From assembly GCA_963663385.2 (NCBI GenBank), contig CAXXXD010000004.1, forward strand, positions 64,001 to 128,000: a DNA stretch of 64,000 nucleotides, given 5' to 3'. Below, in pieces: positions 1-64,000 of the stretch. The notes under the pieces were generated by a model. It had not been told where the DNA came from, did no database searches, and saw only the letters and a list, made by a program, of their open reading frames with translations. Each line of letters starts with the position of its first letter. Within the stretch, counting starts at the first letter, position 1. The translations under genes and the position numbers were made by a program. The stretch comes from Oceanispirochaeta sp. Its GTDB lineage: Bacteria; Spirochaetota; Spirochaetia; DSM-2461.

Positions 1-669
1 TTCAAGCTCTATCCCGGTGAGGTCCTGGGTATAACAGGCGTTGTGGGAGCCGGAAAATCCGAGCTGGGGCATGCTCTTTTCGGTGCCGTCAAAAGGGCGG
101 GAGGCGAGATCCTGCTGGACGGGAAGCCCCGCCGTATCAGATCGCCCCGGGACGCCGTATCCGCCGGCATAGGGATGACCACCGAAGACAGGAAGGAAAC
201 AGGGCTTCTGCTGGACGATTCGATCAGGCGCAACCTGTCCCTGGCATCTCTGAAGAGGATCTTGAAAAACGGTATCATCCACTCCGGAAACGAGCTGGAG
301 CTTTCGGAAAGAAGCTGCAGGAATCTTGAAGTGAAGTCTACCGGACCGGAACAGCATCTGCGGTTTCTGAGCGGCGGGAATCAGCAGAAAATCGTTATAG
401 GAAAGTGGCTCGCAGCGGATCCGGATGTGCTGATAATGGATGAACCGACCCGGGGGATCGATATCGGTGCCAAACAGGCCGTCTACAGGGTTATCAGAGA
501 GCTGGCGTCCAAGGGGAAATCGGTCATCTTCCTGTCCTCCGAGCTGCCCGAAGTCCACGCCCTCTGCCACAGGATCCTTGTGATGGGACGGGGATACATT
601 CAGAGGGAGTTTTGTCCCGAAGATTCAATAGAATCCATAATGAAAGCCATGCTGGAAGGAGATGCATAA
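1..669 (+). CDS. Sugar ABC transporter ATP-binding protein (RbsA/MglA, CUT2 family), 5'-truncated by window edge
   Basis: Frame 1 is open from base 1 (FKLYPGEVLGITGVVGAGKSE). LSGGNQQK signature, VLIMDEPTRGIDIGAK Walker B region and SSELPE are typical of the C-terminal NBD of RbsA-like proteins. Confidence 0.95.
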   Translation, partial: FKLYPGEVLGITGVVGAGKSELGHALFGAVKRAGGEILLDGKPRRIRSPRDAVSAGIGMTTEDRKETGLLLDDSIRRNLSLASLKRILKNGIIHSGNELELSERSCRNLEVKSTGPEQHLRFLSGGNQQKIVIGKWLAADPDVLIMDEPTRGIDIGAKQAVYRVIRELASKGKSVIFLSSELPEVHALCHRILVMGRGYIQREFCPEDSIESIMKAMLEGDA

Positions 670-672
670 GCC

Positions 673-1632
673 ATGAACTCGGTAAATATATTAAATCAGA
701 AAAATCTGACCCAGATAACACAGAAATACGGAATCATGATTCTGTTTTCTATACTCAGTATTATAATTTCTATCGTCACACCAAACTTTCTGAACAGCCA
801 GAATATTATCAATATTCTGAGACAGAGCTCCATTATCGGAGTGATGGCCATAGGAACAACCTTTGTTATTATCGGCGGAGGATTCGATATTTCGGTGGGG
901 AGTGTGCTGGCTCTGTCTGCAGCCATGGCGCTCGGGCTGCAGGCGCATATGCACTGGGTCCTTGCCATGACTGTCGTTCTCCTTGCGGGAGCCGCCATTG
1001 GATTCTGTAACGGATTCCTTGCCGCCAAAATAGGGATAGTTCCGATCATCGCCACTTTGGGAACCCAAACCTTTGTCCGGGGGCTGACCTATATGTACAC
1101 AGGAGGATATCCCGTTACCGGAGACTCTGCGGGATTCCAGTTTATCGGCTCCGGGTATATCGGCGTTATCCCTTTCCCGATCATACTGCTTCTGACCATG
1201 GTTTTTCTCTGGCAGTTTGTATTGAGTAAAACTCCTCTCGGACGTTACAGCTGTGCTATCGGCGGGAATAAGGAGGCTACAAGGCTCTCGGGAGTCAATG
1301 TGGACTTCTATCAGATCATGACCTTTGTGATCGGCGGCGGTATGGCTTCCATGGCCGGCATTGTCTATGCAGCCCGTCTGAGTTCCGCCACTCCCCTGGC
1401 GGGACAGGGGTATGACCTTGACGCGATCGCTTCAACGGTTATCGGCGGCACCAGTGTTTCGGGAGGACAGGGCAGTATCGTAGGAACCCTGATCGGGGTT
1501 CTTCTGATGACGATTCTGAATAATATGTTCAACCTTATGGGAGTACAGGTGTATGTGCAGTACCTTGTCAAAGGAATGATTATCCTCCTGGTTGTGGGGA
1601 TCGACTCCTATTCCAAAAAGCAGAAAAACTGA
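673..1632 (+). CDS. Sugar ABC transporter permease (RbsC/BPD_transp_2 family)
   Basis: Multi-TM protein with GGFDISVGS, GRYSCAIGGNKEATRLSGV and YDLDAIASTVIGGTSVSGGQG motifs. Confidence 0.95.
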   Translation: MNSVNILNQKNLTQITQKYGIMILFSILSIIISIVTPNFLNSQNIINILRQSSIIGVMAIGTTFVIIGGGFDISVGSVLALSAAMALGLQAHMHWVLAMTVVLLAGAAIGFCNGFLAAKIGIVPIIATLGTQTFVRGLTYMYTGGYPVTGDSAGFQFIGSGYIGVIPFPIILLLTMVFLWQFVLSKTPLGRYSCAIGGNKEATRLSGVNVDFYQIMTFVIGGGMASMAGIVYAARLSSATPLAGQGYDLDAIASTVIGGTSVSGGQGSIVGTLIGVLLMTILNNMFNLMGVQVYVQYLVKGMIILLVVGIDSYSKKQKN

Positions 1633-1689
1633 AAACCCATTATAAACTTGGTGGTGACTTAAGTATGAGAACAGGATTATAATGCCGGT

Positions 1690-3045
1690 ATGACAGACAG
1701 GAAGAGCAGTGAAAACAGGATGAACCGTGTGCTTATCGTCGATGATGAGCTTGAGTACTGTCTGTCCATGAAGGATCTTTTCGAGGAGTCCGGCTATTTC
1801 TGTTCTCATTCTACTGAGCCCGAATCCGTTATCGGGCTGCTGACGTCAGGGGATATCGATATTATTCTCCTGGATCTGAAGATGCCGGGAATCAGCGGCA
1901 TCGATCTTCTTAAGAGAATCCGGATCTATGATTCCCGGATTCCGGTTATTATCGTCTCCGGACATATCGATATAGAAACGACGGTGCAGGCTATGCAGAT
2001 AGGAGCCATGAATGTCCTGAAGAAGCCTGTGCGTTTCAGCAGAATGCTCAAAGAGATATCTGGAATCCTCAATACCGGCGAAAGGCCGGCTGTTTCCAAT
2101 GGGAATCCCGTACCCGGTTCACCGATCATCTGCAGCCATAAGGGGATGCTTGAAATAATCAGTTCCCTGAAAAAAGTAGCCGAAACGAATGCTCCTGTAC
2201 TGATAACAGGTGAAAGCGGAACCGGGAAGGAGCTGATAGCCGATGAGATACACCGGCTGAGCAGGCGTTCCGACAAAAACTTTGTAAAGCTCAATTGCGC
2301 CTCCCTCCCGGAGCCGCTGCTTGAAAGCGAACTTTTCGGTCACAGGAAGGGTGCCTTTACCGGGGCAGACAAGGACAGACCGGGACGTTTCAACCTGGCT
2401 CACGGAGGCAGTATGTTTCTGGATGAGATGGGAGATATGAGCCTGATGATTCAGGCCAAACTGCTCCGGGTCCTTCAGGACCGACAGATCACAGCCCTTG
2501 GAGAAGACGAGGCAAAATCCGTTGATGTAAGGATAATAGCGGCAACGAACAAGGATCTTCATGCCATGATGAAGGCCGGGAGTTTCCGGGAGGACCTGTA
2601 CTACAGGCTGTCGGTCGTCCACTTTGAACTCCCGCCTCTTAGGGAGAGAAAAGAGGACATTCTCCTTCTGGCCGAAGCCTTCAGGGAGGAAGCCTGCCGC
2701 GAGTACGGAAGAGGGATCATCGGATTTGAAGCGGAGGTGGAGGATCTTCTCCGCTCCCATATGTGGCCGGGGAATATCAGGGAACTGAAAAACTGCATTC
2801 AGCGCTCCGTTATCTTCTGTGAAAATGAGCGGATCGCGAAAGGGGACCTTCCCTCTCAGTACCAGGATATCCAGAGCTTGAACTGGTCTGATGAATATGA
2901 ACTGGCCATTGACAATATCAACAGGGAACTTATAGAGGAAGCCCTCCGTAAGAGCCGGGGCAGGAAGTCAAGGGCGGCGGAACTTCTGAATATAGACCGT
3001 AAAACCCTCTATAACAAGATGAAGAAACTGAACATAGGGGAATAG
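1690..3045 (+). CDS. Sigma-54-dependent response regulator (NtrC/AtoC family: REC + AAA+ + Fis HTH)
   Basis: VLIVDDE and LLDLKMPG receiver; GESGTGKEL Walker A; ESELFGHRKGAFTGA (GAFTGA loop); WPGNIRELKN; C-terminal AAELLNIDRKTLYNKMK HTH. Confidence 0.95.
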   Translation: MTDRKSSENRMNRVLIVDDELEYCLSMKDLFEESGYFCSHSTEPESVIGLLTSGDIDIILLDLKMPGISGIDLLKRIRIYDSRIPVIIVSGHIDIETTVQAMQIGAMNVLKKPVRFSRMLKEISGILNTGERPAVSNGNPVPGSPIICSHKGMLEIISSLKKVAETNAPVLITGESGTGKELIADEIHRLSRRSDKNFVKLNCASLPEPLLESELFGHRKGAFTGADKDRPGRFNLAHGGSMFLDEMGDMSLMIQAKLLRVLQDRQITALGEDEAKSVDVRIIAATNKDLHAMMKAGSFREDLYYRLSVVHFELPPLRERKEDILLLAEAFREEACREYGRGIIGFEAEVEDLLRSHMWPGNIRELKNCIQRSVIFCENERIAKGDLPSQYQDIQSLNWSDEYELAIDNINRELIEEALRKSRGRKSRAAELLNIDRKTLYNKMKKLNIGE

Positions 3046-3053
3046 GCCGGGGT

Positions 3054-4862
3054 ATGGACGAAGTTCTTCAGATGAATGATATTCATCATTCCTATGGGGT
3101 GACAAAGGCGCTGAACGGAGTTGATTTCAAGCTCCGCAGGGGGGAATTCCATGCTCTGGCAGGAGATCACAGAGCCGGAAAATCCACTCTGATCAAGCTG
3201 CTCTGCGGTGCCATCCGCTGCCGCCAGGGGGAGATCGTGCTCCCTTCCGGTATCTACTCCTCCCTGACACCGCGCAGGGCCAACCGGGAGGGGATAGGCG
3301 TTGTTTTTCAGGAGGAGTCTCTGGTTCCCTCCATGAATGCCGTTGATAATCTCTTCTCCGGACATTACAGGCTCTTTCCGGGCGGAACGATCCGCTATAA
3401 GCAGCATGCGGAAGAACTTAGACGTTTCTGCTCCTCCATGGATCTGGACCTGGATCTTAACAGAGCTGTTTCCCAGATCGATAAGGTTCATCAGCATCTG
3501 ATTGAATTTATAAGGGCAATCTATTTTAATCCCTCGATTCTGATTCTGGATGAGATCTCCATTCGGTTTAACCCCAGAGAGATGGACCTTATCTACAGAC
3601 AGGTTCTGAAGATGAAAAAGGAAGGTCTCGGGATCATCTATATCTCCCATGATATGGATGAGGTTATGGAATTCGCGGACAGGGTGACCATTCTCAAGGA
3701 CGGGCAGTGCAGAAAGACCGAGAGCATCGGGAATCTTAACAAGATGCAGCTCTACTATATGACCTACTCCCGGGAACTCTCCAGAAAAGAACTCCGACAG
3801 GCAAATCTTGAACTTTACAAATTCAAAAAATACAACGAAGCCGTCATCCGTAATATCCCGGTGGGCGCTGTCATCCTGGATAAGGACCGGAAAATCTATC
3901 AGGTAAACGAAAAAGCCTCTTCCCTGCTGCGCTTCAAGGGGGAAAATGAGGTTGATCTCGAAAGAGTCCTGAGAGATCTGCGACCCGATGACGCAGATGA
4001 AATCAGACAGGCCATCAAAGAGGAGAGAAGGCTTCATCTTGTGAGTGTTGCCTATGGTGAGGACAGTTTCTATGACCTGCTCTGTACCCCATTCAGCGGA
4101 GATGACGGAGAAGCCGGCGGGACAATCATACTGATTGATGACAGAACGGAAGCGCTGAAGCTTCGCGATTACATGAGGCGGACAGAGCAGATTTCATCCA
4201 TCGCCGAGTTGGCGGCCGGCGTTGCTCATGAGATCAATAATCCCCTGAATATAATTCTGAATTATATGGATCTGCTTTCCATGGCCATTCAGGACGAACC
4301 GTCTGTGGGCAGGCTGAAAAAGATTGAAAGGGAGATACAGAGGATTACCGAAATCACAGGAAGTCTCCTCTCCTTTTCCAGGGTCAAAGATACGGAAATG
4401 ACGGAGTGTGACTTGAAGCAGGCTCTTGAAGAGGCTCTTCTTCTTCTGAAATACCGTATTGAGTCAAGAGAGGTCAAACTTCTTCTCGACCTGCCGGAAG
4501 ATCCTGTCATGATTTATGGAAACATGAATAAGCTGGAGCAGGTCTTCATCAATCTTATTATGAACAGCCTGGATGTCCTGCCCCCTATGGGGGAGATAAG
4601 GGTCCATATCGACAGCAGTGAGGATACCGTGAGGGCGACTTTTTCGGACAACGGCCCCGGTATTGATGAAACCATTGTCGACGATATTTTCAATCCCTTC
4701 TTCACGACCAAGCTGGCGGATAAGAATTCCGGCCTGGGGCTTTCCGTATCGCTTCATATCATGTCCGAGCACAGGGGAACGATCGAATATTTGCGGGGAA
4801 ACGGTTTGACCACCTTCCTGCTGAGTTTTTCAAATACGGTCGGCCCGGGTGTAGTCGAATGA
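3054..4862 (+). CDS. Hybrid protein: ABC-type nucleotide-binding domain + PAS + histidine kinase (HisKA/HATPase)
   Basis: N-terminal RbsA-like NBD (GDHRAGKST, VVFQE Q-loop, ILILDEIS, YISHD). PAS start at VIRNIPVGAVILD...VNEKA. H-box AAGVAHEINNPL, N-box QVFINLIMNS, DNGPGI, FNPFFTTK, SGLGLSV. No hydrophobic TM stretch. Confidence 0.9.
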   Translation: MDEVLQMNDIHHSYGVTKALNGVDFKLRRGEFHALAGDHRAGKSTLIKLLCGAIRCRQGEIVLPSGIYSSLTPRRANREGIGVVFQEESLVPSMNAVDNLFSGHYRLFPGGTIRYKQHAEELRRFCSSMDLDLDLNRAVSQIDKVHQHLIEFIRAIYFNPSILILDEISIRFNPREMDLIYRQVLKMKKEGLGIIYISHDMDEVMEFADRVTILKDGQCRKTESIGNLNKMQLYYMTYSRELSRKELRQANLELYKFKKYNEAVIRNIPVGAVILDKDRKIYQVNEKASSLLRFKGENEVDLERVLRDLRPDDADEIRQAIKEERRLHLVSVAYGEDSFYDLLCTPFSGDDGEAGGTIILIDDRTEALKLRDYMRRTEQISSIAELAAGVAHEINNPLNIILNYMDLLSMAIQDEPSVGRLKKIEREIQRITEITGSLLSFSRVKDTEMTECDLKQALEEALLLLKYRIESREVKLLLDLPEDPVMIYGNMNKLEQVFINLIMNSLDVLPPMGEIRVHIDSSEDTVRATFSDNGPGIDETIVDDIFNPFFTTKLADKNSGLGLSVSLHIMSEHRGTIEYLRGNGLTTFLLSFSNTVGPGVVE

Positions 4863-4995
4863 TTTAAATTCTGAAGATCCGGGGATAACCGGTACTTTAT
4901 CCGGTTGTTTTCAATCGGCCGAAGACTACCCGGCTCCTGTCAGGGGCGTGATATCTTGTTTGAATCTAATGTAAAATACGATATAATACGTTCCT

Positions 4996-5826
4996 GTGAG
5001 AACCAGTAACAGTTTATTATCAGCTTCCCTGCAGGAAAGACAGAAAGAACTGTCGTGTATCTTTTCTGTTGTCCGGATCCTTGTGATACCTGCCATCTCG
5101 ATTAATGCGGCGTTAGAGAAAATAGCGGAAGCTGTCCCTCAGGGTTTTACGTCTCCTGAAAAAACTCAAATTCAAATAAAATATAAGAGTTTCAATATTA
5201 CGTATGGCGCTTCCGGTAAAGTCATTGATTCTATTGAGGAGCCCTTAAAAGATGAAGCTGGAGAGGCTGGTTCCATTTGGGTCGGTATAGTGGAGCAGCA
5301 GAATAATAACACCTCCAGCCTCCTGCAGGAGGAGAAAGAGCTTCTTAAAGGATTAGCAGTTGTCTCCTCAGCAGTTATTGCCCGTATTGAAATGGAGAAT
5401 TCTCTCGCTGAAGCATTCAGCGAGCTGAAGCAGAAAAATTCAGCTTTAAGAGAAATACTGTTCCAGGTCGAGTCAGAAAAAAGAAGGCACTATGATGTAT
5501 TGTGTCATTTTGTGGAAAACCGGATTTTCCCTCTACTGGATGAGAAAGTTACCGATTCCAGGCAGATGCACATAATGAAAGAGATGGAGGAGGAACTGCT
5601 GTTTTCTCAACCAAACAAAGATCTCATCGATCAACTATCTCTCCTTTCTCCCCGGGAGTACCAGATCTGCAGCTATATAAAAGCGGGAATGACCAATAAA
5701 GAAATCGGAGAACTATTGAAGTTGTCATCTTCCACAGTAGAAAAACATCGTCATAGTATTAGAAAAAAGCTGAACCTGACAAATCGGAATATAAATCTGT
5801 CTATTTATTTGCGGAACCTCAAGTAA
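4996..5826 (+). CDS. LuxR-family HTH transcriptional regulator with N-terminal GAF-like region
   Basis: C-terminal LSPREYQICSYIKAGMTNKEIGELLKLSSSTVEKHRHSIRKKL LuxR HTH; N-terminal LQERQKELSC.. sensory-type segment; GTG start. Confidence 0.88.
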   Translation: MRTSNSLLSASLQERQKELSCIFSVVRILVIPAISINAALEKIAEAVPQGFTSPEKTQIQIKYKSFNITYGASGKVIDSIEEPLKDEAGEAGSIWVGIVEQQNNNTSSLLQEEKELLKGLAVVSSAVIARIEMENSLAEAFSELKQKNSALREILFQVESEKRRHYDVLCHFVENRIFPLLDEKVTDSRQMHIMKEMEEELLFSQPNKDLIDQLSLLSPREYQICSYIKAGMTNKEIGELLKLSSSTVEKHRHSIRKKLNLTNRNINLSIYLRNLK

Positions 5827-5965
5827 ACCTCTTCCGGAATATAGAACGGTTTTAAAATTCATCAAGAATTGAGTATAAACTGAGTTCTCACTAGGTAGTT
5901 TATAACCATAACATACCCACTTTTTCAATATTGCCCGGGTCTGCCCTTAATCATAGAATGTACGT

Positions 5966-6382
5966 ATGAAAATTATTAATCGTATATTGAATTCCCATGA
6001 TATAGATAGGATCAGCGGATTTCTTAAACTGGCCACTATGGGTGGAAAAGAAAAGTTCAGAACACTCTGTGAATTGAAAAAGGATCTGGAGACAGCTGCA
6101 ATCCTTGAACCGGAGGATATGCCCCCGAATGTTGTAACTATGAACAGCGAGGTTCGTATTGAAGGGGTAACTTCTGACGGGTCTACCGTTGTAAAACTGG
6201 TATTTCCGCAGGAAGTCAGTTCCAAAGAGGGGAATATTTCCCTCCTGGCTCCCCTGGGCGCCGCATTACTGGGGCGTCAAAGAGGAGATCTTATCTCGTA
6301 CTCGGCCCCGGGGGGAGAAATAAAAGTTAAAATAGACGCTATTATATTTCAACCGGAATCAAATGGAGATTTTATTTCCTGA
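5966..6382 (+). CDS. rnk: GreA/GreB-family factor, Rnk-like (regulator of nucleoside diphosphate kinase)
   Basis: PEDMPPNVVTMNSEV and ISLLAPLGAALLG...GD motifs; short N-terminal coiled coil; ends FQPES as in Rnk. Confidence 0.8.
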   Translation: MKIINRILNSHDIDRISGFLKLATMGGKEKFRTLCELKKDLETAAILEPEDMPPNVVTMNSEVRIEGVTSDGSTVVKLVFPQEVSSKEGNISLLAPLGAALLGRQRGDLISYSAPGGEIKVKIDAIIFQPESNGDFIS

Positions 6383-6409
6383 GTTTTTTATGAATAAAAA
6401 GGGTTAATA

Positions 6410-6733
6410 ATGGGTCTCTTTAGTATTTTGGAAAATGAACCCTATCATTTATAAGCTGTTGCTGTTTTAATTTTTATAGCTCGTGCTGTTGATGTAGCTC
6501 TGGCAACTCTCCGTATATTATTTGCTTCAAGGGGATATCAGAAGCTTTCTGCGCTTGTTGGATTTATCGAAAGCCTTCTCTGGCTGTTCTCATTAATTCC
6601 CAGAAGCCATTTCGCATCAGTTAGAATCCTGTTGGATGGATTTGATTCTTCCATTGTCTATACTGCCGAGGGTGTTCGTTTAATTAAGGGAGCCGGTAAA
6701 AGATGGAAAATGGATCCGCAGCTGAATTATTGA
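6410..6733 (+). pseudogene. Decayed UPF0316 (DUF5698/DUF2179-type) membrane protein gene
   Basis: ATG at 6410 and in-frame TAA at 6452-6454. The same frame then reads LIFIARAVDVALATLRILFASRGYQKLSALVGFIESLLWL (family N-terminus) and joins directly to a C-terminal-like segment (..FDSSIVYTAEGVRLIKG), implying an internal deletion. Confidence 0.65.
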
Positions 6734-7042
6734 AACCGTTTAAAAAACATATTTAATACTCTGAATACGTCCCGGGCTATCAGAGGGTTGAAGCGTCCGG
6801 TCCTGCTATGATGATCTGCCCGTATATTCATATCCCACAGACTCCTGGACAAATTTCCTGTCATTTTTTATTGTAAGGAACCCTTCTTACCAGATATAAG
6901 AAGAAAAAGAGCACTTTTCTTATGGTGATGTTTAAAAACCTTGAATTCCCCGATAAGCGGGATAAAATTATAAGTGGTGAGGGGAATAATTAAAAATATG
7001 TGGACCTGCTGCAACCAGGCAGCCACAAAAGGAGTGTATCCG

Positions 7043-7525
7043 ATGAAAAAATGGATAACGATTTTATTGATAACTATGCTTGCCATGCCTCTGTTTGCAT
7101 CAAACGGTGATACTTTGAATATCGGGGGAGTTGTTCCTCTCCAGTTGGACCTGACCGTAGACCCGGTCCCTTACAGTCCTGACGATCTGACACTTGTGGC
7201 CGGTGTGACAACTGCTGTAACAGCACTGGGGATAGCCGATATTGGTATTGCAACAAACAATACTGCCGGCTGGGAATTGTGGGTCATGTCTGCAAATGCA
7301 GGCTCCCTTCTGAATGATGACGGCGATAACGTAGACTATACTCTGACCTATGACGGGTCGGGCGGAGTTACTGCTGCTGTTCCTATAGTTGCCGGAACAA
7401 AGCTCGGCGAAGCCGGAACCGACGTTGATGAATCTGCTCTTTTATCCATCAACTACAGTCAGGAACCCGATTACCCCGCCGGTTACTACACCGATCAGCT
7501 GACTATTATTCTGAGAGCTAAATAG
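7043..7525 (+). CDS. Secreted pilin-like subunit (major pilin of a chaperone-usher-type operon, Csu/spore-coat-U-like fold)
   Basis: RBS AAAGGAG at 7028-7034 favours ATG 7043 over the ORF-track start. Signal peptide MKKWITILLITMLAMPLFA; beta-rich mature part; C-terminal PAGYYTDQLTIILRAK pilin motif; first gene before chaperone and usher. Confidence 0.78.
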   Translation: MKKWITILLITMLAMPLFASNGDTLNIGGVVPLQLDLTVDPVPYSPDDLTLVAGVTTAVTALGIADIGIATNNTAGWELWVMSANAGSLLNDDGDNVDYTLTYDGSGGVTAAVPIVAGTKLGEAGTDVDESALLSINYSQEPDYPAGYYTDQLTIILRAK

Positions 7526-7526
7526 A

Positions 7527-8429
7527 GTGTCATCCCTAAATAGGAATCTCGCCGCCTTTGCCCTTCTTTTGCTGTTGTTTCAGGGGGGATTGGCGGCTTT
7601 TACATTTTCTCCCATTTCTCAGGAATTTACTGAGGAAGGGAAAAAAAGCAGTCATGTCTTTACAATTTCCAATGATTCTGTTTCTGAAAGAATCGCAGTA
7701 AAGGTGTCTGTTTTTGAAAGATTTATGGATGAAGAGGGGAACGAAACCCTTGAATCCTGTCCCGGCGATTTTCTTATCTATCCTGTCCAGAGTATACTGA
7801 ATCCGGGTGATTCCCGCTCTGTTCGTATCAAATGGCAGGGCGGACAGGTTGGCAAAAGGGAAAAGGCTTACAGGTTGATAGCTGAACAGCTTCCCGTGGA
7901 TTTCCGGGAAGAGCAACCCCGGGACGATGGGGCCGGTATCCGTTTCACCTTTCGTTATGAAGGCAGCCTTTATGTTCTTTCTCCTGAAGCGGAAGCGGAT
8001 ATTCAACTGGTATCCATAAGCGAGATTCCTGCTGAAACAGCTGTAATAATGATTCCCAATGAAGCGGCTATCAAAGCGTATGAAGAAGCTCTGAAGAGCG
8101 TTTCTGAAGAGGACGCGGAATCAGAGGAGACTCCTGTTCTCAAACGTCCCCCGGAAATGATTGAGAAAATTATTGAAGTAGAACCGCCCCGTTTGAAACT
8201 GTTGTTTGAAAACAGTGGAACCCGCCACGCGATCCTGGGAGAATTGACCATACAGCTGGAAAGCCTTTACAGGGATTTTAAGCCTGTAATACTGAACCCG
8301 GAAGATCTGGCCGGTGTTAACGGAGAGAATATCCTGGCGGGCAGTAAGCGGTCTTTTCTGATTCCCGAACCTTCAGAGGTGAAAGGACGGGATATACGCT
8401 GGAGTTTCACCTATAAACCGGTGTACTAA
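7527..8429 (+). CDS. Fimbrial periplasmic chaperone (PapD_N-like)
   Basis: Signal peptide, then FTFSPIS..FTISN, FLIYPVQSILNPGDSRSVRIKW, EKAYRLIAEQLP, ENSGTRH and NILAGSKRSF, all typical pilus-chaperone motifs. Confidence 0.85.
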   Translation: MSSLNRNLAAFALLLLLFQGGLAAFTFSPISQEFTEEGKKSSHVFTISNDSVSERIAVKVSVFERFMDEEGNETLESCPGDFLIYPVQSILNPGDSRSVRIKWQGGQVGKREKAYRLIAEQLPVDFREEQPRDDGAGIRFTFRYEGSLYVLSPEAEADIQLVSISEIPAETAVIMIPNEAAIKAYEEALKSVSEEDAESEETPVLKRPPEMIEKIIEVEPPRLKLLFENSGTRHAILGELTIQLESLYRDFKPVILNPEDLAGVNGENILAGSKRSFLIPEPSEVKGRDIRWSFTYKPVY

Positions 8430-8456
8430 GGTCTTTTCCTGCCGAAAATTAAAGTA

Positions 8457-10808
8457 ATGGTCCGTAATTCCTGGATATTATTTATCTTTTTTTTGATCTC
8501 TCTGTCTCTTTGGGCTCAGGAAGAGATTCTGCTTCCGGTGCCTCTCTATTTAGACGGGGTTTATTCCGGAGAGATCGATCTTAAAATAAACGGTGAAGTT
8601 CTTGTCCAGGCCCGACCCCTCTTTAAACGCCTGGCTCCTCTGCTGGATCAGGAGAAGCTGGAACACAGTCTCAACAGGTGGAGACAGGTGGAATGGACTC
8701 CCTGGGAAAATCTGAATGATTCTCTTATTTCGGTTGAGTACGATGAAGCAAGGCTTATTTTTCTTGTAGAAATACCACCGGAATCCAGAAAACCGGGAAC
8801 TTATTCCCTTGTTAGAGAGGAAATTGAGCCTCCGGGCAACCTGATCAAGCCGGCTCAGCTTTCGGGCGTTGTGAATATGGAGGGATGGAGCCGGGTTTAC
8901 TATGATCCTTATCTATTAAATTATGAAATTGGTCCGGAGCTGGGCATCAATTATTCCGGTTATACCCTGGAGGCCAAAGGGGGCATTCAGTCTGAGGGCG
9001 ACCAATATTTCCTGGATTATGGAAGAGTCGTGAAGGACTTTCTTCCTCTGTCACTCAGAGCGGAAGCGGGAAATCTGACTTATGATGCAGACGGCTTTGG
9101 TCAGACCAATATGGTAGGAATCTCCCTTTATCGGAAAACTTCACTGGATATGAATTATCTGGCAGTGCCGGAACTGGGACAAACCATCTTCTTTCCCGAA
9201 CCGGCAGAGATAGAATTTCGGGTTAATGGTAAGACTGTAAGAAGAAAGCGTGTCCCTGCTGGAGTGTGGACCTTCAGGAACTTCCCCCTGAACCAAGGGC
9301 CGAATGATGTAGAGATTGTCTGGACCGACAGTTCGGGTGAGCATCGGGAGTCCTTTTTTCAAATATACGACAGCAACCTTTTAAAGAAAGGTGAAACGGA
9401 TTGGGGGATTTCGGCAGGGACAGACAGTTGGTATACCTTGAATCCTACTTTCCTTGGGCATATCAATCGGGGACTGACTCCTGTTTTCAGCGTCGGAATC
9501 AGCAGCTATTATGATTACTTTGAAAACGAGATAGCTTTGGAAATGCCTTTTGGGTTTGCTTCACCTTACGGGAATTTTCGGCTTGTCCCTTCGGCGGATA
9601 TGATCGTGGATGAAGGATATGGATCAGGAATTGTCCTGAATCACTCTTTCTCAGAAAGCAGGGCAGGTCATCTTCGTCAGAGTTTTGGCAGTTCCTGGGG
9701 ATTCCAATGGGACTCTTATGCAGCAGAAACTCAGACATACTCCTCCCGGGTTTATTATAATTACTCACCTTTGAAAGATCTTTCTCTAACTCCGGCTGTT
9801 AACTGGCAGTATGAAGCTCTCGAAAGCTTACATACGGCTGATTTTTCTGTGCGTGTCCGAAAAAGCGGGGGTGACGGCAGTACTCTATCCATACAGATCG
9901 GGATGGAATATGTTGAGGAGAAGTGGTCACCCAAAGCGATATTGACCTATTCCATCTCATTTCCCGAGTATCAACAGAGTTTTTACACTCAGGGTGATCT
10001 GAGCGGAGAAAAGATGACCCTATCCTGGAACAGGTATAGCGAAACAGATAAACAGAAGGACTACAATCTGTCGGCATCTGCCATAATTCCCGCTGATAGA
10101 GGGGACAGATTGACCGGTTCCATGAGCGGCGGATATGTTCATCCCCGGTTTAATGCAAGTCTGTCCCAGGGATTCAACGGTTTCCTGGCGGAAGAAAATT
10201 TTGAAAATACCACAACTTTGTCAGCTGGTACGGCTCTTGTTTTTGCCGACGGGGTTCTGGGTTGGTCCAGTCCGGTTAAAAGTGAGTTCGTACTCATAGA
10301 ATCCCGGATTGGTCCTTTAGCAGTGAATCCTACCTCCATGGGAGCCAAACTTGAAATGGATGGAGAAACACCTGAGATCATCAGTACCATTTCTCCCTAC
10401 CGTTATACAACACTCAGACTTGTTCCGGAGGAAATGCCTATCGGCGCTGATATAAACGATTATACAGTAAGCATTTTCCCAACTTTCCGATCAGGAACCC
10501 TGATCCGGGTGGAAGAGAAAATCTATATGTATGCCGGTGGCGTTCTATATGATGAGAATGATCGTCCCATGGATCTGATTCTGGGCAAGATTTATCCTCT
10601 CTCTGACTCCTGGATGGGGGATGAAGAGTCTGAATGGCCCCGTGAGTTCTTTACAGATGAAACAGGATATTTTGAATGCTACGGCCTTGTCCCCGGTAAA
10701 TATCGCTTGACTCAGACGGACAGGGAGTTAACCTATATAATAGAAGTAGTAGCAAATGACAGCGGTTATGAGGATCTGGGGGAGGTAAAACCTGAAAGTC
10801 GGAATTAG
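8457..10808 (+). CDS. Outer-membrane fimbrial usher protein
   Basis: 783 aa with signal peptide. Usher motifs VPAGVWTFRNFPLNQGPNDVEIVWTDSSG and DSNLLKKGETDWGISAG, amphipathic beta-strands, and C-terminal FFTDETGYFECYGLVPGKY. Confidence 0.82.
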   Translation: MVRNSWILFIFFLISLSLWAQEEILLPVPLYLDGVYSGEIDLKINGEVLVQARPLFKRLAPLLDQEKLEHSLNRWRQVEWTPWENLNDSLISVEYDEARLIFLVEIPPESRKPGTYSLVREEIEPPGNLIKPAQLSGVVNMEGWSRVYYDPYLLNYEIGPELGINYSGYTLEAKGGIQSEGDQYFLDYGRVVKDFLPLSLRAEAGNLTYDADGFGQTNMVGISLYRKTSLDMNYLAVPELGQTIFFPEPAEIEFRVNGKTVRRKRVPAGVWTFRNFPLNQGPNDVEIVWTDSSGEHRESFFQIYDSNLLKKGETDWGISAGTDSWYTLNPTFLGHINRGLTPVFSVGISSYYDYFENEIALEMPFGFASPYGNFRLVPSADMIVDEGYGSGIVLNHSFSESRAGHLRQSFGSSWGFQWDSYAAETQTYSSRVYYNYSPLKDLSLTPAVNWQYEALESLHTADFSVRVRKSGGDGSTLSIQIGMEYVEEKWSPKAILTYSISFPEYQQSFYTQGDLSGEKMTLSWNRYSETDKQKDYNLSASAIIPADRGDRLTGSMSGGYVHPRFNASLSQGFNGFLAEENFENTTTLSAGTALVFADGVLGWSSPVKSEFVLIESRIGPLAVNPTSMGAKLEMDGETPEIISTISPYRYTTLRLVPEEMPIGADINDYTVSIFPTFRSGTLIRVEEKIYMYAGGVLYDENDRPMDLILGKIYPLSDSWMGDEESEWPREFFTDETGYFECYGLVPGKYRLTQTDRELTYIIEVVANDSGYEDLGEVKPESRN

Positions 10809-11730
10809 TATTTTAATAAGTCTTTTTTTTATCTTTCCTCTGACTGCTCAGGAGACTTTCGGTTTTTACGCCCCGCCCGGAGGTATCTATCTGAATGCTT
10901 CTTTTGAAAGAGAAGAAACAGTTATTGTTTCTGTCACAGTAGAGCATGAAGGAACGGGCATTCCGTCCTGGTTTATATCTGCTTCGGCAGGAGGTTCAGC
11001 CTCCTATACCGCAAGAGAGATGGATCAGGGAAGTTATACCGTGGAATACCAGATCTATAAAAATGCTCCGCCCGCGACGGCCGTTCTAAAAGCTCCTCCG
11101 GAAACTCTGGGAATTGACAATGTTATTTCCACAGGCGATTTTTCTACTGATGCCGCCGCGGTTGAAAGGATATCCTATGACCTTTATTTTTTTATTGATT
11201 CGGGTCAGTTTACAGCTTCCGGAGAGTACCTTGATACGATAACGATCTCTCTTTACGAGGGGGACTACGGAGACAGCGGGACCCATGTCCTGGCGGATTC
11301 CTTTGATGTGGGCGTGACTGGCCGGATGGCTGAGCTGATTGATCTTTATGCCGATAAAGAATCGGACAACCGGTCTCTGGATCTGACCAGTGACTTAACG
11401 GATAAGAGAATCGCCTATGTTAATGAACGGAGTAACTGCGCCCTGGGATACGAAGTAACGATCCGCAGCAGCAATATGGCTGCAGACGCTTCGGCTACGG
11501 CGCCCTTTATGGAACAGGATGCCGGGGCAGACAGGCTGGACTACTCTCTGGAATATGACAGTGTTCCCGTTTCCGGCTGGGTTGATGGAACCGCTTTGAT
11601 CACAGATTCTTCGGGAATCACCTCGCCGGAATGGCTCACCAAGGAACTGACCCTGTCTTATACGGGCGACACGACACTGGCCCATGGAGAGTATGAAGAT
11701 ATCCTGACTCTGATTATTACAGCAAAGTAG
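10792..11730 (+). CDS. Two-domain pilus tip subunit/adhesin (CsuE-like organisation), probable CTG start
   Basis: The frame of ORF 11020-11730 is open upstream to TAA 10786-10788. GGAGG (10781-10785) lies 6 nt before CTG 10792, giving signal peptide MKVGISILISLFFIFPLTA-QE. Two pilin end motifs (SGEYLDTITISL, HGEYEDILTLIITAK) and an SCPU-like SAGGSASYTAREM..VEYQIY. Confidence 0.75.
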   Translation: MKVGISILISLFFIFPLTAQETFGFYAPPGGIYLNASFEREETVIVSVTVEHEGTGIPSWFISASAGGSASYTAREMDQGSYTVEYQIYKNAPPATAVLKAPPETLGIDNVISTGDFSTDAAAVERISYDLYFFIDSGQFTASGEYLDTITISLYEGDYGDSGTHVLADSFDVGVTGRMAELIDLYADKESDNRSLDLTSDLTDKRIAYVNERSNCALGYEVTIRSSNMAADASATAPFMEQDAGADRLDYSLEYDSVPVSGWVDGTALITDSSGITSPEWLTKELTLSYTGDTTLAHGEYEDILTLIITAK

Positions 11731-11850
11731 GGCCTGCTGATTTTTAAGGAAGGAAGCCCGTTCTTTCTTTTCTGCTGTGATGAAACGAAAAAGAAATTAT
11801 TTATAAAACCGCAGCCGGATAAACTATAATTGAATCAGATGAGGTGATTT

Positions 11851-13326
11851 ATGGGTATTATACGTGTTCATCGGTATCCCAATCGTTTCTATCCGAACCC
11901 GAAAAGGGTTATCGCAAGGTTTTTTATAGCCGGTGGAAATGAAAGAAGTCTTCTTCTGATTCAGAAAATCCTGAAGCTCAGTGAAGATGAAGCTGCTGTC
12001 AAGCTCCAGACTGTTCTTGATAACTATGCCAACAGGCATCGGAACATTACCGATGTCTTTCAGCGCCATTTTTCCAATATTGTCCATTTTCTTGATGATT
12101 TGGGGATCGATCCGGAAAGCCTGAGCTATAAAAGGAAAATGCTGATAGGAGCATATTTTACCCATGAATACTCCATTGAATCGGCTGCCTTCTTTAACCC
12201 GTCAGTGATTGAATCTCCCAATCAGGATCATTTGGAAGACGGAGAAAAGAGGATTATTGTCAGCTTTCGGGCAACGGGGGAAGGTCATGTGTCTTCCATC
12301 GTATTCAGAAGCGGTATCATTGACCGCAATCATAACCTGCATTTCAAACCGGTCAATAATCTTGTAGAAATGCCCGAGGTGGTAAAGCGAACAGAATACA
12401 ATAAAAAGCTGTATCTGCAGAAACTTGATGAAATGAATATCCATAAAGATATCGTTGATCAGATTATGGCGCCCCTGAATGACTACTTCACCTACGGGGA
12501 TCTTCAAAGAAGCATTCGTAGTACGGTTGATAATAATACAACTCTGTCAGTTTCCAAAAAAAATGTAATCAATTCTCTGGTCTGGCTGGCGGATTCCCAT
12601 TATGAGATCCAGTTTTCCGATGATACCACTATATCCGAGAGAGTTATCTTCCCCGTTTCCGGTTCTGAAAGCAACGGGATCGAGGATGCCCGGTTCGTTC
12701 GTTTTACGGATGATGACGGGAGCGTTATCTATTACGCTCCTTTTACCGCATATAATGGGTTTACCATTCTGCCCAAGCTACTGGAAACAACGGATTTTTA
12801 TCATTTCACCACAAGGCCTCTCCATGGGAAAGGGGTTCAGAACAAGGGGCTGGCTCTGTTTCCACGGAAGATCCGGGGGCGCTATGTCATGGTGTCCCGT
12901 ATTGACGGATTCTGCAATTATATAATGTATTCAGATGATCTGCTTACCTGGAATGAGTCTGTAAAGATTCAGGAACCCGAGTACCCCTGGGAGCTGGTGC
13001 AGATCGGTAACTGCGGTTCTCCCATTGAAACCGAGAAAGGCTGGCTCCTGGTGACACACGCAGTCGGGCCAATGCGGGAGTACTGTCTGGGGATCTCTCT
13101 TCTGGATCCTGAACATCCGGAAAAAGTTATTGGAAAAGTAGAAGAGCCTATACTGATTCCCAATGATGAAGAGAGGGAGGGGTATGTTCCGAACGTTATA
13201 TACTCCTGCGGATCACTGCTTCTGGGTAATACGCTGATCATTCCCTACGGCATGTCCGACTCCGGATCAGCCTTTGCCTATTTGAAGCTGAATGAGATTC
13301 TGGAAAAACTTAAGGTAATAACATAA
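11851..13326 (+). CDS. Glycoside hydrolase family 130-like protein (long form with N-terminal extension)
   Basis: EYSIESAAFFNPS, SFRATGEGHVSSI, ESNGIEDARFVRF, KGLALFPRKI, QIGNCGSPIET, REGYVPNVIYSCG. Confidence 0.85.
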   Translation: MGIIRVHRYPNRFYPNPKRVIARFFIAGGNERSLLLIQKILKLSEDEAAVKLQTVLDNYANRHRNITDVFQRHFSNIVHFLDDLGIDPESLSYKRKMLIGAYFTHEYSIESAAFFNPSVIESPNQDHLEDGEKRIIVSFRATGEGHVSSIVFRSGIIDRNHNLHFKPVNNLVEMPEVVKRTEYNKKLYLQKLDEMNIHKDIVDQIMAPLNDYFTYGDLQRSIRSTVDNNTTLSVSKKNVINSLVWLADSHYEIQFSDDTTISERVIFPVSGSESNGIEDARFVRFTDDDGSVIYYAPFTAYNGFTILPKLLETTDFYHFTTRPLHGKGVQNKGLALFPRKIRGRYVMVSRIDGFCNYIMYSDDLLTWNESVKIQEPEYPWELVQIGNCGSPIETEKGWLLVTHAVGPMREYCLGISLLDPEHPEKVIGKVEEPILIPNDEEREGYVPNVIYSCGSLLLGNTLIIPYGMSDSGSAFAYLKLNEILEKLKVIT

Positions 13327-13374
13327 GTATTTTAGTCCTTTTGATAATTCTCCCCTGCCTAAGGAGGTGTACAC

Positions 13375-14553
13375 ATGAAGATTGCCTGTATCGGGAACTA
13401 TCCTCCCCGGGAGTGCGGTATTGCCACATTTTCCTCCAACTTTGCCAATGCGATCCTTGACTCCGATGGATGGGCTTCGGATGAATCAAACGATATGTAT
13501 ATAATTGCCATGAGTGATCCGGGCAGGCAATATGATTATCCGGATATAGTTGTTCAATCAATTCAGCAGAACGAACTGCGGGATTACCAGAAAGCAGCCG
13601 ACTATATTAATTCCTGTAATACAGACGTTTGTTTTCTTCAGCATGAGTTCGGTATATACGGCGGAAACAGAGGAGTTTATATTCTATCCCTGCTCCACCA
13701 GCTGAAGGTGCCCTTTATCCCTATTTTCCATACAGTGCTGAAAAAGCCTTCAGAAATTGAGCGGAATATCATTATGGAAATCAGCAGGAGAGCGGCCGGA
13801 ATTGTTGTTATGAACAGGCTGGCAATAGGGATCCTGAATTCCGTATACAGGATACCGGAGGAAAAAATAGCGGTTATTCCCCACGGTGTTCCTGCTTTTG
13901 ACTTTAGCCGGAATCAGTTCTATAAAAAATATTTTCATCTGGAAGGCCGTAAAATCCTGATGACTTTCGGCCTTATAAGCAGAAATAAAAGCCTCGAAAC
14001 GGTTATTAATGCATTGCCCGAGGTGGTCGGGAAACATCCCGATCTGCTGTATCTGATCGTAGGGAAAACCCATCCTGCTGTTCTTCAGTCTTCAGGAGAA
14101 GAATACAGGGAGTACCTTAAGTCTCTAATTGAAAAAAACAGACTTGATGATAATGTTGTTTTTATTAACCGATTTTTGAATACCGATGAACTCCTCGGTT
14201 ATCTGAGCGCGACGGATCTCTATGTGACTCCGTATCTGAATGAAGCGCAGATTACAAGCGGGACCCTGTCCTATGCCATAGGAGCCGGGGCTGCGGTCAT
14301 TTCAACTCCGTATCTGCATGCAAAAGAGCTGATGTCGGAAGGCCGGGGCATGCTGTTCGACTTTAATGACAGTGCGGGACTGTCAGATATCCTGACGGAT
14401 CTTCTTGACCATCCCGACAAGCTCAGGACTCTGAGGAAAAACGCCTTTGAATTCGGGAAAAAAACATCATGGCCTCAAGTGGGAAAGCAATATCTGGATC
14501 TCTCTGCAACAGTTGTAAAGAGTTCTGTCCGGACCGATATCTCTGTTATGTAG
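13375..14553 (+). CDS. Glycosyltransferase family 4 protein
   Basis: GNYPPRECGIATF, LQHEFGIYGG, TFGLISRNKSLE, VTPYLNEAQITSGTLSYA, VISTPY; RBS AAGGAGG. Confidence 0.9.
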   Translation: MKIACIGNYPPRECGIATFSSNFANAILDSDGWASDESNDMYIIAMSDPGRQYDYPDIVVQSIQQNELRDYQKAADYINSCNTDVCFLQHEFGIYGGNRGVYILSLLHQLKVPFIPIFHTVLKKPSEIERNIIMEISRRAAGIVVMNRLAIGILNSVYRIPEEKIAVIPHGVPAFDFSRNQFYKKYFHLEGRKILMTFGLISRNKSLETVINALPEVVGKHPDLLYLIVGKTHPAVLQSSGEEYREYLKSLIEKNRLDDNVVFINRFLNTDELLGYLSATDLYVTPYLNEAQITSGTLSYAIGAGAAVISTPYLHAKELMSEGRGMLFDFNDSAGLSDILTDLLDHPDKLRTLRKNAFEFGKKTSWPQVGKQYLDLSATVVKSSVRTDISVM

Positions 14554-14722
14554 CTAATCATTTCCCGGGAATATCCATCAGCAAGAGCCTTGTAAGAGTT
14601 GATAATCCAGGAAAAGCAGCTAATATAAATTACTGCGGTATGGCTGGGCTTATGAAAAGAAGATTCATCATTATTACAATGTCTCTTTTAACGGGCTGCC
14701 TTCCCAGGGAAGAAGATCTCTA

Positions 14723-15781
14723 TTATGCTCCGGGAACCCTGGACACCCTGTAAAAGGCTTCGATGGTCTCAAGGGGAACCGCTGATTCCCATGCCTGGCT
14801 GGGATAAAGAATGTACCCTCCGTTCCGGCCGAGGATATCCCGGTAGCGCTCTACTTCCCGGATGACCTCTTCTATGGTGCCGAAGGGCAGCAGGTGCTGT
14901 GTATCGATCCCGCCCACGAAACAGATCCTGTTCCCGTAGGCTGCCAGGGTTTCCGGTTCCATACCCTCAACCGGCTGGAGCGGTTCCAGCGCATCGACGC
15001 CGCATTTGATCAGTTCGGGGATAATCGGTGCCACGGCTCCGCAGGAGTGCTGCTGAAAAAAGGCCCCGTAGCTGTGGGCCAGGTCTACCAGGGCTTTAGT
15101 ATGTTCCCGGAAGTACTCCTGCCACATATCCATGCTGAACAGCAGGGAGAGCTGGGTTCCGTAATCGTCATGGGTCCGCAGAATATCGATGGCCCCGCCT
15201 CCCGCTTCGAAAATGCGGGTGTAGTGCTCCATCTCAAAGGCATGCATACGGTCGAACAGAGCTTTGCAGAAGTCCGGATTCAGAGCCATGTCCATATAGA
15301 GCTTTTCTTCGGAACGCAGTGTTGTTGCGGTCTGGAAGGGGCCCCAATGCCCGAAGATCAGCGCTTTGTCCCTGTTTGCGGCGGCTTTCTCCGCAACAGT
15401 AGAGTAATCAAAGATTTCTGCGGGATCCGGCCAGTTGAAGCGTTCCACATCTCTGTAGGAATCGGCATCGTCCAGAGGATGATGGATGATATGTTCGTTA
15501 TACTCTATGCCGTTCCAGCGAAACTCATTTATTTCGCCAAACAGACCTGTTGTGGTATAATCTCTTCCTTCTTCAGAATAAGAAGACGGGAATGAACAGA
15601 TGGGGGACGGGTCGACGTTCCGGATATCCACAGCCAGATAGTCTAAAAGTTCATTTCTGTTCCGGACCCCGACTCTGGCTTGCATTTTTTTCCAGACCCA
15701 GCCTGTCGCTTCAAAGTGGGCGGGTAAGCGGTCGGGCTGCTGTCCCGCCATGGCGGCTCTCACTCGTTCCTTGGATGTCAT
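14723..15781 (-). CDS. Uroporphyrinogen decarboxylase / MtaA-CmuA superfamily protein
   Basis: MTSKERVRAAM..QPDRLP N-terminus, DDYGTQ, QHSCGAV, GVDALEPLQP, ICFVGGIDTQHLLPFGT, GGYIL. Confidence 0.88.
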   Translation of the reverse strand: MTSKERVRAAMAGQQPDRLPAHFEATGWVWKKMQARVGVRNRNELLDYLAVDIRNVDPSPICSFPSSYSEEGRDYTTTGLFGEINEFRWNGIEYNEHIIHHPLDDADSYRDVERFNWPDPAEIFDYSTVAEKAAANRDKALIFGHWGPFQTATTLRSEEKLYMDMALNPDFCKALFDRMHAFEMEHYTRIFEAGGGAIDILRTHDDYGTQLSLLFSMDMWQEYFREHTKALVDLAHSYGAFFQQHSCGAVAPIIPELIKCGVDALEPLQPVEGMEPETLAAYGNRICFVGGIDTQHLLPFGTIEEVIREVERYRDILGRNGGYILYPSQAWESAVPLETIEAFYRVSRVPGA

Positions 15782-15867
15782 CTTTTCAATCTCCTGTGTA
15801 AACAGTTTAGGGCGGAATCGGGAGGATGGAAATTGTATAGAATCTTCATTAGTAGTAATATTTCAAT

Positions 15868-16662
15868 ATGGCAATTCCCGAAGTCACTCTCAATCTGGAT
15901 AGGAAACCGGAAATCAGCTATCTCCGCCGGAACTCTCTTCCCCCGGATTCGGAATTCCGGTACAGGATGAACGGAGTATGGGGTATGCACCTGTATGAGG
16001 GAAGCTGCCGGCTGCAGATCGGGAGACGTCATCGTCAGATATCTCCGGGAGAAATTTCCTTTACCCCGGCGGATCAGCCGTCTCTCTACCGGACCGGGAG
16101 AACCCTGAACTATTCCTGTGTGCATATCAGAACAACCGGGGACCGGGAACCCCACCGCTTTCCCCTGTTTCTCTCAGCAGGAGCTCAGACGGATGAAATC
16201 CGGGACAGTATGGATCGGGCCATCGGTCTGTTTCTCCCTCACCCGGCCAGAGCAGTTTTGAAAATATGGGATATCCTCTGGATGATATACGAGGCTCTGC
16301 CCTATTGGGACAGACGGGATGACGGATTCTGCGGAGCCGTAGAGAAGGCCGAGTCCTATATGGCCGCCTCCCTTCGGACAATCAGCTATCCCCGGCAGGT
16401 GGCCGATCATCTCGGATTGAGCCTCAATCATCTGAACCGTCTTTTTCATATGGAAAAAGATATGACAGTCGGGCAGTTTCTCCTGCAGATGAAGATGGCC
16501 CAGGTGCGAAACCAGCTGGAGAGGACGGACAAGCCTGTTAAACTGATTGCGTATGAGGTCGGGATATCGGATTTGCAGTATTTCAATAAACTCTGCCACA
16601 GGTACCTCGGCAGTTCACCGAGGAGCTTCAAGGGGACCGTAACCGGCAGTCAGGGAAGATGA
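15868..16662 (+). CDS. AraC-family transcriptional regulator
   Basis: C-terminal double HTH (VADHLGLSLNHLNRLF ... IAYEVGISDLQYFNKLCHRYLGSSPR); divergent from the URO-D-like gene. Confidence 0.88.
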   Translation: MAIPEVTLNLDRKPEISYLRRNSLPPDSEFRYRMNGVWGMHLYEGSCRLQIGRRHRQISPGEISFTPADQPSLYRTGRTLNYSCVHIRTTGDREPHRFPLFLSAGAQTDEIRDSMDRAIGLFLPHPARAVLKIWDILWMIYEALPYWDRRDDGFCGAVEKAESYMAASLRTISYPRQVADHLGLSLNHLNRLFHMEKDMTVGQFLLQMKMAQVRNQLERTDKPVKLIAYEVGISDLQYFNKLCHRYLGSSPRSFKGTVTGSQGR

Positions 16663-16820
16663 TCTCTCGAGGGGAAACCCGCTTTTCCCTTTGCTGGCCC
16701 AATGCTGGAATTGTACATATATAAGCCGGATATATCCATATATTTATCATGTAAAGCCTGTAATATACATACTATAGTAAATCTGGTGAAACGCCGGATT
16801 GTATAAACCAGGAGGGTATT

Positions 16821-18401
16821 ATGAAGCAGGAAGCCAAGGTGAAAATATGGAAAAAACGCAAATTCGGTATGTTCATCCACTACGGACTTTATTCGATTCC
16901 AGGGGGTGTCTGGAAGGGTGAGCCGGTGACTCACGGTTACAGTGAGCAGATTTACTCCCACGGGCCCGTTGATCCTTCGGAGTATGAGGCTCTGACAAAG
17001 GAGTTTACAGCTTCGGAATTCAATCCCGGTGAAATTGTAGCCCTCGCGAAAGAAGCGGGGATGACCTATATCGTCATAGGTACCAAGCATCATGACGGGT
17101 TCTGCCTGTTCAGGACAGATACAACAGACTACAACAGCTGTAAGGCTGCGGCAGGACGGGATCTGATCGGGGAACTGGCTGCCGCGTGCCGGGAGGCGGA
17201 GCTCGGATTCGGACTGTATTTCTCCTGGATTGACTGGAACCATCCTTCAGCCCTCCCTGTATCCGATCATAATTCCGATGCGATCCCTGAAGCGCATATG
17301 GAGCTCAACAGACGGCAGGTTACGGAACTTTGTTCGAATTACGGTCCTATCTGTGAAATCTGGTTCGATATGGGAGCTCCTTCTGAAGAACAGAGCCGGG
17401 AAATGGCGTCGCTGGTGCGTCGTCTTCAGCCCGGGGCCATGATCAACGGAAGAATCTGGAACGGTCAGGAGGACTTTCTTGTTATGGGAGACAATGAAAT
17501 CCCTTCTTTCGGAATGAACTGCCCCTGGCAGACTCCCGCTTCCATCTATCACGAGACCTGGGGGTACAGAAGCTGGCAGATCCGGGATGATCTGGAGGGG
17601 AAGATCCGGGAGCAGATTCGAAATCTTGCCAGAATCAGCGCCAGGGGGGGGAATTTCCTGCTCAACATCGGACCGAAAGGGGACGGATCGATCGTTTCCT
17701 TTGAAGCGGATGTCCTAAAGGGAATCGGGCGATGGATCGGGGTACACAGGGACGCTGTTTTTTCGGTGGAACCCAGTCCCTGGGATATCTTTTCCTGGGG
17801 AGAGTGTACCCGCAGGGAGAAGACCCTGTTCGCTTTTCTGTTTTCCCCCCCCGCTGACAGGAAGATCCTTCTTCCCTGTCTGGAAACCTGTCCTGTCCGG
17901 ATAACCCTTATGGGCTACGGAGATCTTGTCGAATGGCAGCTGGATAAGGAGGGCCTTGTTATGTATCTCCCTGCTGGCGCCGGTGACGGGCCTCTTGATG
18001 TTGTGAAACTGGAATTCCCGAAAGAACCGGTTATCCGGAACGCTGCGGTTCCCCTGCCCGACAGGGGACTTCTTCCTCCGGGGCGACAAAGCCGCTCGTA
18101 TTACGGAAAGGAGTACTACTCCTACCGCTCTTTCATCAGCAGCGAGAATCTGCGGCTGGAAAACCGGAAGGACGGCGACGTCGAGTTCTATTGGGAGCTT
18201 CAGGAGCCGGCGGCGGAGGATCTGGAGCTGTCCCTGGACTGCGGCGGGCAGGTCGGGTTGTTCTCGATCTCCGCCGGAGAAACCACAGGGCCGGCTTTCC
18301 TCATCAGCGACTGGACAGCGGACGAAGAGAGGGATACGGTTCTGTCTATCCGTAAAGGATCAGGCATCCCGGAAGGTCTCCGGCTTGGAGTTCGCCGATA
18401 A
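16821..18401 (+). CDS. Alpha-L-fucosidase (GH29)
   Basis: KFGMFIHYGLYS, TKHHDGFCLF, IWFDMG (nucleophile region), GGNFLLNIGPKGDG. Confidence 0.92.
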   Translation: MKQEAKVKIWKKRKFGMFIHYGLYSIPGGVWKGEPVTHGYSEQIYSHGPVDPSEYEALTKEFTASEFNPGEIVALAKEAGMTYIVIGTKHHDGFCLFRTDTTDYNSCKAAAGRDLIGELAAACREAELGFGLYFSWIDWNHPSALPVSDHNSDAIPEAHMELNRRQVTELCSNYGPICEIWFDMGAPSEEQSREMASLVRRLQPGAMINGRIWNGQEDFLVMGDNEIPSFGMNCPWQTPASIYHETWGYRSWQIRDDLEGKIREQIRNLARISARGGNFLLNIGPKGDGSIVSFEADVLKGIGRWIGVHRDAVFSVEPSPWDIFSWGECTRREKTLFAFLFSPPADRKILLPCLETCPVRITLMGYGDLVEWQLDKEGLVMYLPAGAGDGPLDVVKLEFPKEPVIRNAAVPLPDRGLLPPGRQSRSYYGKEYYSYRSFISSENLRLENRKDGDVEFYWELQEPAAEDLELSLDCGGQVGLFSISAGETTGPAFLISDWTADEERDTVLSIRKGSGIPEGLRLGVRR

Positions 18402-18409
18402 TACCCGTG

Positions 18410-18447
18410 TACAGGGGGCCTCTTCCATATCAGAGAGGCCTCCTGTA
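18410..18447 (+). terminator. Stem-loop after GH29 gene (probable intrinsic terminator)
   Basis: TACAGGGGGCCTCT ... AGAGGCCTCCTGTA inverted repeat followed by GGTGTTTG. Confidence 0.6.
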
Positions 18448-18617
18448 GGTGTTTGTAACAAGTCATTCCCGTCTAGAGTCAGTTTTATAGAGGCGGCGTA
18501 TCTTTTTTTTAATATTTGACCTTTTTTAAAAAAACGCCCTCTCCAGTTTCTGTCAGTCGACCGGGTCTTAAAAAATGACTGTAGCGGGAAGCCCGGATCA
18601 GCCTGTTAAATATAACC

Positions 18618-19541
18618 ATGATTAAACCTATTAAGTTACAGTATCAGCTGAAACAGGCCGGAAGCCACTGGCAGCTTTATCTGATCTTCCTGTTGCCTTT
18701 CGTGTATTTTGTTCTGTTTAAGTATGTTCCCATGTATGGTCTGGTCCTGGCTTTTAAGAAGTACAGAGTGTCCAAAGGAATTCTGGGGAGCCCCTGGGTC
18801 GGACTGGACCATTTTGTACGGTTCATCCAATCACCTACAAGCCTGCAGGTGATGTATAACACCTTCATCCTGAGCCTGTATACGATTGCCGCGTCCTTTC
18901 CTCTGTCTGTTATTCTGGCGGTCGCACTGAACGAGACCAGAAATAAAACCTGGAAAAAGTCCGTTCAAATGGTTACCTACGCCCCGTATTTTATTTCAAC
19001 AGTCGTTATGGTCGCCATTCTGTTTCAGCTTCTGGATCCCCGGATCGGTATCATTAACCGCTTTCTGGAACTGACGGGGCTGGAGACAGTCAATTTTATG
19101 GGGGAAGCCACCTGGTTCCGTCACATCTACGTCTGGTCCGGAGTCTGGCAGACCACAGGGTACAATGCCATTATCTACCTGGCCGCTCTGACTTCCATCA
19201 GTCCGGAACTGTATGAAGCGGCGATTGTCGACGGGGCGAATAAAGTTCAGAAAATCCGGCATATCGATATACCCGGGATTACCCCCACCATCGTTATCAT
19301 GCTGATCCTCAATATGGGGTATGTTATGAGCGTAGGATTCGAAAAATCCTATCTGATGCAGAATCCTCTGAACCTGGAAACTGCTGAAATCATGTCCACT
19401 TATGTGTACCGGGTGGGACTCCTCAATACGGATTACAGTTTTTCCACTGCGATCGGTCTGATCAATTCCCTTATCAATCTGATTCTTATTCTGGGATTCA
19501 ATTCAATCGCCCGGAAAATGGGAGACACCAGCTTATGGTAA
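18618..19541 (+). CDS. Carbohydrate ABC transporter permease (LplB/YteP type)
   Basis: PMYGLVLAFK, YAPYFISTVV, IIYLAALTSISPELYEAAIVDGA (EAA loop). Confidence 0.95.
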   Translation: MIKPIKLQYQLKQAGSHWQLYLIFLLPFVYFVLFKYVPMYGLVLAFKKYRVSKGILGSPWVGLDHFVRFIQSPTSLQVMYNTFILSLYTIAASFPLSVILAVALNETRNKTWKKSVQMVTYAPYFISTVVMVAILFQLLDPRIGIINRFLELTGLETVNFMGEATWFRHIYVWSGVWQTTGYNAIIYLAALTSISPELYEAAIVDGANKVQKIRHIDIPGITPTIVIMLILNMGYVMSVGFEKSYLMQNPLNLETAEIMSTYVYRVGLLNTDYSFSTAIGLINSLINLILILGFNSIARKMGDTSLW

Positions 19542-20431
19542 AACTGAAAAAAAAGCAGCTGAAAGCCGACCGGACATTCGATTTTGTCAATAATCTGTTT
19601 CTGGGATTCTGTTTCCTGGTTGTGGCGTATCCTCTGATCTATATCATCAGTGCCTCCTTCAGCAATGCCCAGGCTGTTATTTCCCGGAAGGTTTGGCTGT
19701 GGCCTGTTGATTTTGACCTTGAGGCCTACAGGGCCATCTTCAAGAATAAGCAGATTGGAGCAGGATATTTGAACTCCTTTTTCTATGTGGTCCTCGGGAC
19801 TTCCCTGAGTGTGTTCCTCACTATCCTTGCGGCCTATCCTCTTTCGAGAAAGGAGTTTATAGGACGGAATGTTTTCATGGGGTTCATTCTTTTCACCATG
19901 CTCTTCTCCGGCGGTCTTATTCCCCTGTATCTGCTGGTTAAAAATCTGGGACTCCGGGATACACGCTGGGCCATGGTGCTGCCCAATGCCATAGGAGTCT
20001 GGAACGTCATTGTCGCCAGGACTTTCCTCCAGAATACCATCGGTGACGAGCTTTATGACGCCGCTCAGATCGACGGGTGCAATGACCTGCGGTTTCTGTT
20101 TCAGATGGTCTTTCCCCTGTCGGGTTCCATCATTGCCGTTATGACTCTGTTCTATGCCGTGTGGATCTGGAATTCCTACTTCGATGCCCTGATCTATCTG
20201 GATTCCCAGAAACTCTTTCCCCTCCAGATCGTTCTCAGGAATATCCTGATTATGAATCAGGTGGATATTTCCATGATGAACGATATAGAGGCTTTGGCAC
20301 GGAAGCAGGGAATGGCGGAAATCATCAAATATGCGCTGATTGTGGTGGCGAGTATTCCGCTTTTAACTATCTATCCTTTTGTTCAGAAGTACTTCATAAA
20401 AGGTGTGATGGTGGGATCGGTAAAAGGCTGA
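19535..20431 (+). CDS. Carbohydrate ABC transporter permease (LplC/YtcP type)
   Basis: AAYPLSRK, TMLFSGGLIPLY, ELYDAAQIDG, YPFVQKYFIKGVMVGSVKG. Confidence 0.95.
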   Translation: MVKLKKKQLKADRTFDFVNNLFLGFCFLVVAYPLIYIISASFSNAQAVISRKVWLWPVDFDLEAYRAIFKNKQIGAGYLNSFFYVVLGTSLSVFLTILAAYPLSRKEFIGRNVFMGFILFTMLFSGGLIPLYLLVKNLGLRDTRWAMVLPNAIGVWNVIVARTFLQNTIGDELYDAAQIDGCNDLRFLFQMVFPLSGSIIAVMTLFYAVWIWNSYFDALIYLDSQKLFPLQIVLRNILIMNQVDISMMNDIEALARKQGMAEIIKYALIVVASIPLLTIYPFVQKYFIKGVMVGSVKG

Positions 20432-20486
20432 TTGGACTCCTATGGAGTATCAGAATAAAAGGGGGATTTCCCCAAGGAGTGTAAAT

Positions 20487-22157
20487 ATGAAAAGGATTTT
20501 ATTCGGAGTTCTGCTGCTGGCCTGCGCAATCGCGGCCTATGCGGGGGGACAGCAGGAGACTGTGACCGCTGAAGTGGCTTACACGGAACCGGGAGTCTTC
20601 CCTATTACAGAGACGCCGGTCGAGCTGACTTTCATGGTCTCCCAGGCCACCTGTGTGGAAGATTACAACAGTAATGAATTCTCAGGCTACATGGAAGAGA
20701 TGACCAATGTGAAGATCAACTGGTCCATGGTTCCCGAACAGTCGCGGAAAGAAAAACTCAGTCTTGTTCTGGCCAGCGGGGACTATCCCGATGTTTTCTT
20801 CGGTTTTGATATGTCCGTAGACCAGGAAACGACCTACGGTATGGAGGAAGGGCTGCTGCTGCCTCTGAACAGTTATATTGATTCGGTTATGCCTAATCTG
20901 CAGAAAGTTTTTAAGGATAACCCCGAATACAGGGGCCTGATCACCAGCACCGACGGCAATATCTACTCTCTGCCCCAGCTGCAGGAGTGCTACCACTGCG
21001 GGAATTCACAGAAAATGTGGATCTATTATCCTTTTGTCGAAGCATTGGGTCTGGATATCCCCGAAACTACAGAAGAGTTCTATGACTTTCTTGTTGCTCT
21101 GAGAGATAACGACCCCAACGGCAACGGCAAAGCCGACGAAATCCCTCTGGCAGGATCTATCCGGGGCTGGAGAGATCAGGTGGAGATGTTTCTGATCAAC
21201 TCATTCCTGTATTGCGATCTGGATACCAATATCGAGGCTGATGCGGAGCAGAATGTCGGTTTCTTTCTGGATAAAGGCCGGATCGATACCAGCCTCAACA
21301 AGGATGCCTACCGGGATGCTCTGCGTTATCTGCATCGCCTGTATGAGGAAGGGCTGCTGTACGAAGGTTCCTTTTCTCAGGATAGTGCACAGCTGACTCA
21401 GCTTGTGGAAAGTTCAGAGGAGCCCACAATCGGATTCGCCGCAGGCGGATGGAGAGGTATGTTTTCTTCCTACGATAGCGAACGGTTCCGGAATTTCCGG
21501 GCGATTGCTCCTCTGGAGGGACCAAAGGGCGAGCGGAATGCGGTAAACTATCTTCAGTCTCCTGCAATCGGTAACTTTGTTGTCTCTTCGTCAACGAAAC
21601 ATCCTGAAGCGGCTCTCCGCTGGGCGGATTATCTCTACTCGACCGAAGGGACTCTCCAGCTGCGCCATGGATTCGAGGGGCAGGCCTGGCGATGGGCAGA
21701 CAAGGGCGAGCTGGGTCTGGACGGTAATCCCGCAATCTGGGACACCCTTATCCCCTGGAACGACAAGGATCCCCAGAATGTCACCTATAAGGGAGGCGGT
21801 GTTTTTGCAGAAAATAATGCGTTCCGTCTGGGCAAGGCCGTGAAGGGCGGTGTGGATTATTACAGCGGCGATAACGTCGAAAAACTTCTGTATGATGCCA
21901 CTCTGAATCTCTACAAGCCCTATGCCGACAACTCAAAGGAAATCCCCACCCTGAGGTATACGGCGGAAGAGCAGGCTGATTATGCAACCATGAAGTCCGA
22001 ATACGCAAAATTTGTCCGTCAGGCTTCGGTCAAGTTTATTGTCGGCGTTATGGATATCGAGGCTGACTGGGATCAGTACCTGAAAGATCTGGAAAAGCTG
22101 GGACTCAGCGATCTGATTGTTCTCAGGCAGACTGCCTACGATCGTCAGTTTAAATAA
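20487..22157 (+). CDS. ABC transporter oligosaccharide-binding protein (LplA type)
   Basis: RBS AAGGAG before ATG 20487; signal MKRILFGVLLLACAIAAYA-GGQQE; LASGDYPD, DGNIYSLP, DPNGNGKADEIP. Confidence 0.92.
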   Translation: MKRILFGVLLLACAIAAYAGGQQETVTAEVAYTEPGVFPITETPVELTFMVSQATCVEDYNSNEFSGYMEEMTNVKINWSMVPEQSRKEKLSLVLASGDYPDVFFGFDMSVDQETTYGMEEGLLLPLNSYIDSVMPNLQKVFKDNPEYRGLITSTDGNIYSLPQLQECYHCGNSQKMWIYYPFVEALGLDIPETTEEFYDFLVALRDNDPNGNGKADEIPLAGSIRGWRDQVEMFLINSFLYCDLDTNIEADAEQNVGFFLDKGRIDTSLNKDAYRDALRYLHRLYEEGLLYEGSFSQDSAQLTQLVESSEEPTIGFAAGGWRGMFSSYDSERFRNFRAIAPLEGPKGERNAVNYLQSPAIGNFVVSSSTKHPEAALRWADYLYSTEGTLQLRHGFEGQAWRWADKGELGLDGNPAIWDTLIPWNDKDPQNVTYKGGGVFAENNAFRLGKAVKGGVDYYSGDNVEKLLYDATLNLYKPYADNSKEIPTLRYTAEEQADYATMKSEYAKFVRQASVKFIVGVMDIEADWDQYLKDLEKLGLSDLIVLRQTAYDRQFK

Positions 22158-22172
22158 AACTGACTGAAGGTT

Positions 22173-22199
22173 GGGCCATCTGTAAATACCGGATGGCCC
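22173..22199 (+). terminator. Stem-loop after binding-protein gene
   Basis: GGGCCATCTG-TAAATAC-CGGATGGCCC followed by TCCTTCT. Confidence 0.55.
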
Positions 22200-22232
22200 T
22201 CCTTCTGGTAATATGCTAAAATTACCGGATTT

Positions 22233-24461
22233 ATGCTGTTGAAAAGAACAACGTTCAAACACTCCAGGAACCTCCTGATCGGTTACCTTCTGCTGCTCTC
22301 ATTTTCTTTCCTGATCATATTCTTTGTTCAGAGGCATACCTATGGCGTTCTGGAAGAAAACATACGGGAGCGAAACCGGAACGCACTGGAACAGACGGGG
22401 TATCTTCTCGATCAGTATATGATCGAGGTGAAGCGTCAGTCGCTTCTGCTGATGGCGGATCCCCTGATTGACGATTTTCTGAACCTTCCGTCTCTGAAAA
22501 GAGGGGATCCGGACATTCAGACGGTTATCGACGCCTCCTCTCTGCTGAATTCCTATAAGGCGCTGAACCCTTTTATCAGTGAAGTGTATATCTATTCAGG
22601 AACCAGCAGCTATCTGCTCTCTTCCTCCAATGCCTACCTCTATCCGGAGAAAGTGTATGAAAAAGCTGTCGCCTTCGAGGGATATTCCTACAGACAGTGG
22701 CTGCACAGCATACTGAAGGAGAAACACAATAACGAATATATTCCGGCTCTTCATGCCCGGGTTAACGGTGTCTCCCTGTCAGTGATCCCCTATCTGCGCT
22801 CCCTCCCTCTGGATTACCCGTTTATCAACTCGGGAAAGATGATCCTTTTGCTCAACGAAGGCATGATCCGTACCATTCTGGAGGATCTGGCCATTGGACC
22901 ACAGGGGAGGGTATTTCTTGCGGATTACAGCGGGCAGATTCTGACCAGCGCCGGCAATCCGTCTCTTCCGGAGATCTCCCTCCTCCCCAATCTGGTAGAA
23001 GGGAAAGAGGAGGTTTCTTTTCCGGACGGTGAAGAGTATCTGTTCTTTTCATCCCGTACCGCTCAATCGGGCTGGATTCTCACCTACCTCCTGCCGCGTA
23101 AGGCGTTAAAGGATCACATCAGCCTGTTGTGGACTATATACGGTTTTATCTCGTTAATCATACTGTTCTGTACCGCCGGTTATTCCCTGTTTATTATCCT
23201 GACGGATATGAACCACTGGAAAGATATTCAGAACCTTATGGGAGGCTCCGGCAGTTATGAGGAGCTGAGGGATAAGCTTCACCAAATGAGCAACCGGGTA
23301 AACCGGGTGCTGCAGGAGGACGGTTCCGGATCATCGGATCTGGAGAGAATCTTTCTTTACCGCCTGTTCTCCGGAAACTTTATCGACAGAGAAGACCCGG
23401 TACGGATGGCCCGGAGCCTTCAGATTCCTCTGGGAGAGGGACCCTTTCAGGTTTTCTCCGTGGAACTGCGGGGACAGGATGAAATACAGATCAATGAAGA
23501 GACTGTAACGGATATGCGCTTTGCCCGTATATTCTTTCGCAAAACTCTGAATGATATTCTGGATTCCCGCTATATGATTCTTCTGGAGGACAGTCACAGT
23601 TCTTCGATTCTGGCCTGGGACTGTCCGGAAAAACTGAAGATCCTGGCAGATCGCCTGTATCTCCTGCTGGCCGGTTCTCTGCCTATGGATGTCTATTGCG
23701 GTACGGGAGATTCCCGAAGTGATCTTTTTGACGTCAGTGCTTCCTATCGTGAAAGCCGGGCCTCTCTGGACGCCCAGATCAACCAGGGCGAGCCGGGAAT
23801 CCGGAAATATTCGGAACTGTCGGAACAGGACCACTCCTACTTTTATCCCATCGATGCGGAAAACCAGCTGATCAATCTTACCCTGAATGGCGATGCCGCC
23901 CAGGCTCTGCGGATGATGGACTCCCTTCTGGCCCAGAATCTTAGAGACCGATCTCTGGATGTTGAAGCCAGAAAAGCGTTTTTTCATGCTATGGCGGGAA
24001 CTCTGAACCGCATTAAAAACCGGCTTTCCGATAATCCGGAAATTCTGGCTCTTTCGTTGAAGAGCGCTGCGGATGAAGGAGAGGTCCGACGGGTGTTCTC
24101 CGAATTCTGCCGGATTATCGGAGAATTGCGAACGAATCGGAACGAACAGCTTAAATCAGCACTCATCCGTTATCTGGATGAGCATTATCCGGACCCTGAT
24201 CTGACCCTTTTTACAATTGCCCGGGAGTTCGGCTACCGGGAAAGTCAGCTTTACTATTTTTTCAATAACAACTTCCGTATCAGCTTTGCCCAGTACCTGG
24301 AAAGGCTCAGGCTGGATGCGGCTGTCCGTTTACTGCAGGAAAATCGTTCGTATTCCATCAATGAAATTGCTCTGAAGGCGGGGTATGCCAATACACAGAC
24401 CTTCAGGAGGGCATTCAAGAAACGTATGGGAACAACCCCTTCGGATTACAGGGAAAAGTGA
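22233..24461 (+). CDS. Membrane-anchored large AraC-family regulator (YtdP/YesS-like)
   Basis: Two TM segments flank an extracytoplasmic region; YFYPIDAENQL; C-terminal AraC HTH INEIALKAGYANTQTFRRAFKKRMGTTPSDYR. Confidence 0.88.
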   Translation: MLLKRTTFKHSRNLLIGYLLLLSFSFLIIFFVQRHTYGVLEENIRERNRNALEQTGYLLDQYMIEVKRQSLLLMADPLIDDFLNLPSLKRGDPDIQTVIDASSLLNSYKALNPFISEVYIYSGTSSYLLSSSNAYLYPEKVYEKAVAFEGYSYRQWLHSILKEKHNNEYIPALHARVNGVSLSVIPYLRSLPLDYPFINSGKMILLLNEGMIRTILEDLAIGPQGRVFLADYSGQILTSAGNPSLPEISLLPNLVEGKEEVSFPDGEEYLFFSSRTAQSGWILTYLLPRKALKDHISLLWTIYGFISLIILFCTAGYSLFIILTDMNHWKDIQNLMGGSGSYEELRDKLHQMSNRVNRVLQEDGSGSSDLERIFLYRLFSGNFIDREDPVRMARSLQIPLGEGPFQVFSVELRGQDEIQINEETVTDMRFARIFFRKTLNDILDSRYMILLEDSHSSSILAWDCPEKLKILADRLYLLLAGSLPMDVYCGTGDSRSDLFDVSASYRESRASLDAQINQGEPGIRKYSELSEQDHSYFYPIDAENQLINLTLNGDAAQALRMMDSLLAQNLRDRSLDVEARKAFFHAMAGTLNRIKNRLSDNPEILALSLKSAADEGEVRRVFSEFCRIIGELRTNRNEQLKSALIRYLDEHYPDPDLTLFTIAREFGYRESQLYYFFNNNFRISFAQYLERLRLDAAVRLLQENRSYSINEIALKAGYANTQTFRRAFKKRMGTTPSDYREK

Positions 24462-24495
24462 AGACGCTTCAGGGTGGCATTATAGGGGACGGGTA

Positions 24496-25383
24496 TCAGT
24501 CTTTGCACTGCTGAAGGATCCGGCAGCTGTTGCGGTAGTCCCGGGGACTGACTCCGGACCATTTCCTGTATAGATTTGAAAAATGTACGGGGGATGTGAA
24601 GCCCAGACTCCAGGCGATATCCTTAACGGGCCTGGCTGTGGTTTTCAAAAGATCCCCGGCCTTCTCGAGTTTGATCTGAATCATGTACTGATGGGGCCCC
24701 ACCCCCATCTCTTTTTTAAATACCCTGCTCAGGTGTTCCCGGGAGACATGGACGGCTTCCGCCAGTTCGCTGACGGATAAAACATAATCTTCCCGGGAAC
24801 CGATAAAACGCAGGGTCTCTTCCAGCAAAGCTTTATCGCTTGTAGACGGTTCCGCCTGTTCCCTGCTCCTGATCAGCTGGTACAGGAGTTCCGAAGCCAA
24901 ACCTGCATTTTCCACAGAAGAAAGAGTCCGCCGCCGCGCCTCGCCGCTCCGGTAGCTTCTCAATCTGGCAATGACACCGGTTGTCCGGGGTATTCTGAAC
25001 ACATATCCGAACCGGCGGTTTATCTCACGCGCCATTTCGCAGGATGCCTCCGATTTGAGGTTGCACCAAAGAACTCTCTGGGTATTTTCTATACCCGCCG
25101 GCTGGTAGTAGCAGTAGTTCCGGTCATCGGAAGGGATAAGGAAGCCCATGCCGGGAAGAAGTTCATGGCTCTCCGTTCCCGTTTCAAAAATGCCTTTCCC
25201 CTCCAGGGTATACTGGAAGATGACGGGGGAGTCTTCACAGGAAGTCTGAAAGCGCCGGGCGTTCCAGCGGTAAAGGCTGCTGTGAATCGTGCTTTCGCAG
25301 ACATTCAGAAGTCGAGGCAGCGTTTCCAGAGGCATCAGGGTGTCGAAATACATTTCCCAATGATTGGTTACTATATCACACAT
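24496..25383 (-). CDS. AraC-family transcriptional regulator
   Basis: FQYTLEGKG cupin-like N-terminus; VSELAEAVHVSREHLSRVFKKEMG and IAWSLGFTSPVHFSNLYRKWSGVSPRDYR. Confidence 0.9.
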   Translation of the reverse strand: MCDIVTNHWEMYFDTLMPLETLPRLLNVCESTIHSSLYRWNARRFQTSCEDSPVIFQYTLEGKGIFETGTESHELLPGMGFLIPSDDRNYCYYQPAGIENTQRVLWCNLKSEASCEMAREINRRFGYVFRIPRTTGVIARLRSYRSGEARRRTLSSVENAGLASELLYQLIRSREQAEPSTSDKALLEETLRFIGSREDYVLSVSELAEAVHVSREHLSRVFKKEMGVGPHQYMIQIKLEKAGDLLKTTARPVKDIAWSLGFTSPVHFSNLYRKWSGVSPRDYRNSCRILQQCKD

Positions 25384-25487
25384 AGTAAATAAATATCATA
25401 AATTGGGGACTGGTTTCAATGATGAGGTAGTGGAATAATATACAGAGTAGTGTTTAAGCTGTATTTTCTGAACAATGAGAGGGAATC

Positions 25488-26747
25488 ATGAGTATCACAA
25501 ATAATGATGTTATCTATTTACGGGAGCTGGCAAAAAAATATCTGGAGTATGCCGGAGACAAGGTTATGGAGGAGAGAACCGGGCTCTGGTACGCCCATAA
25601 CCGTTTGGAAGGGAAAAGGCCTCTGGTTGTCATGGAGAACTGCACGTTCAATGCGGAGATGCTTCCTCCGCTTCGTTGTTCCGGTAAAGAGGCCAGGATC
25701 ATCGAAGAGGTTCTGGTTGAAGCTATAACGAATTATGAATTGATCGGTGACGACAAGGTAATATCCCCCTGTTTCCCTCTGGTAAGACCCATAGAACATA
25801 TTCCCTTCGGCGGGGTGTTACAGCGTATTTTCTCAGAAGACGACCGGGGCCGTGAGCTGGGTTATGCCGATATCCCGGTCATAACGGATCTCGTTGAGGA
25901 TGTGGAAACCCTGAAACCCTCCCGCTATTCTACGGACCAGTCAGCCTTTGAAGAGTTGAAACGGATCGTCGAGGACTGTCTTGAGGGAATTCTGCCGGTG
26001 GTTGTAAAAAACCACTCCCTGCACTGGCACATTATGCCCAGCAAATATCTGGTGGATCTGATGGGGATGGAGAGGATGATGTTTGCCATGATCGACTATC
26101 CCGAAGAGCTGCACCGGCTTTTGAATTTCATCAAGGAGGATATTCTCGCTTATCTCCGGTGGCAGGAATCCGAAGATCTTCTGACCCTGAACAACGGGAA
26201 TGATTATGCCGGTTCCGGAAGTTACGGGTTTTCTGATCAGCTGCCCCGGCGGTCCCTCTCTCCGGAGAGCTCCGTGGAAACCGGAGATCTGTGGGGGAAT
26301 ATGAATTCCCAGGAATCGGTAGGAATCTCCCCGGAAATGTACGGTGAGTTCTTTTTCCCCGTCTACCGGGAACTGGCCCGGGAGTTCGGTTATATCTATT
26401 ACGGCTGCTGTGAAGCGGTGGACGACGTGTGGGAGGCGTATCTCAGCCGCATTCCCAATCTGAAAAAGGTCTCCGTGTCACCCTGGAGCGATGTCTGGAA
26501 GATGGGAGAGTTTCTGAGGGGGGGAACGACGATCTTCTCCCGAAAACCCAGTCCCAATTTTATCGGGGTGGGCCGTGATCTGGATGAGGAAGCCTTCAGG
26601 GCCCATATTTCCGAGTCCCTGCTGGCGGCGAAAGGAACCACCATGGAGATTATCTTCAGGGATATCTATACCCTTGAGGGAAACCGGTCCAAGCCGGGCC
26701 GGGCGGTGGAGATTGTACGGGAATTGATTGATTCCCTTTGGTCCTAG
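25488..26747 (+). CDS. Hypothetical protein, URO-D/methyltransferase-like TIM-barrel superfamily
   Basis: LMGMERMMFAMIDYPEELHRLL, SQESVGISPEMYGEFFFPVYREL, YYGCCE, KKVSVSPW and RKPSP resemble URO-D-like barrel proteins. Confidence 0.65.
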   Translation: MSITNNDVIYLRELAKKYLEYAGDKVMEERTGLWYAHNRLEGKRPLVVMENCTFNAEMLPPLRCSGKEARIIEEVLVEAITNYELIGDDKVISPCFPLVRPIEHIPFGGVLQRIFSEDDRGRELGYADIPVITDLVEDVETLKPSRYSTDQSAFEELKRIVEDCLEGILPVVVKNHSLHWHIMPSKYLVDLMGMERMMFAMIDYPEELHRLLNFIKEDILAYLRWQESEDLLTLNNGNDYAGSGSYGFSDQLPRRSLSPESSVETGDLWGNMNSQESVGISPEMYGEFFFPVYRELAREFGYIYYGCCEAVDDVWEAYLSRIPNLKKVSVSPWSDVWKMGEFLRGGTTIFSRKPSPNFIGVGRDLDEEAFRAHISESLLAAKGTTMEIIFRDIYTLEGNRSKPGRAVEIVRELIDSLWS

Positions 26748-26879
26748 CCCTGGTTCGGAGTAGTAAAGAATAAACAACTGAGGACAATAGCCTTGAGTAT
26801 GTTCAAGGCTGGGTAAGGAAGAGACTATCGTTTACTGTACAGATTTAAAAGTACTTGATTACACACAAGTTCTTCTCTT

Positions 26880-27255
26880 TCATCTCAATGCATTATATGA
26901 ATCTGCCGGTGCGGTGATCCTTGCGGAAAGCGGAATCTCGGAACCGGAGAAACCGTTGGGGTATCCGGAACCGTTAAATTTTTCCTGATGACAATGAGCT
27001 ATTTCCGCGGCCATTTCCATTAAAGGACGATCCTTCAGGAAACCTAAGGTAGTATGAGGTTTCTTTATCCCGCGCTTCGGTGAGGTCCGCTATCGCCATA
27101 ATTGTCTGAAATCGAATCTCTTTTTCCTTCAGGTACCGGCTGGATATATCTATGGGGTATCCAATAATTGATGTTATTTCACCAGCCTCGTTATTAGCTG
27201 TTTTTACATACAGATGAACCCTGAGAATTTCACCGGACTTTATTCTGTTTTGTAA
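26880..27255 (-). pseudogene. Remnant of a PAS/PAC + HD-GYP (c-di-GMP phosphodiesterase) gene
   Basis: The minus strand reads RIKSGEILRVHLYVKTANNEAGEITSIIGYPIDISSR (PAC) and TIMAIADLTEARDKET (HD-GYP start). After a frameshift it reads MEMAAEIAHCHQEKFNGSGYPNGFSGSEIPLSARITAPADSYNALR-stop. The central HD segment is missing. Confidence 0.8.
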
Positions 27256-27398
27256 CTATCCAGAGTAAAATGGAGTCTATAACTATTCTGAAAAATGATA
27301 GATTAAAACATTACTTCTATGATAATAATTATTATTGATAAAATGCAGTTTGCACAAACAGGATTTATCTGACACACTTAAGGATAAAGGACGGTCAT

Positions 27399-29171
27399 AT
27401 GAGATTTATGCTGAGATTTAAGTTTCTGATGAATACCCTGCTGACTATCGCCATGCTTATTACACTTACCTTCTTTGCTTATACGGGATTATCAAAATCC
27501 CTGATAGTCTTCCTGGGGGTGATTTTCAGTCTGGTATCTATAATTGTTAGCGCCGTATTATTGAAAACATTCTCAGGTGTTTTTAAAAAAACAAATCAGG
27601 CAATAATTGACTTTGGTAAATCCGGAAGCAATATGACCAGTCATCTTGAAATAAACAGTAATAACGAACTGGGTGACATCACCGGTAGTTTTAACATCTT
27701 TATCGATAACCTCAGAGAGGTTCTTATCAACCTTTTCGACCTGATACACCGTAACCATCAGCTTGGAAATCATTTAGGCAACTCGTCCAAGGAGACAGCC
27801 GAATCGGTCAATGGAATTATCAGACGGGTTCAGAGCATGGAAGTAAGCGGAAAACAGTTAAATGAATCCATACTTCAATCCTCTTCAGCAATGGAAGAAA
27901 TCATGCGATCCATCGAAAGCCTCAATAATCAGGTGGAGCAGCAGTTTCAGGCTATCGAACAGTCCAGTTCCTCTACGGAGCAGATCATGGCATCGATTAC
28001 GAATGTCGCAAAGATCAGTGAAAATCGTCTTTCCTCCATGAATACTCTGGTGGAGCTGATTAATAACGGCGGAGAAAAGGTAGAAGAGACCAGCCGGATT
28101 ATTCAGGAGATTCAAAAGAATGCGGATGAGATGATGAGCATGATCGATATCATCAATAATATTTCCAGTCAAACGAACCTCCTGGCAATGAATGCCTCTA
28201 TAGAAGCCGCTCATGCCGGTGAGGCAGGGAAAGGATTTGCAGTAGTCGCTGATGAAATCAGGAAACTGGCGGAAGATACGGGTGAAAATGCGAGCCGGAT
28301 AGCCGACAGCCTGAACTCAACCACAAAAAAAATCAATGAAGCAAACGCCTCAGGTGCGGAAAGTGAAAAGGCTCTTATCGTAATCAATAGAGAAGTTAAT
28401 CTTTTCAGCGATGCCTTAGAAGATGTTTCCTACTCCATGGGAGAACTTTCCCAGGCAAGCAATGAAATTCTCCAGTCTATCGAGATTCTGAAAAATACCA
28501 GCAGCGTAGTGCTCACCGCATCGGAAGAGATGAAAATGGGAGCGAAGGAATCCATGGAATCTATTCTGCAGATAAAAGATGTTTCCGCTCGGAATCTGAC
28601 CGATATGAACCGTGTAATGGAGCGGACAGAGGAACTGAATACCCTATCTCTGCAGGTATCTGCTTTCAGTAATCAGAATCGTTACAACAACTCTCTTCTT
28701 ATCAGTGAAATAGAAAAATTCGAACTGGGTAGGGATGGGGCGGAGAACAGGGAGCTGGTAATGGGTATCGACTGGTCAGATGTTCTATCCGTAGGCATAA
28801 CTGATATGGACAGTGAACATAAAGAGCTCTTTAACCGGATCAATGCCCTTCTCAGTTCTCTTCTGGGAAGGGATAAGAACTATGATGTGGGAAAGCTGGT
28901 CGGTTTTATTAATGAATACATTGATTATCACTTCCGGGATGAGGAGAAGATGCTGGAATCCTGGAATTATCCGGAACTGGAACAGCACAAGAAGCTCCAT
29001 GCTATCTATGAGGAGTATTTTGCACATATCGAAAAAGAACTGACTGCCGGAAATTTTGATGCGCTTCTGTTGATGGAGATTCAGGAAAAGGTGGTTAACT
29101 GGCTGCTGAATCACATCGCAAAGGTGGATAAAAAATATGGAGAATATATCGCAAAACAAAAGAAAATATAG
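27399..29171 (+). CDS. Methyl-accepting chemotaxis protein with C-terminal bacteriohemerythrin domain
   Basis: Two adjacent N-terminal TMs and a HAMP-like segment; MCP hairpin [35 protein letters not shown]; hemerythrin [34 protein letters not shown]. Confidence 0.92.
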
Positions 29172-29222
29172 CTCATAGCAGCAGGCTCAATCCAAAATAA
29201 TACTGATACAAAGGATTATAAA

Positions 29223-30896
29223 ATGAAATTCACTAAGCCGTCTCTCCATGTATTACTCACAGCCTTCTATGTCTGTTGTCTGATTCCTCTGGCATTCCTT
29301 TTCATCGGAAACAGCATCATCAGGATTCTGGTGCCTGTACTTGTCACCGTCCATGCCGTGACCAGTATTATAAGTTTCAGAGGACTTCAGAAAATCATCC
29401 ATTCCTTCAATGATGTCGTTCATAGTCGTTTGAGCAGAGACAGGACAAAAGCCTCCGACAGCGTTGAAGCCTTATCGGACCATATGAACGCCTGCCATCT
29501 ATCGAGAAGAAAAACCAATGCCATTCTTAAAAAGAACAAAGAGCATTCTTCTGAATTCACAAAAGAGCTCAAGGATTCGGTTTATCTGACAACAACCATC
29601 AATGGCAGCGTACAGAGTATTAAGGGTAAAATAACCAATCTGAATGATTCTCTGCTCAATTCCTCTTCCGCTATTGAAGAGATCGCCCAGACCATCAACT
29701 CCTTTTCGTCCCAGATTGAAGAACAATCCGCGTCGGTCATCCAGACCTCTTCAGCCATAGAGCAGATGGATGCCTCTATCCGTAATGTCAGTGATATTAC
29801 CAGCCGGGAAAACCAGACGGCCATGGACTTGCTGCAGCTGGCCGAAAAAAGCCAGCAGGGTATGGAAGAGATGAACAGGATAATCGAAACGGTGAATAAC
29901 AACATTGATGCGGTGCAGGAAATCATCACCGTGATAGAGAATATCGCATCTCAAACCAACCTGCTGTCAATGAATGCGGCGATTGAGGCAGCCCATGCGG
30001 GTGAAGCGGGCAAAGGTTTTGCCGTAGTCGCGGAGGAGATCAGAAAGCTGGCGGAATCAACGGCGGAAAACTCTACCCTCATATCCCATACTTTGAAAAA
30101 AATTGTGGATAACGTCCGGAAAGTAAAAACCGCCGGGGCTGAGAGTCTGAATGATTTCAATCAGATTCGAACCGAGACAGAACACCTGACTGATGCCTTT
30201 GTCTCCATCAAGAGTGCAACATCTGAGCTCAATGTGGGAAGCCGGGAAATAGTCAAGGCCACCCAGATTCTAAACGACATTTCCCTGCATATAAAAAACG
30301 GTTCCAGTGAAATCGGAGACAGCACCAGGGATATTCAGGATTCGATTACCACAATTGTAGAAGCCAGCAATGAGACGGAATCGGAAATCAGCAGAATCAC
30401 GGATGTCTCAAAAAGTATGAATATGATGTTTATGAATATATCCAATATATTCCTTGATTATGAAATATACCTGGATAAAATAGAGGAATTTCAGAATTTC
30501 GAATTTGGAAAAGCCAGTAATTTATCCGTTGTAAAGGTTATTATTCAGCACCTGCTCTGGCTTATCAAAGCCAGGGCTATTATTGACGGAACCCTGAAGG
30601 TCTCTGCCTCGGAAATTACCGATCACCACTCCTGCGAACTGGGGCAGTGGATCGACAAGAGTGCTCCCGACAGGATTAAGAAACTGCCCTACTTCAGCAC
30701 TATGACGGATAACCATGAAAAACTGCATTCCCTGGTGAAAACCATTACTGAAACAGTCCGGAGCAGTACGTTTGAAGAAACCGAAGAAAAATATAAAGAT
30801 CTGCTGAAACTGTCGGAACAGGTTATAGATGATCTGAACAGAATACAGATGGAATTGGACGGTAGTGTTCCAAAGACATCTGTCCCGGTAGGCTGA
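29223..30896 (+). CDS. Methyl-accepting chemotaxis protein with C-terminal CZB (chemoreceptor zinc-binding) domain
   Basis: MCP hairpin [26 protein letters not shown] motifs [21 protein letters not shown]. Confidence 0.9.
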
Positions 30897-31111
30897 CAGG
30901 TCCCGTGAAAGCGTCTCTTGAGGTTCCAGGGTAATCCTGCAGTCCGGGGGGGATTGGGCAAACACCAAAACACCACTTTTCACTGTCTCCCCCTCTTAAA
31001 GTTCCTGAATATCCGGGAGCTTGTCTGTAGAGGGGGCCTTTCTTGTGGCCAAGTGTGCCGTCTATCAAGGCAGGATCTTATATTTTTCTAATATACAAGA
31101 TTAGGAATATT

Positions 31112-32314
31112 TTAAGTTGTATTATTCTCTTTCCTCCTGTTTTCTAGAGCTGATTTCAGACGTAATACCAGTTCTTCCAGAACAGAAGTAGGGCAAGCCA
31201 GATTTATTCTTTCAAAACAGCTCCCTTCTGAGCCAAAGATGTACCCCTCGCTAAAGAACGCAGATACCTTTGTTTTCATGAAACTTTCCAGTTCTTCCTG
31301 TGACATCTGCAATCCACGGCAATCCCACCATTGCAGATAGGTTCCTTCCATGTTAAATACCGATATTTCTGGAATATTTATAGATAAATAATTCTCTAGG
31401 AATGCTTTATTTTTGTTGATCAGATCTATAAACTCATCAAGCCATGAGATACAGGATGTATAGACAATCTCTGTTGCTGCAAATGCAATTGGGTTATGTA
31501 CGGCAATGGAATTTCGTTTCATAGCGTTATTGAAATCTTCTCGTAATTTACTGTTTTTGATAATGATGTTGGATATTTGCATTCCTGCCAGGTTAAAAGT
31601 TTTACTTGGTGACGTGCAAGTAATACAGTTCTCTGCGATTCTATCTGACATTGATGCAAATACATGATGCTCATGTCCAGGCAGAATAATATCAAAATGA
31701 ATTTCATCAGACACAATCAGTACGTTATTATCCAAACATATCTCTGCTACCTGCAATAATTCAGATTTTGTCCAAACACGGCCTACAGGATTGTGAGGAC
31801 TGCAAAAAATCAACATTTTATTCTTTGAGTCAGATGCCTTAAGTTTAAGGTCGTCAAAATCAATCTTGTAGCTTTTGTCAGACTCAATCAAGGAACTTTT
31901 TACAATTGTTCTGTCATTACGACTGATTGAATCATAAAAGGGGTGATAGACAGGAGTAAGCAGAATTACACCGTCACCAGGTTCGGTATAGGCCTGCACC
32001 GCGTTGCTTATTGCCGGAACTATACCGGGAAAAACTATGATCCAGTCTTTTTCAATTTCCCATTCATGCCGTGTTCTCATCCACTGGCAAACTGATTCAT
32101 AAAACTTGTCTGAAGGATCTGTATAGCCAAATATAAGTTTTTCCATAAATTCCGATAATTGTGAAATCAACTCCTGAGGATGTTTCAGTTCCATATCGGC
32201 TACAGATAATGGAACTATATTGTCAGCTATACCGGGGCTTCGACGTTTCATGCTTTCCCACTTTGAGGAAGACATTTCGGATCTGTTAATTACTGTTTTA
32301 AAATCATGATTCAC
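31112..32314 (-). CDS. MalY/PatB-family PLP-dependent C-S (beta-elimination) lyase
   Basis: PLSVADME, FCSPHNPVGRVWT, SDEIHFD, SPSKTFNLAG (PLP Lys), EGTYLQW, RINLACP; GTG start with GGAGG. Confidence 0.93.
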   Translation of the reverse strand: MNHDFKTVINRSEMSSSKWESMKRRSPGIADNIVPLSVADMELKHPQELISQLSEFMEKLIFGYTDPSDKFYESVCQWMRTRHEWEIEKDWIIVFPGIVPAISNAVQAYTEPGDGVILLTPVYHPFYDSISRNDRTIVKSSLIESDKSYKIDFDDLKLKASDSKNKMLIFCSPHNPVGRVWTKSELLQVAEICLDNNVLIVSDEIHFDIILPGHEHHVFASMSDRIAENCITCTSPSKTFNLAGMQISNIIIKNSKLREDFNNAMKRNSIAVHNPIAFAATEIVYTSCISWLDEFIDLINKNKAFLENYLSINIPEISVFNMEGTYLQWWDCRGLQMSQEELESFMKTKVSAFFSEGYIFGSEGSCFERINLACPTSVLEELVLRLKSALENRRKENNTT

Positions 32315-32325
32315 AGTTTATCCTC

Positions 32326-32721
32326 CTAAATTTCTTTTATGTTTGAATGAACAGGAATAATGGCATCAATTTCAATTCCGGCATTCAATGGCAATACAGC
32401 AACCTGAAATGTGACTCTGGCGGGAAAGGGTTCTTTAAAATAAGTGGAATAAACTTTATTCATTGCTTCGAAATCATTTATGTCCTTTAAATAAATAGAG
32501 ATCTTCACGGCATCTGAAAGTTTTACGCCACATTCAAAGGCAATTCCCTCCAGATTATTCAAACATTGTCTTGCCTGATCTTCAATATTATCGGGAAAAC
32601 CCCCTGTATCGGGATTCATTGGCAACTGCCCGGAAGTAAAAATAAATCCGTTTGATCTAATAGCTTGGGAATATGGTCCTATTGCAGGTGGAGCCTTGTC
32701 GCTTGTAATTTGCTGTCTCAT
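32326..32721 (-). CDS. ridA: RidA/YjgF-family enamine/imine deaminase
   Basis: APPAIGPYSQA, FTSGQLP, MNKVYSTYF..PARVTFQV..LP..IEIDA; ATG 32721 preferred over the upstream TTG. Confidence 0.9.
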   Translation of the reverse strand: MRQQITSDKAPPAIGPYSQAIRSNGFIFTSGQLPMNPDTGGFPDNIEDQARQCLNNLEGIAFECGVKLSDAVKISIYLKDINDFEAMNKVYSTYFKEPFPARVTFQVAVLPLNAGIEIDAIIPVHSNIKEI

Positions 32722-32748
32722 GCATTTATCCTTTTTCAATTACTGTTA

Positions 32749-33594
32749 TTAACCTTTGACACTTCCCTGGGTTAAACCAGCAACCAGATATTTCTGACCA
32801 AGGGCAAAAATAATCATAGTGGGAAGAAGTGCTATGATTATCCCGGCACTCATTATGTCCCAACTCACTCCTGCTTTAGATATAAAAGAGTTCAGAGCTA
32901 CCGGTATTGTTAAATATTTATCACTTGAAATAAGCATTACTGCCAGGAAAAGCTCATTCCAGATATTTACGAATGAAAAACTGAATATGGCTACCAACCC
33001 TGGGATACTGGTAGGAAGAATAATTCTGAACAATGCTGTAATGGGGTTACAGCCATCAATGAGCGCCGCTTCTTCCAAAGCTTTCGGTATTTTGTCAAAA
33101 AAAGCTTTCGACATTATTGTGCCGAAGGCCAGAGACAGAGCGATATATACCAGAGATAGGGCTACTAAATTATCAGTTAACCCTAAGAAGGATAGCATCA
33201 GGAATACTGGTATCATAAGAATAAATCCAGGAATCATCTGGGTGAAATATAAAAACATGATATATCCGAACTTTCTTTTTCCGTTATTGCTTCGGGATAA
33301 TGCAAAACCTGAAAATGTACAGATGATCAAACTACCCAAAGATGAAAGTACGGCAACAATGAGAGAGTTCATGAAATACAGTTTGAAGTTTGCAAAACTG
33401 AATAATCTCTCATAACTCTCAAGTGATATCTTTGAAGGGAAATAAATCAGTGGATTCGAATAGATCTCATTCATCGGTTTAAGAGATGTAATAAAAATCC
33501 AGTATAAAGGAGCAATGGCAAAAAGAAGGAAGAGAGACAAGGTCGCAAAACGGAATATTTTACCAACCATGATCTTAAAACTTTTTGTTTTCAT
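32749..33594 (-). CDS. Carbohydrate ABC transporter permease (MalG type)
   Basis: IPKALEEAALIDG, WNELFLA, QKYLVAGLTQGSVKG. Confidence 0.93.
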   Translation of the reverse strand: MKTKSFKIMVGKIFRFATLSLFLLFAIAPLYWIFITSLKPMNEIYSNPLIYFPSKISLESYERLFSFANFKLYFMNSLIVAVLSSLGSLIICTFSGFALSRSNNGKRKFGYIMFLYFTQMIPGFILMIPVFLMLSFLGLTDNLVALSLVYIALSLAFGTIMSKAFFDKIPKALEEAALIDGCNPITALFRIILPTSIPGLVAIFSFSFVNIWNELFLAVMLISSDKYLTIPVALNSFISKAGVSWDIMSAGIIIALLPTMIIFALGQKYLVAGLTQGSVKG

Positions 33595-34484
33595 AATGTT
33601 AGTTCCTCTTTTGATGTGTGCTTGATATAGAAGAATGAAAAAACAAAGAGAATGGATATTATCATCACACCGATTGCTGCACCCTGACCAAAGTTGTATT
33701 CCTTTATTATCTTATTTATCATCTCCGTAGCCAGAATATTTGTTGAGTTGGCAGGACCGCCACCGGTCATTCCGAATATTAAGTCAGGATAATTCATTAT
33801 CCATATACATCTGAGTAAAATTGTGCTTGAAATAGTTGAGCTTATATAGGGGATGGTTACATACAGTAATTGCCCTAGTTTTCCTGCTCCATCTATCTGG
33901 GCGGATTCATAAAGTTCTTTCGGTACCGACTGTAGGGCTGCCAATAGCATGACAGAGAAGTAGGGCACCCCGTACCAAATATTAGCAATTATAACAGCGA
34001 TCATAGCGTAATGTGGATTTGATAGAAAATTAACGGGTTTGGATATTATTCCGGATTTTAAAAGTAGATCGTTAATCATACCGAACTGCCCGTTAAACAG
34101 CCAGGCCCAAATGATACCAATGGCAAATCCGGATAAAGCCCAGGTGTAGAACACCAAACTCGTATACAAACCCCTTCCCCAAAAAGCTTCTTTTAAAAGA
34201 AGCGCCAGTAGAAACCCAAGTGAAAACTGGAAAATTACCGATAACAAAACCCATAACAATGAATTCAGTACGATCTGTATAAAGCTGATTGTCGGATTAA
34301 AAATAACAGTTTTAAAATTCTCAAAACCGTTAAAGTACAAATCATTCAGATTCAGCATTGAATAATTCATGAATGCGATAGAAAATATCTTTAGCACGGG
34401 AATGATTATAAGAATTAAAACTATCAATAGAGTAGGCAGTAACATCCATGAATATTTCTCATGCTTCCCGATAGGATTAGTCAA
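33591..34484 (-). CDS. Carbohydrate ABC transporter permease (MalF type)
   Basis: LAALQSVPKELYESAQIDGA, MTGGGPANST; TTG start after AAGGAG. Confidence 0.93.
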   Translation of the reverse strand: MTNPIGKHEKYSWMLLPTLLIVLILIIIPVLKIFSIAFMNYSMLNLNDLYFNGFENFKTVIFNPTISFIQIVLNSLLWVLLSVIFQFSLGFLLALLLKEAFWGRGLYTSLVFYTWALSGFAIGIIWAWLFNGQFGMINDLLLKSGIISKPVNFLSNPHYAMIAVIIANIWYGVPYFSVMLLAALQSVPKELYESAQIDGAGKLGQLLYVTIPYISSTISSTILLRCIWIMNYPDLIFGMTGGGPANSTNILATEMINKIIKEYNFGQGAAIGVMIISILFVFSFFYIKHTSKEELTL

Positions 34485-34544
34485 AATCTCTTCTCCTTAT
34501 AAAATACCCCCGGGAACAATTTCTCCCGGGAGGAAATAAAATAA

Positions 34545-35819
34545 TCAGTCCCAGTATGAAGCCCAATCTTTAGCAGCACTTTCAGGAGTGATCTGCCCCA
34601 GCAGTACTTTCTGCATAAGTTGTTCCTGAATCTGACTCCAACCCGGATATTTATCAGATGAATACGGGTATTTGACAAATTTAAACTTTACTGGAGTATT
34701 CATGGAAGTAGCCCATGCTTTATATACTCCTGTACTGAAGTATGGATCATCTGTAAAGGAAGTTGTATGGATAGGTAAAGTTCCATACTGTTTACAGAAT
34801 TCCGAGTTTTTCTCGGAAGAAGACATGAAGGATATAAAGTCCCATGATTCTTTCTGATGTTTGGAATAGCTGGGAATACCCAAGCCTGCGTATCCGTAAT
34901 CAAGATAAGTATATCCTGATTTTCCGGAAGGAATGGGAATTACAGTATACTGATCCCGGCTCAGCTGTTTATCAACAAGAGGAACGGTATCCGGGTCCTG
35001 TATCAGAAAGGGGGTTGTCCCTGAAACAAAAGCATTGATCTGTTCGTTGAAACCCCAGTTTACAGCATCAGATGGAGCCGCCTCTGAGAAGAGATCAGCG
35101 TATTCTTTTAATCCCTTTATAAAATCCGGGTTACTGAAGACACTTTCTCCATCCGATGTTTCATACAGGTTCTCGGTATTGATCTCGTCAATATCTGAAA
35201 GAATCATTATATCGGAAGTCTTAAAGGCATTCCCTTTCCCTCTGAAATCAAAACCGAACTGAGCATCCTGTTCTACTGTTATTTGTTTGGCAATCTTGTA
35301 GAGATCTTCTAGAGTTTCCGGCATTTCAGTTACCCCTAGCTGTTTCAGAATATCAGTTCTTACAAAAAGAGCCTTGATGTAGAAAAACTGTGGTATCAGA
35401 TAGGGATGACCACCAACATCAGAGGCAGCCTCTTTTGTTATGGACAACATAGTATTTGCTTCCGACCAATCTGAAATCATTGAACTTAGATCCTGAAGTT
35501 TATCATTGTTTACAAACTGAGAGACTGTCATATCTCTTATTTCAACAATATCGAGAGCTTGATTTGTATTCAGCATCATGGTCAATTTATTATCAGCCTG
35601 TTCATAGGGTGGTGAAATCAAATTAATTGTGATCTCAGGATGCAATGCCTCATACTCGGCAATGAAGCCTTTTATAACTTTTGTCCTGTCAGGATTTGTC
35701 ATAACTTCAAGGAAATTGAGTTCAACCTTCTTGCTTGCCTCACTTTCCTGGCTTCCATTTGCATAAGTATTAAAACCAAGAATCAGTACTCCAAGAATAA
35801 ATACGAAAAATCTTTTCAT
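34545..35819 (-). CDS. ABC transporter sugar-binding protein
   Basis: Signal ..GFNTYA-NGSQE; SBP_bac_1-like features (LFVRTDIL, PETLEDLY, AFVSG). Confidence 0.9.
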   Translation of the reverse strand: MKRFFVFILGVLILGFNTYANGSQESEASKKVELNFLEVMTNPDRTKVIKGFIAEYEALHPEITINLISPPYEQADNKLTMMLNTNQALDIVEIRDMTVSQFVNNDKLQDLSSMISDWSEANTMLSITKEAASDVGGHPYLIPQFFYIKALFVRTDILKQLGVTEMPETLEDLYKIAKQITVEQDAQFGFDFRGKGNAFKTSDIMILSDIDEINTENLYETSDGESVFSNPDFIKGLKEYADLFSEAAPSDAVNWGFNEQINAFVSGTTPFLIQDPDTVPLVDKQLSRDQYTVIPIPSGKSGYTYLDYGYAGLGIPSYSKHQKESWDFISFMSSSEKNSEFCKQYGTLPIHTTSFTDDPYFSTGVYKAWATSMNTPVKFKFVKYPYSSDKYPGWSQIQEQLMQKVLLGQITPESAAKDWASYWD

Positions 35820-35957
35820 TTTCTTTTCCTCCTAATCAACATTAAACTCTTGAGACTCAAGATAATCAAATCACCTCCTTTTTTACTTGAGTATCAAAAA
35901 CATATCAAATAACGGATACTGAATTTTTTATTCATTTGTAATCCATTAAATACCATT

Positions 35958-35971
35958 TGTTAACGTAAACA
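35958..35971. promoter_or_regulatory. Putative LacI-family operator upstream of the ABC operon
   Basis: TGTTAACGTAAACA, 2 mismatches to the reverse complement of TGTTAGCGTTAACA found at 43628-43641. Confidence 0.6.
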
Positions 35972-36042
35972 AAATCTATTCAATTAAACCAGGCAAAGAT
36001 AAAATGATTCATTCAGTGCCTGGATTCATACATCTTTATTTC

Positions 36043-36077
36043 GCTGTATTCAAGACATCGCTGTTCTTGAATACAGC
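36043..36077 (-). terminator. 13-bp perfect stem-loop just after the DUF4867 gene
   Basis: GCTGTATTCAAGA-(9 nt)-TCTTGAATACAGC. Confidence 0.6.
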
Positions 36078-36081
36078 AGGA

Positions 36082-36720
36082 TCAACATCGTTCAGAAAAA
36101 AGAATATCTCCTTTCAATAGCGTCAGGGCGCCCTCTTCTGGGTTTGCCGCTTCCGGATGAGTCATTATCCATTTGTTATTACTTACAAGCAGATGGTCTT
36201 CTTCTGACAGAATTGTCTTTTTGACTTTAATTGATGTACAAGTGCCTTTTGTCAAGGCTACCGCTACCTGAAATCCCTGACCGTTATGGCCATCACAAGG
36301 GGCATAATGAAGTGTATAAGGATAGATCTCCATCATGCTGTTTGAAGGAACAAAAAAAGCTTCCATCTTTCCTGTATCATAGGTTCCACCTTTCATATCA
36401 TGATATGAACCTAGAACAAAGACAGTCTCTTTTGCTGTTATACAGATCTCACTGCATTTGTGATATTCGACACTATCCAGTTTTGTATTAAAGCCATTAC
36501 AGTAACCAAGCTGTATATACTGGCCTCCAAAAAAATTGTTTTGAAGATCATTAAAAACAGGATGTCCTTCAAGTTCCTCAATAGATGGAAAATATTCAAA
36601 TCCTGATTCAGGTACACGGGTCACTGATGTGAAGTGAGTAATAAAATTGTCAATATCATATCCACTAATGAGACGTGCATATCTGCCAAAATTACTGCTT
36701 TTACAAGATTGGATGTTCAT
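36082..36720 (-). CDS. DUF4867-family protein (cupin-like, function unknown)
   Basis: FGRYARLISGYD, GGQYIQLGYCNGFNTKLDSVEYHKCSE, YDTGKMEAFFVP, TLHYAPC, NKWIMTHPE; AAGGAG before ATG 36720. Confidence 0.78.
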   Translation of the reverse strand: MNIQSCKSSNFGRYARLISGYDIDNFITHFTSVTRVPESGFEYFPSIEELEGHPVFNDLQNNFFGGQYIQLGYCNGFNTKLDSVEYHKCSEICITAKETVFVLGSYHDMKGGTYDTGKMEAFFVPSNSMMEIYPYTLHYAPCDGHNGQGFQVAVALTKGTCTSIKVKKTILSEEDHLLVSNNKWIMTHPEAANPEEGALTLLKGDILFSERC

Positions 36721-36767
36721 ACTCACTCCTTTTTATAATTGGTGCGCTAATACGATACCTGGGTATA

Positions 36768-38060
36768 TCAAACTTCAAGTCCCAGCAAGCGCGGAAGCCA
36801 CAGGGTTAGATCAGGAATAAAGCCTACACCAAGAACAACAATCAGATTAAAAAGCAGAAAGGGTAGAATCTCTTTGCTCACCCTGAATAAATCGACCTTG
36901 GCCATATCTGTTATGGCAAAAAGGACATTTCCCACCGGAGGTGTGCATAAACCGATATTGGTATTGATAATCAGCATTATCCCAAACTGTATGGCATTCA
37001 GTCCCAGGTTTTCTGCAATCGGCCACAGGATTGGTGCAAAAAGAATGATTGATACTCCGGGATCCATCCAGGTTCCCATAAAGAGAAAAAATACATTAAC
37101 TAGCAGTATTAATACGACTTTATTACTAGTTATTGAAAGAAAGAAGTGTTCGGCAACAGTGGGGACATGTTCTGCACCAAATACCCATGTAATAACAGAG
37201 GCGCCGGCTATAATCAGATATAGTTTGGCAGAACTGCGGACAGCGCCTTTAAGGGAAACAAGCAAATCTTTGATATTGAGTGATCTGTAAATAATAAATC
37301 CCACAAGAATGGAGTACATAACTGAAACAGCAGCCGCTTCCGTTGGTGTAAAAACACCGGACAAAAGACCGCCAATTATAATGACCGGCATAAGAAGAGC
37401 AAGAAAAGCATCTTTTAATCCAAAGAAAAATTGCTTGGGAGTCGTTTTTACGACGACTTTGGGATACTGTCTGTGTTTGGAAATAATGGCCACCATAAGC
37501 ATATCGATAATGCCGATCAACAGCCCCGGTATGATAGCTCCCAGGAACATCCCTCCGACGGAAACCTCCATAACAGCCGCATATAATACGATAACCGTAC
37601 TGGGAGGGATTATTGGTCCGACAAGAGATGACGCCGCTGTTATCCCGGCACTGAATTCACGGTCATAGCCCTGTTTTTCCATAGAGGGAATAAAAATAGT
37701 GCCCAGTGCTGCAATATCGCCAAGAGCGACACCTGTGATTCCGGCAAAAAGAATACTGGCCAGAACATTAACCTGAGCCAAGCCACCCCGAACACGTCCT
37801 ATTACTATATTGGAAAAATTAATAAGTCGATCAGAGATCCCGACTCTGTTCATAATATCCCCGGCAAGCATAAAAAAAGGAATAGCCGTCAGTACAAATA
37901 CATTAATTCCTCCAAAAACTTTTTCTGGCATCATCATAAGGTTCATGAAATCACCTGAAAACAGTAAATAAAAAAATCCGCTGACCAGCATAGAGAAACC
38001 AACCGGCATACCAAGAAACAGGAACCCCAGAAATACAATAAGAAATAAAGCCAATGTCAT
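36768..38060 (-). CDS. dctM: TRAP transporter large permease
   Basis: LTAIPFFMLAG, GGLAQVNV, GPIIPPS, GVFTPTEAA, IGLCTPPVG. Confidence 0.95.
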   Translation of the reverse strand: MTLALFLIVFLGFLFLGMPVGFSMLVSGFFYLLFSGDFMNLMMMPEKVFGGINVFVLTAIPFFMLAGDIMNRVGISDRLINFSNIVIGRVRGGLAQVNVLASILFAGITGVALGDIAALGTIFIPSMEKQGYDREFSAGITAASSLVGPIIPPSTVIVLYAAVMEVSVGGMFLGAIIPGLLIGIIDMLMVAIISKHRQYPKVVVKTTPKQFFFGLKDAFLALLMPVIIIGGLLSGVFTPTEAAAVSVMYSILVGFIIYRSLNIKDLLVSLKGAVRSSAKLYLIIAGASVITWVFGAEHVPTVAEHFFLSITSNKVVLILLVNVFFLFMGTWMDPGVSIILFAPILWPIAENLGLNAIQFGIMLIINTNIGLCTPPVGNVLFAITDMAKVDLFRVSKEILPFLLFNLIVVLGVGFIPDLTLWLPRLLGLEV

Positions 38061-38071
38061 TTTTTCCTCCC

Positions 38072-38602
38072 TTATTCTGAAATCGGGGACTTCCCTGCAT
38101 CTCTATCAGGATGAGTAAGATCCTGAATAAAATTTTTAATTATGAAAATTCCTAATAATATTCCGCTTAACGGAATGGCCATATAAGGCCACATCATCGA
38201 AATCCCCAATCCGCCGGACATCATAAACTTCATGAAAATAGCGGTATCAAAACCAACAGTTACCCAGACAACCATTGTTCCAAAGATACAAATGTCAAAG
38301 AATAATCTGATAGAATATCTCATAAGTGAAGGAAGATGATCGAAGAAATAGTTTACCCTGATATGATCATTGTCATGGGTTACGGATGCACATGTAAAAA
38401 GGGCCATGTATACAATAATGTAACGAGTCAATTCTTCAGCCCAGGGAAATGAATATTTAAAGGTATATCTGGAAAAGACCAGAGCAACCATTATGAGTAC
38501 AGAAGACATCAGTAAATAACTGGATACTTGTACAAGAATCTCAGATAAAGAACTCAAAAACTTTTTTGTTTTTTCCGAGATATGCTGATGAGATGATTTC
38601 AT
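38072..38602 (-). CDS. dctQ: TRAP transporter small permease
   Basis: VFSRY..PWAEELTRY, HIRVNYF, PYMAIP; 4 TM; lies between dctP and dctM. Confidence 0.92.
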   Translation of the reverse strand: MKSSHQHISEKTKKFLSSLSEILVQVSSYLLMSSVLIMVALVFSRYTFKYSFPWAEELTRYIIVYMALFTCASVTHDNDHIRVNYFFDHLPSLMRYSIRLFFDICIFGTMVVWVTVGFDTAIFMKFMMSGGLGISMMWPYMAIPLSGILLGIFIIKNFIQDLTHPDRDAGKSPISE

Positions 38603-38639
38603 TTTTAATCCTTAATATTCTCAACTTTTACTAAAAAAT

Positions 38640-38682
38640 AAAAAACAGCCTTTTCATATTACCGATGCCAATATGAAAAGGC
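38640..38682 (-). terminator. Intrinsic terminator/attenuator after dctP
   Basis: GCCTTTTCATATT-(9 nt)-AATATGAAAAGGC, with a T-run downstream on the minus strand. Confidence 0.7.
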
Positions 38683-38706
38683 ATGATTTACTGAAACTCC
38701 TGGATA

Positions 38707-39735
38707 TTATCTATACCCCAGTTCCTTTTCTACATTCTCAACAGCAGAAAGAGCTTCATTGACCCACCTTGGTCCTATGTTCCTGTTTTCTTTAAGATAG
38801 TTTATGGCCGAAGGCTGAGTTGCTCTTCTGAATTGATTCTTTTCAGCAATGGACGGTTTATATACTTTAACTCCATAGTCTTTTAGCTTTTGAAGTCCAA
38901 TGAACTCCTCAACCACAGATGTGCCTCTCTCCGCTACAGTCGCGACTTCTATAGAGTTCTGTATTACAGTCTTCAAATCATCGGGAAGTTTATTATACCA
39001 TTCTTCATTAAAGACCAGTTGCAAGGTTGAATAAACATGGCCATCCAGAACCATATATTTCTGAACTTCTTCCAGTTTGGGAACGAGAAAGGTGGAAACA
39101 GAGTTTTCCTGTCCGTCAACAACACCTGTCTGCAAGGAAGTATACAGTTCGCTCCATGAGATCGGAGTGGGAGAAGCTCCAAGATCTTTGACAATTTGCA
39201 TATGAAGAGGGACATTCATTGTTCTTATTTTCAAGCCTTTCATATCAGAAGGGCTATGAATCTCCTTTTTGTCATTCGAGAAATTCCTGAACCCTCCGCT
39301 TTCTGTCCATCTAAAAACACGAAGTCCTGTCTTTTTCGCCATGTCATCAGATAGTTTTTGACCCAAAGGTCCATCCAATACCTGCCATGCAACTTCTCTG
39401 TCTGCAAAAAGGTAGGGAATAGATAGAACTTGCAGAGGAGCATAAATAGAACCTATTACTCCATCATTCTGCAGAGAGACCTGGATAATACCCCTTCTGG
39501 TTTGGGCCAGCATGGATTCCCCGTTTCCCAACTGACGATTTGGATAGTATTCTACCTGGATTCTTCCATTGGATCGGGCCTCAACCTCTCTGATAAATGT
39601 TTCAACCATTACCCCGCCGTGATGGTTCCAGCTATTAGCTGGATCCTCTGTCCCCACTTTCATTGTGTAGGTTTCGGAAAAAGCCATAACAGAGACCAGC
39701 ATAAATACTGCTGCAAACAATACAAATCTTTTCAT
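38707..39735 (-). CDS. dctP: TRAP transporter substrate-binding protein
   Basis: SNGRIQVEYYPNRQLG, DMKGLKIRTM, LGASPTPISWSELYTSLQTGVVDGQEN. Confidence 0.95.
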   Translation of the reverse strand: MKRFVLFAAVFMLVSVMAFSETYTMKVGTEDPANSWNHHGGVMVETFIREVEARSNGRIQVEYYPNRQLGNGESMLAQTRRGIIQVSLQNDGVIGSIYAPLQVLSIPYLFADREVAWQVLDGPLGQKLSDDMAKKTGLRVFRWTESGGFRNFSNDKKEIHSPSDMKGLKIRTMNVPLHMQIVKDLGASPTPISWSELYTSLQTGVVDGQENSVSTFLVPKLEEVQKYMVLDGHVYSTLQLVFNEEWYNKLPDDLKTVIQNSIEVATVAERGTSVVEEFIGLQKLKDYGVKVYKPSIAEKNQFRRATQPSAINYLKENRNIGPRWVNEALSAVENVEKELGYR

Positions 39736-39788
39736 AATATTCTCCTTTATCTCAATTTGATACGGTTATTTATTAATCCTCCGGGAAA

Positions 39789-40964
39789 TTATTCCACTGA
39801 GGTCTTAATACAATTTGTCAGGGCATAATCCGAGAATTCATTGCCAAGACCCGGCAGATCAGGTATTTGTATACATCCATTCTCAGGTTGATAATCATAA
39901 ATACAAAGGCGTTTGTTGTGTTCTGTCAGACATATCTGATGATGTTCATGAATGACAAAATTGGGAATGACTGCCTCCAGATGGAGGGCTGCCGCAGTTG
40001 ACAACGGGCTGGCACAAACATGGGCCTGGACATTTACGTCGTACACATAAGCCATATCACAGATCTTCTTCCCTTCTGTAATACCGCCGCAATTTCCAAG
40101 ATCAGGCTGAATTACCTGGACCGACATATTCTCGAAATAGGGTGCGAACTGCCATCGGCTGTAGATTCTTTCTCCATGTGCAATGGGAATATTTACCTTG
40201 TTGCAGATGAATTCGGCCATTTTAGGCGTTGGAGTATTGGGCTCTTCAAAATAGAAGATCTGATACTTCTCTGCCATTTGTCCAAGCTGTACGGCTGTTT
40301 GGGCATCGAGGAACGAGTGATTTTCCATAATAATATCAACGTCAGGCCCAATGGCTTCCCGAACAGCGGCCAATCTTTCTTCTACCAGCATGACGGTATT
40401 GGGAGCCAGCAATCTTGTTGTATGTTCTTCATTCAGGAGTGAACAATCACGGGCAAAAGTGAAGAAATCGATCTTAATGGCATCATACCCTTCTGCAACA
40501 GCTTTTTTGGCTGCAGTAGCATAGTCTTCTTTTTTTCCCAGGTTTAACTTAACAGGCCCCCAGCCGAATTGAAGCTGACTTGCGTAGCAGCGAAGAGAAT
40601 CACGACGTTTTCCGCCCAGCAGGCTGTGCACGGGAACATTGAAATATTTTCCTTTAATATCCCAGAGTGCGATATCAAGGGCGCTGATTCCAGCAAAAAC
40701 GACGGGCCCTCCGTTCTGACCCCAAAAAGATCTTTTATACATTTTATCCCAGATAACTTCATTATCGAGGGGGTTCATTCCAATTATCATGGAAGCCAGA
40801 TCTTTCACCATACCGAATGCGGCCGGAGCTCCGATCCCGTATGCCATGGCCGCTTCTCCATCACCATAAATACCTTCATCTGTAAAAATCCGACAGATGA
40901 CAGGTCGCCAGGTCAGATCCTCTGGACACTCTACCTGCATTACATCAATTTTAGTAATCTTCAT
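39789..40964 (-). CDS. Mandelate racemase/muconate-lactonizing (enolase superfamily) enzyme, probable acid-sugar dehydratase
   Basis: TDEGIYGDGE, ISALDIALWDIKGK, AIKID, YFEEP, IAHGER, IQPDLGNCGGITE, QAHVC, PGLG. Confidence 0.9.
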   Translation of the reverse strand: MKITKIDVMQVECPEDLTWRPVICRIFTDEGIYGDGEAAMAYGIGAPAAFGMVKDLASMIIGMNPLDNEVIWDKMYKRSFWGQNGGPVVFAGISALDIALWDIKGKYFNVPVHSLLGGKRRDSLRCYASQLQFGWGPVKLNLGKKEDYATAAKKAVAEGYDAIKIDFFTFARDCSLLNEEHTTRLLAPNTVMLVEERLAAVREAIGPDVDIIMENHSFLDAQTAVQLGQMAEKYQIFYFEEPNTPTPKMAEFICNKVNIPIAHGERIYSRWQFAPYFENMSVQVIQPDLGNCGGITEGKKICDMAYVYDVNVQAHVCASPLSTAAALHLEAVIPNFVIHEHHQICLTEHNKRLCIYDYQPENGCIQIPDLPGLGNEFSDYALTNCIKTSVE

Positions 40965-41001
40965 AATTTCTCCTCAAAGAAAATAAAGCCCCTATCATTT
41001 T

Positions 41002-42177
41002 TCATTTCATTAAAAAACCAAAATCCCCCGCTTTGCCTACTTCTGCCCGGGATGAAAATTCGCTTAAAGTCTCAACCAGGCCGGTTACTTTATTCTTGCC
41101 TTCAATAATTTCAACAGCATGACGGAATTTTACTTCGCTGTAAGGCAAAATTGTCGACACTCTTCCTTGTGTTCGTTCAAAAGCTCTGTTATTGGGCAAG
41201 TCTGTGCAGGGATTCAAACCGGCTACATAACCGTCCGTTTCCGATGCCGTTCTTTTCCACAAAATAGAATACGGCAGTGTGGAAGGATCAAAAGTCACAT
41301 GAACTGCCAGATCCTGACTGGCGTTAGTTAACAGCTGATGGGCGTTGCCTTCTTCATCTGCCAGGGCTTTGCATAGATAAACCTGTTCGATGAATCCGGC
41401 AGAAGGCCCCTGAAGCACGGCGATTTTTTCCGGATCGGTTGTTCCGAATTCGTCTCTGGGGACAAGTCGGGAATAACTGCCGTAGTACCGTGAACCCTCT
41501 TCAAGAAAAGGTTTTCCGAAATTGGTGTGATACAGTATTTCATATTCCCCCGATTCGGAACCCAGGTTGCAAAGGGTGTCTTCAATTGAAAATGAAGCGG
41601 AATCGGATGGAAGTGTTAAGCGGGTCTTCAGGATATAATTGACACCGAACACATTCTGTTCCGGTATTTCTCCCTCCAGTGTCATTTGTCCTTCATCATC
41701 AATCCGAAGAACAACCCTGGAGGCCGGTGTCCATCCAACCTTGCCGTGAAGAGGTAAAAAAACTTTACTTTTCCGGCCTTTATTGTCTGTAAGAACATCG
41801 TCACCCATCGCTCCAGACCACTCAATCCCGCAGCGGTTCAGCATTTCATTAAAACCATAATGACAGCCCCGGCCGCCCAGATCATAAAGGTTTATATATT
41901 GAGGATGGACAATTTCCTTTACAGGAGAGTTCCATCCCAGAAAGTGATGGCCTGCTTTCCCGTCAATAATGCCCATACCCCGGGTAGGGCAAACCCGCAG
42001 ACTGATCAAGCCATTTGAAATCTCTACTATTTCGACACCGGTCTGACGACCTGCTGTCAATGTTGTTTTTCTGCAGTATGCGGCATCACTTATTCCCAGA
42101 GATTTTCCGGATATTGAAAAATCTGATGTTGAAAATGAAGAAGCGCTATCGCTTATTATCCAGGTTGTTTCCATCAT
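41002..42177 (-). CDS. Aldose 1-epimerase-like protein (DUF4432 family)
   Basis: LTAGRQTGVEIVEI, PTRGMGI, GWNSPVKEIVHP, NRCGIEWSG, LHGKV, LYHTNFG.PFL. Confidence 0.8.
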   Translation of the reverse strand: MMETTWIISDSASSFSTSDFSISGKSLGISDAAYCRKTTLTAGRQTGVEIVEISNGLISLRVCPTRGMGIIDGKAGHHFLGWNSPVKEIVHPQYINLYDLGGRGCHYGFNEMLNRCGIEWSGAMGDDVLTDNKGRKSKVFLPLHGKVGWTPASRVVLRIDDEGQMTLEGEIPEQNVFGVNYILKTRLTLPSDSASFSIEDTLCNLGSESGEYEILYHTNFGKPFLEEGSRYYGSYSRLVPRDEFGTTDPEKIAVLQGPSAGFIEQVYLCKALADEEGNAHQLLTNASQDLAVHVTFDPSTLPYSILWKRTASETDGYVAGLNPCTDLPNNRAFERTQGRVSTILPYSEVKFRHAVEIIEGKNKVTGLVETLSEFSSRAEVGKAGDFGFLMK

Positions 42178-42187
42178 TTATTCCCTG

Positions 42188-43564
42188 TTATTTCAGGTAA
42201 CCCAGATATTCAGACTGAAGTGACATCATGACGTTAAGCGTCTTTTCTGCGGCAGAGACATTATCAATAACCGGATCAACGAGTAGGGCCTGAAGGGCCA
42301 AGCCTTTTGACCGGTTGAGGATGGCTTCTACTGTCAGTTCCGATACATAAACCTGATTATTCAGCAAACCGGCAAACCCGGTTGGGATCTTACCCAGTTT
42401 GTTTCCGTGAATCCCCCCGGCATCAATTGTTGCCGGAACCTCGACAACGGCATGAGACGGCATATTCTCGATAAAACCGTCATTCAGCATATTGACAGCC
42501 ATTTCAGAGTGCCCGGAATTTGTGACAATACCTTCAATAATAGGGATGTCCCGCCAGTACTCAATTTCCATGGGTCCTTTAATGCGGGATTCTGGCACTT
42601 GTTCCAGACACCATTTGCGGTAAAAAGTGTAAAAATCCAGAATGCCTTCGTGGTCGACCACCGAATAGGCCCAACTTATATACTCACCGAGATGGCTGTC
42701 CGTCGTTATGGGAAAAAGGCCGAACTTATCAAGAATGACTTTGAACAGCTCTCGTTCGGGCCATATTTTAATACGATCGTCTCTTCTTTCGTCGGTAGCG
42801 CCTTTTTCTGTCAGGGCTGACCTGAGCAGTTCTTTTGTAGCACCCAGATTTTCATAGGAACCTTCCGGAAGGGATTCAAAGTAGGCGGCAGCTTTCTCTC
42901 TGATCTCAGGATAGGCATCTTTTCCTGTATCTTTGTAGACGGCCTCAAGCAGTACGCTGAAATGATTTAAACCGCCTGCTTTCACAGATAGGTTATCCCA
43001 GGTTGTATTCAGTATTTCAGGTAGATGTTCCATAAGGGAAACCACTTCGTGGCAAAGCCCGATAGCCTTTAAATCAGGGAATTTTGTATTAATGGCCTTT
43101 GTAATACGAGTCATCGGATTGCTGAGATTGAATACCCAGGCATCAGGACAAATCCGGCTGATATCTTCGCAAATATCAAGAATGGGAGGAATGATTCTGA
43201 GTGAGTGGAAGAGTCCGCCGGCACCTCCGTTTTCCCCGTACACCTGATGAATGCCGTGCTGCTGTGGTATGTGCCAGTCCTGTTCCCACAATTCATAGCG
43301 GTTTCCCACTTCAATGGCAATTATACAGAAGTCGGCATTTTGCAAAGCTTCTTTTCTGGATGTTGTGGCTTCCAGAGTATATTTGAGAGAATTGTCATTC
43401 ATATAGCGTCTGGCTACATTTTCAACTTTTGATAATGCAGTTTCATTGATGTCATGCAGCATGATAGTAGAGCCTTCCAATGCTCTGCTCTTGAATATAT
43501 TTCCGACAGAACCAAGGCCGAACATGGCGCTGCCGGCTCCTATAAGAACGATTTTATTCGACAT
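42188..43564 (-). CDS. Family 4 glycoside hydrolase (NAD+/Mn2+-dependent, alpha-galactosidase-like)
   Basis: KIVLIGAGSAMF Rossmann motif, GENGGAGG, NLSNPM, GLCHEV, GLNHF, DSHLGEY; CAGGAG before ATG 43564. Confidence 0.9.
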   Translation of the reverse strand: MSNKIVLIGAGSAMFGLGSVGNIFKSRALEGSTIMLHDINETALSKVENVARRYMNDNSLKYTLEATTSRKEALQNADFCIIAIEVGNRYELWEQDWHIPQQHGIHQVYGENGGAGGLFHSLRIIPPILDICEDISRICPDAWVFNLSNPMTRITKAINTKFPDLKAIGLCHEVVSLMEHLPEILNTTWDNLSVKAGGLNHFSVLLEAVYKDTGKDAYPEIREKAAAYFESLPEGSYENLGATKELLRSALTEKGATDERRDDRIKIWPERELFKVILDKFGLFPITTDSHLGEYISWAYSVVDHEGILDFYTFYRKWCLEQVPESRIKGPMEIEYWRDIPIIEGIVTNSGHSEMAVNMLNDGFIENMPSHAVVEVPATIDAGGIHGNKLGKIPTGFAGLLNNQVYVSELTVEAILNRSKGLALQALLVDPVIDNVSAAEKTLNVMMSLQSEYLGYLK

Positions 43565-43624
43565 ATGAACTCCTGAAATACACATAGATAGTAATATCTA
43601 CTCGATTAAATATAAGGTTTATAC

Positions 43625-43644
43625 AGATGTTAGCGTTAACATCT
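43625..43644. promoter_or_regulatory. LacI-family operator (near-perfect palindrome)
   Basis: AGATGTTAGCGTTAACATCT with central CG, located between the divergent GH4 and LacI genes. Confidence 0.75.
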
Positions 43645-43780
43645 ATAATGTTAATAGTGGTTTGTTTAATTTGTCAATAGGGAATATAAAATTAAATAAA
43701 GCGGAATGGATTTATTTAATTTCTTTATATAAATAAGATAAAAGATATAATAAAAAAGTAAAAAGTGTTTTTCTAAAAAA

Positions 43781-43811
43781 TGTTAGCCTTAACAATGTGT
43801 TAGCCTTAACA
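43781..43811. promoter_or_regulatory. Tandem pair of operator-like sites upstream of the LacI gene
   Basis: TGTTAGCCTTAACA at 43781-43794 and again at 43798-43811; each has 1 mismatch to the 43628 core. Confidence 0.7.
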
Positions 43812-43839
43812 TTTGATTATCCTTTCAGTATAGGTTATT

Positions 43840-44874
43840 ATGTATACAATGCAGGAAAGGAGAGTAAGAGAAGTGTCCTCTCAACAAGATGTAGCAATTT
43901 TAGCCAATGTTTCTTTAATGACAGTATCAAGAGTTATTAATAATTCTCCCAGTGTGAAAGCATCTACAAGAAAAAAAGTATTAAAGGCAATAGATAAACT
44001 GGATTATGTTCCCAATGCTACGGCGAGAGCGTTAAACACAGGTAAAACTAGAAATATAGGTGTGATATTTCCTCATACAGAATATATTTTTTCACACCCG
44101 TTTTTTGTCGAACTGTCAATTGCTCTTGAAGAACAGTTAGGCAGAAGGGGGTATCATCTGTTTCTTGGAATGAACAGAACAGGTGAAGATAGTAAGCAAT
44201 CAACCAATCTACTCTCTGAGAAGAAAGTCGATGGTATTATTCTGATAGCTCCTGTTATGGAAGAACCTGTCATAGAGAAGCTGAAAAAAGCCAAACTGCC
44301 CTTTCTTTTATTAAATGGAAGAGGTGAAGATAATGAAGTCTTCGTCGATACGGATAATATTGAAGGCACTAAGCTTTTAATGAACCATCTTTTTAAACTC
44401 GGTCACAGGAAAATAGGTTTTGTAACAGGAAATATGTCTGAAAGAAATGCCAATGACAGATATTATACTTATATCAATGAGTTAAAAAACAGGGGTATCC
44501 CCTTTGATAATAAACTAATCTACCGGGGCGATTGGACAATTGAGTCAGGCTACAATGCCTTCAACACAATCATAGAAAGAAACAGCGATCCTACAGCTAT
44601 TCTTTTTTCCAATGACCAGATGGCTATAGGCGGTATCAGAGCCGCTTTTGAAAAAAATATATTTATTCCTGAAGATATATCGATCTGCGGGTATGATAAT
44701 ACGAAATATTCCCGGTTTTCCGTGCCCTCTCTGACAACAATACATCAACCTCTTACTACTCTGACAGAAAAAGCAACAGAACTGATAATAAAGCAAATTG
44801 AGGGTAACGTTTCTGAGGGGAATGTAATAATTTCTCCCGAATTGAAAATCAGACAGTCTACAAGGCAGTTGTAA
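43840..44874 (+). CDS. LacI-family transcriptional regulator
   Basis: QDVAILANVSLMTVSRVINN HTH, LDYVPNATARAL hinge, NDQMAIG, IPEDISICGYDN, PSLTTIHQP. Confidence 0.95.
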   Translation: MYTMQERRVREVSSQQDVAILANVSLMTVSRVINNSPSVKASTRKKVLKAIDKLDYVPNATARALNTGKTRNIGVIFPHTEYIFSHPFFVELSIALEEQLGRRGYHLFLGMNRTGEDSKQSTNLLSEKKVDGIILIAPVMEEPVIEKLKKAKLPFLLLNGRGEDNEVFVDTDNIEGTKLLMNHLFKLGHRKIGFVTGNMSERNANDRYYTYINELKNRGIPFDNKLIYRGDWTIESGYNAFNTIIERNSDPTAILFSNDQMAIGGIRAAFEKNIFIPEDISICGYDNTKYSRFSVPSLTTIHQPLTTLTEKATELIIKQIEGNVSEGNVIISPELKIRQSTRQL

Positions 44875-44957
44875 TCATTACTATAATGAATTGTTTCTAT
44901 TAAGAGGGAGCTTTTGTTGAACGGAGCAGCATATTTGCTCCGCAATATTGGCTTTAT

Positions 44958-45248
44958 TGAAATCCCCCTGTATTTTATGAATATTTTAGAAAAATGATGG
45001 CGGTCGCCGAATTCCAATGATTCGGCGATTGTCTCAATGGAATCTTCCCCGTGATCCAGGCGGATGCATGCGTCTTCAATACGGCGGTAGTTAATATACC
45101 GGCCCGGACTCTGTCCCGGTTTTCCTGTAAAGAATTTTTCAGTACGGCTCAGGGACAGGTTGGCTATTTCCGACAGGCTTTCGTTTCTGTGAGTGAAACG
45201 GGAGACCTTCTTCGATGGTATCCGGTACAATGGCAATTCTGTTCTCAT
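44958..45248 (-). pseudogene. C-terminal fragment of an AraC-family regulator
   Basis: Reads LSEIANLSLSR..GQSPGRYINYRRIEDACIRL..SIETIAESLEFGDRHHFSKIFIKYRGIS. There is no N-terminal domain and similarity stops before the usual final P-x-x-Y-R. Confidence 0.7.
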
Positions 45249-45286
45249 TTATGAAAAAAGTCTCTGTTTAAGAGCCCCGAAATATA

Positions 45287-45314
45287 TTGACACTCTCGGA
45301 TTTTCAGTTATATT
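45287..45314 (+). promoter_or_regulatory. Sigma-70-type promoter
   Basis: TTGACA (45287-45292), 16 nt spacer, TATATT (45309-45314); about 170 nt upstream of ATG 45484. Confidence 0.6.
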
Positions 45315-45483
45315 GGGAGCTAATATTTAACTGGCAGACTAAGGACCCTTAATGCTAACGGTGTCTGCTTATATCTTGATTTAATGAGGTGTAGGTAGTA
45401 AATGCAAGGTGTCCGGACTGCAGGGAATTCCCTCACCGGGACGTACTGGAATTCTGCCTTACCTTCTGTAAAAGGCAGAGTTT

Positions 45484-46509
45484 ATGAAAAAAGTAGAAAA
45501 AGGTTTTATCTTTACCAGTTCCGCGTATGTTCTGAAGAACAGTCAGGTCAGATATTACGATTCCATAGAGAAAAATCCGGTTGTAGGAGATGTGGTTTAT
45601 GGAGAAATCTGTCATATAGGCCAGCATTCCAGTCTGGAGAATAAATCCGGTCGAATCCATCAAATCCATAATGGCAGCCGGGCTCTTTTTGTCTTCGGTA
45701 ATCGATACGCTCCGGACTATTATGAGGCTTTTGTACCCGACAGTTTTGAGCCGGAAGTGGATCTTCATGCCCGCAGCGGATTAATCGGTACCGTAAAAAC
45801 AAAAAACTCCCTGATCAAGGATCCATCGAGGGTTAGAATCCTGGGGTATCTCTGTGACGAAAGCGGTAAGGTTATCAACACAAGAGATTATCCTCTGATT
45901 GTGCCCAGAAAAAAGGAAAAGGTGTTCCCCCGGTCAAAGATGATTCTTGTCTGCGGAACTGCCATGAATTCCGGAAAAAGCGTATCCGCCGCTTCTATCT
46001 GCTGGGCCCTGTCCAGGATGGGCCATACGGTCAAAGGATCCAAAATCACGGGAACCGCAAGCCTGAAAGATATTCTGCACATGAATGATGCGGGAGCCGA
46101 TTCATTTTCCGACTTCACATACCTTGGATATCCCACAACCTATATGCTTGATGAAAAAGAGATTGTGGAGGTGTTCAATCATATAGATCTTAAATACGCA
46201 AACAATCCGCAGAATTACTGGGTTGTGGAATTTGCCGACGGAATCAACCAGAGGGAAACGGAAATGCTGTTAATGCATCCCGATGTCAGGAAGAGAATAC
46301 ACAAGCTGGTTTTCTGTGCCAACGATGCTTTCGGTGCAATAGGAGGCGTAAAGTATCTAAAGGAAAAGATAGATCTTACGCCTGATCTGATTTCCGGAGT
46401 CTGTACAAGTTCACCTCTGCATATGCGGGAGCTGAGCAAAGTTACAGATATTCCTATTTTTGATAATATGAATATTAACATTGAAGAGATTAGAGAGAAA
46501 ATAGTCTGA
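45484..46509 (+). CDS. DUF1611-like P-loop NTPase-fold protein
   Basis: GDVVYGEI..IGQH..LE..SGR, FGNRYAPDYYEA, VCGTAMNSGKS (P-loop), KITGTA..KD, VVEFADGINQRET. Confidence 0.7.
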   Translation: MKKVEKGFIFTSSAYVLKNSQVRYYDSIEKNPVVGDVVYGEICHIGQHSSLENKSGRIHQIHNGSRALFVFGNRYAPDYYEAFVPDSFEPEVDLHARSGLIGTVKTKNSLIKDPSRVRILGYLCDESGKVINTRDYPLIVPRKKEKVFPRSKMILVCGTAMNSGKSVSAASICWALSRMGHTVKGSKITGTASLKDILHMNDAGADSFSDFTYLGYPTTYMLDEKEIVEVFNHIDLKYANNPQNYWVVEFADGINQRETEMLLMHPDVRKRIHKLVFCANDAFGAIGGVKYLKEKIDLTPDLISGVCTSSPLHMRELSKVTDIPIFDNMNINIEEIREKIV

Positions 46510-46511
46510 AA

Positions 46512-46997
46512 ATGGACACGATGCTGAAAGCGCCTGCTCTTTGCAGCAACCTTGAGCTTGAGCAGTTTAAAAAACTGCTATGTTTGCGTCCCGAGATTGA
46601 TTCCAGAACCATTGAAAGGAGAATCCTGAAGGCTCATACACTGGCTTTTGCTTATGTGGAATCCGTTCTTGTCGGCATCGGGGCTGTTAAATTCGCTAAA
46701 CCGGGTTTCCGTCGCAGAGTTCTGGAGGGACAGAAAGTCCGTCTTCTGGAGGAACTCCCCGACAGGGAACTGGGCTGGCTTTATGTAAAAGAGGATTTCA
46801 GGGGAAGGGGGATCGGATCGGTTCTTTCCTCCGATCTGATTGGAGTTCTGAAGAATAGTCAGGCATATGCATTGACGGATTCTGAAAATCCTGTGACGGG
46901 AAAAATGCTCAGTTCCGGAGGTTTTTTTCAATGCGGCGAGATTCTTCTGGCGAATCACCCGTCCTATTTCCTCTATTTAAAAGACAGCACCCCCTAA
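46512..46997 (+). CDS. GNAT-family N-acetyltransferase
   Basis: LVGIGAVK and ELGWLYVKEDFRGRGIGS (acetyl-CoA motif A); starts 2 nt after the DUF1611-like stop. Confidence 0.8.
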   Translation: MDTMLKAPALCSNLELEQFKKLLCLRPEIDSRTIERRILKAHTLAFAYVESVLVGIGAVKFAKPGFRRRVLEGQKVRLLEELPDRELGWLYVKEDFRGRGIGSVLSSDLIGVLKNSQAYALTDSENPVTGKMLSSGGFFQCGEILLANHPSYFLYLKDSTP

Positions 46998-47208
46998 TAG
47001 AAACAAGGATATTCAGGATTGTGGGCTATTCCGGAAATGTACTTCCTGCAGGGATGCATAACGGATGTTTGAACTGCCCCTGGTTTTCCGGCCTGAAAAG
47101 CGGATCCACAGGCATTTCAGGAGTAATAAGCAGTTAGCTGAATAAAAAACGACCCCATAAAAAAAAATGCCTCTTTTCAATTCAGCAGAAGTGATTTGAA
47201 ATTGTTTC

Positions 47209-48156
47209 ATGCACAATATTCAAATGACAAAGAGCCGAACAGCGTCGTCTTTCACCACCTGCAAGAGGCATATTAAACGGCAATGGCAGTTTTATTTAAT
47301 CATACTGATGCCTTTTGCCTATATAGTTGTCTTTCATTACCTTCCCATGGCCGGTCTTCAGCTGGCTTTTAAAAGATACAGCCTTTCCGAGGGGATCTGG
47401 GGAAGCAAATGGGTCGGGCTGCGATACTTCAAGCAGTTTTTCTCGTCTCCCTCCAGTCTTCAGATTATCTGGAACACATTCAGTTTGAGCTTGTATTCCA
47501 TTATCGCCGGGTTCCCCTTTCCCATCATCCTGGCTGTTCTTCTGAATGAACAGAGAAATGCCAGGGTGAAGAAGTTTTCGCAAATGGTGACCTATGCTCC
47601 CTACTTTATTTCAACAGTCATTATGGTGGGGATCCTCTTTCAGGTTCTGGACCCGAGGATGGGGATTTTCAACAAAGTCCTTACGACTATGGGGCATGAA
47701 CCTGTGGACTTTCTGGCTAATCCCAATTGGTTCAAATCCCTGTATGTGTGGTCTGGTGTCTGGCAGTTAACCGGATACGGATCGATTATTTACCTGGCAG
47801 CCCTTGCCGGGGTAAGCCCGGAGCTGCATGAAGCCTGCCGAATCGACGGAGGCAATCTTTTCCATAAAATCTGGCATATAGACCTTCCTTCCATCAAACC
47901 TACTATAATCATCCTGCTGATTATGAATATGGGGCAGGTCATGAGCGTCGGGTTTGAAAAAGTATTCCTCATGCAGAACCCTGTCAATCTGGAGCAGAGT
48001 GAAATCCTGTCGACCTATGTCTATAAAACCGGTCTGGTCAATGCAAACTTCGGTCTTTCCACAGCCATCGGTCTATTTAACTCCCTGGTCAATCTGGTCC
48101 TGATTCTCACTTTCAACAAACTGGCTAAAAAATGCGGAGAAGTAAGTTTATGGTAG
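47209..48156 (+). CDS. Carbohydrate ABC transporter permease (LplB/YteP type)
   Basis: YAPYFISTVI, IIYLAALAGVSPELHEACRIDG; paralog of 18618-19541. Confidence 0.95.
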   Translation: MHNIQMTKSRTASSFTTCKRHIKRQWQFYLIILMPFAYIVVFHYLPMAGLQLAFKRYSLSEGIWGSKWVGLRYFKQFFSSPSSLQIIWNTFSLSLYSIIAGFPFPIILAVLLNEQRNARVKKFSQMVTYAPYFISTVIMVGILFQVLDPRMGIFNKVLTTMGHEPVDFLANPNWFKSLYVWSGVWQLTGYGSIIYLAALAGVSPELHEACRIDGGNLFHKIWHIDLPSIKPTIIILLIMNMGQVMSVGFEKVFLMQNPVNLEQSEILSTYVYKTGLVNANFGLSTAIGLFNSLVNLVLILTFNKLAKKCGEVSLW

Positions 48157-49046
48157 GCAGCTCAATTAAACAGAGCCGGCAGAGCCGGATAATCAACATT
48201 GTTTTAACGTCTTTACTGCTTGCAGGCACTGTTATAGTCCTCTGGCCTCTTATTTACATTATCAGTGCGTCATTTTCGAGTCCCCGGGCTGTGATCTCCG
48301 GAAAAGTCTGGCTGTATCCCATAGAACCCACTCTGAGGGGATACGCGGCGGTTTTTAAAAATCAGAATATCATGTCGGGTTTTGCCAACTCCTTTTTCTA
48401 TCTTTCCGTGGGAACTGCGGTCAATATCGCATTTACCATTCTGGCGTCCTATCCCCTTAGCCGTAAGGAATTTAAAGCCCGCGGTATTTTTACCGCCCTG
48501 TTTGTATTCACAATGCTTTTTTCCGGCGGATTGATTCCCCTGTATCTGGTGGTTAAAAACCTGGGGCTCCTCAATACAAGAGCCTCCCTGATTCTCCCCT
48601 CGGCATTATCGGTCTGGAACCTGATTATTACACGGACCTATATGCAGATGACCATCCCGAGTGAAATGTATGAAGCCGCCATGATTGATGGCAGTGATGA
48701 TTTTACATTCCTCTGGAAAATGGTTATCCCCCTGTCCGGCCCCATTCTGGCTGTCATGACACTCTATTACGGGGTCAGCCACTGGAACCGGTATTTTGAG
48801 GCTCTTATCTTTCTGAAAACAAAATCATTGTACCCGCTGCAGCTCGTTTTGCGCAGTATTCTGGTTTCAAACGAAATCGATCCGATGATGATTGCCGATG
48901 TGGATGAAATGATCCGTAAGCAGGGGTTGGTCGACCTGTTGAAATACTCGACCATTGTCGTAGCCAGCGTGCCAGTGTTATGTATTTACCCTTTTGTCCA
49001 GAAATATTTTGTAAAAGGCGTAATGATCGGTTCGCTGAAAGGTTGA
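48150..49046 (+). CDS. Carbohydrate ABC transporter permease (LplC/YtcP type)
   Basis: ASYPLSRK, TMLFSGGLIPLY, YPFVQKYFVKGVMIGSLKG. ATG 48150 overlaps the upstream stop exactly as in the paralogous locus. Confidence 0.95.
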   Translation: MVGSSIKQSRQSRIINIVLTSLLLAGTVIVLWPLIYIISASFSSPRAVISGKVWLYPIEPTLRGYAAVFKNQNIMSGFANSFFYLSVGTAVNIAFTILASYPLSRKEFKARGIFTALFVFTMLFSGGLIPLYLVVKNLGLLNTRASLILPSALSVWNLIITRTYMQMTIPSEMYEAAMIDGSDDFTFLWKMVIPLSGPILAVMTLYYGVSHWNRYFEALIFLKTKSLYPLQLVLRSILVSNEIDPMMIADVDEMIRKQGLVDLLKYSTIVVASVPVLCIYPFVQKYFVKGVMIGSLKG

Positions 49047-49095
49047 TGTTTATCCCGGTATTTCCGGGGAAAAATATAACGATTAGGAGAGAAAA

Positions 49096-50763
49096 ATGAA
49101 AAAACTGGCTTTATCTTTTGGGTTGTGCCTGCTGTCCGCGGCTCTGTTTGCCGGTGGCTCACAGGACACATCATCAGCACTAAAGGCTGAGTTGACACCA
49201 AGAGGAACCTATCCGATTGTTACAGAAAAGATTGAACTTTCTGTATTCACCCCGGCCGATGGCGCTGTTATCGATTTTGAGACCAATGAGTTTACCAGAT
49301 GGCTCGAAGACAAGACAAATATCCATATCAATTTCGAAGTCAGCCCTGAGGATGCTGTTAAAGAGAAGATCACTCTGCTCCTGGCAAGCGGGGATTATCC
49401 GGATATCTTTATGAGAACCTATATTAATATGACGCCCGATCTGGAGGCCCGTTACGGCATTGAAGAGAAAATCTTCCTTCCCTTGAACGACCTGATCGAA
49501 TCCAGTGCTCCCAACCTGAAAAAACAGTTTGATATAAATCCCGATCTTAAGGGAATGATTACCCACATTGACGGGAACATATACAGCCTCCCCAGAATCA
49601 ATGACTGTTTTCACTGCAGAATGCCTATCAAAATGTGGGTTAATAAGACCTGGCTTGATAAAGCCGACATGGATATTCCGGAAACAACTGATGAGTTTTA
49701 TGCCATGCTCAAGTACTTTAAAGAGCATGATATGAACGGGAACGGCGACCCTGATGACGAGATCCCCTTTGCCGGCGCCAGAGAACGGGAAGGCTGGTAC
49801 GAAACACTGGACTCATTTGTCATGAATTCATTTATTCAGGACAATGGCGATAATCTGAGACTCCTGGAGCATGATGGTAAAATCTTCAGTATAGCCAATA
49901 CGAATGAGTACAGGAACGGCCTTGAGTACCTGACCAGACTGTATGACGAAGGCTTGATTTACGGCCCCTCCTTTACCCAGAAGCATGAACAGCTGAGGCA
50001 GCTCGCCAACCTTCCCGATGTTCTGATAGGCGCTTTCCAGGCCGGCCATAACCAGATGCTTCTCAATGCGGCTTCCGATATGGACCGGTATGTCCAGTAT
50101 GTGCCTATCGCTCCCCTTGAAGGTCCTGCCGGAGTCAGACAGCCCGCCTATTTTCCCGACAGTGCCTACAGAACCGGACAATTTGTCATAACAGATAAGT
50201 GCGAGTCTCCCGAAGCCGCCATGCGCTGGATTGATACATTCTACAGCATCGATACGGCGATCCGGGAATCCGAAAGGGGAGGAATTGAGGGAATCCACTT
50301 CCGCTGGGCTGAATCTGGTGAAATAGGTATGAATGGGGAACAGGCTCTCTATGAAACCCTGGTTCCGCCGTCTATTGAGCCCCAGAATTACAACTGGCAG
50401 AACGGATCGTTTTACCCAAGTGAATTCCGTCTCGGTATGGTAACCGACCAGTCCATCGATCCCTACTCTGAATACGGGCTTGAAAAGCTGCTGTTCCAGA
50501 CCACGAAAGACCTGTACGAACCTTACATCAATCCTGATACCCGGATTGCTCCGACTCTCAAACTGACAACGGATGAAGCGGAACAAATCAGCACAATCAA
50601 AGTCGAGCTGCAGAATTATATCGAATCTTCCAAAACCAACTTTATCATGGGCAGAAACAGCCTTGATAATGAATGGGCGCAGTATCTGGCCGGATTAAAC
50701 AGAATCGGGCTGAATGATTACATCGAAATCATGCAGAAGGCTTATGACAGACAGTTTAAATAA
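49096..50763 (+). CDS. ABC transporter oligosaccharide-binding protein (LplA type)
   Basis: Signal ..AALFA-GGSQD; LASGDYPD, DGNIYSLP, DMNGNGDPDDEIP; ends AYDRQFK like 20487-22157. Confidence 0.92.
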   Translation: MKKLALSFGLCLLSAALFAGGSQDTSSALKAELTPRGTYPIVTEKIELSVFTPADGAVIDFETNEFTRWLEDKTNIHINFEVSPEDAVKEKITLLLASGDYPDIFMRTYINMTPDLEARYGIEEKIFLPLNDLIESSAPNLKKQFDINPDLKGMITHIDGNIYSLPRINDCFHCRMPIKMWVNKTWLDKADMDIPETTDEFYAMLKYFKEHDMNGNGDPDDEIPFAGAREREGWYETLDSFVMNSFIQDNGDNLRLLEHDGKIFSIANTNEYRNGLEYLTRLYDEGLIYGPSFTQKHEQLRQLANLPDVLIGAFQAGHNQMLLNAASDMDRYVQYVPIAPLEGPAGVRQPAYFPDSAYRTGQFVITDKCESPEAAMRWIDTFYSIDTAIRESERGGIEGIHFRWAESGEIGMNGEQALYETLVPPSIEPQNYNWQNGSFYPSEFRLGMVTDQSIDPYSEYGLEKLLFQTTKDLYEPYINPDTRIAPTLKLTTDEAEQISTIKVELQNYIESSKTNFIMGRNSLDNEWAQYLAGLNRIGLNDYIEIMQKAYDRQFK

Positions 50764-50791
50764 CAGAGATCACAAATAATACGGATTTTCT

Positions 50792-50817
50792 GCGGCGGTT
50801 TCTATTAAAACCGCCGC
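50792..50817 (+). terminator. Stem-loop after binding-protein gene
   Basis: GCGGCGGTTT-(6 nt)-AAACCGCCGC followed by TGTCTTGTT. Confidence 0.6.
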
Positions 50818-50842
50818 TGTCTTGTTCCGGAATGGAGGAATT

Positions 50843-52162
50843 ATGGTTACAGAGATACTGGATGCGGATAAACAATGGTATCAGCAGGCGAGATTCGGGC
50901 TCTTCATTCACTGGGGATTATACTCTCTTGCCGCCAGGCATGAGTGGGTAAGAACCTATGAAGAGATTCCCGAAAAAGAATACGACAGAAAATACCGGGA
51001 TCATTTTGATCCTGATCTTTATAATCCGGAGGAATGGGCGGATGCTGCCGAAAAAGCAGGAATGAAGTATGTTGTTCTTACTGTGAAGCACCATGACGGA
51101 TTCTGTCTGTGGGACAGCAGGTTCTCTGACTATAATTCCTGCAACTGTCCTGCGGAAAAGGACCTGTTGAAACCCTTTCTTGACGCCTTCAGAAAGCGGG
51201 GCCTCAGGGTAGGCTTGTACTATTCTTTGATAGACTGGCATCATCCTGATTTTGTAATTGATCAGCATCACCCTTTAAGAAACAGTTCAGACGCGCTTCA
51301 GAAGAAAAGGGATCAGAAGAAATACAGTGAATATCTGTATAATCAGGTTGAAGAACTCCTTACAGATTATGGAAAAATCGATATCCTCTGGTTTGATTTT
51401 TCCTATGGAGATCCGGACTCTCCCCTGGATTTTTCCAAAGGGAAGGGAAAAGAGGCGTGGGAGAGTGAAAAACTGGTTGCCATGGTAAGGCGGAAGCAGC
51501 CCCATATTCTTCTGAATGACAGACATGGCCTGGATGACGACGATTCCTGGGATTTCAAGACTCCAGAGCAGTTTATGCCAAGGGAATGGTACCGGTATAA
51601 AGGGGAAAAAACTGTTTGGGAAGCCTGTCAGACTTTTTCCGGTTCCTGGGGATACTTTCGGGATGAGCACGACTGGAGGAGCAGCCGGCAGATACTAGCC
51701 ACTTTAATCCAATGTGTTTCTTCCGGAGGAAATCTTCTAATGAATATAGGCCCTGACGGGAGGGGAAAGATTGATGAAAGAGCCTTGTCCAGAATGGACA
51801 GTATCGGGAAATGGATGAGATTGAACGGAAGATCCGTATATGGATGCACGGCTCCTCCCGAAAAATACTCTGTTCCTTCAAATTGCATGATGACCTATAA
51901 TCCTGAGAGGCGCAGTCTGTATATTCATATTTTTAACTGGCCCTATAAGCATCTGCATCTTGACGGACAGGTATATCCGGAGGACGCCGTCTATGCCCAG
52001 TTTCTCCATGACGGATCGGAGGTTCAGTTCAAAGGTTTGGAAGAGTGGCAGGAACATGCGGCTCTGGATGCCGGATTTGATCCGAAAAAATCCCTGACCC
52101 TGCTCCTTCCACAGAAGGAACCTGATGTAATAATCCCGGTTATTGAGCTCTTTCTGGGATAA
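50843..52162 (+). CDS. Alpha-L-fucosidase (GH29)
   Basis: WYQQARFGLFIHWGLYS, KHHDGFCLW, YYSLIDWHHP, ILWFDFS, GGNLLMNIGP; GGAGG before ATG 50843. Confidence 0.93.
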   Translation: MVTEILDADKQWYQQARFGLFIHWGLYSLAARHEWVRTYEEIPEKEYDRKYRDHFDPDLYNPEEWADAAEKAGMKYVVLTVKHHDGFCLWDSRFSDYNSCNCPAEKDLLKPFLDAFRKRGLRVGLYYSLIDWHHPDFVIDQHHPLRNSSDALQKKRDQKKYSEYLYNQVEELLTDYGKIDILWFDFSYGDPDSPLDFSKGKGKEAWESEKLVAMVRRKQPHILLNDRHGLDDDDSWDFKTPEQFMPREWYRYKGEKTVWEACQTFSGSWGYFRDEHDWRSSRQILATLIQCVSSGGNLLMNIGPDGRGKIDERALSRMDSIGKWMRLNGRSVYGCTAPPEKYSVPSNCMMTYNPERRSLYIHIFNWPYKHLHLDGQVYPEDAVYAQFLHDGSEVQFKGLEEWQEHAALDAGFDPKKSLTLLLPQKEPDVIIPVIELFLG

Positions 52163-52203
52163 ATAGACTGGGATGCTGAATGCCGCGAAAAAGGAATGGC
52201 CTC

Positions 52204-54351
52204 ATGAAAAAAAAGCATAGTCAGATGTTCTTCTCTCCGATACTGATATCGATTCTTGCTATTATCACTCCCAGTATTTTTTTTCTGATTCTGCTGATGA
52301 ACTTTTCTCTGAAGAACTCGATTTCCATGGCGGAAAAGGTAAATAAGCACATGCTGGATCAGATCCGGGACCAGATTGAGAGTGTTTTTGAAGAGATGGA
52401 AATGGTGTCCCTCTCCTTTATAATGAATCCTTCGGTCAACAGTATATTCAGGATTCTGGGCAGTGGCGAGTCGCTCGATTACTCCCGGGTATACGAAATC
52501 CAGAAACAGCTCCCCAGATATGATCTCTCCAACAGCTATATCAGAGGGGTTGATATTATCTATAAAGCCAATAATCTGATACTGAATCCCTCCGGGTCAA
52601 TCATTGATTTTTATGGCTCTCTCGGACAGAAAATCTTTCCGGATCAGGATAATATCCAATATGATAAGCAGCTATGGGGGGAAAAGTACCATAATCAGAT
52701 TCTCTCGACAGAGGGGGGCGTATGGTTTCTTAATACCTTTCCCCTCGAATCCCAGACCCCTGCGGCTTTGATTCTGATAGAACTGAATAAGTTTTCATTT
52801 TATGATCTGCTGTCTTTTTTCGATATCGGGGAGGATGGGCAGATCGGTATCTATTCAGACGGCCGGGAGATCCTCAGATACCCGGAAAACAGGCAGGTAA
52901 CAGGACGCGGTAGGCTGCTGACAAATACGCTCTCTTCTTCCGATAAAAGCTGGAAGATACAATATGCGGTTCCCTATACCCATATCCTCGACTCAGTTCG
53001 CAGTATACGCCGTATACAGGTCGGGATCACACTCATCAGTATTGTCACTACAATGATTCTGGGATTCATCCTGGTCAAATGGAATTCCAAGCCCCTGTTG
53101 AGGCTGATAGGGAAATTGTCCTCCGATTCCGATTTTGCGCATCTGGACGGAATCAATAAGTATGAACTCATCAATTCAAGGGTTGATTCCGTTCTGGAAG
53201 AACGGAAGAATCTGAAAAATCAGATCCAGCTTCAGAAGAAAATACTGCAGCACAGTTATATCGGAAATCTTATCAGGGGAGATTTCGGCGATACAGAGGA
53301 ATCCCAGGAACTGGCCCGGATCGCAGGGGTTACATCATCCATGTTCCCTATGGCTGTCTTTATCACAAAACCTGTAAAGCCGCTGGAAAGAGGTCTTGAT
53401 TCTTTTGTCAGTCAGAATGAAATCGGAATGGCAATTATCAGGTTTACACGCGAGATATTCAATTATAGTGTTACAAACTACCCACTTGAGAGGGGCGATC
53501 TGCTGACCCTGCTCAGTGTTCCGGCTGAAAAGGATCCTCGTCATTTTCTGGAATTTCAATTGATTCCGTACCTGAAGGATAACGGGTTCAGGTCCATCTC
53601 GGTATTTTATGGAGGAATCGTTGATGATGCGGAAGGAATCCATAACGCCGCTGCCGATGCGGAACTTATGCTTCTGGCCTCTTCCGCGGGACAGGTCGGA
53701 TTTTTCGATACCGTTCCATCCATTCAGAAAATCGAAACCTTCATATACCCCCTGGAATGGGAAGTGAAGTTATCCACGTTTATCCGGGCGGGAAACAGGG
53801 AGCGTGTTCTGAAGCTTCTGAATGAGATTGAACGGGTGAATTTTGTAGAAAACCATTTCAGTATCTATTCTATCCATCAGCTGTTGGGCCAGCTGGCAGG
53901 CACCCTGGCCAGATGTATGAACGGGATATTCCATCCGTATCCTGAAACGACAGACCCCCATGCCGTCTTTCTGGAGATAAAAGACCGATTTCTGTCCATA
54001 ACGGCCAGGAATGCACGGCAGAGGGAAAACGAAGATGATATTCTGAAAGATCGTATTTCCGGCTATCTTATGAAGCACTATCAGAATCCCGGTTTTACGA
54101 TCCATCATCTTGCAGAGTACACCGGGTTATCTGAAACTGTGTTCTATAATACGTTCAGAAGGCTTTTCGGAGTTACATTAGCCAGCTATCTTGAAGACCT
54201 GAGAATCAGGAAGGGAACGGAACTGCTGGAATCGGGAATGAAAATTTCGGATGTCGCTTATCAGTCCGGTTATGCCAATTCACAAACGTTCAGAAGGGTT
54301 TTTAAAAAAATCACCGGTGTAACGCCGTCAGACTTCGCCAGATCGGGTTGA
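52204..54351 (+). CDS. Membrane-anchored large AraC-family regulator (YtdP/YesS-like)
   Basis: Two TM segments, FIYPLEWE, C-terminal ISDVAYQSGYANSQTFRRVFKKITGVTPSDF. Start could be 52180 or 52204. Confidence 0.88.
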   Translation: MKKKHSQMFFSPILISILAIITPSIFFLILLMNFSLKNSISMAEKVNKHMLDQIRDQIESVFEEMEMVSLSFIMNPSVNSIFRILGSGESLDYSRVYEIQKQLPRYDLSNSYIRGVDIIYKANNLILNPSGSIIDFYGSLGQKIFPDQDNIQYDKQLWGEKYHNQILSTEGGVWFLNTFPLESQTPAALILIELNKFSFYDLLSFFDIGEDGQIGIYSDGREILRYPENRQVTGRGRLLTNTLSSSDKSWKIQYAVPYTHILDSVRSIRRIQVGITLISIVTTMILGFILVKWNSKPLLRLIGKLSSDSDFAHLDGINKYELINSRVDSVLEERKNLKNQIQLQKKILQHSYIGNLIRGDFGDTEESQELARIAGVTSSMFPMAVFITKPVKPLERGLDSFVSQNEIGMAIIRFTREIFNYSVTNYPLERGDLLTLLSVPAEKDPRHFLEFQLIPYLKDNGFRSISVFYGGIVDDAEGIHNAAADAELMLLASSAGQVGFFDTVPSIQKIETFIYPLEWEVKLSTFIRAGNRERVLKLLNEIERVNFVENHFSIYSIHQLLGQLAGTLARCMNGIFHPYPETTDPHAVFLEIKDRFLSITARNARQRENEDDILKDRISGYLMKHYQNPGFTIHHLAEYTGLSETVFYNTFRRLFGVTLASYLEDLRIRKGTELLESGMKISDVAYQSGYANSQTFRRVFKKITGVTPSDFARSG

Positions 54352-54377
54352 TTCCCCCGCATCTGGTTCATTCCCGG

Positions 54378-55043
54378 CTATTCATTCTCCTTGAACAGAT
54401 CGAACCGGTTATGAATTCCCAGTTTCGAGTAGACCTTGGTAATGTGATTCTTGGCTGTCTGTTCGGCAATAAAGAGATGATCGGCAATCTCCCGGTTGTT
54501 CATACCCCTGGTCAGAAGTTTATAGATTTCCATCTCCCTGGGAGTCAGCTCTTCAAGAAATTCCAGCTGTCTCTCTTTCTGTTTCTTATGCTGGGAAATA
54601 TGGGCCGCCGTTTCATGCATCTGCTTCTGGAAGAGTTGTTTCGCCACATCCGGCGCCAGAAGGACAGAGCCTTTGTTGACCGTTCGGATAAAGGATACGA
54701 GTTCTTCCGGTGCAATGTCTTTCAGCAGGTAGCCGGCGGCGCCGAAGCGTAAGGCTTCCCTGACATCCTCATCATCGCTGAATGTGGTGAGCATTATAAC
54801 TCTGACGTACGGAAAGAACCGCAGAATCTGCCGTGTTGCTTTTACCCCGTCCATAAGGGGCATTCGCACATCCATAAGTATGACATCCGGGGGAGTCTTT
54901 TCAACAAGTTCGATGGCTTCTTTTCCGTTGTTGGCTGTTCCGATAACTTCAATATCCCCGTTGCTGAGGGTTTCAATAACTATCTTCATACTTTCTATGA
55001 AGAGGACCTTATCATCCGCCAGTATTACCCTGATCTTTTCCAT
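54378..55043 (-). CDS. NarL/FixJ-family response regulator
   Basis: VILADD, VILMDVRMP, GYLLKD, LTPREMEIY..NREIADHLFIAEQTAKNHITKVYSKL. Confidence 0.95.
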   Translation of the reverse strand: MEKIRVILADDKVLFIESMKIVIETLSNGDIEVIGTANNGKEAIELVEKTPPDVILMDVRMPLMDGVKATRQILRFFPYVRVIMLTTFSDDEDVREALRFGAAGYLLKDIAPEELVSFIRTVNKGSVLLAPDVAKQLFQKQMHETAAHISQHKKQKERQLEFLEELTPREMEIYKLLTRGMNNREIADHLFIAEQTAKNHITKVYSKLGIHNRFDLFKENE

Positions 55044-55046
55044 TTT

Positions 55047-56252
55047 CTATCCTTTGTAGGGGAGATTGATTCGGATCTCAAATCCTCTGGAAAGGTTTCT
55101 GTACGAGAATCTTCCCCTATATTTCTTCATCCTTTCTTCTATGCCGTAGAAACCCAGCCCTTTTTCCGCATTTTCACAGCCCCGGCCGTTATCCATGATC
55201 AGGGCGGACAGTTCCTCATCCATTATCCACAGATAGATGGAAACCTCTGTTGCCCTGCCGTGCTTGAAAGCGTTAGTCAGGCCTTCCTGAATGAAGAGGA
55301 ACAGTATATGAAAAACATCCTTTCCCAGGAAATTCGGCAGGTTTCCCAACTCTATCCTGATCCGGATTCCTGTGATTTTTTCAAAGCGGTTGGTCATTTC
55401 CTTCAGGCTTAACAGATCACAGTTGGAGGCGCTGCTTCTATTATGCAGTCCTCTGAGGATAACTCTCAATTCTCTAAGGGAGATCTTGGCCTGTTCTTTG
55501 GCTTTGGTCAGCAGTTGGGGAATCGAGGGATTGTTTCCGTCCCGGGTATTCAGGACTGTTACCGCTTCCAGCAGGGCAATAATGTTCACCAGAGAGTAGC
55601 TTACGGTATCGTGGATTTCATGTATGAATATTTTTCGCTCTTCCTCGTATACCAGATGAGATTCCGATTGAGAGCTGCCTTGAAGAACCGTTCCCGAAGA
55701 TGAGTAATTTTTTATGATGTTCTTCATATTGGCGTTGATTTCCAGGGTTTCATTCAGCCTGGACTGCAAAACCCGTATATGCCTGAATAGAAGGGCTTCT
55801 CCCCAGAAAATAATATTGATCAGCAGAATCGATTCGACGGGAGGAGCATTTACTGTTGTCCACCAGAGGATGGTCTCTCTCTGCAGGATACTGAATCCTG
55901 CGGAAGTAAGACCCAGAAGGATAAAAAGAGAGCTCCCTCTGATATGGAAACACAGATCGGTTGCAATGACGGACATCAGGATCAGTTCCAGAATCAAGTC
56001 TTCTCCCTCGGCATTTCCGATGGTGAAACAGATCAGAAAGTGGAGAAATGCTGCTGCATAGGGGGCCCAGGTTTTCTGTCCGCCCGGCAAAGAGAGAAAC
56101 AGGGATACCAGATAGCTGATAATCAGCAAAACGCAGATCTGCCCCTGCCAGTAAACGGGAATGAAGTCCGGGCGCTTTCTGAAAACGACAAAGAGGATAG
56201 CTGTGGTGTGGGCGACTGATGTAATATACAAACGGCTAATAGAATTTTTCAT
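55047..56252 (-). CDS. Membrane sensor histidine kinase (HisKA_3 type)
   Basis: About 5-6 N-terminal TMs; EERKIFIHEIHDTVSYSL, QEGLTNAFKHG, DNGRG, GLGFYGIEER. Confidence 0.9.
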   Translation of the reverse strand: MKNSISRLYITSVAHTTAILFVVFRKRPDFIPVYWQGQICVLLIISYLVSLFLSLPGGQKTWAPYAAAFLHFLICFTIGNAEGEDLILELILMSVIATDLCFHIRGSSLFILLGLTSAGFSILQRETILWWTTVNAPPVESILLINIIFWGEALLFRHIRVLQSRLNETLEINANMKNIIKNYSSSGTVLQGSSQSESHLVYEEERKIFIHEIHDTVSYSLVNIIALLEAVTVLNTRDGNNPSIPQLLTKAKEQAKISLRELRVILRGLHNRSSASNCDLLSLKEMTNRFEKITGIRIRIELGNLPNFLGKDVFHILFLFIQEGLTNAFKHGRATEVSIYLWIMDEELSALIMDNGRGCENAEKGLGFYGIEERMKKYRGRFSYRNLSRGFEIRINLPYKG

Positions 56253-56283
56253 AATCTGTTTGAAACTTTGATCAGTATAGTCC

Positions 56284-56330
56284 TAGTACAGGAGTACTAC
56301 AATCAAAATCAAAAGAGTACAGTGGTAACT
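56284..56330. promoter_or_regulatory. Putative response-regulator binding sites in the divergent promoter
   Basis: TAGTAC-AGGA-GTACTA palindrome (56284-56299) and an imperfect copy GAGTAC-AGTG-GTAACT (56315-56330). Confidence 0.5.
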
Positions 56331-56386
56331 TTTCCGGAGTTCTATCCCGCTGTATGGTTATGAAAAATCAATAAAGGAGATTGAAT

Positions 56387-57703
56387 ATGAAGAAATTGGT
56401 TACCTTGTGTCTGGCCGCGCTGCTGATGGCAGGCGGGCTGTTTGCTTCCGGAAGTCAGGACGAGGCTGTTCCTGTAGATGAGAATGGAAGGACCAAAGTT
56501 GTGTTCTGGACCAGTCATACCATGAGTGACTTTGATGCTATGGAAAAAGTCGTCAAGGATTTCAATGCATCACAGGATGAAATCACTGTAGAAATCGTTC
56601 AGGTGGTCGGTTCCGAAACGGATACTACAAAGCTAATGACAGCCGTTGTCGGCGGTGTCGGCCCGGATGTGTACCTTCTGGACAGGTTTACAGTTGCCCA
56701 GAGAGCTTCCGAAGGACTTCTGGTAGATCTTACACCCTATATGGAGGAAGAGGGTGATCTGGGCAGCAACTATGTTGATTATGCCTGGGAGGAAGTCAAT
56801 TTTCAGAACCACCTTTACGGACTTCCCTATGATACGGATGCCCGGGTGGTGTACTACAATAAAAACCTGATCAGAGAAGCCGGATTGAATGTCGCTGAAT
56901 GGGATGCCGCAAATGGCCCTATGGATATAGAGTCATTCAAGAAAGCCTGTTTTGCCATGAACAAAACAGATGGAACCGGAGCCTATACGCAAATCGGGTT
57001 TAATCCTTTTATCGATCAGGCCTGGCATTATACCTGGGCATTTGCTTTTGATGCTGATATCTACGATGCTTCAGCCAACAGGATTATCATGGCGGATGAT
57101 CCCGGTATGAGTGAGGCTTTTCAGTTCCTTTATGACTGGTCAAAAGATATGAACCCCCAGAAAAATGTAACCTGGGAATCCACTTACTTTCCTCCCAATA
57201 CGCCCCCTTCAAACCATCCTTTTATTACAGGAAAGACCGCTGCCGTTGTTACGGGTGACTGGTTTCTCAGAACTCTTGAGGATTACGGTAAGGATATCGA
57301 CTGGGGTATAACCTATATCCCCACTCCCGACAAATCCAAATCCTCCTGGTCCGGTGGCTGGAGTCTGGTAATACCCGAAGGTTCCAAGGTTGTTGAGGCG
57401 GCCTATAAGTTTATGCGCTATTTTGCCGGAGAAGAGGGGCAGATGATCTATGTGAGAGATACCCATCATCTTCCCACATGGAAATCCCTCTATGACAATG
57501 AATCTCTTTACAGTGCAAATCATACATTCTTTAAAAACCTGCTTCCTTATTCCAACTCCAGACCTGCCGTTCCCGTTGGTGCGCTTCTCTGGGACCAGCT
57601 GACTGTTGTGCAGGATAAAATGGAACTGGCCAGTGAAGAACCCGTAAAGGCTCTTGTCGAGGCTCAGGAACTTGTTAACAACCGTCTGAAACAGATCCGG
57701 TAA
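56387..57703 (+). CDS. ABC transporter sugar-binding protein
   Basis: AAAGGAG RBS; signal ..AGGLFA-SGSQDE; GPDVY, YGLPYDTD..VYYNK, SGGWSLVIP. Confidence 0.92.
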   Translation: MKKLVTLCLAALLMAGGLFASGSQDEAVPVDENGRTKVVFWTSHTMSDFDAMEKVVKDFNASQDEITVEIVQVVGSETDTTKLMTAVVGGVGPDVYLLDRFTVAQRASEGLLVDLTPYMEEEGDLGSNYVDYAWEEVNFQNHLYGLPYDTDARVVYYNKNLIREAGLNVAEWDAANGPMDIESFKKACFAMNKTDGTGAYTQIGFNPFIDQAWHYTWAFAFDADIYDASANRIIMADDPGMSEAFQFLYDWSKDMNPQKNVTWESTYFPPNTPPSNHPFITGKTAAVVTGDWFLRTLEDYGKDIDWGITYIPTPDKSKSSWSGGWSLVIPEGSKVVEAAYKFMRYFAGEEGQMIYVRDTHHLPTWKSLYDNESLYSANHTFFKNLLPYSNSRPAVPVGALLWDQLTVVQDKMELASEEPVKALVEAQELVNNRLKQIR

Positions 57704-57718
57704 GGAATAAGGATTTAT

Positions 57719-58609
57719 ATGGTACGGTTAATGGAAAAGAAAAACAGGCGCCTATTGACTGCAGGGCTGCTACTTATAAGCCCCTGGCTTCTAAATATGC
57801 TGGTTATGATCGTTTACCCCATGGGATTTAATTTCTACGCCGGGTTTACCATGTTCAGCGGATTGAAACCGCCGGTCTGGATCGGATTTGATAATTATTC
57901 CATGATCTTCGAAGATAAGCTCTATTGGCACTCTCTGTACAATACCCTGTACTTTACCCTGTTAGCCGTACCCATCGGCGTTGTAACAGCCATGCTTCTG
58001 GCTCTGGCCATGAACCAGAAGTTCAAGGAAATCCCGGTTTATCGGGCTATCCTGGCTCTGCCTTCGGTACTGCCGATTTTTGCCATTTCCCTTGTTTTCA
58101 TGTGGGTGATGAATCCCCGTTATGGTGTGATAAATATCATCCTGGGGCTTCTGGGAATCCATATTGACTGGCTGGGAGATCCGGCATGGTCCAAGTTCTC
58201 CCTGGTAATGATGGCACAGCTGGGGGCAGGACAGTACGGATTGATTTTTCTGGCTTCCATGCAGGGAATAGACCCGTCTCTCTATGATGCGGCATCCATA
58301 GACGGAGCCAACTCATTTCAAAGATTCTTCAGGGTTACCCTGCCGTTGATGACACCCATTATTCTCTATGATTTGATTGTTGGGATTGGAGGCGGACTTC
58401 AGGTCTTTACCCAGGCGTACATTATGACTGAAGGCGGTCCGGCAAATTCCACTATGTTCAATGCCCTGTATATTTACAATAATGCTTTTAAATACGGAAA
58501 TTCCGTAGGATATGCATCGGCTATGTCCAATCTGCTTTTCCTGATCAATATCGTTTTAGCTATCATAATTTTCAGAACATCCCGCTACTGGGTTTACGAA
58601 GGGGAGTAA
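57719..58609 (+). CDS. Carbohydrate ABC transporter permease (MalF type)
   Basis: IFLASMQGIDPSLYDAASIDGA, TEGGPANST, GYASAM. Confidence 0.94.
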   Translation: MVRLMEKKNRRLLTAGLLLISPWLLNMLVMIVYPMGFNFYAGFTMFSGLKPPVWIGFDNYSMIFEDKLYWHSLYNTLYFTLLAVPIGVVTAMLLALAMNQKFKEIPVYRAILALPSVLPIFAISLVFMWVMNPRYGVINIILGLLGIHIDWLGDPAWSKFSLVMMAQLGAGQYGLIFLASMQGIDPSLYDAASIDGANSFQRFFRVTLPLMTPIILYDLIVGIGGGLQVFTQAYIMTEGGPANSTMFNALYIYNNAFKYGNSVGYASAMSNLLFLINIVLAIIIFRTSRYWVYEGE

Positions 58610-58612
58610 GCT

Positions 58613-59464
58613 GTGACAACCATTAATAAAAGACAACTGACGAGATTTGTATCCCGGTTCTTTCTCATGCTTATCTGTATCTGTTTCATTCTGCCACTGT
58701 ACTGGATGATCATCTCTGCACTGAAAAGTCCCGAGGAACTGGTGCAGTTTCCGCCGACACTGGTTGTGAAGAATCCGGTCTGGTTCAACTACATTGAGGC
58801 CGTGAGGTTTATCCCCTTTTTCCGGTATTTCTGGAATACAACACTCATAGCCCTGCTGACCTGCACAGGTGCCATTGTATCCAACTATGTAGTCGCCTAC
58901 GGTTTCTCCCGGATCAAGTGGCCCGGACGGGATCAGGTTTTTTATACGGTGCTGATCTCCATTTTTATTTTCATCTCATTCCCGGTCAATATCATGACCA
59001 TGCTGCCTCTGTTCAAACTGTTTGCCCGAATGGGGTGGGTGAATTCCTATCTGCCCCTTATACTGCCGGCTTTTTTCGGCAACCCCTTTTTCATTTTTCT
59101 GATGAGACAGTTCCTCTCCCAGATTCCCCACTCCATTTCGGAGGCGGCGACCATAGACGGAGCCGGGGTTGTCACAACCATGGTGAGGATTATACTGCCC
59201 CTGGCCAAACCTGCTCTCGGTGTTACGGCAATTCTGACCCTGGTCGGTTCCTGGAACGACTTTATGGGACCACTCATATACCTTCATGATGAAGTGAAAT
59301 ATACCCTCTCCATCGGACTGACCCAGTATACCACCGCCCATGATGTGGAGTGGAATCTTCTGATGGCGGCTTCCGCCCTGGTCATCCTGCCGGAGATTCT
59401 CATCTTTCTATTCTTCCAGCGTTATTTTATCGAAGGGATCAACCTCGGCAGTGTAAAAAGCTGA
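58613..59464 (+). CDS. Carbohydrate ABC transporter permease (MalG type)
   Basis: IFLMRQF..IPHSISEAATIDGA, WNDFMGPLIY, QRYFIEGI; GTG start. Confidence 0.94.
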   Translation: MTTINKRQLTRFVSRFFLMLICICFILPLYWMIISALKSPEELVQFPPTLVVKNPVWFNYIEAVRFIPFFRYFWNTTLIALLTCTGAIVSNYVVAYGFSRIKWPGRDQVFYTVLISIFIFISFPVNIMTMLPLFKLFARMGWVNSYLPLILPAFFGNPFFIFLMRQFLSQIPHSISEAATIDGAGVVTTMVRIILPLAKPALGVTAILTLVGSWNDFMGPLIYLHDEVKYTLSIGLTQYTTAHDVEWNLLMAASALVILPEILIFLFFQRYFIEGINLGSVKS

Positions 59465-59490
59465 AAAGCAATCCCAAAGGAGTACGTATA

Positions 59491-62484
59491 ATGCCTCAGA
59501 AAATTACAGAAAGCCGTATGGAACGGCTGATAAAAGAGCTCTACGACCGCCGATACAGCGATGCGGTTCCCCTGGAAGTTACTGTCACGACTTCCGGAGA
59601 CCCTATTCCAGTGGACGAACTGGCCCATCGGGAGTTCAGGTCTCTCAAGCTGAATGAATCCTGGGGTCAGCTCTGGGACAGTGCCTGGTTCCGTATGAAA
59701 GGACGGATCCCCTCCTCCTGGGACGGGAAGGAGTTTGTGGCTCTGGTGGATATCGGAGGGGAGGGGTGTGTTTTCAAAGACGGTTCTCCCTGGTGCGGCA
59801 TTACCTATAAGAGAACTGATACCATGTTTGAACGGAAGAGACGGATCCCCCTTGAGGAACGTCCCGGTAAAGAGGTTCAACTGCTGATAGAGGGGGCCGC
59901 CAATGGACTGTTCGGCGAAAATGCCCCCTGGAATACGCCCTGGCCCTATTTCAGGCTGAATCAGGCACAGATTGCGGTGTTTAACAGGGATGTATGGAAT
60001 CTGGCCCTTGATCTGGATTTTCTCCTTCAGCTTTACCGCTGCCTGGATCCCCGGACTCCCAGGGCTAAAAAAATTCTAAAGGGGATGAACGATGTTGCCA
60101 ATCTGAATCCCCTGACAGAGCATATTCCCGAAGCTCTCGACATGACCGGCTCACTAATCAAGGTCCCCTCTGCCGCATCGGAGCTGACAGCCTGGTCTGT
60201 TGGGCACGGTCATCTGGATCTGGGCTGGCTCTGGCGTTTCAGGGAAACCAGGCGGAAAGGCGGCCGGACCCTGTCCACCGCTCTCAGATTGATGGATGAG
60301 TACCCCGATTATGTTTTCGGAGCTTCCCAGCCCCAGTTGTTCGAGTGGATAAAAGAGGATTATCCAGAGTTATTCAACCGGATGAAAACAGCTGTATCAG
60401 ACGGGCGGCTGGAGTGTCAGGGGGGTATGTGGGTGGAACCCGATATGAATCTGACCGGCGGGGAATCCCTGGTAAGACAGTGTCTCTACGGGAAAAAATT
60501 CTTCAGAGATGAATTTGATAAAGAAATCAACCACCTCTGGCTGCCCGATGTGTTCGGGTACTCGGCCTCCCTGCCCCAGATTCTGAAACAGGCGGAGATG
60601 GAGTATTTTGTTACTCAGAAAATATCCTGGAACGAAACCAATGAATTTCCCCATCATAGTTTTGAATGGGTGGGGATTGACGGAAGTTCCGTAATTACCC
60701 ATTTTCTGCCCACCAACGATTACAATTTTAATAACGAGCCCCGGCAGCTGACGGATGCGGCCCTTCGTTTTGCCCAGAGTGATATCCATGAAGGGTTTCT
60801 GAACCTGTTCGGAGTAGGGGACGGGGGCGGAGGCCCTTCCAGGCAGCATCTGGAATTTGCCCGGAGGGCGCGGAATTGTGAAGGACTGCCCAGGGTCCGG
60901 TTGGGCGCCGCCGGAGATTTCCTGGAGTATCTGGGATCTCAGGACAGGGAAGCTCTTCCCCGCTGGAAAGGAGAACTCTATCTGGAGCTCCACCGGGGGA
61001 CCTATACGACTCAGGCGGAAATGAAGAAACTGAACCGGCAGGTTGAACAGGCCCTGCGGGATGTCGAGCTTTTTGGCAGCCTGAGCCTGATCACAGGCGG
61101 AAAGGGCCTTTCCCGAAAGAGCATGGATAGAATATGGAAGGAAACTCTGCTTCATCAGTTTCATGATGTTCTGCCGGGCTCCTCCATCCGGGAGGTCTAT
61201 GAGGATGCCTGCGGAGCCGCCCGTAAAACCCTGGTTGAGCTGCAGGAAATGGAAGAGGCGCTGTTGAAAGAACTTCTGCCGGTTGAAGAGGCGGGCTGTA
61301 CGACACTGGTCAATACCCAGTCCTGGGAGCGGAAGGAAATTGTGGCAATTGAGGGAGTCGAGCATGCCGTATGCATCCCCGCTATGAGCGCAGTCCTATT
61401 AACAGAGTGTGTTATTCAGAATCAGCCGGAAAAGCCTGCCGGCCGGGATGGAGAGTCGGGTATCCTGCTGGCTAATGATCGGATTCAGGTCCGTATCGGT
61501 CTGGATGGTGCTGTTGAGTCCCTCATTCATAAAGAGACGGGGGCAGAGATGTTTCAGCCCGGAGGCGCAAAGTTTCTTCTTTATGAGGACAAGCCCTATT
61601 CCTGGGATGCCTGGGACATCAGCTCCTATTACAGGGAGACTGTTCCGGAACAGGCCGTTCTTGTTAGTCAATGCCTGAAGGACGGGGGAGATTTTTCAGT
61701 ACAGCTTGAACAGGAATTCTCTCTGTCGGACAGCCGGATATTTCAGACCCTTGAACTGAGGGCGGGAGAAGAGATGGTACGCAGCCGCTGCCGGGTAGAC
61801 TGGAAAGAGAAGGAAAAGATGCTTCGTCTGAGTGTTTCACCTGCTCTGCAGGCAGCCGAGGGATCCTATGAGATCCAGTACGGAACGGTCAAACGGCCGA
61901 CTCACTCCAATACAAGCTGGGATGCTGCGAAGTTTGAAGTCTGCGGGCATCGTTTTGCCGATTTATCCCAGCCCGATAGGGGGCTCGCCCTGATTAATGA
62001 CTGCAAGTACGGTCACCGCATACAGGACGGTGTGATGGAACTGACCCTTTTAAGGAGTCCGGGTTATCCCGATCCGCAGGCGGACAGGGGTGAGCAGATC
62101 TTCTCTTACGCCTGGCTGCCCCATACGGGTACCCTCGAGCAGAGCCGGGTCCTGCAGCGGGCTCATGATTTCAATTCACCCCTCAAGGTTGTCCCGGGAC
62201 GGAAACCGGAGGCGAAAGGGGTCCCCCGTTTCACCCTTGATACGGAACAGGTAAAGATCGAGGTGATAAAACCGGGCGATTCGGGTAACGGGTTGACCCT
62301 CAGGCTTTATGAGACCCGGGGGGCCGACTGCAGCTGCCGGTTTTTCTCCTCTGTCAAAACAGATACCGCAGCGGAGCTGAATCTGTTGGAGCGGAAAACC
62401 GGAGAACTGCCCATGGACCGGGAGGGGACCCTGAATCTGAAGTTCCGGCCTTTTGAGATAAAGACGATCGGATTGCGCTATTAA
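59491..62484 (+). CDS. Alpha-mannosidase (GH38)
   Basis: AAGGAG before ATG 59491; GHGHLDLGWLW, GGMWVEPD, WLPDVFGY (nucleophile), GDGGGGP, GELYLELHRGTYT, QFHDVLPGS. Confidence 0.93.
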   Translation: MPQKITESRMERLIKELYDRRYSDAVPLEVTVTTSGDPIPVDELAHREFRSLKLNESWGQLWDSAWFRMKGRIPSSWDGKEFVALVDIGGEGCVFKDGSPWCGITYKRTDTMFERKRRIPLEERPGKEVQLLIEGAANGLFGENAPWNTPWPYFRLNQAQIAVFNRDVWNLALDLDFLLQLYRCLDPRTPRAKKILKGMNDVANLNPLTEHIPEALDMTGSLIKVPSAASELTAWSVGHGHLDLGWLWRFRETRRKGGRTLSTALRLMDEYPDYVFGASQPQLFEWIKEDYPELFNRMKTAVSDGRLECQGGMWVEPDMNLTGGESLVRQCLYGKKFFRDEFDKEINHLWLPDVFGYSASLPQILKQAEMEYFVTQKISWNETNEFPHHSFEWVGIDGSSVITHFLPTNDYNFNNEPRQLTDAALRFAQSDIHEGFLNLFGVGDGGGGPSRQHLEFARRARNCEGLPRVRLGAAGDFLEYLGSQDREALPRWKGELYLELHRGTYTTQAEMKKLNRQVEQALRDVELFGSLSLITGGKGLSRKSMDRIWKETLLHQFHDVLPGSSIREVYEDACGAARKTLVELQEMEEALLKELLPVEEAGCTTLVNTQSWERKEIVAIEGVEHAVCIPAMSAVLLTECVIQNQPEKPAGRDGESGILLANDRIQVRIGLDGAVESLIHKETGAEMFQPGGAKFLLYEDKPYSWDAWDISSYYRETVPEQAVLVSQCLKDGGDFSVQLEQEFSLSDSRIFQTLELRAGEEMVRSRCRVDWKEKEKMLRLSVSPALQAAEGSYEIQYGTVKRPTHSNTSWDAAKFEVCGHRFADLSQPDRGLALINDCKYGHRIQDGVMELTLLRSPGYPDPQADRGEQIFSYAWLPHTGTLEQSRVLQRAHDFNSPLKVVPGRKPEAKGVPRFTLDTEQVKIEVIKPGDSGNGLTLRLYETRGADCSCRFFSSVKTDTAAELNLLERKTGELPMDREGTLNLKFRPFEIKTIGLRY

Positions 62485-62703
62485 AGGTTCCTGATCAATT
62501 ACCTGTTTCCCATAGGACTGCGAAGTATCAGCAGTCCTTTGGGAGGCGTTTTCAGGAAGAGAGCCTTTCTCTCCATAACAGGGTATAAGAACCCATGCCA
62601 TTTCCAGCGGATCCGTATTATACGCCGAAGGGATAAACCACTCCCCTGCTATTTCTTTTTGATACGTCCGGATCTTCCGGTTATGCTTAAGGAAGGGGGT
62701 TCC

Positions 62704-62871
62704 GTGAGAGGTGATGACCTCATAGCCGCAATCGTACTTGTCGCGGCCTATTCAGTGACCTGGATTCTCTTTTTCAGGTCCCTTAAAGTCATCAGGATTA
62801 TTCAGAAAGAAAAACTGACCAGCCTGGATCAAATCAAAGAACGCCTCCTGAAAAGGAAGAAACCCAAATGA
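62704..62871 (+). CDS. Small single-TM protein translationally coupled to the APC permease
   Basis: GTG 62704 after AAGGGGG; MRGDDLIAAIVLVAAYSVTWILFF then a basic tail; its stop overlaps the next ATG (ATGA). Confidence 0.5.
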   Translation: MRGDDLIAAIVLVAAYSVTWILFFRSLKVIRIIQKEKLTSLDQIKERLLKRKKPK

Positions 62872-64000
62872 ACCGGGAAATACGACCGGAACTGTCCCGG
62901 GAGATGTCCCTTTTCCAGATTACAATGATGGGCGTGGGGATGATGATCGGAGCAGGTGTATTTGTCGCAACGGGAATAGGCATCGGAATAGCCGGTCCCG
63001 GGGGGATGATGCTCGCCTTTGCATTAAATGGGCTGCTGGCTTTACTCTCTGTTATGACATATGCGGAGCTCGGATCCGCTCTACCCAAAGCAGGCGGGGG
63101 ATACAGCTATGTCCAGGAAAGTTCCGGAGGGCTGACGGGATTCCTTACCGGCTGGATCTCCTGGTTCGGCCACGCCGTTGCGGGGAGCCTTTATGCCATA
63201 ACCTTTGCCAAATACACTCTCCACTTTCTGATTGAGCTGAATGTCATCACTATCGCAAAGAGCCATTTAGACCTCTATGAAAGAACCGTCGCCATACTGC
63301 TTGCCCTGATTTTTCTTTATATCAATTACAGAGGGGCCAGAGAAACCGGAAAGGCAGGCGCTGCAATCGCCATTGGTCAGACTGTCGTCCTGCTGCTCAT
63401 CGGTGTCGGAGGAGTCATCTTCTCTTTTTTCAGACCCGATAGGTTGTCAAATATGGATCCCTTTCTCATTGACGGATGGGGAAGGGTATTTATTGTTATG
63501 GGTTTCAGCCTGATCGGTTTCGAAGGATATGAAGTAATTTCCAATACGGCAGAGGAAGTGATTGATGCCCGGAAAAATGTCCCGAAGGGAATCTTTCTGG
63601 CCGTTATCATTGTCGTGACCACATACCTTTTAGTGGCATTTGCTGTTATTATGGGAGGATCAGTACAGGATGACTCTCTTGCCCTCTGGTTCTCAGGCAG
63701 AGGCGCAACCGGGTTTGCCGATGCCATAGCCAATATCCTGCCCATGGGCGGATTAGTGGCTGCTCTGGCGGCCATCTTTGCCAGTACTTCTGCCTTGAAT
63801 GCAACAATCTATTCTTCAACCCGTGTCTCATTCGCCCTGGGACGGGACGGCCACCTGCCTTCAGTTTTTGAACATATCTCCGAAAAGACGCGCATTCCCG
63901 ATGTCGCTCTTCTTTTTTCCGGTAGTATAACCATTCTGGTTGCAGCCCTTTTTGATGTGGAAACCGTTATGGCTGGAGCCAGTCTCTTTTTTATTTTCCT
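62868..64000 (+). CDS. Amino acid permease (APC superfamily), 3'-truncated by window edge
   Basis: MNREIRPELSREMSLFQITMMGVGMMIGAGVFV..AGPG..YAELGSALPKAGGGYSY..GFEGYE; absent from the ORF track because it has no stop inside the window. Confidence 0.92.
   Translation, partial: MNREIRPELSREMSLFQITMMGVGMMIGAGVFVATGIGIGIAGPGGMMLAFALNGLLALLSVMTYAELGSALPKAGGGYSYVQESSGGLTGFLTGWISWFGHAVAGSLYAITFAKYTLHFLIELNVITIAKSHLDLYERTVAILLALIFLYINYRGARETGKAGAAIAIGQTVVLLLIGVGGVIFSFFRPDRLSNMDPFLIDGWGRVFIVMGFSLIGFEGYEVISNTAEEVIDARKNVPKGIFLAVIIVVTTYLLVAFAVIMGGSVQDDSLALWFSGRGATGFADAIANILPMGGLVAALAAIFASTSALNATIYSSTRVSFALGRDGHLPSVFEHISEKTRIPDVALLFSGSITILVAALFDVETVMAGASLFFIF

Follow-up and report, generated by a model that had tools for sequence, protein, structure and literature searches.

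The locus raises the question of how a histidine kinase without a membrane segment could respond to a sugar outside the cell. The kinase, of 602 aa, is encoded in the window, a 64,000-nucleotide stretch of Oceanispirochaeta sp. DNA (contig CAXXXD010000004.1, positions 64,001 to 128,000). Its gene follows those for a sugar ABC ATPase, a CUT2 permease and an NtrC-type regulator, all four ORFs being co-oriented with intergenic gaps of 3, 57 and 8 nt. The reading favored here, with a probability of roughly 55%, is that the soluble kinase, as a dimer, takes the motor's place on the neighboring permease dimer, making a receptor that would activate the adjacent sigma-54 regulator. The cell would then likely sense outside sugar through its transporter, by way of a kinase plugged into the permease.

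The gene order, gaps and domain make-up given in a preliminary description of the locus were recovered (Table 1), with the Pfam domains above cut-off (in the kinase, ABC_tran 20-167, PAS_4 267-367, HisKA 384-444 and HATPase_c 492-589). The sugar ABC ATPase is a tandem protein of 500 aa in total, and its gene starts 833 nt ahead of the window (C4:63167). The operon start also lies outside the window and comprises a sigma-54 promoter-like site, the binding-protein gene and a GHL10-like gene. Downstream of the kinase, across a 133-nt gap, is a LuxR-type gene (4996-5826), which showed no sign of being a recurring neighbor among the loci listed.

Table 1. Features of the importer-kinase operon. Plain numbers are window positions; C4 numbers are contig positions.
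Feature	Position	Strand	Remarks
CUT2 tandem ATPase, C-terminal part	1..669	+	NBD2, intact LSGGNQQK
RbsC-like CUT2 permease	673..1632	+	319 aa; BPD_transp_2; EAA coupling loop near residues 197-207
NtrC-type sigma-54 activator	1690..3045	+	451 aa; REC, Sigma54_activat, HTH_8
ABC-domain histidine kinase	3054..4862	+	602 aa
NBD1-derived ABC domain of kinase	3054..3773	+	residues 1-240
Linker helix and PAS domain of kinase	3774..4154	+	conserved helix about 247-267; PAS 267-367
HisKA and HATPase_c of kinase	4155..4862	+	His392; N, G1, F and G2 boxes
GHL10-like gene	C4:61974-63170		398 aa; ahead of window, same operon
RbsB-like binding-protein gene	C4:60942-61904		ahead of window, same operon
Sigma-54 -24/-12 promoter-like site	C4:60896-60911		ahead of window, before binding-protein gene
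Two tentative enhancer palindromes	C4:60650-60710		ahead of window

The H-box His together with the four ATPase boxes places the protein among the histidine kinases, and His392 is invariant in the family (139/139 sequences). No membrane helix was found in the 602-aa kinase, as had been described; its top 19-residue hydropathy was 1.18, compared with 2.28 for the permease. Family members are labeled 'AtoS' or 'ATP-binding protein' in databases. With the AtoS model NF008468, the kinase scores 199.8 bits, against a curated cut-off of 646.

The full-length family comprises over 130 clusters at 50% identity, mostly Spirochaetota among the named ones, and five members are found in the genome of origin. 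The best 120 matches to the kinase are all full length, and an end-to-end alignment takes in 139 sequences at about 50% identity. Nine matches of odd length contained ABC, PAS and kinase domains only, and a weak search for longer fusions of the NBD to other outputs gave none among the 120 listed of 159 matches of 1055-3010 aa. The kinase frame was unbroken in the contigs of all three runs, from three studies, two of which may be the source sample; one run differed by 12 substitutions and zero indels. The fusion is thus not unique to this assembly, and a chimera or lost stop is ruled out by the large full-length family and the intact frame.

The best ABC matches of the kinase are the N-terminal halves of YtfR, XylG, AlsA, MglA, AraG and RbsA, in agreement with the RbsA/MglA type first assigned to it. 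In a FastTree phylogeny, the NBDs of 77 kinases group as a single clade (SH-like 99) nested in the NBD1 group of RbsA-type ATPases, indicating, at the level of sequence, a single origin from the first half (NBD1) of these ATPases. The kinase has a single NBD1-like domain, whereas a CUT2 transport ATPase has two NBDs in tandem and keeps LSGGNQQK intact in the second.

The residues for ATP binding of the NBD1 type (A-loop, Walker A, Q-loop and Walker B) are kept in this domain, which has Walker A GDHRAGKS, Q86, Walker B D166/E167 and H199. Across the family, the Walker A Lys is found in 135/139 sequences, the Walker B Asp in 134/139, the Glu in 124/139 and the Q-loop Gln in 109/139. The motifs for closure and hydrolysis are altered. 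The signature is degenerate, the D-loop has lost its Pro and gained Lys/Arg relative to NBD1, and the Glu next to the Q-loop Gln is lost. The Walker A Asn has become His (His in 94% of kinase NBDs versus Asn in 100% of NBD1), at the position facing the partner D-loop. The H-switch is lost in 54 of 139 diverse members, and in the alignment comparison it is kept in 68%, compared with 100% in NBD1. Position 48, the counterpart of the permease-contact residue Arg47 of MalK, is K/R in 72 of 139 diverse kinases, while NBD1 has K in 95%. These altered motifs were absent from the preliminary description.

Linkage of the kinase to NtrC and CUT2 genes is fixed across the family, contrary to the refuting condition in the preliminary description that homologs be unlinked to ABC permeases. 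An NtrC gene lies directly upstream of the kinase in 74 of 75 loci by script and in 75/75 with L099 read by eye. A CUT2 permease is found within 7.5 kb (<=7.5 kb) of the kinase in 43 of the 45 loci with full flanks; the exceptions are L046, with CUT2 genes absent within 9 kb, and L053, where the sole nearby permease is of the branched-chain type. In the genome of origin, all five family kinases are CUT2 linked, compared with 2 of 44 other kinases (P = 1e-5; background, 10%). The kinase is therefore genetically linked to the transporter operon, and would control that operon itself. No recurring adaptor gene was seen at the kinase loci. Adjacency alone reflects regulation rather than docking, because at four Bacillota loci an NtrC gene and a CUT2 operon lie beside an ordinary membrane kinase. 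These kinases were also considered as permease fusions, which was ruled out; they are ordinary HAMP-PAS kinases.

The NtrC-type activator has a receiver with an acidic pair (18-19), Asp62 and Lys111-112, followed by an AAA+ domain with GAFTGA at 221 and a Fis HTH; rpoN is present in the genome and a -24/-12 site at the target. The presence of a sigma-54 promoter-like site ahead of the importer operon, new here, is shown at the level of sequence match and bears out the sigma-54 output proposed earlier. Such a site (11/12 or better) precedes 47 of 69 linked operons but none of 69 on the opposite strand, and in the genome of origin 4/5 linked operons versus 0/31 other CUT2 operons. Enhancer palindromes were detected in 23 of 50, compared with a shuffled mean of 7.6, the pattern having been chosen after the data were seen.

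Complex prediction with two copies of the permease and the kinase NBD gave a score of 0.59, compared with 0.04 for the best control, and the runs shared at least 91% of contacts, with a partner pLDDT of at least 78. In the calibration, the mark was reached by 116 of 157 solved pairs and 2 of 215 mismatched pairs; of those that reached it, just 18 solved pairs and both mismatched ones scored <=0.60, so 0.59 falls in the weak band. The score weakly supports the docking on the permease that had been proposed, and may also reflect a general likeness to ABC importers. With the kinase and activator signal removed, NBD distances track permease distances (r = 0.21, P = 0.014) and kinase-core distances do not; co-divergence is equally strong for the NBD with NBD2 (r = 0.26) and likewise present for the receiver with the binding protein (r = 0.24), the P values of these 35 tests per set being uncorrected for multiple testing.

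The co-divergence of NBD and permease supports docking indirectly, as does the bias toward importers with one permease gene (66/69 linked, compared with 21/29 unlinked operons of the genome of origin). A third indirect point is the permease of L065/L066, which has an intact EAA loop and lies with a binding-protein gene, and with no ATPase gene, beside the kinase. Both loci come from a single lineage, whose genomes are not rated as 90% complete or better; the sigma-54 site is downstream and in L065 precedes another importer. The arrangement was not replicated in a metagenome scan with the L065 kinase, which gave one full-length relative in 80 loci and otherwise NBD-only matches. The EAA loop seemed closer to canonical in the linked permeases (Glu in 31/39 versus 9/21), but this point was discarded, with P = 0.05-0.17 once dereplicated. 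The sequence points that may speak against docking are position 48, basic in about half of the family, the lost Glu after the Q-loop Gln, and the exceptions L046 and L053. By analogy, CbrA may also count against it, as its signaling survives deletion of the fused transporter (PMC7096432).

A kinase that is free in the cytoplasm, as a soluble sensor of a nucleotide or metabolite, is the main alternative, though an unlikely one. The imported sugar or some metabolite would be the ligand of its PAS domain, and the NBD would sense ATP/ADP or be a dimer scaffold captured from the neighboring operon. The Walker A Lys, Walker B Asp and Q-loop Gln are indeed conserved in more members than the putative permease-contact residue, the PAS domain is very divergent across the family, as a ligand-specific domain could be, and the dispensable transporter of CbrA fits as well. 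However, binding-protein distances are tracked, weakly, by NBD distances but not by PAS distances (r = 0.08, P = 0.09). A free sensor would leave both the single-permease bias and the ATPase-less permease of L065/L066 unexplained. If the kinase were a general energy sensor, there would be no call for five paralogues that are each linked to an importer of their own.

It is rather improbable that the kinase NBD reads the assembled, cycling transporter, whether it takes the place of NBD1 as partner of the ATPase's NBD2 half or binds the ATPase surface, in flux sensing as in BceAB-BceS. Displacement of a covalently linked NBD1 would be unfavorable, L034, L047, L086, L093 and L096 have a single-domain ATPase only, and the adjacent permease of L065/L066 lacks an ATPase. 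In favor of this alternative, the kinase domain derives from NBD1, which naturally pairs with NBD2, and the Walker A Asn has changed to His at the D-loop contact. The part of the NBD outside the docking surface co-diverges with NBD2 (r = 0.27, P = 0.002; dereplicated, r = 0.23, P = 0.025), again with uncorrected P values. A vestigial NBD or an assembly artifact is very improbable: the degenerate signature and the H-switch losses would suit a passenger, but the 77 domains form one clade, the P-loop and Walker B are nearly invariant over sequences at about 50% identity, and the artifact is already refuted by the contigs of three studies.

In the reading in which the kinase replaces the motor, the pair of NBDs in the kinase dimer would engage both coupling helices of the permease homodimer. 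Docking of the sugar-loaded binding protein would shift the permease and, through it, the two NBDs in their ATP-loaded state, while ATP would be hydrolyzed little or not at all. This movement would reach the His392 helix by way of the conserved helix 247-267, the PAS domain and a long helix (365-411). Phospho-NtrC would then activate the promoter at C4:60896, inducing the binding protein, the hydrolase-like gene, the ATPase and the permease, and possibly the regulator genes too. The preliminary description had left open whether the NBD acts beside or in place of the ATPase. Replacement is favored over sensing of transport cycling beside the ATPase, because no more than two coupling helices are available on an ABC permease dimer and because one lineage has the permease without its ATPase. 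Tentatively, and at slightly less than even odds, the importer could be a two-mode device, which transports with its ATPase and becomes a transmembrane receptor with the kinase dimer at the same coupling helices; ATP-driven NBD closure would be the signaling stroke, and a motor-less receptor permease would have split off in some lineages.

If true, the arrangement would represent a novel design for a transmembrane receptor, in which a soluble kinase borrows an ABC permease and binding protein via a fused motor domain. How the conformation of a transporter controls a kinase has long been asked, and the locus would offer a clean, self-contained system in which to study it. A large family would be reclassified from its present database labels, and sugar-specific sigma-54 regulons would be predicted in spirochaetes. 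A modular sugar biosensor would be possible, because specificity would lie in the swappable binding protein and permease.

The kinase shares its core and an NtrC-family partner with AtoS/NtrB-type PAS-HisKA kinases but has no membrane or HAMP region, its input being an ABC domain. With the NBD1 of CUT2 ATPases (RbsA, MglA, AraG, XylG, AlsA and YtfR), it shares the fold, the A-loop aromatic, the Walker A Lys, the Q-loop, the ENI motif, Walker B and the degenerate signature; unlike NBD1, its NBD has no NBD2 partner and runs on into a helix and PAS. The preliminary description knew of no characterized kinase with its own sugar-ABC NBD, and no such wiring is described in the literature searched. 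CbrB, the response regulator of the SLC5/STAC kinase CbrA, is a sigma-54 activator. In CbrA and CrbS (PMC7096432), a domain of transporter origin is likewise joined to PAS-HisKA-HATPase, and the signal goes to a response regulator, but that domain is a membrane symporter, itself transporting and dispensable for signaling; the kinase here has a soluble ABC motor domain and neither SLC5 nor STAC domains. In PstSCAB-PhoU-PhoR (PMC6978683), an importer with its binding protein also controls a kinase without a canonical periplasmic sensor, but this requires the adaptor PhoU on the working ATPase PstB, whereas here the NBD is within the kinase. BceAB-BceRS (PMC6978683, PMC10314905) likewise uses an ABC transporter as the flux sensor of a kinase, which in turn controls the genes of that transporter; BceS, however, is a separate intramembrane kinase touching the permease BceB via transmembrane helices, whereas the 602-aa kinase is a soluble protein with an NBD of its own that serves a sugar importer with a BPD_transp_2 permease and signals to a sigma-54 activator.

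The four-gene order at the start of the window and its gaps of 3, 57 and 8 nt were confirmed on the sequence. Pfam domains bore out the kinase as a fusion of an ABC nucleotide-binding domain (NBD) to PAS and HisKA/HATPase domains, and the hydropathy maximum of 1.18 revealed no hydrophobic helix, in line with the soluble kinase of the preliminary description. The kinase gene was free of indels in contigs of all three sequencing runs compared. The window corresponds to positions 64001-128000 of contig C4. Located 5' of it are a binding-protein gene and a gene for a 398-aa GHL10-like protein, and the tandem ATPase (500 aa, NBD1 plus NBD2) also begins there. The GHL10-like protein may hint at the sugar substrate of the importer. 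In the AlphaFold model of the kinase (mean pLDDT, 82; pTM, 0.44), a confident NBD is followed by a low-confidence hinge (residues 240-254), a helix (247-267), the PAS fold and a single long helix (365-411) that leads into the phospho-acceptor His.

Features of the kinase locus, compared loci and other window genes (C4 and C1, contigs of this genome; L numbers, homologous loci)
Feature	Location	Remarks
Tandem ATPase, end	window 1-669	
Permease	window 673-1632	
NtrC-type regulator	window 1690-3045	
Fusion kinase, 602 aa	window 3054-4862	ABC_tran 20-167, PAS_4 267-367, HisKA 384-444, HATPase_c 492-589
Sigma-54 site	C4:60896-60911	12/12 match to the sigma-54 consensus, 30 nt before the binding-protein start
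398-aa protein	C4:61974-63170 (L002:11974-13170)	GHL10-like by language-model features; no match in Pfam or NCBIfam; found with the kinase cassette at seven further loci
Most divergent paralogue in this genome	C1:180956-189000	its linked importer has two permeases, as in only 3/69 cases
Binding protein and permease, no ATPase, directly beside the regulator pair	L065:5474-7539; L066:273-2389; L113:4842-7006; L114:4839-6995	
LuxR-type HTH protein	window 4996-5826	N-terminus uncharacterised
GreA/GreB C-terminal (Rnk-like) protein	window 5966-6382	follows the LuxR-type gene
Chaperone-usher-like cluster	window 6974-11730	183-aa protein (no Pfam match), PapD_N chaperone, weak usher match, spore-coat-U-domain protein
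Group 1 glycosyltransferase adjoining a GH130 family protein	window 11851-14553	

The fusion was not unique to this assembly, as a chimera or a lost stop codon might have been, and a full-length family was found. Every homologue listed (at least 120) matches the query over 95% or more of its length and shares its domains, and the best 150 matches of a profile search among 50%-identity representatives were mostly full-length. The family alignment comprised 139 sequences of 580-650 aa, including the query. This genome has five full-length paralogues. Among 300 further genomes from the phylum, at least 12 gave full-length matches, with four candidates scored per genome. The fusion was present in 57 of 80 loci from named genomes, three of them cut by contig ends, and the remaining 23 matched the kinase part only. 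By title, the fusion loci belong mostly to Spirochaetota, with a few from Moduliflexus-type bacteria, Gynuella and Planctomycetota.

The neighbourhoods of 78 fusion genes were compared, leaving out L056 as a duplicate of L033, and the predicted adjacency to NtrC genes and CUT2 sugar-importer permeases was conserved. An NtrC gene lay directly upstream in 74 of 75 cases with enough flank by script, and the one miss, L099, was positive on inspection. A permease was found within 7.5 kb in 44 of the 45 loci having both flanks, and it was CUT2-type in 43 but not in L053. Because related genomes are not independent, the contrast within this genome is the fairer test: a CUT2 permease was equally close to 5/5 fusion kinases versus 2/44 other kinases (P = 1e-5; background, 10% of the genome). 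CUT2 operons also lie beside 4 of the 23 kinase-only loci, there with membrane HAMP kinases, indicating that adjacency reflects a regulatory link, not docking. Bacillota loci L103, L106, L107 and L110 have the NtrC and CUT2 layout with an ordinary membrane HAMP-PAS kinase; they offer a natural comparison or a candidate origin for the kinase core. In L046 and L053, the fusion kinase and NtrC gene have no CUT2 importer close by. A 586-aa gene in L046 is preceded by a sigma-54 site matching at 12/12 positions, and a branched-chain-type ABC system is situated near L053.

Of the 69 importer operons linked to fusion kinases, 47 were preceded by sigma-54 sites matching at least 11/12 positions, against 0/69 on the opposite strand; the window's operon was scored as a miss because the script took the wrong first gene. 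Within this genome, which contains rpoN, such sites preceded 4/5 linked versus 0/31 other CUT2 operons (P = 8e-5). The importer is therefore very likely switched on by the regulator pair, and the regulatory circuit of the module is well supported.

The 77 kinase NBDs formed a single clade (SH-like support, 99) inside the NBD1 halves of tandem ATPases, separate from NBD2 and single-domain ATPases (FastTree, 214 domains). A comparison with 63 NBD1 domains of the same loci showed that the aromatic A-loop residue, the Lys of Walker A, the Gln of the Q-loop, the ENI motif and Walker B are conserved in the kinase NBDs. The Walker A Asn, present in 100% of NBD1 domains, is His in 94% of kinase NBDs, the D-loop has lost Pro and gained Lys/Arg, and the H-switch is found in 68% versus 100%; the window's kinase keeps H199. 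Across diverse members, ATP-site residues were retained (Lys, 135/139; Gln, 109/139; Asp, 134/139; Glu, 124/139), and the altered or variable positions were His39 (98/139), D-loop Lys/Arg (104/139) and the H-switch (85/139). The signature is degenerate, like that of NBD1, so a kinase NBD homodimer would have no canonical signature. We infer from these sequences that the NBD binds ATP with little hydrolysis.

We favor, at a probability of roughly 0.55, a receptor composed of the binding protein, a permease dimer and a kinase dimer; beyond anatomy, linkage and promoter-like sites, its steps are inferred. The two NBDs would take the place of the motor on the permease dimer, docking of the binding protein would move the ATP-loaded NBD pair, and a helix-PAS-helix path would turn the kinase on. 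A bias toward single permeases would be expected if a symmetric kinase dimer bound a symmetric permease dimer. A single permease gene was found in 66/69 linked importers versus 21/29 unlinked operons in this genome (P = 0.002, with kin not independent).

The proposed docking of the NBD on the permease scored above control in complex prediction but fell in the weak band of the tool. Two permeases with one NBD scored 0.59 versus 0.04 for the best control, with contact agreement of 91% or more between runs and a pLDDT of no less than 78 for the partner. In the benchmark, 116/157 solved and 2/215 mismatched pairs reached the mark; of these, only 18 solved pairs but both mismatches scored 0.60 or lower. 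The best 60 PDB matches included no RbsA-family chain; the pass may nonetheless stem from general ABC likeness. Two further observations were counted against docking: position 48 is basic in only 72/139 members, and the fused transporter of CbrA is dispensable for signalling according to PMC7096432. A soluble metabolite or nucleotide sensor is an unlikely but serious alternative.

Co-divergence was analysed in 39 cassettes, skipping 18 ambiguous loci and removing kinase, PAS and activator signal. NBD distances followed those of the permease (r = 0.21, P = 0.014), NBD2 (r = 0.26, P = 0.005) and the binding protein (r = 0.21, P = 0.004), among 35 tests per set and more weakly on 28 dereplicated cassettes. 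The kinase core and PAS showed no such tracking in the 39 cassettes; receiver versus binding protein also gave r = 0.24. Sensing of flux via NBD2 of the working ATPase, with which the NBD2 correlation is compatible, is somewhat less probable still than a soluble sensor.

L065 and L066, which represent a single lineage (identity, 90-94%), bear on the docking proposal. Next to their kinase are a binding protein and a permease whose nearest counterparts are in L064 and in the C4:700972-704570 cassette of this genome, without the ATPase that the latter cassette has, and the permease retains the EAA loop. The closest ATPase matches in these genomes, which are not rated at least 90% complete, show 46-47% identity versus 55-60% among other such cassettes; the 3 of 14 G301 matches examined all had their own permeases. 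Downstream of this pair comes the sigma-54 site, followed in L065 by a different importer whose ATPase is single-domain. In L113 and L114 the ATPase-less pair is an extra one, with a sigma-54 site before neither gene group. The pairs of all four loci are candidate dedicated receptor permeases. That the NBD is a mere passenger domain is very improbable, given its retained ATP-site residues. Docking of the kinase NBD on the permease is a plausible proposal, for which the evidence is indirect.

None of the 25 NCBIfam matches listed covers the fusion, and full-text literature searches and passages of the surveys PMC4558063 and PMC8050422 showed no description of such an ABC-kinase fusion, although a domain-architecture table may mention it. 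The fusion module is real and widespread and apparently unstudied. AtoS is excluded as an assignment for the kinase (score, 200; cut-off, 646). CbrA is alike in build, with a transporter part fused to a kinase, but the fusion kinase is not a member of that group. It is proposed to work like BceAB-BceS (PMC6978683, PMC10314905) and like Pst-PhoU-PhoR (PMC6978683), while belonging to neither system. The module is a new variant of transporter-coupled sensing.
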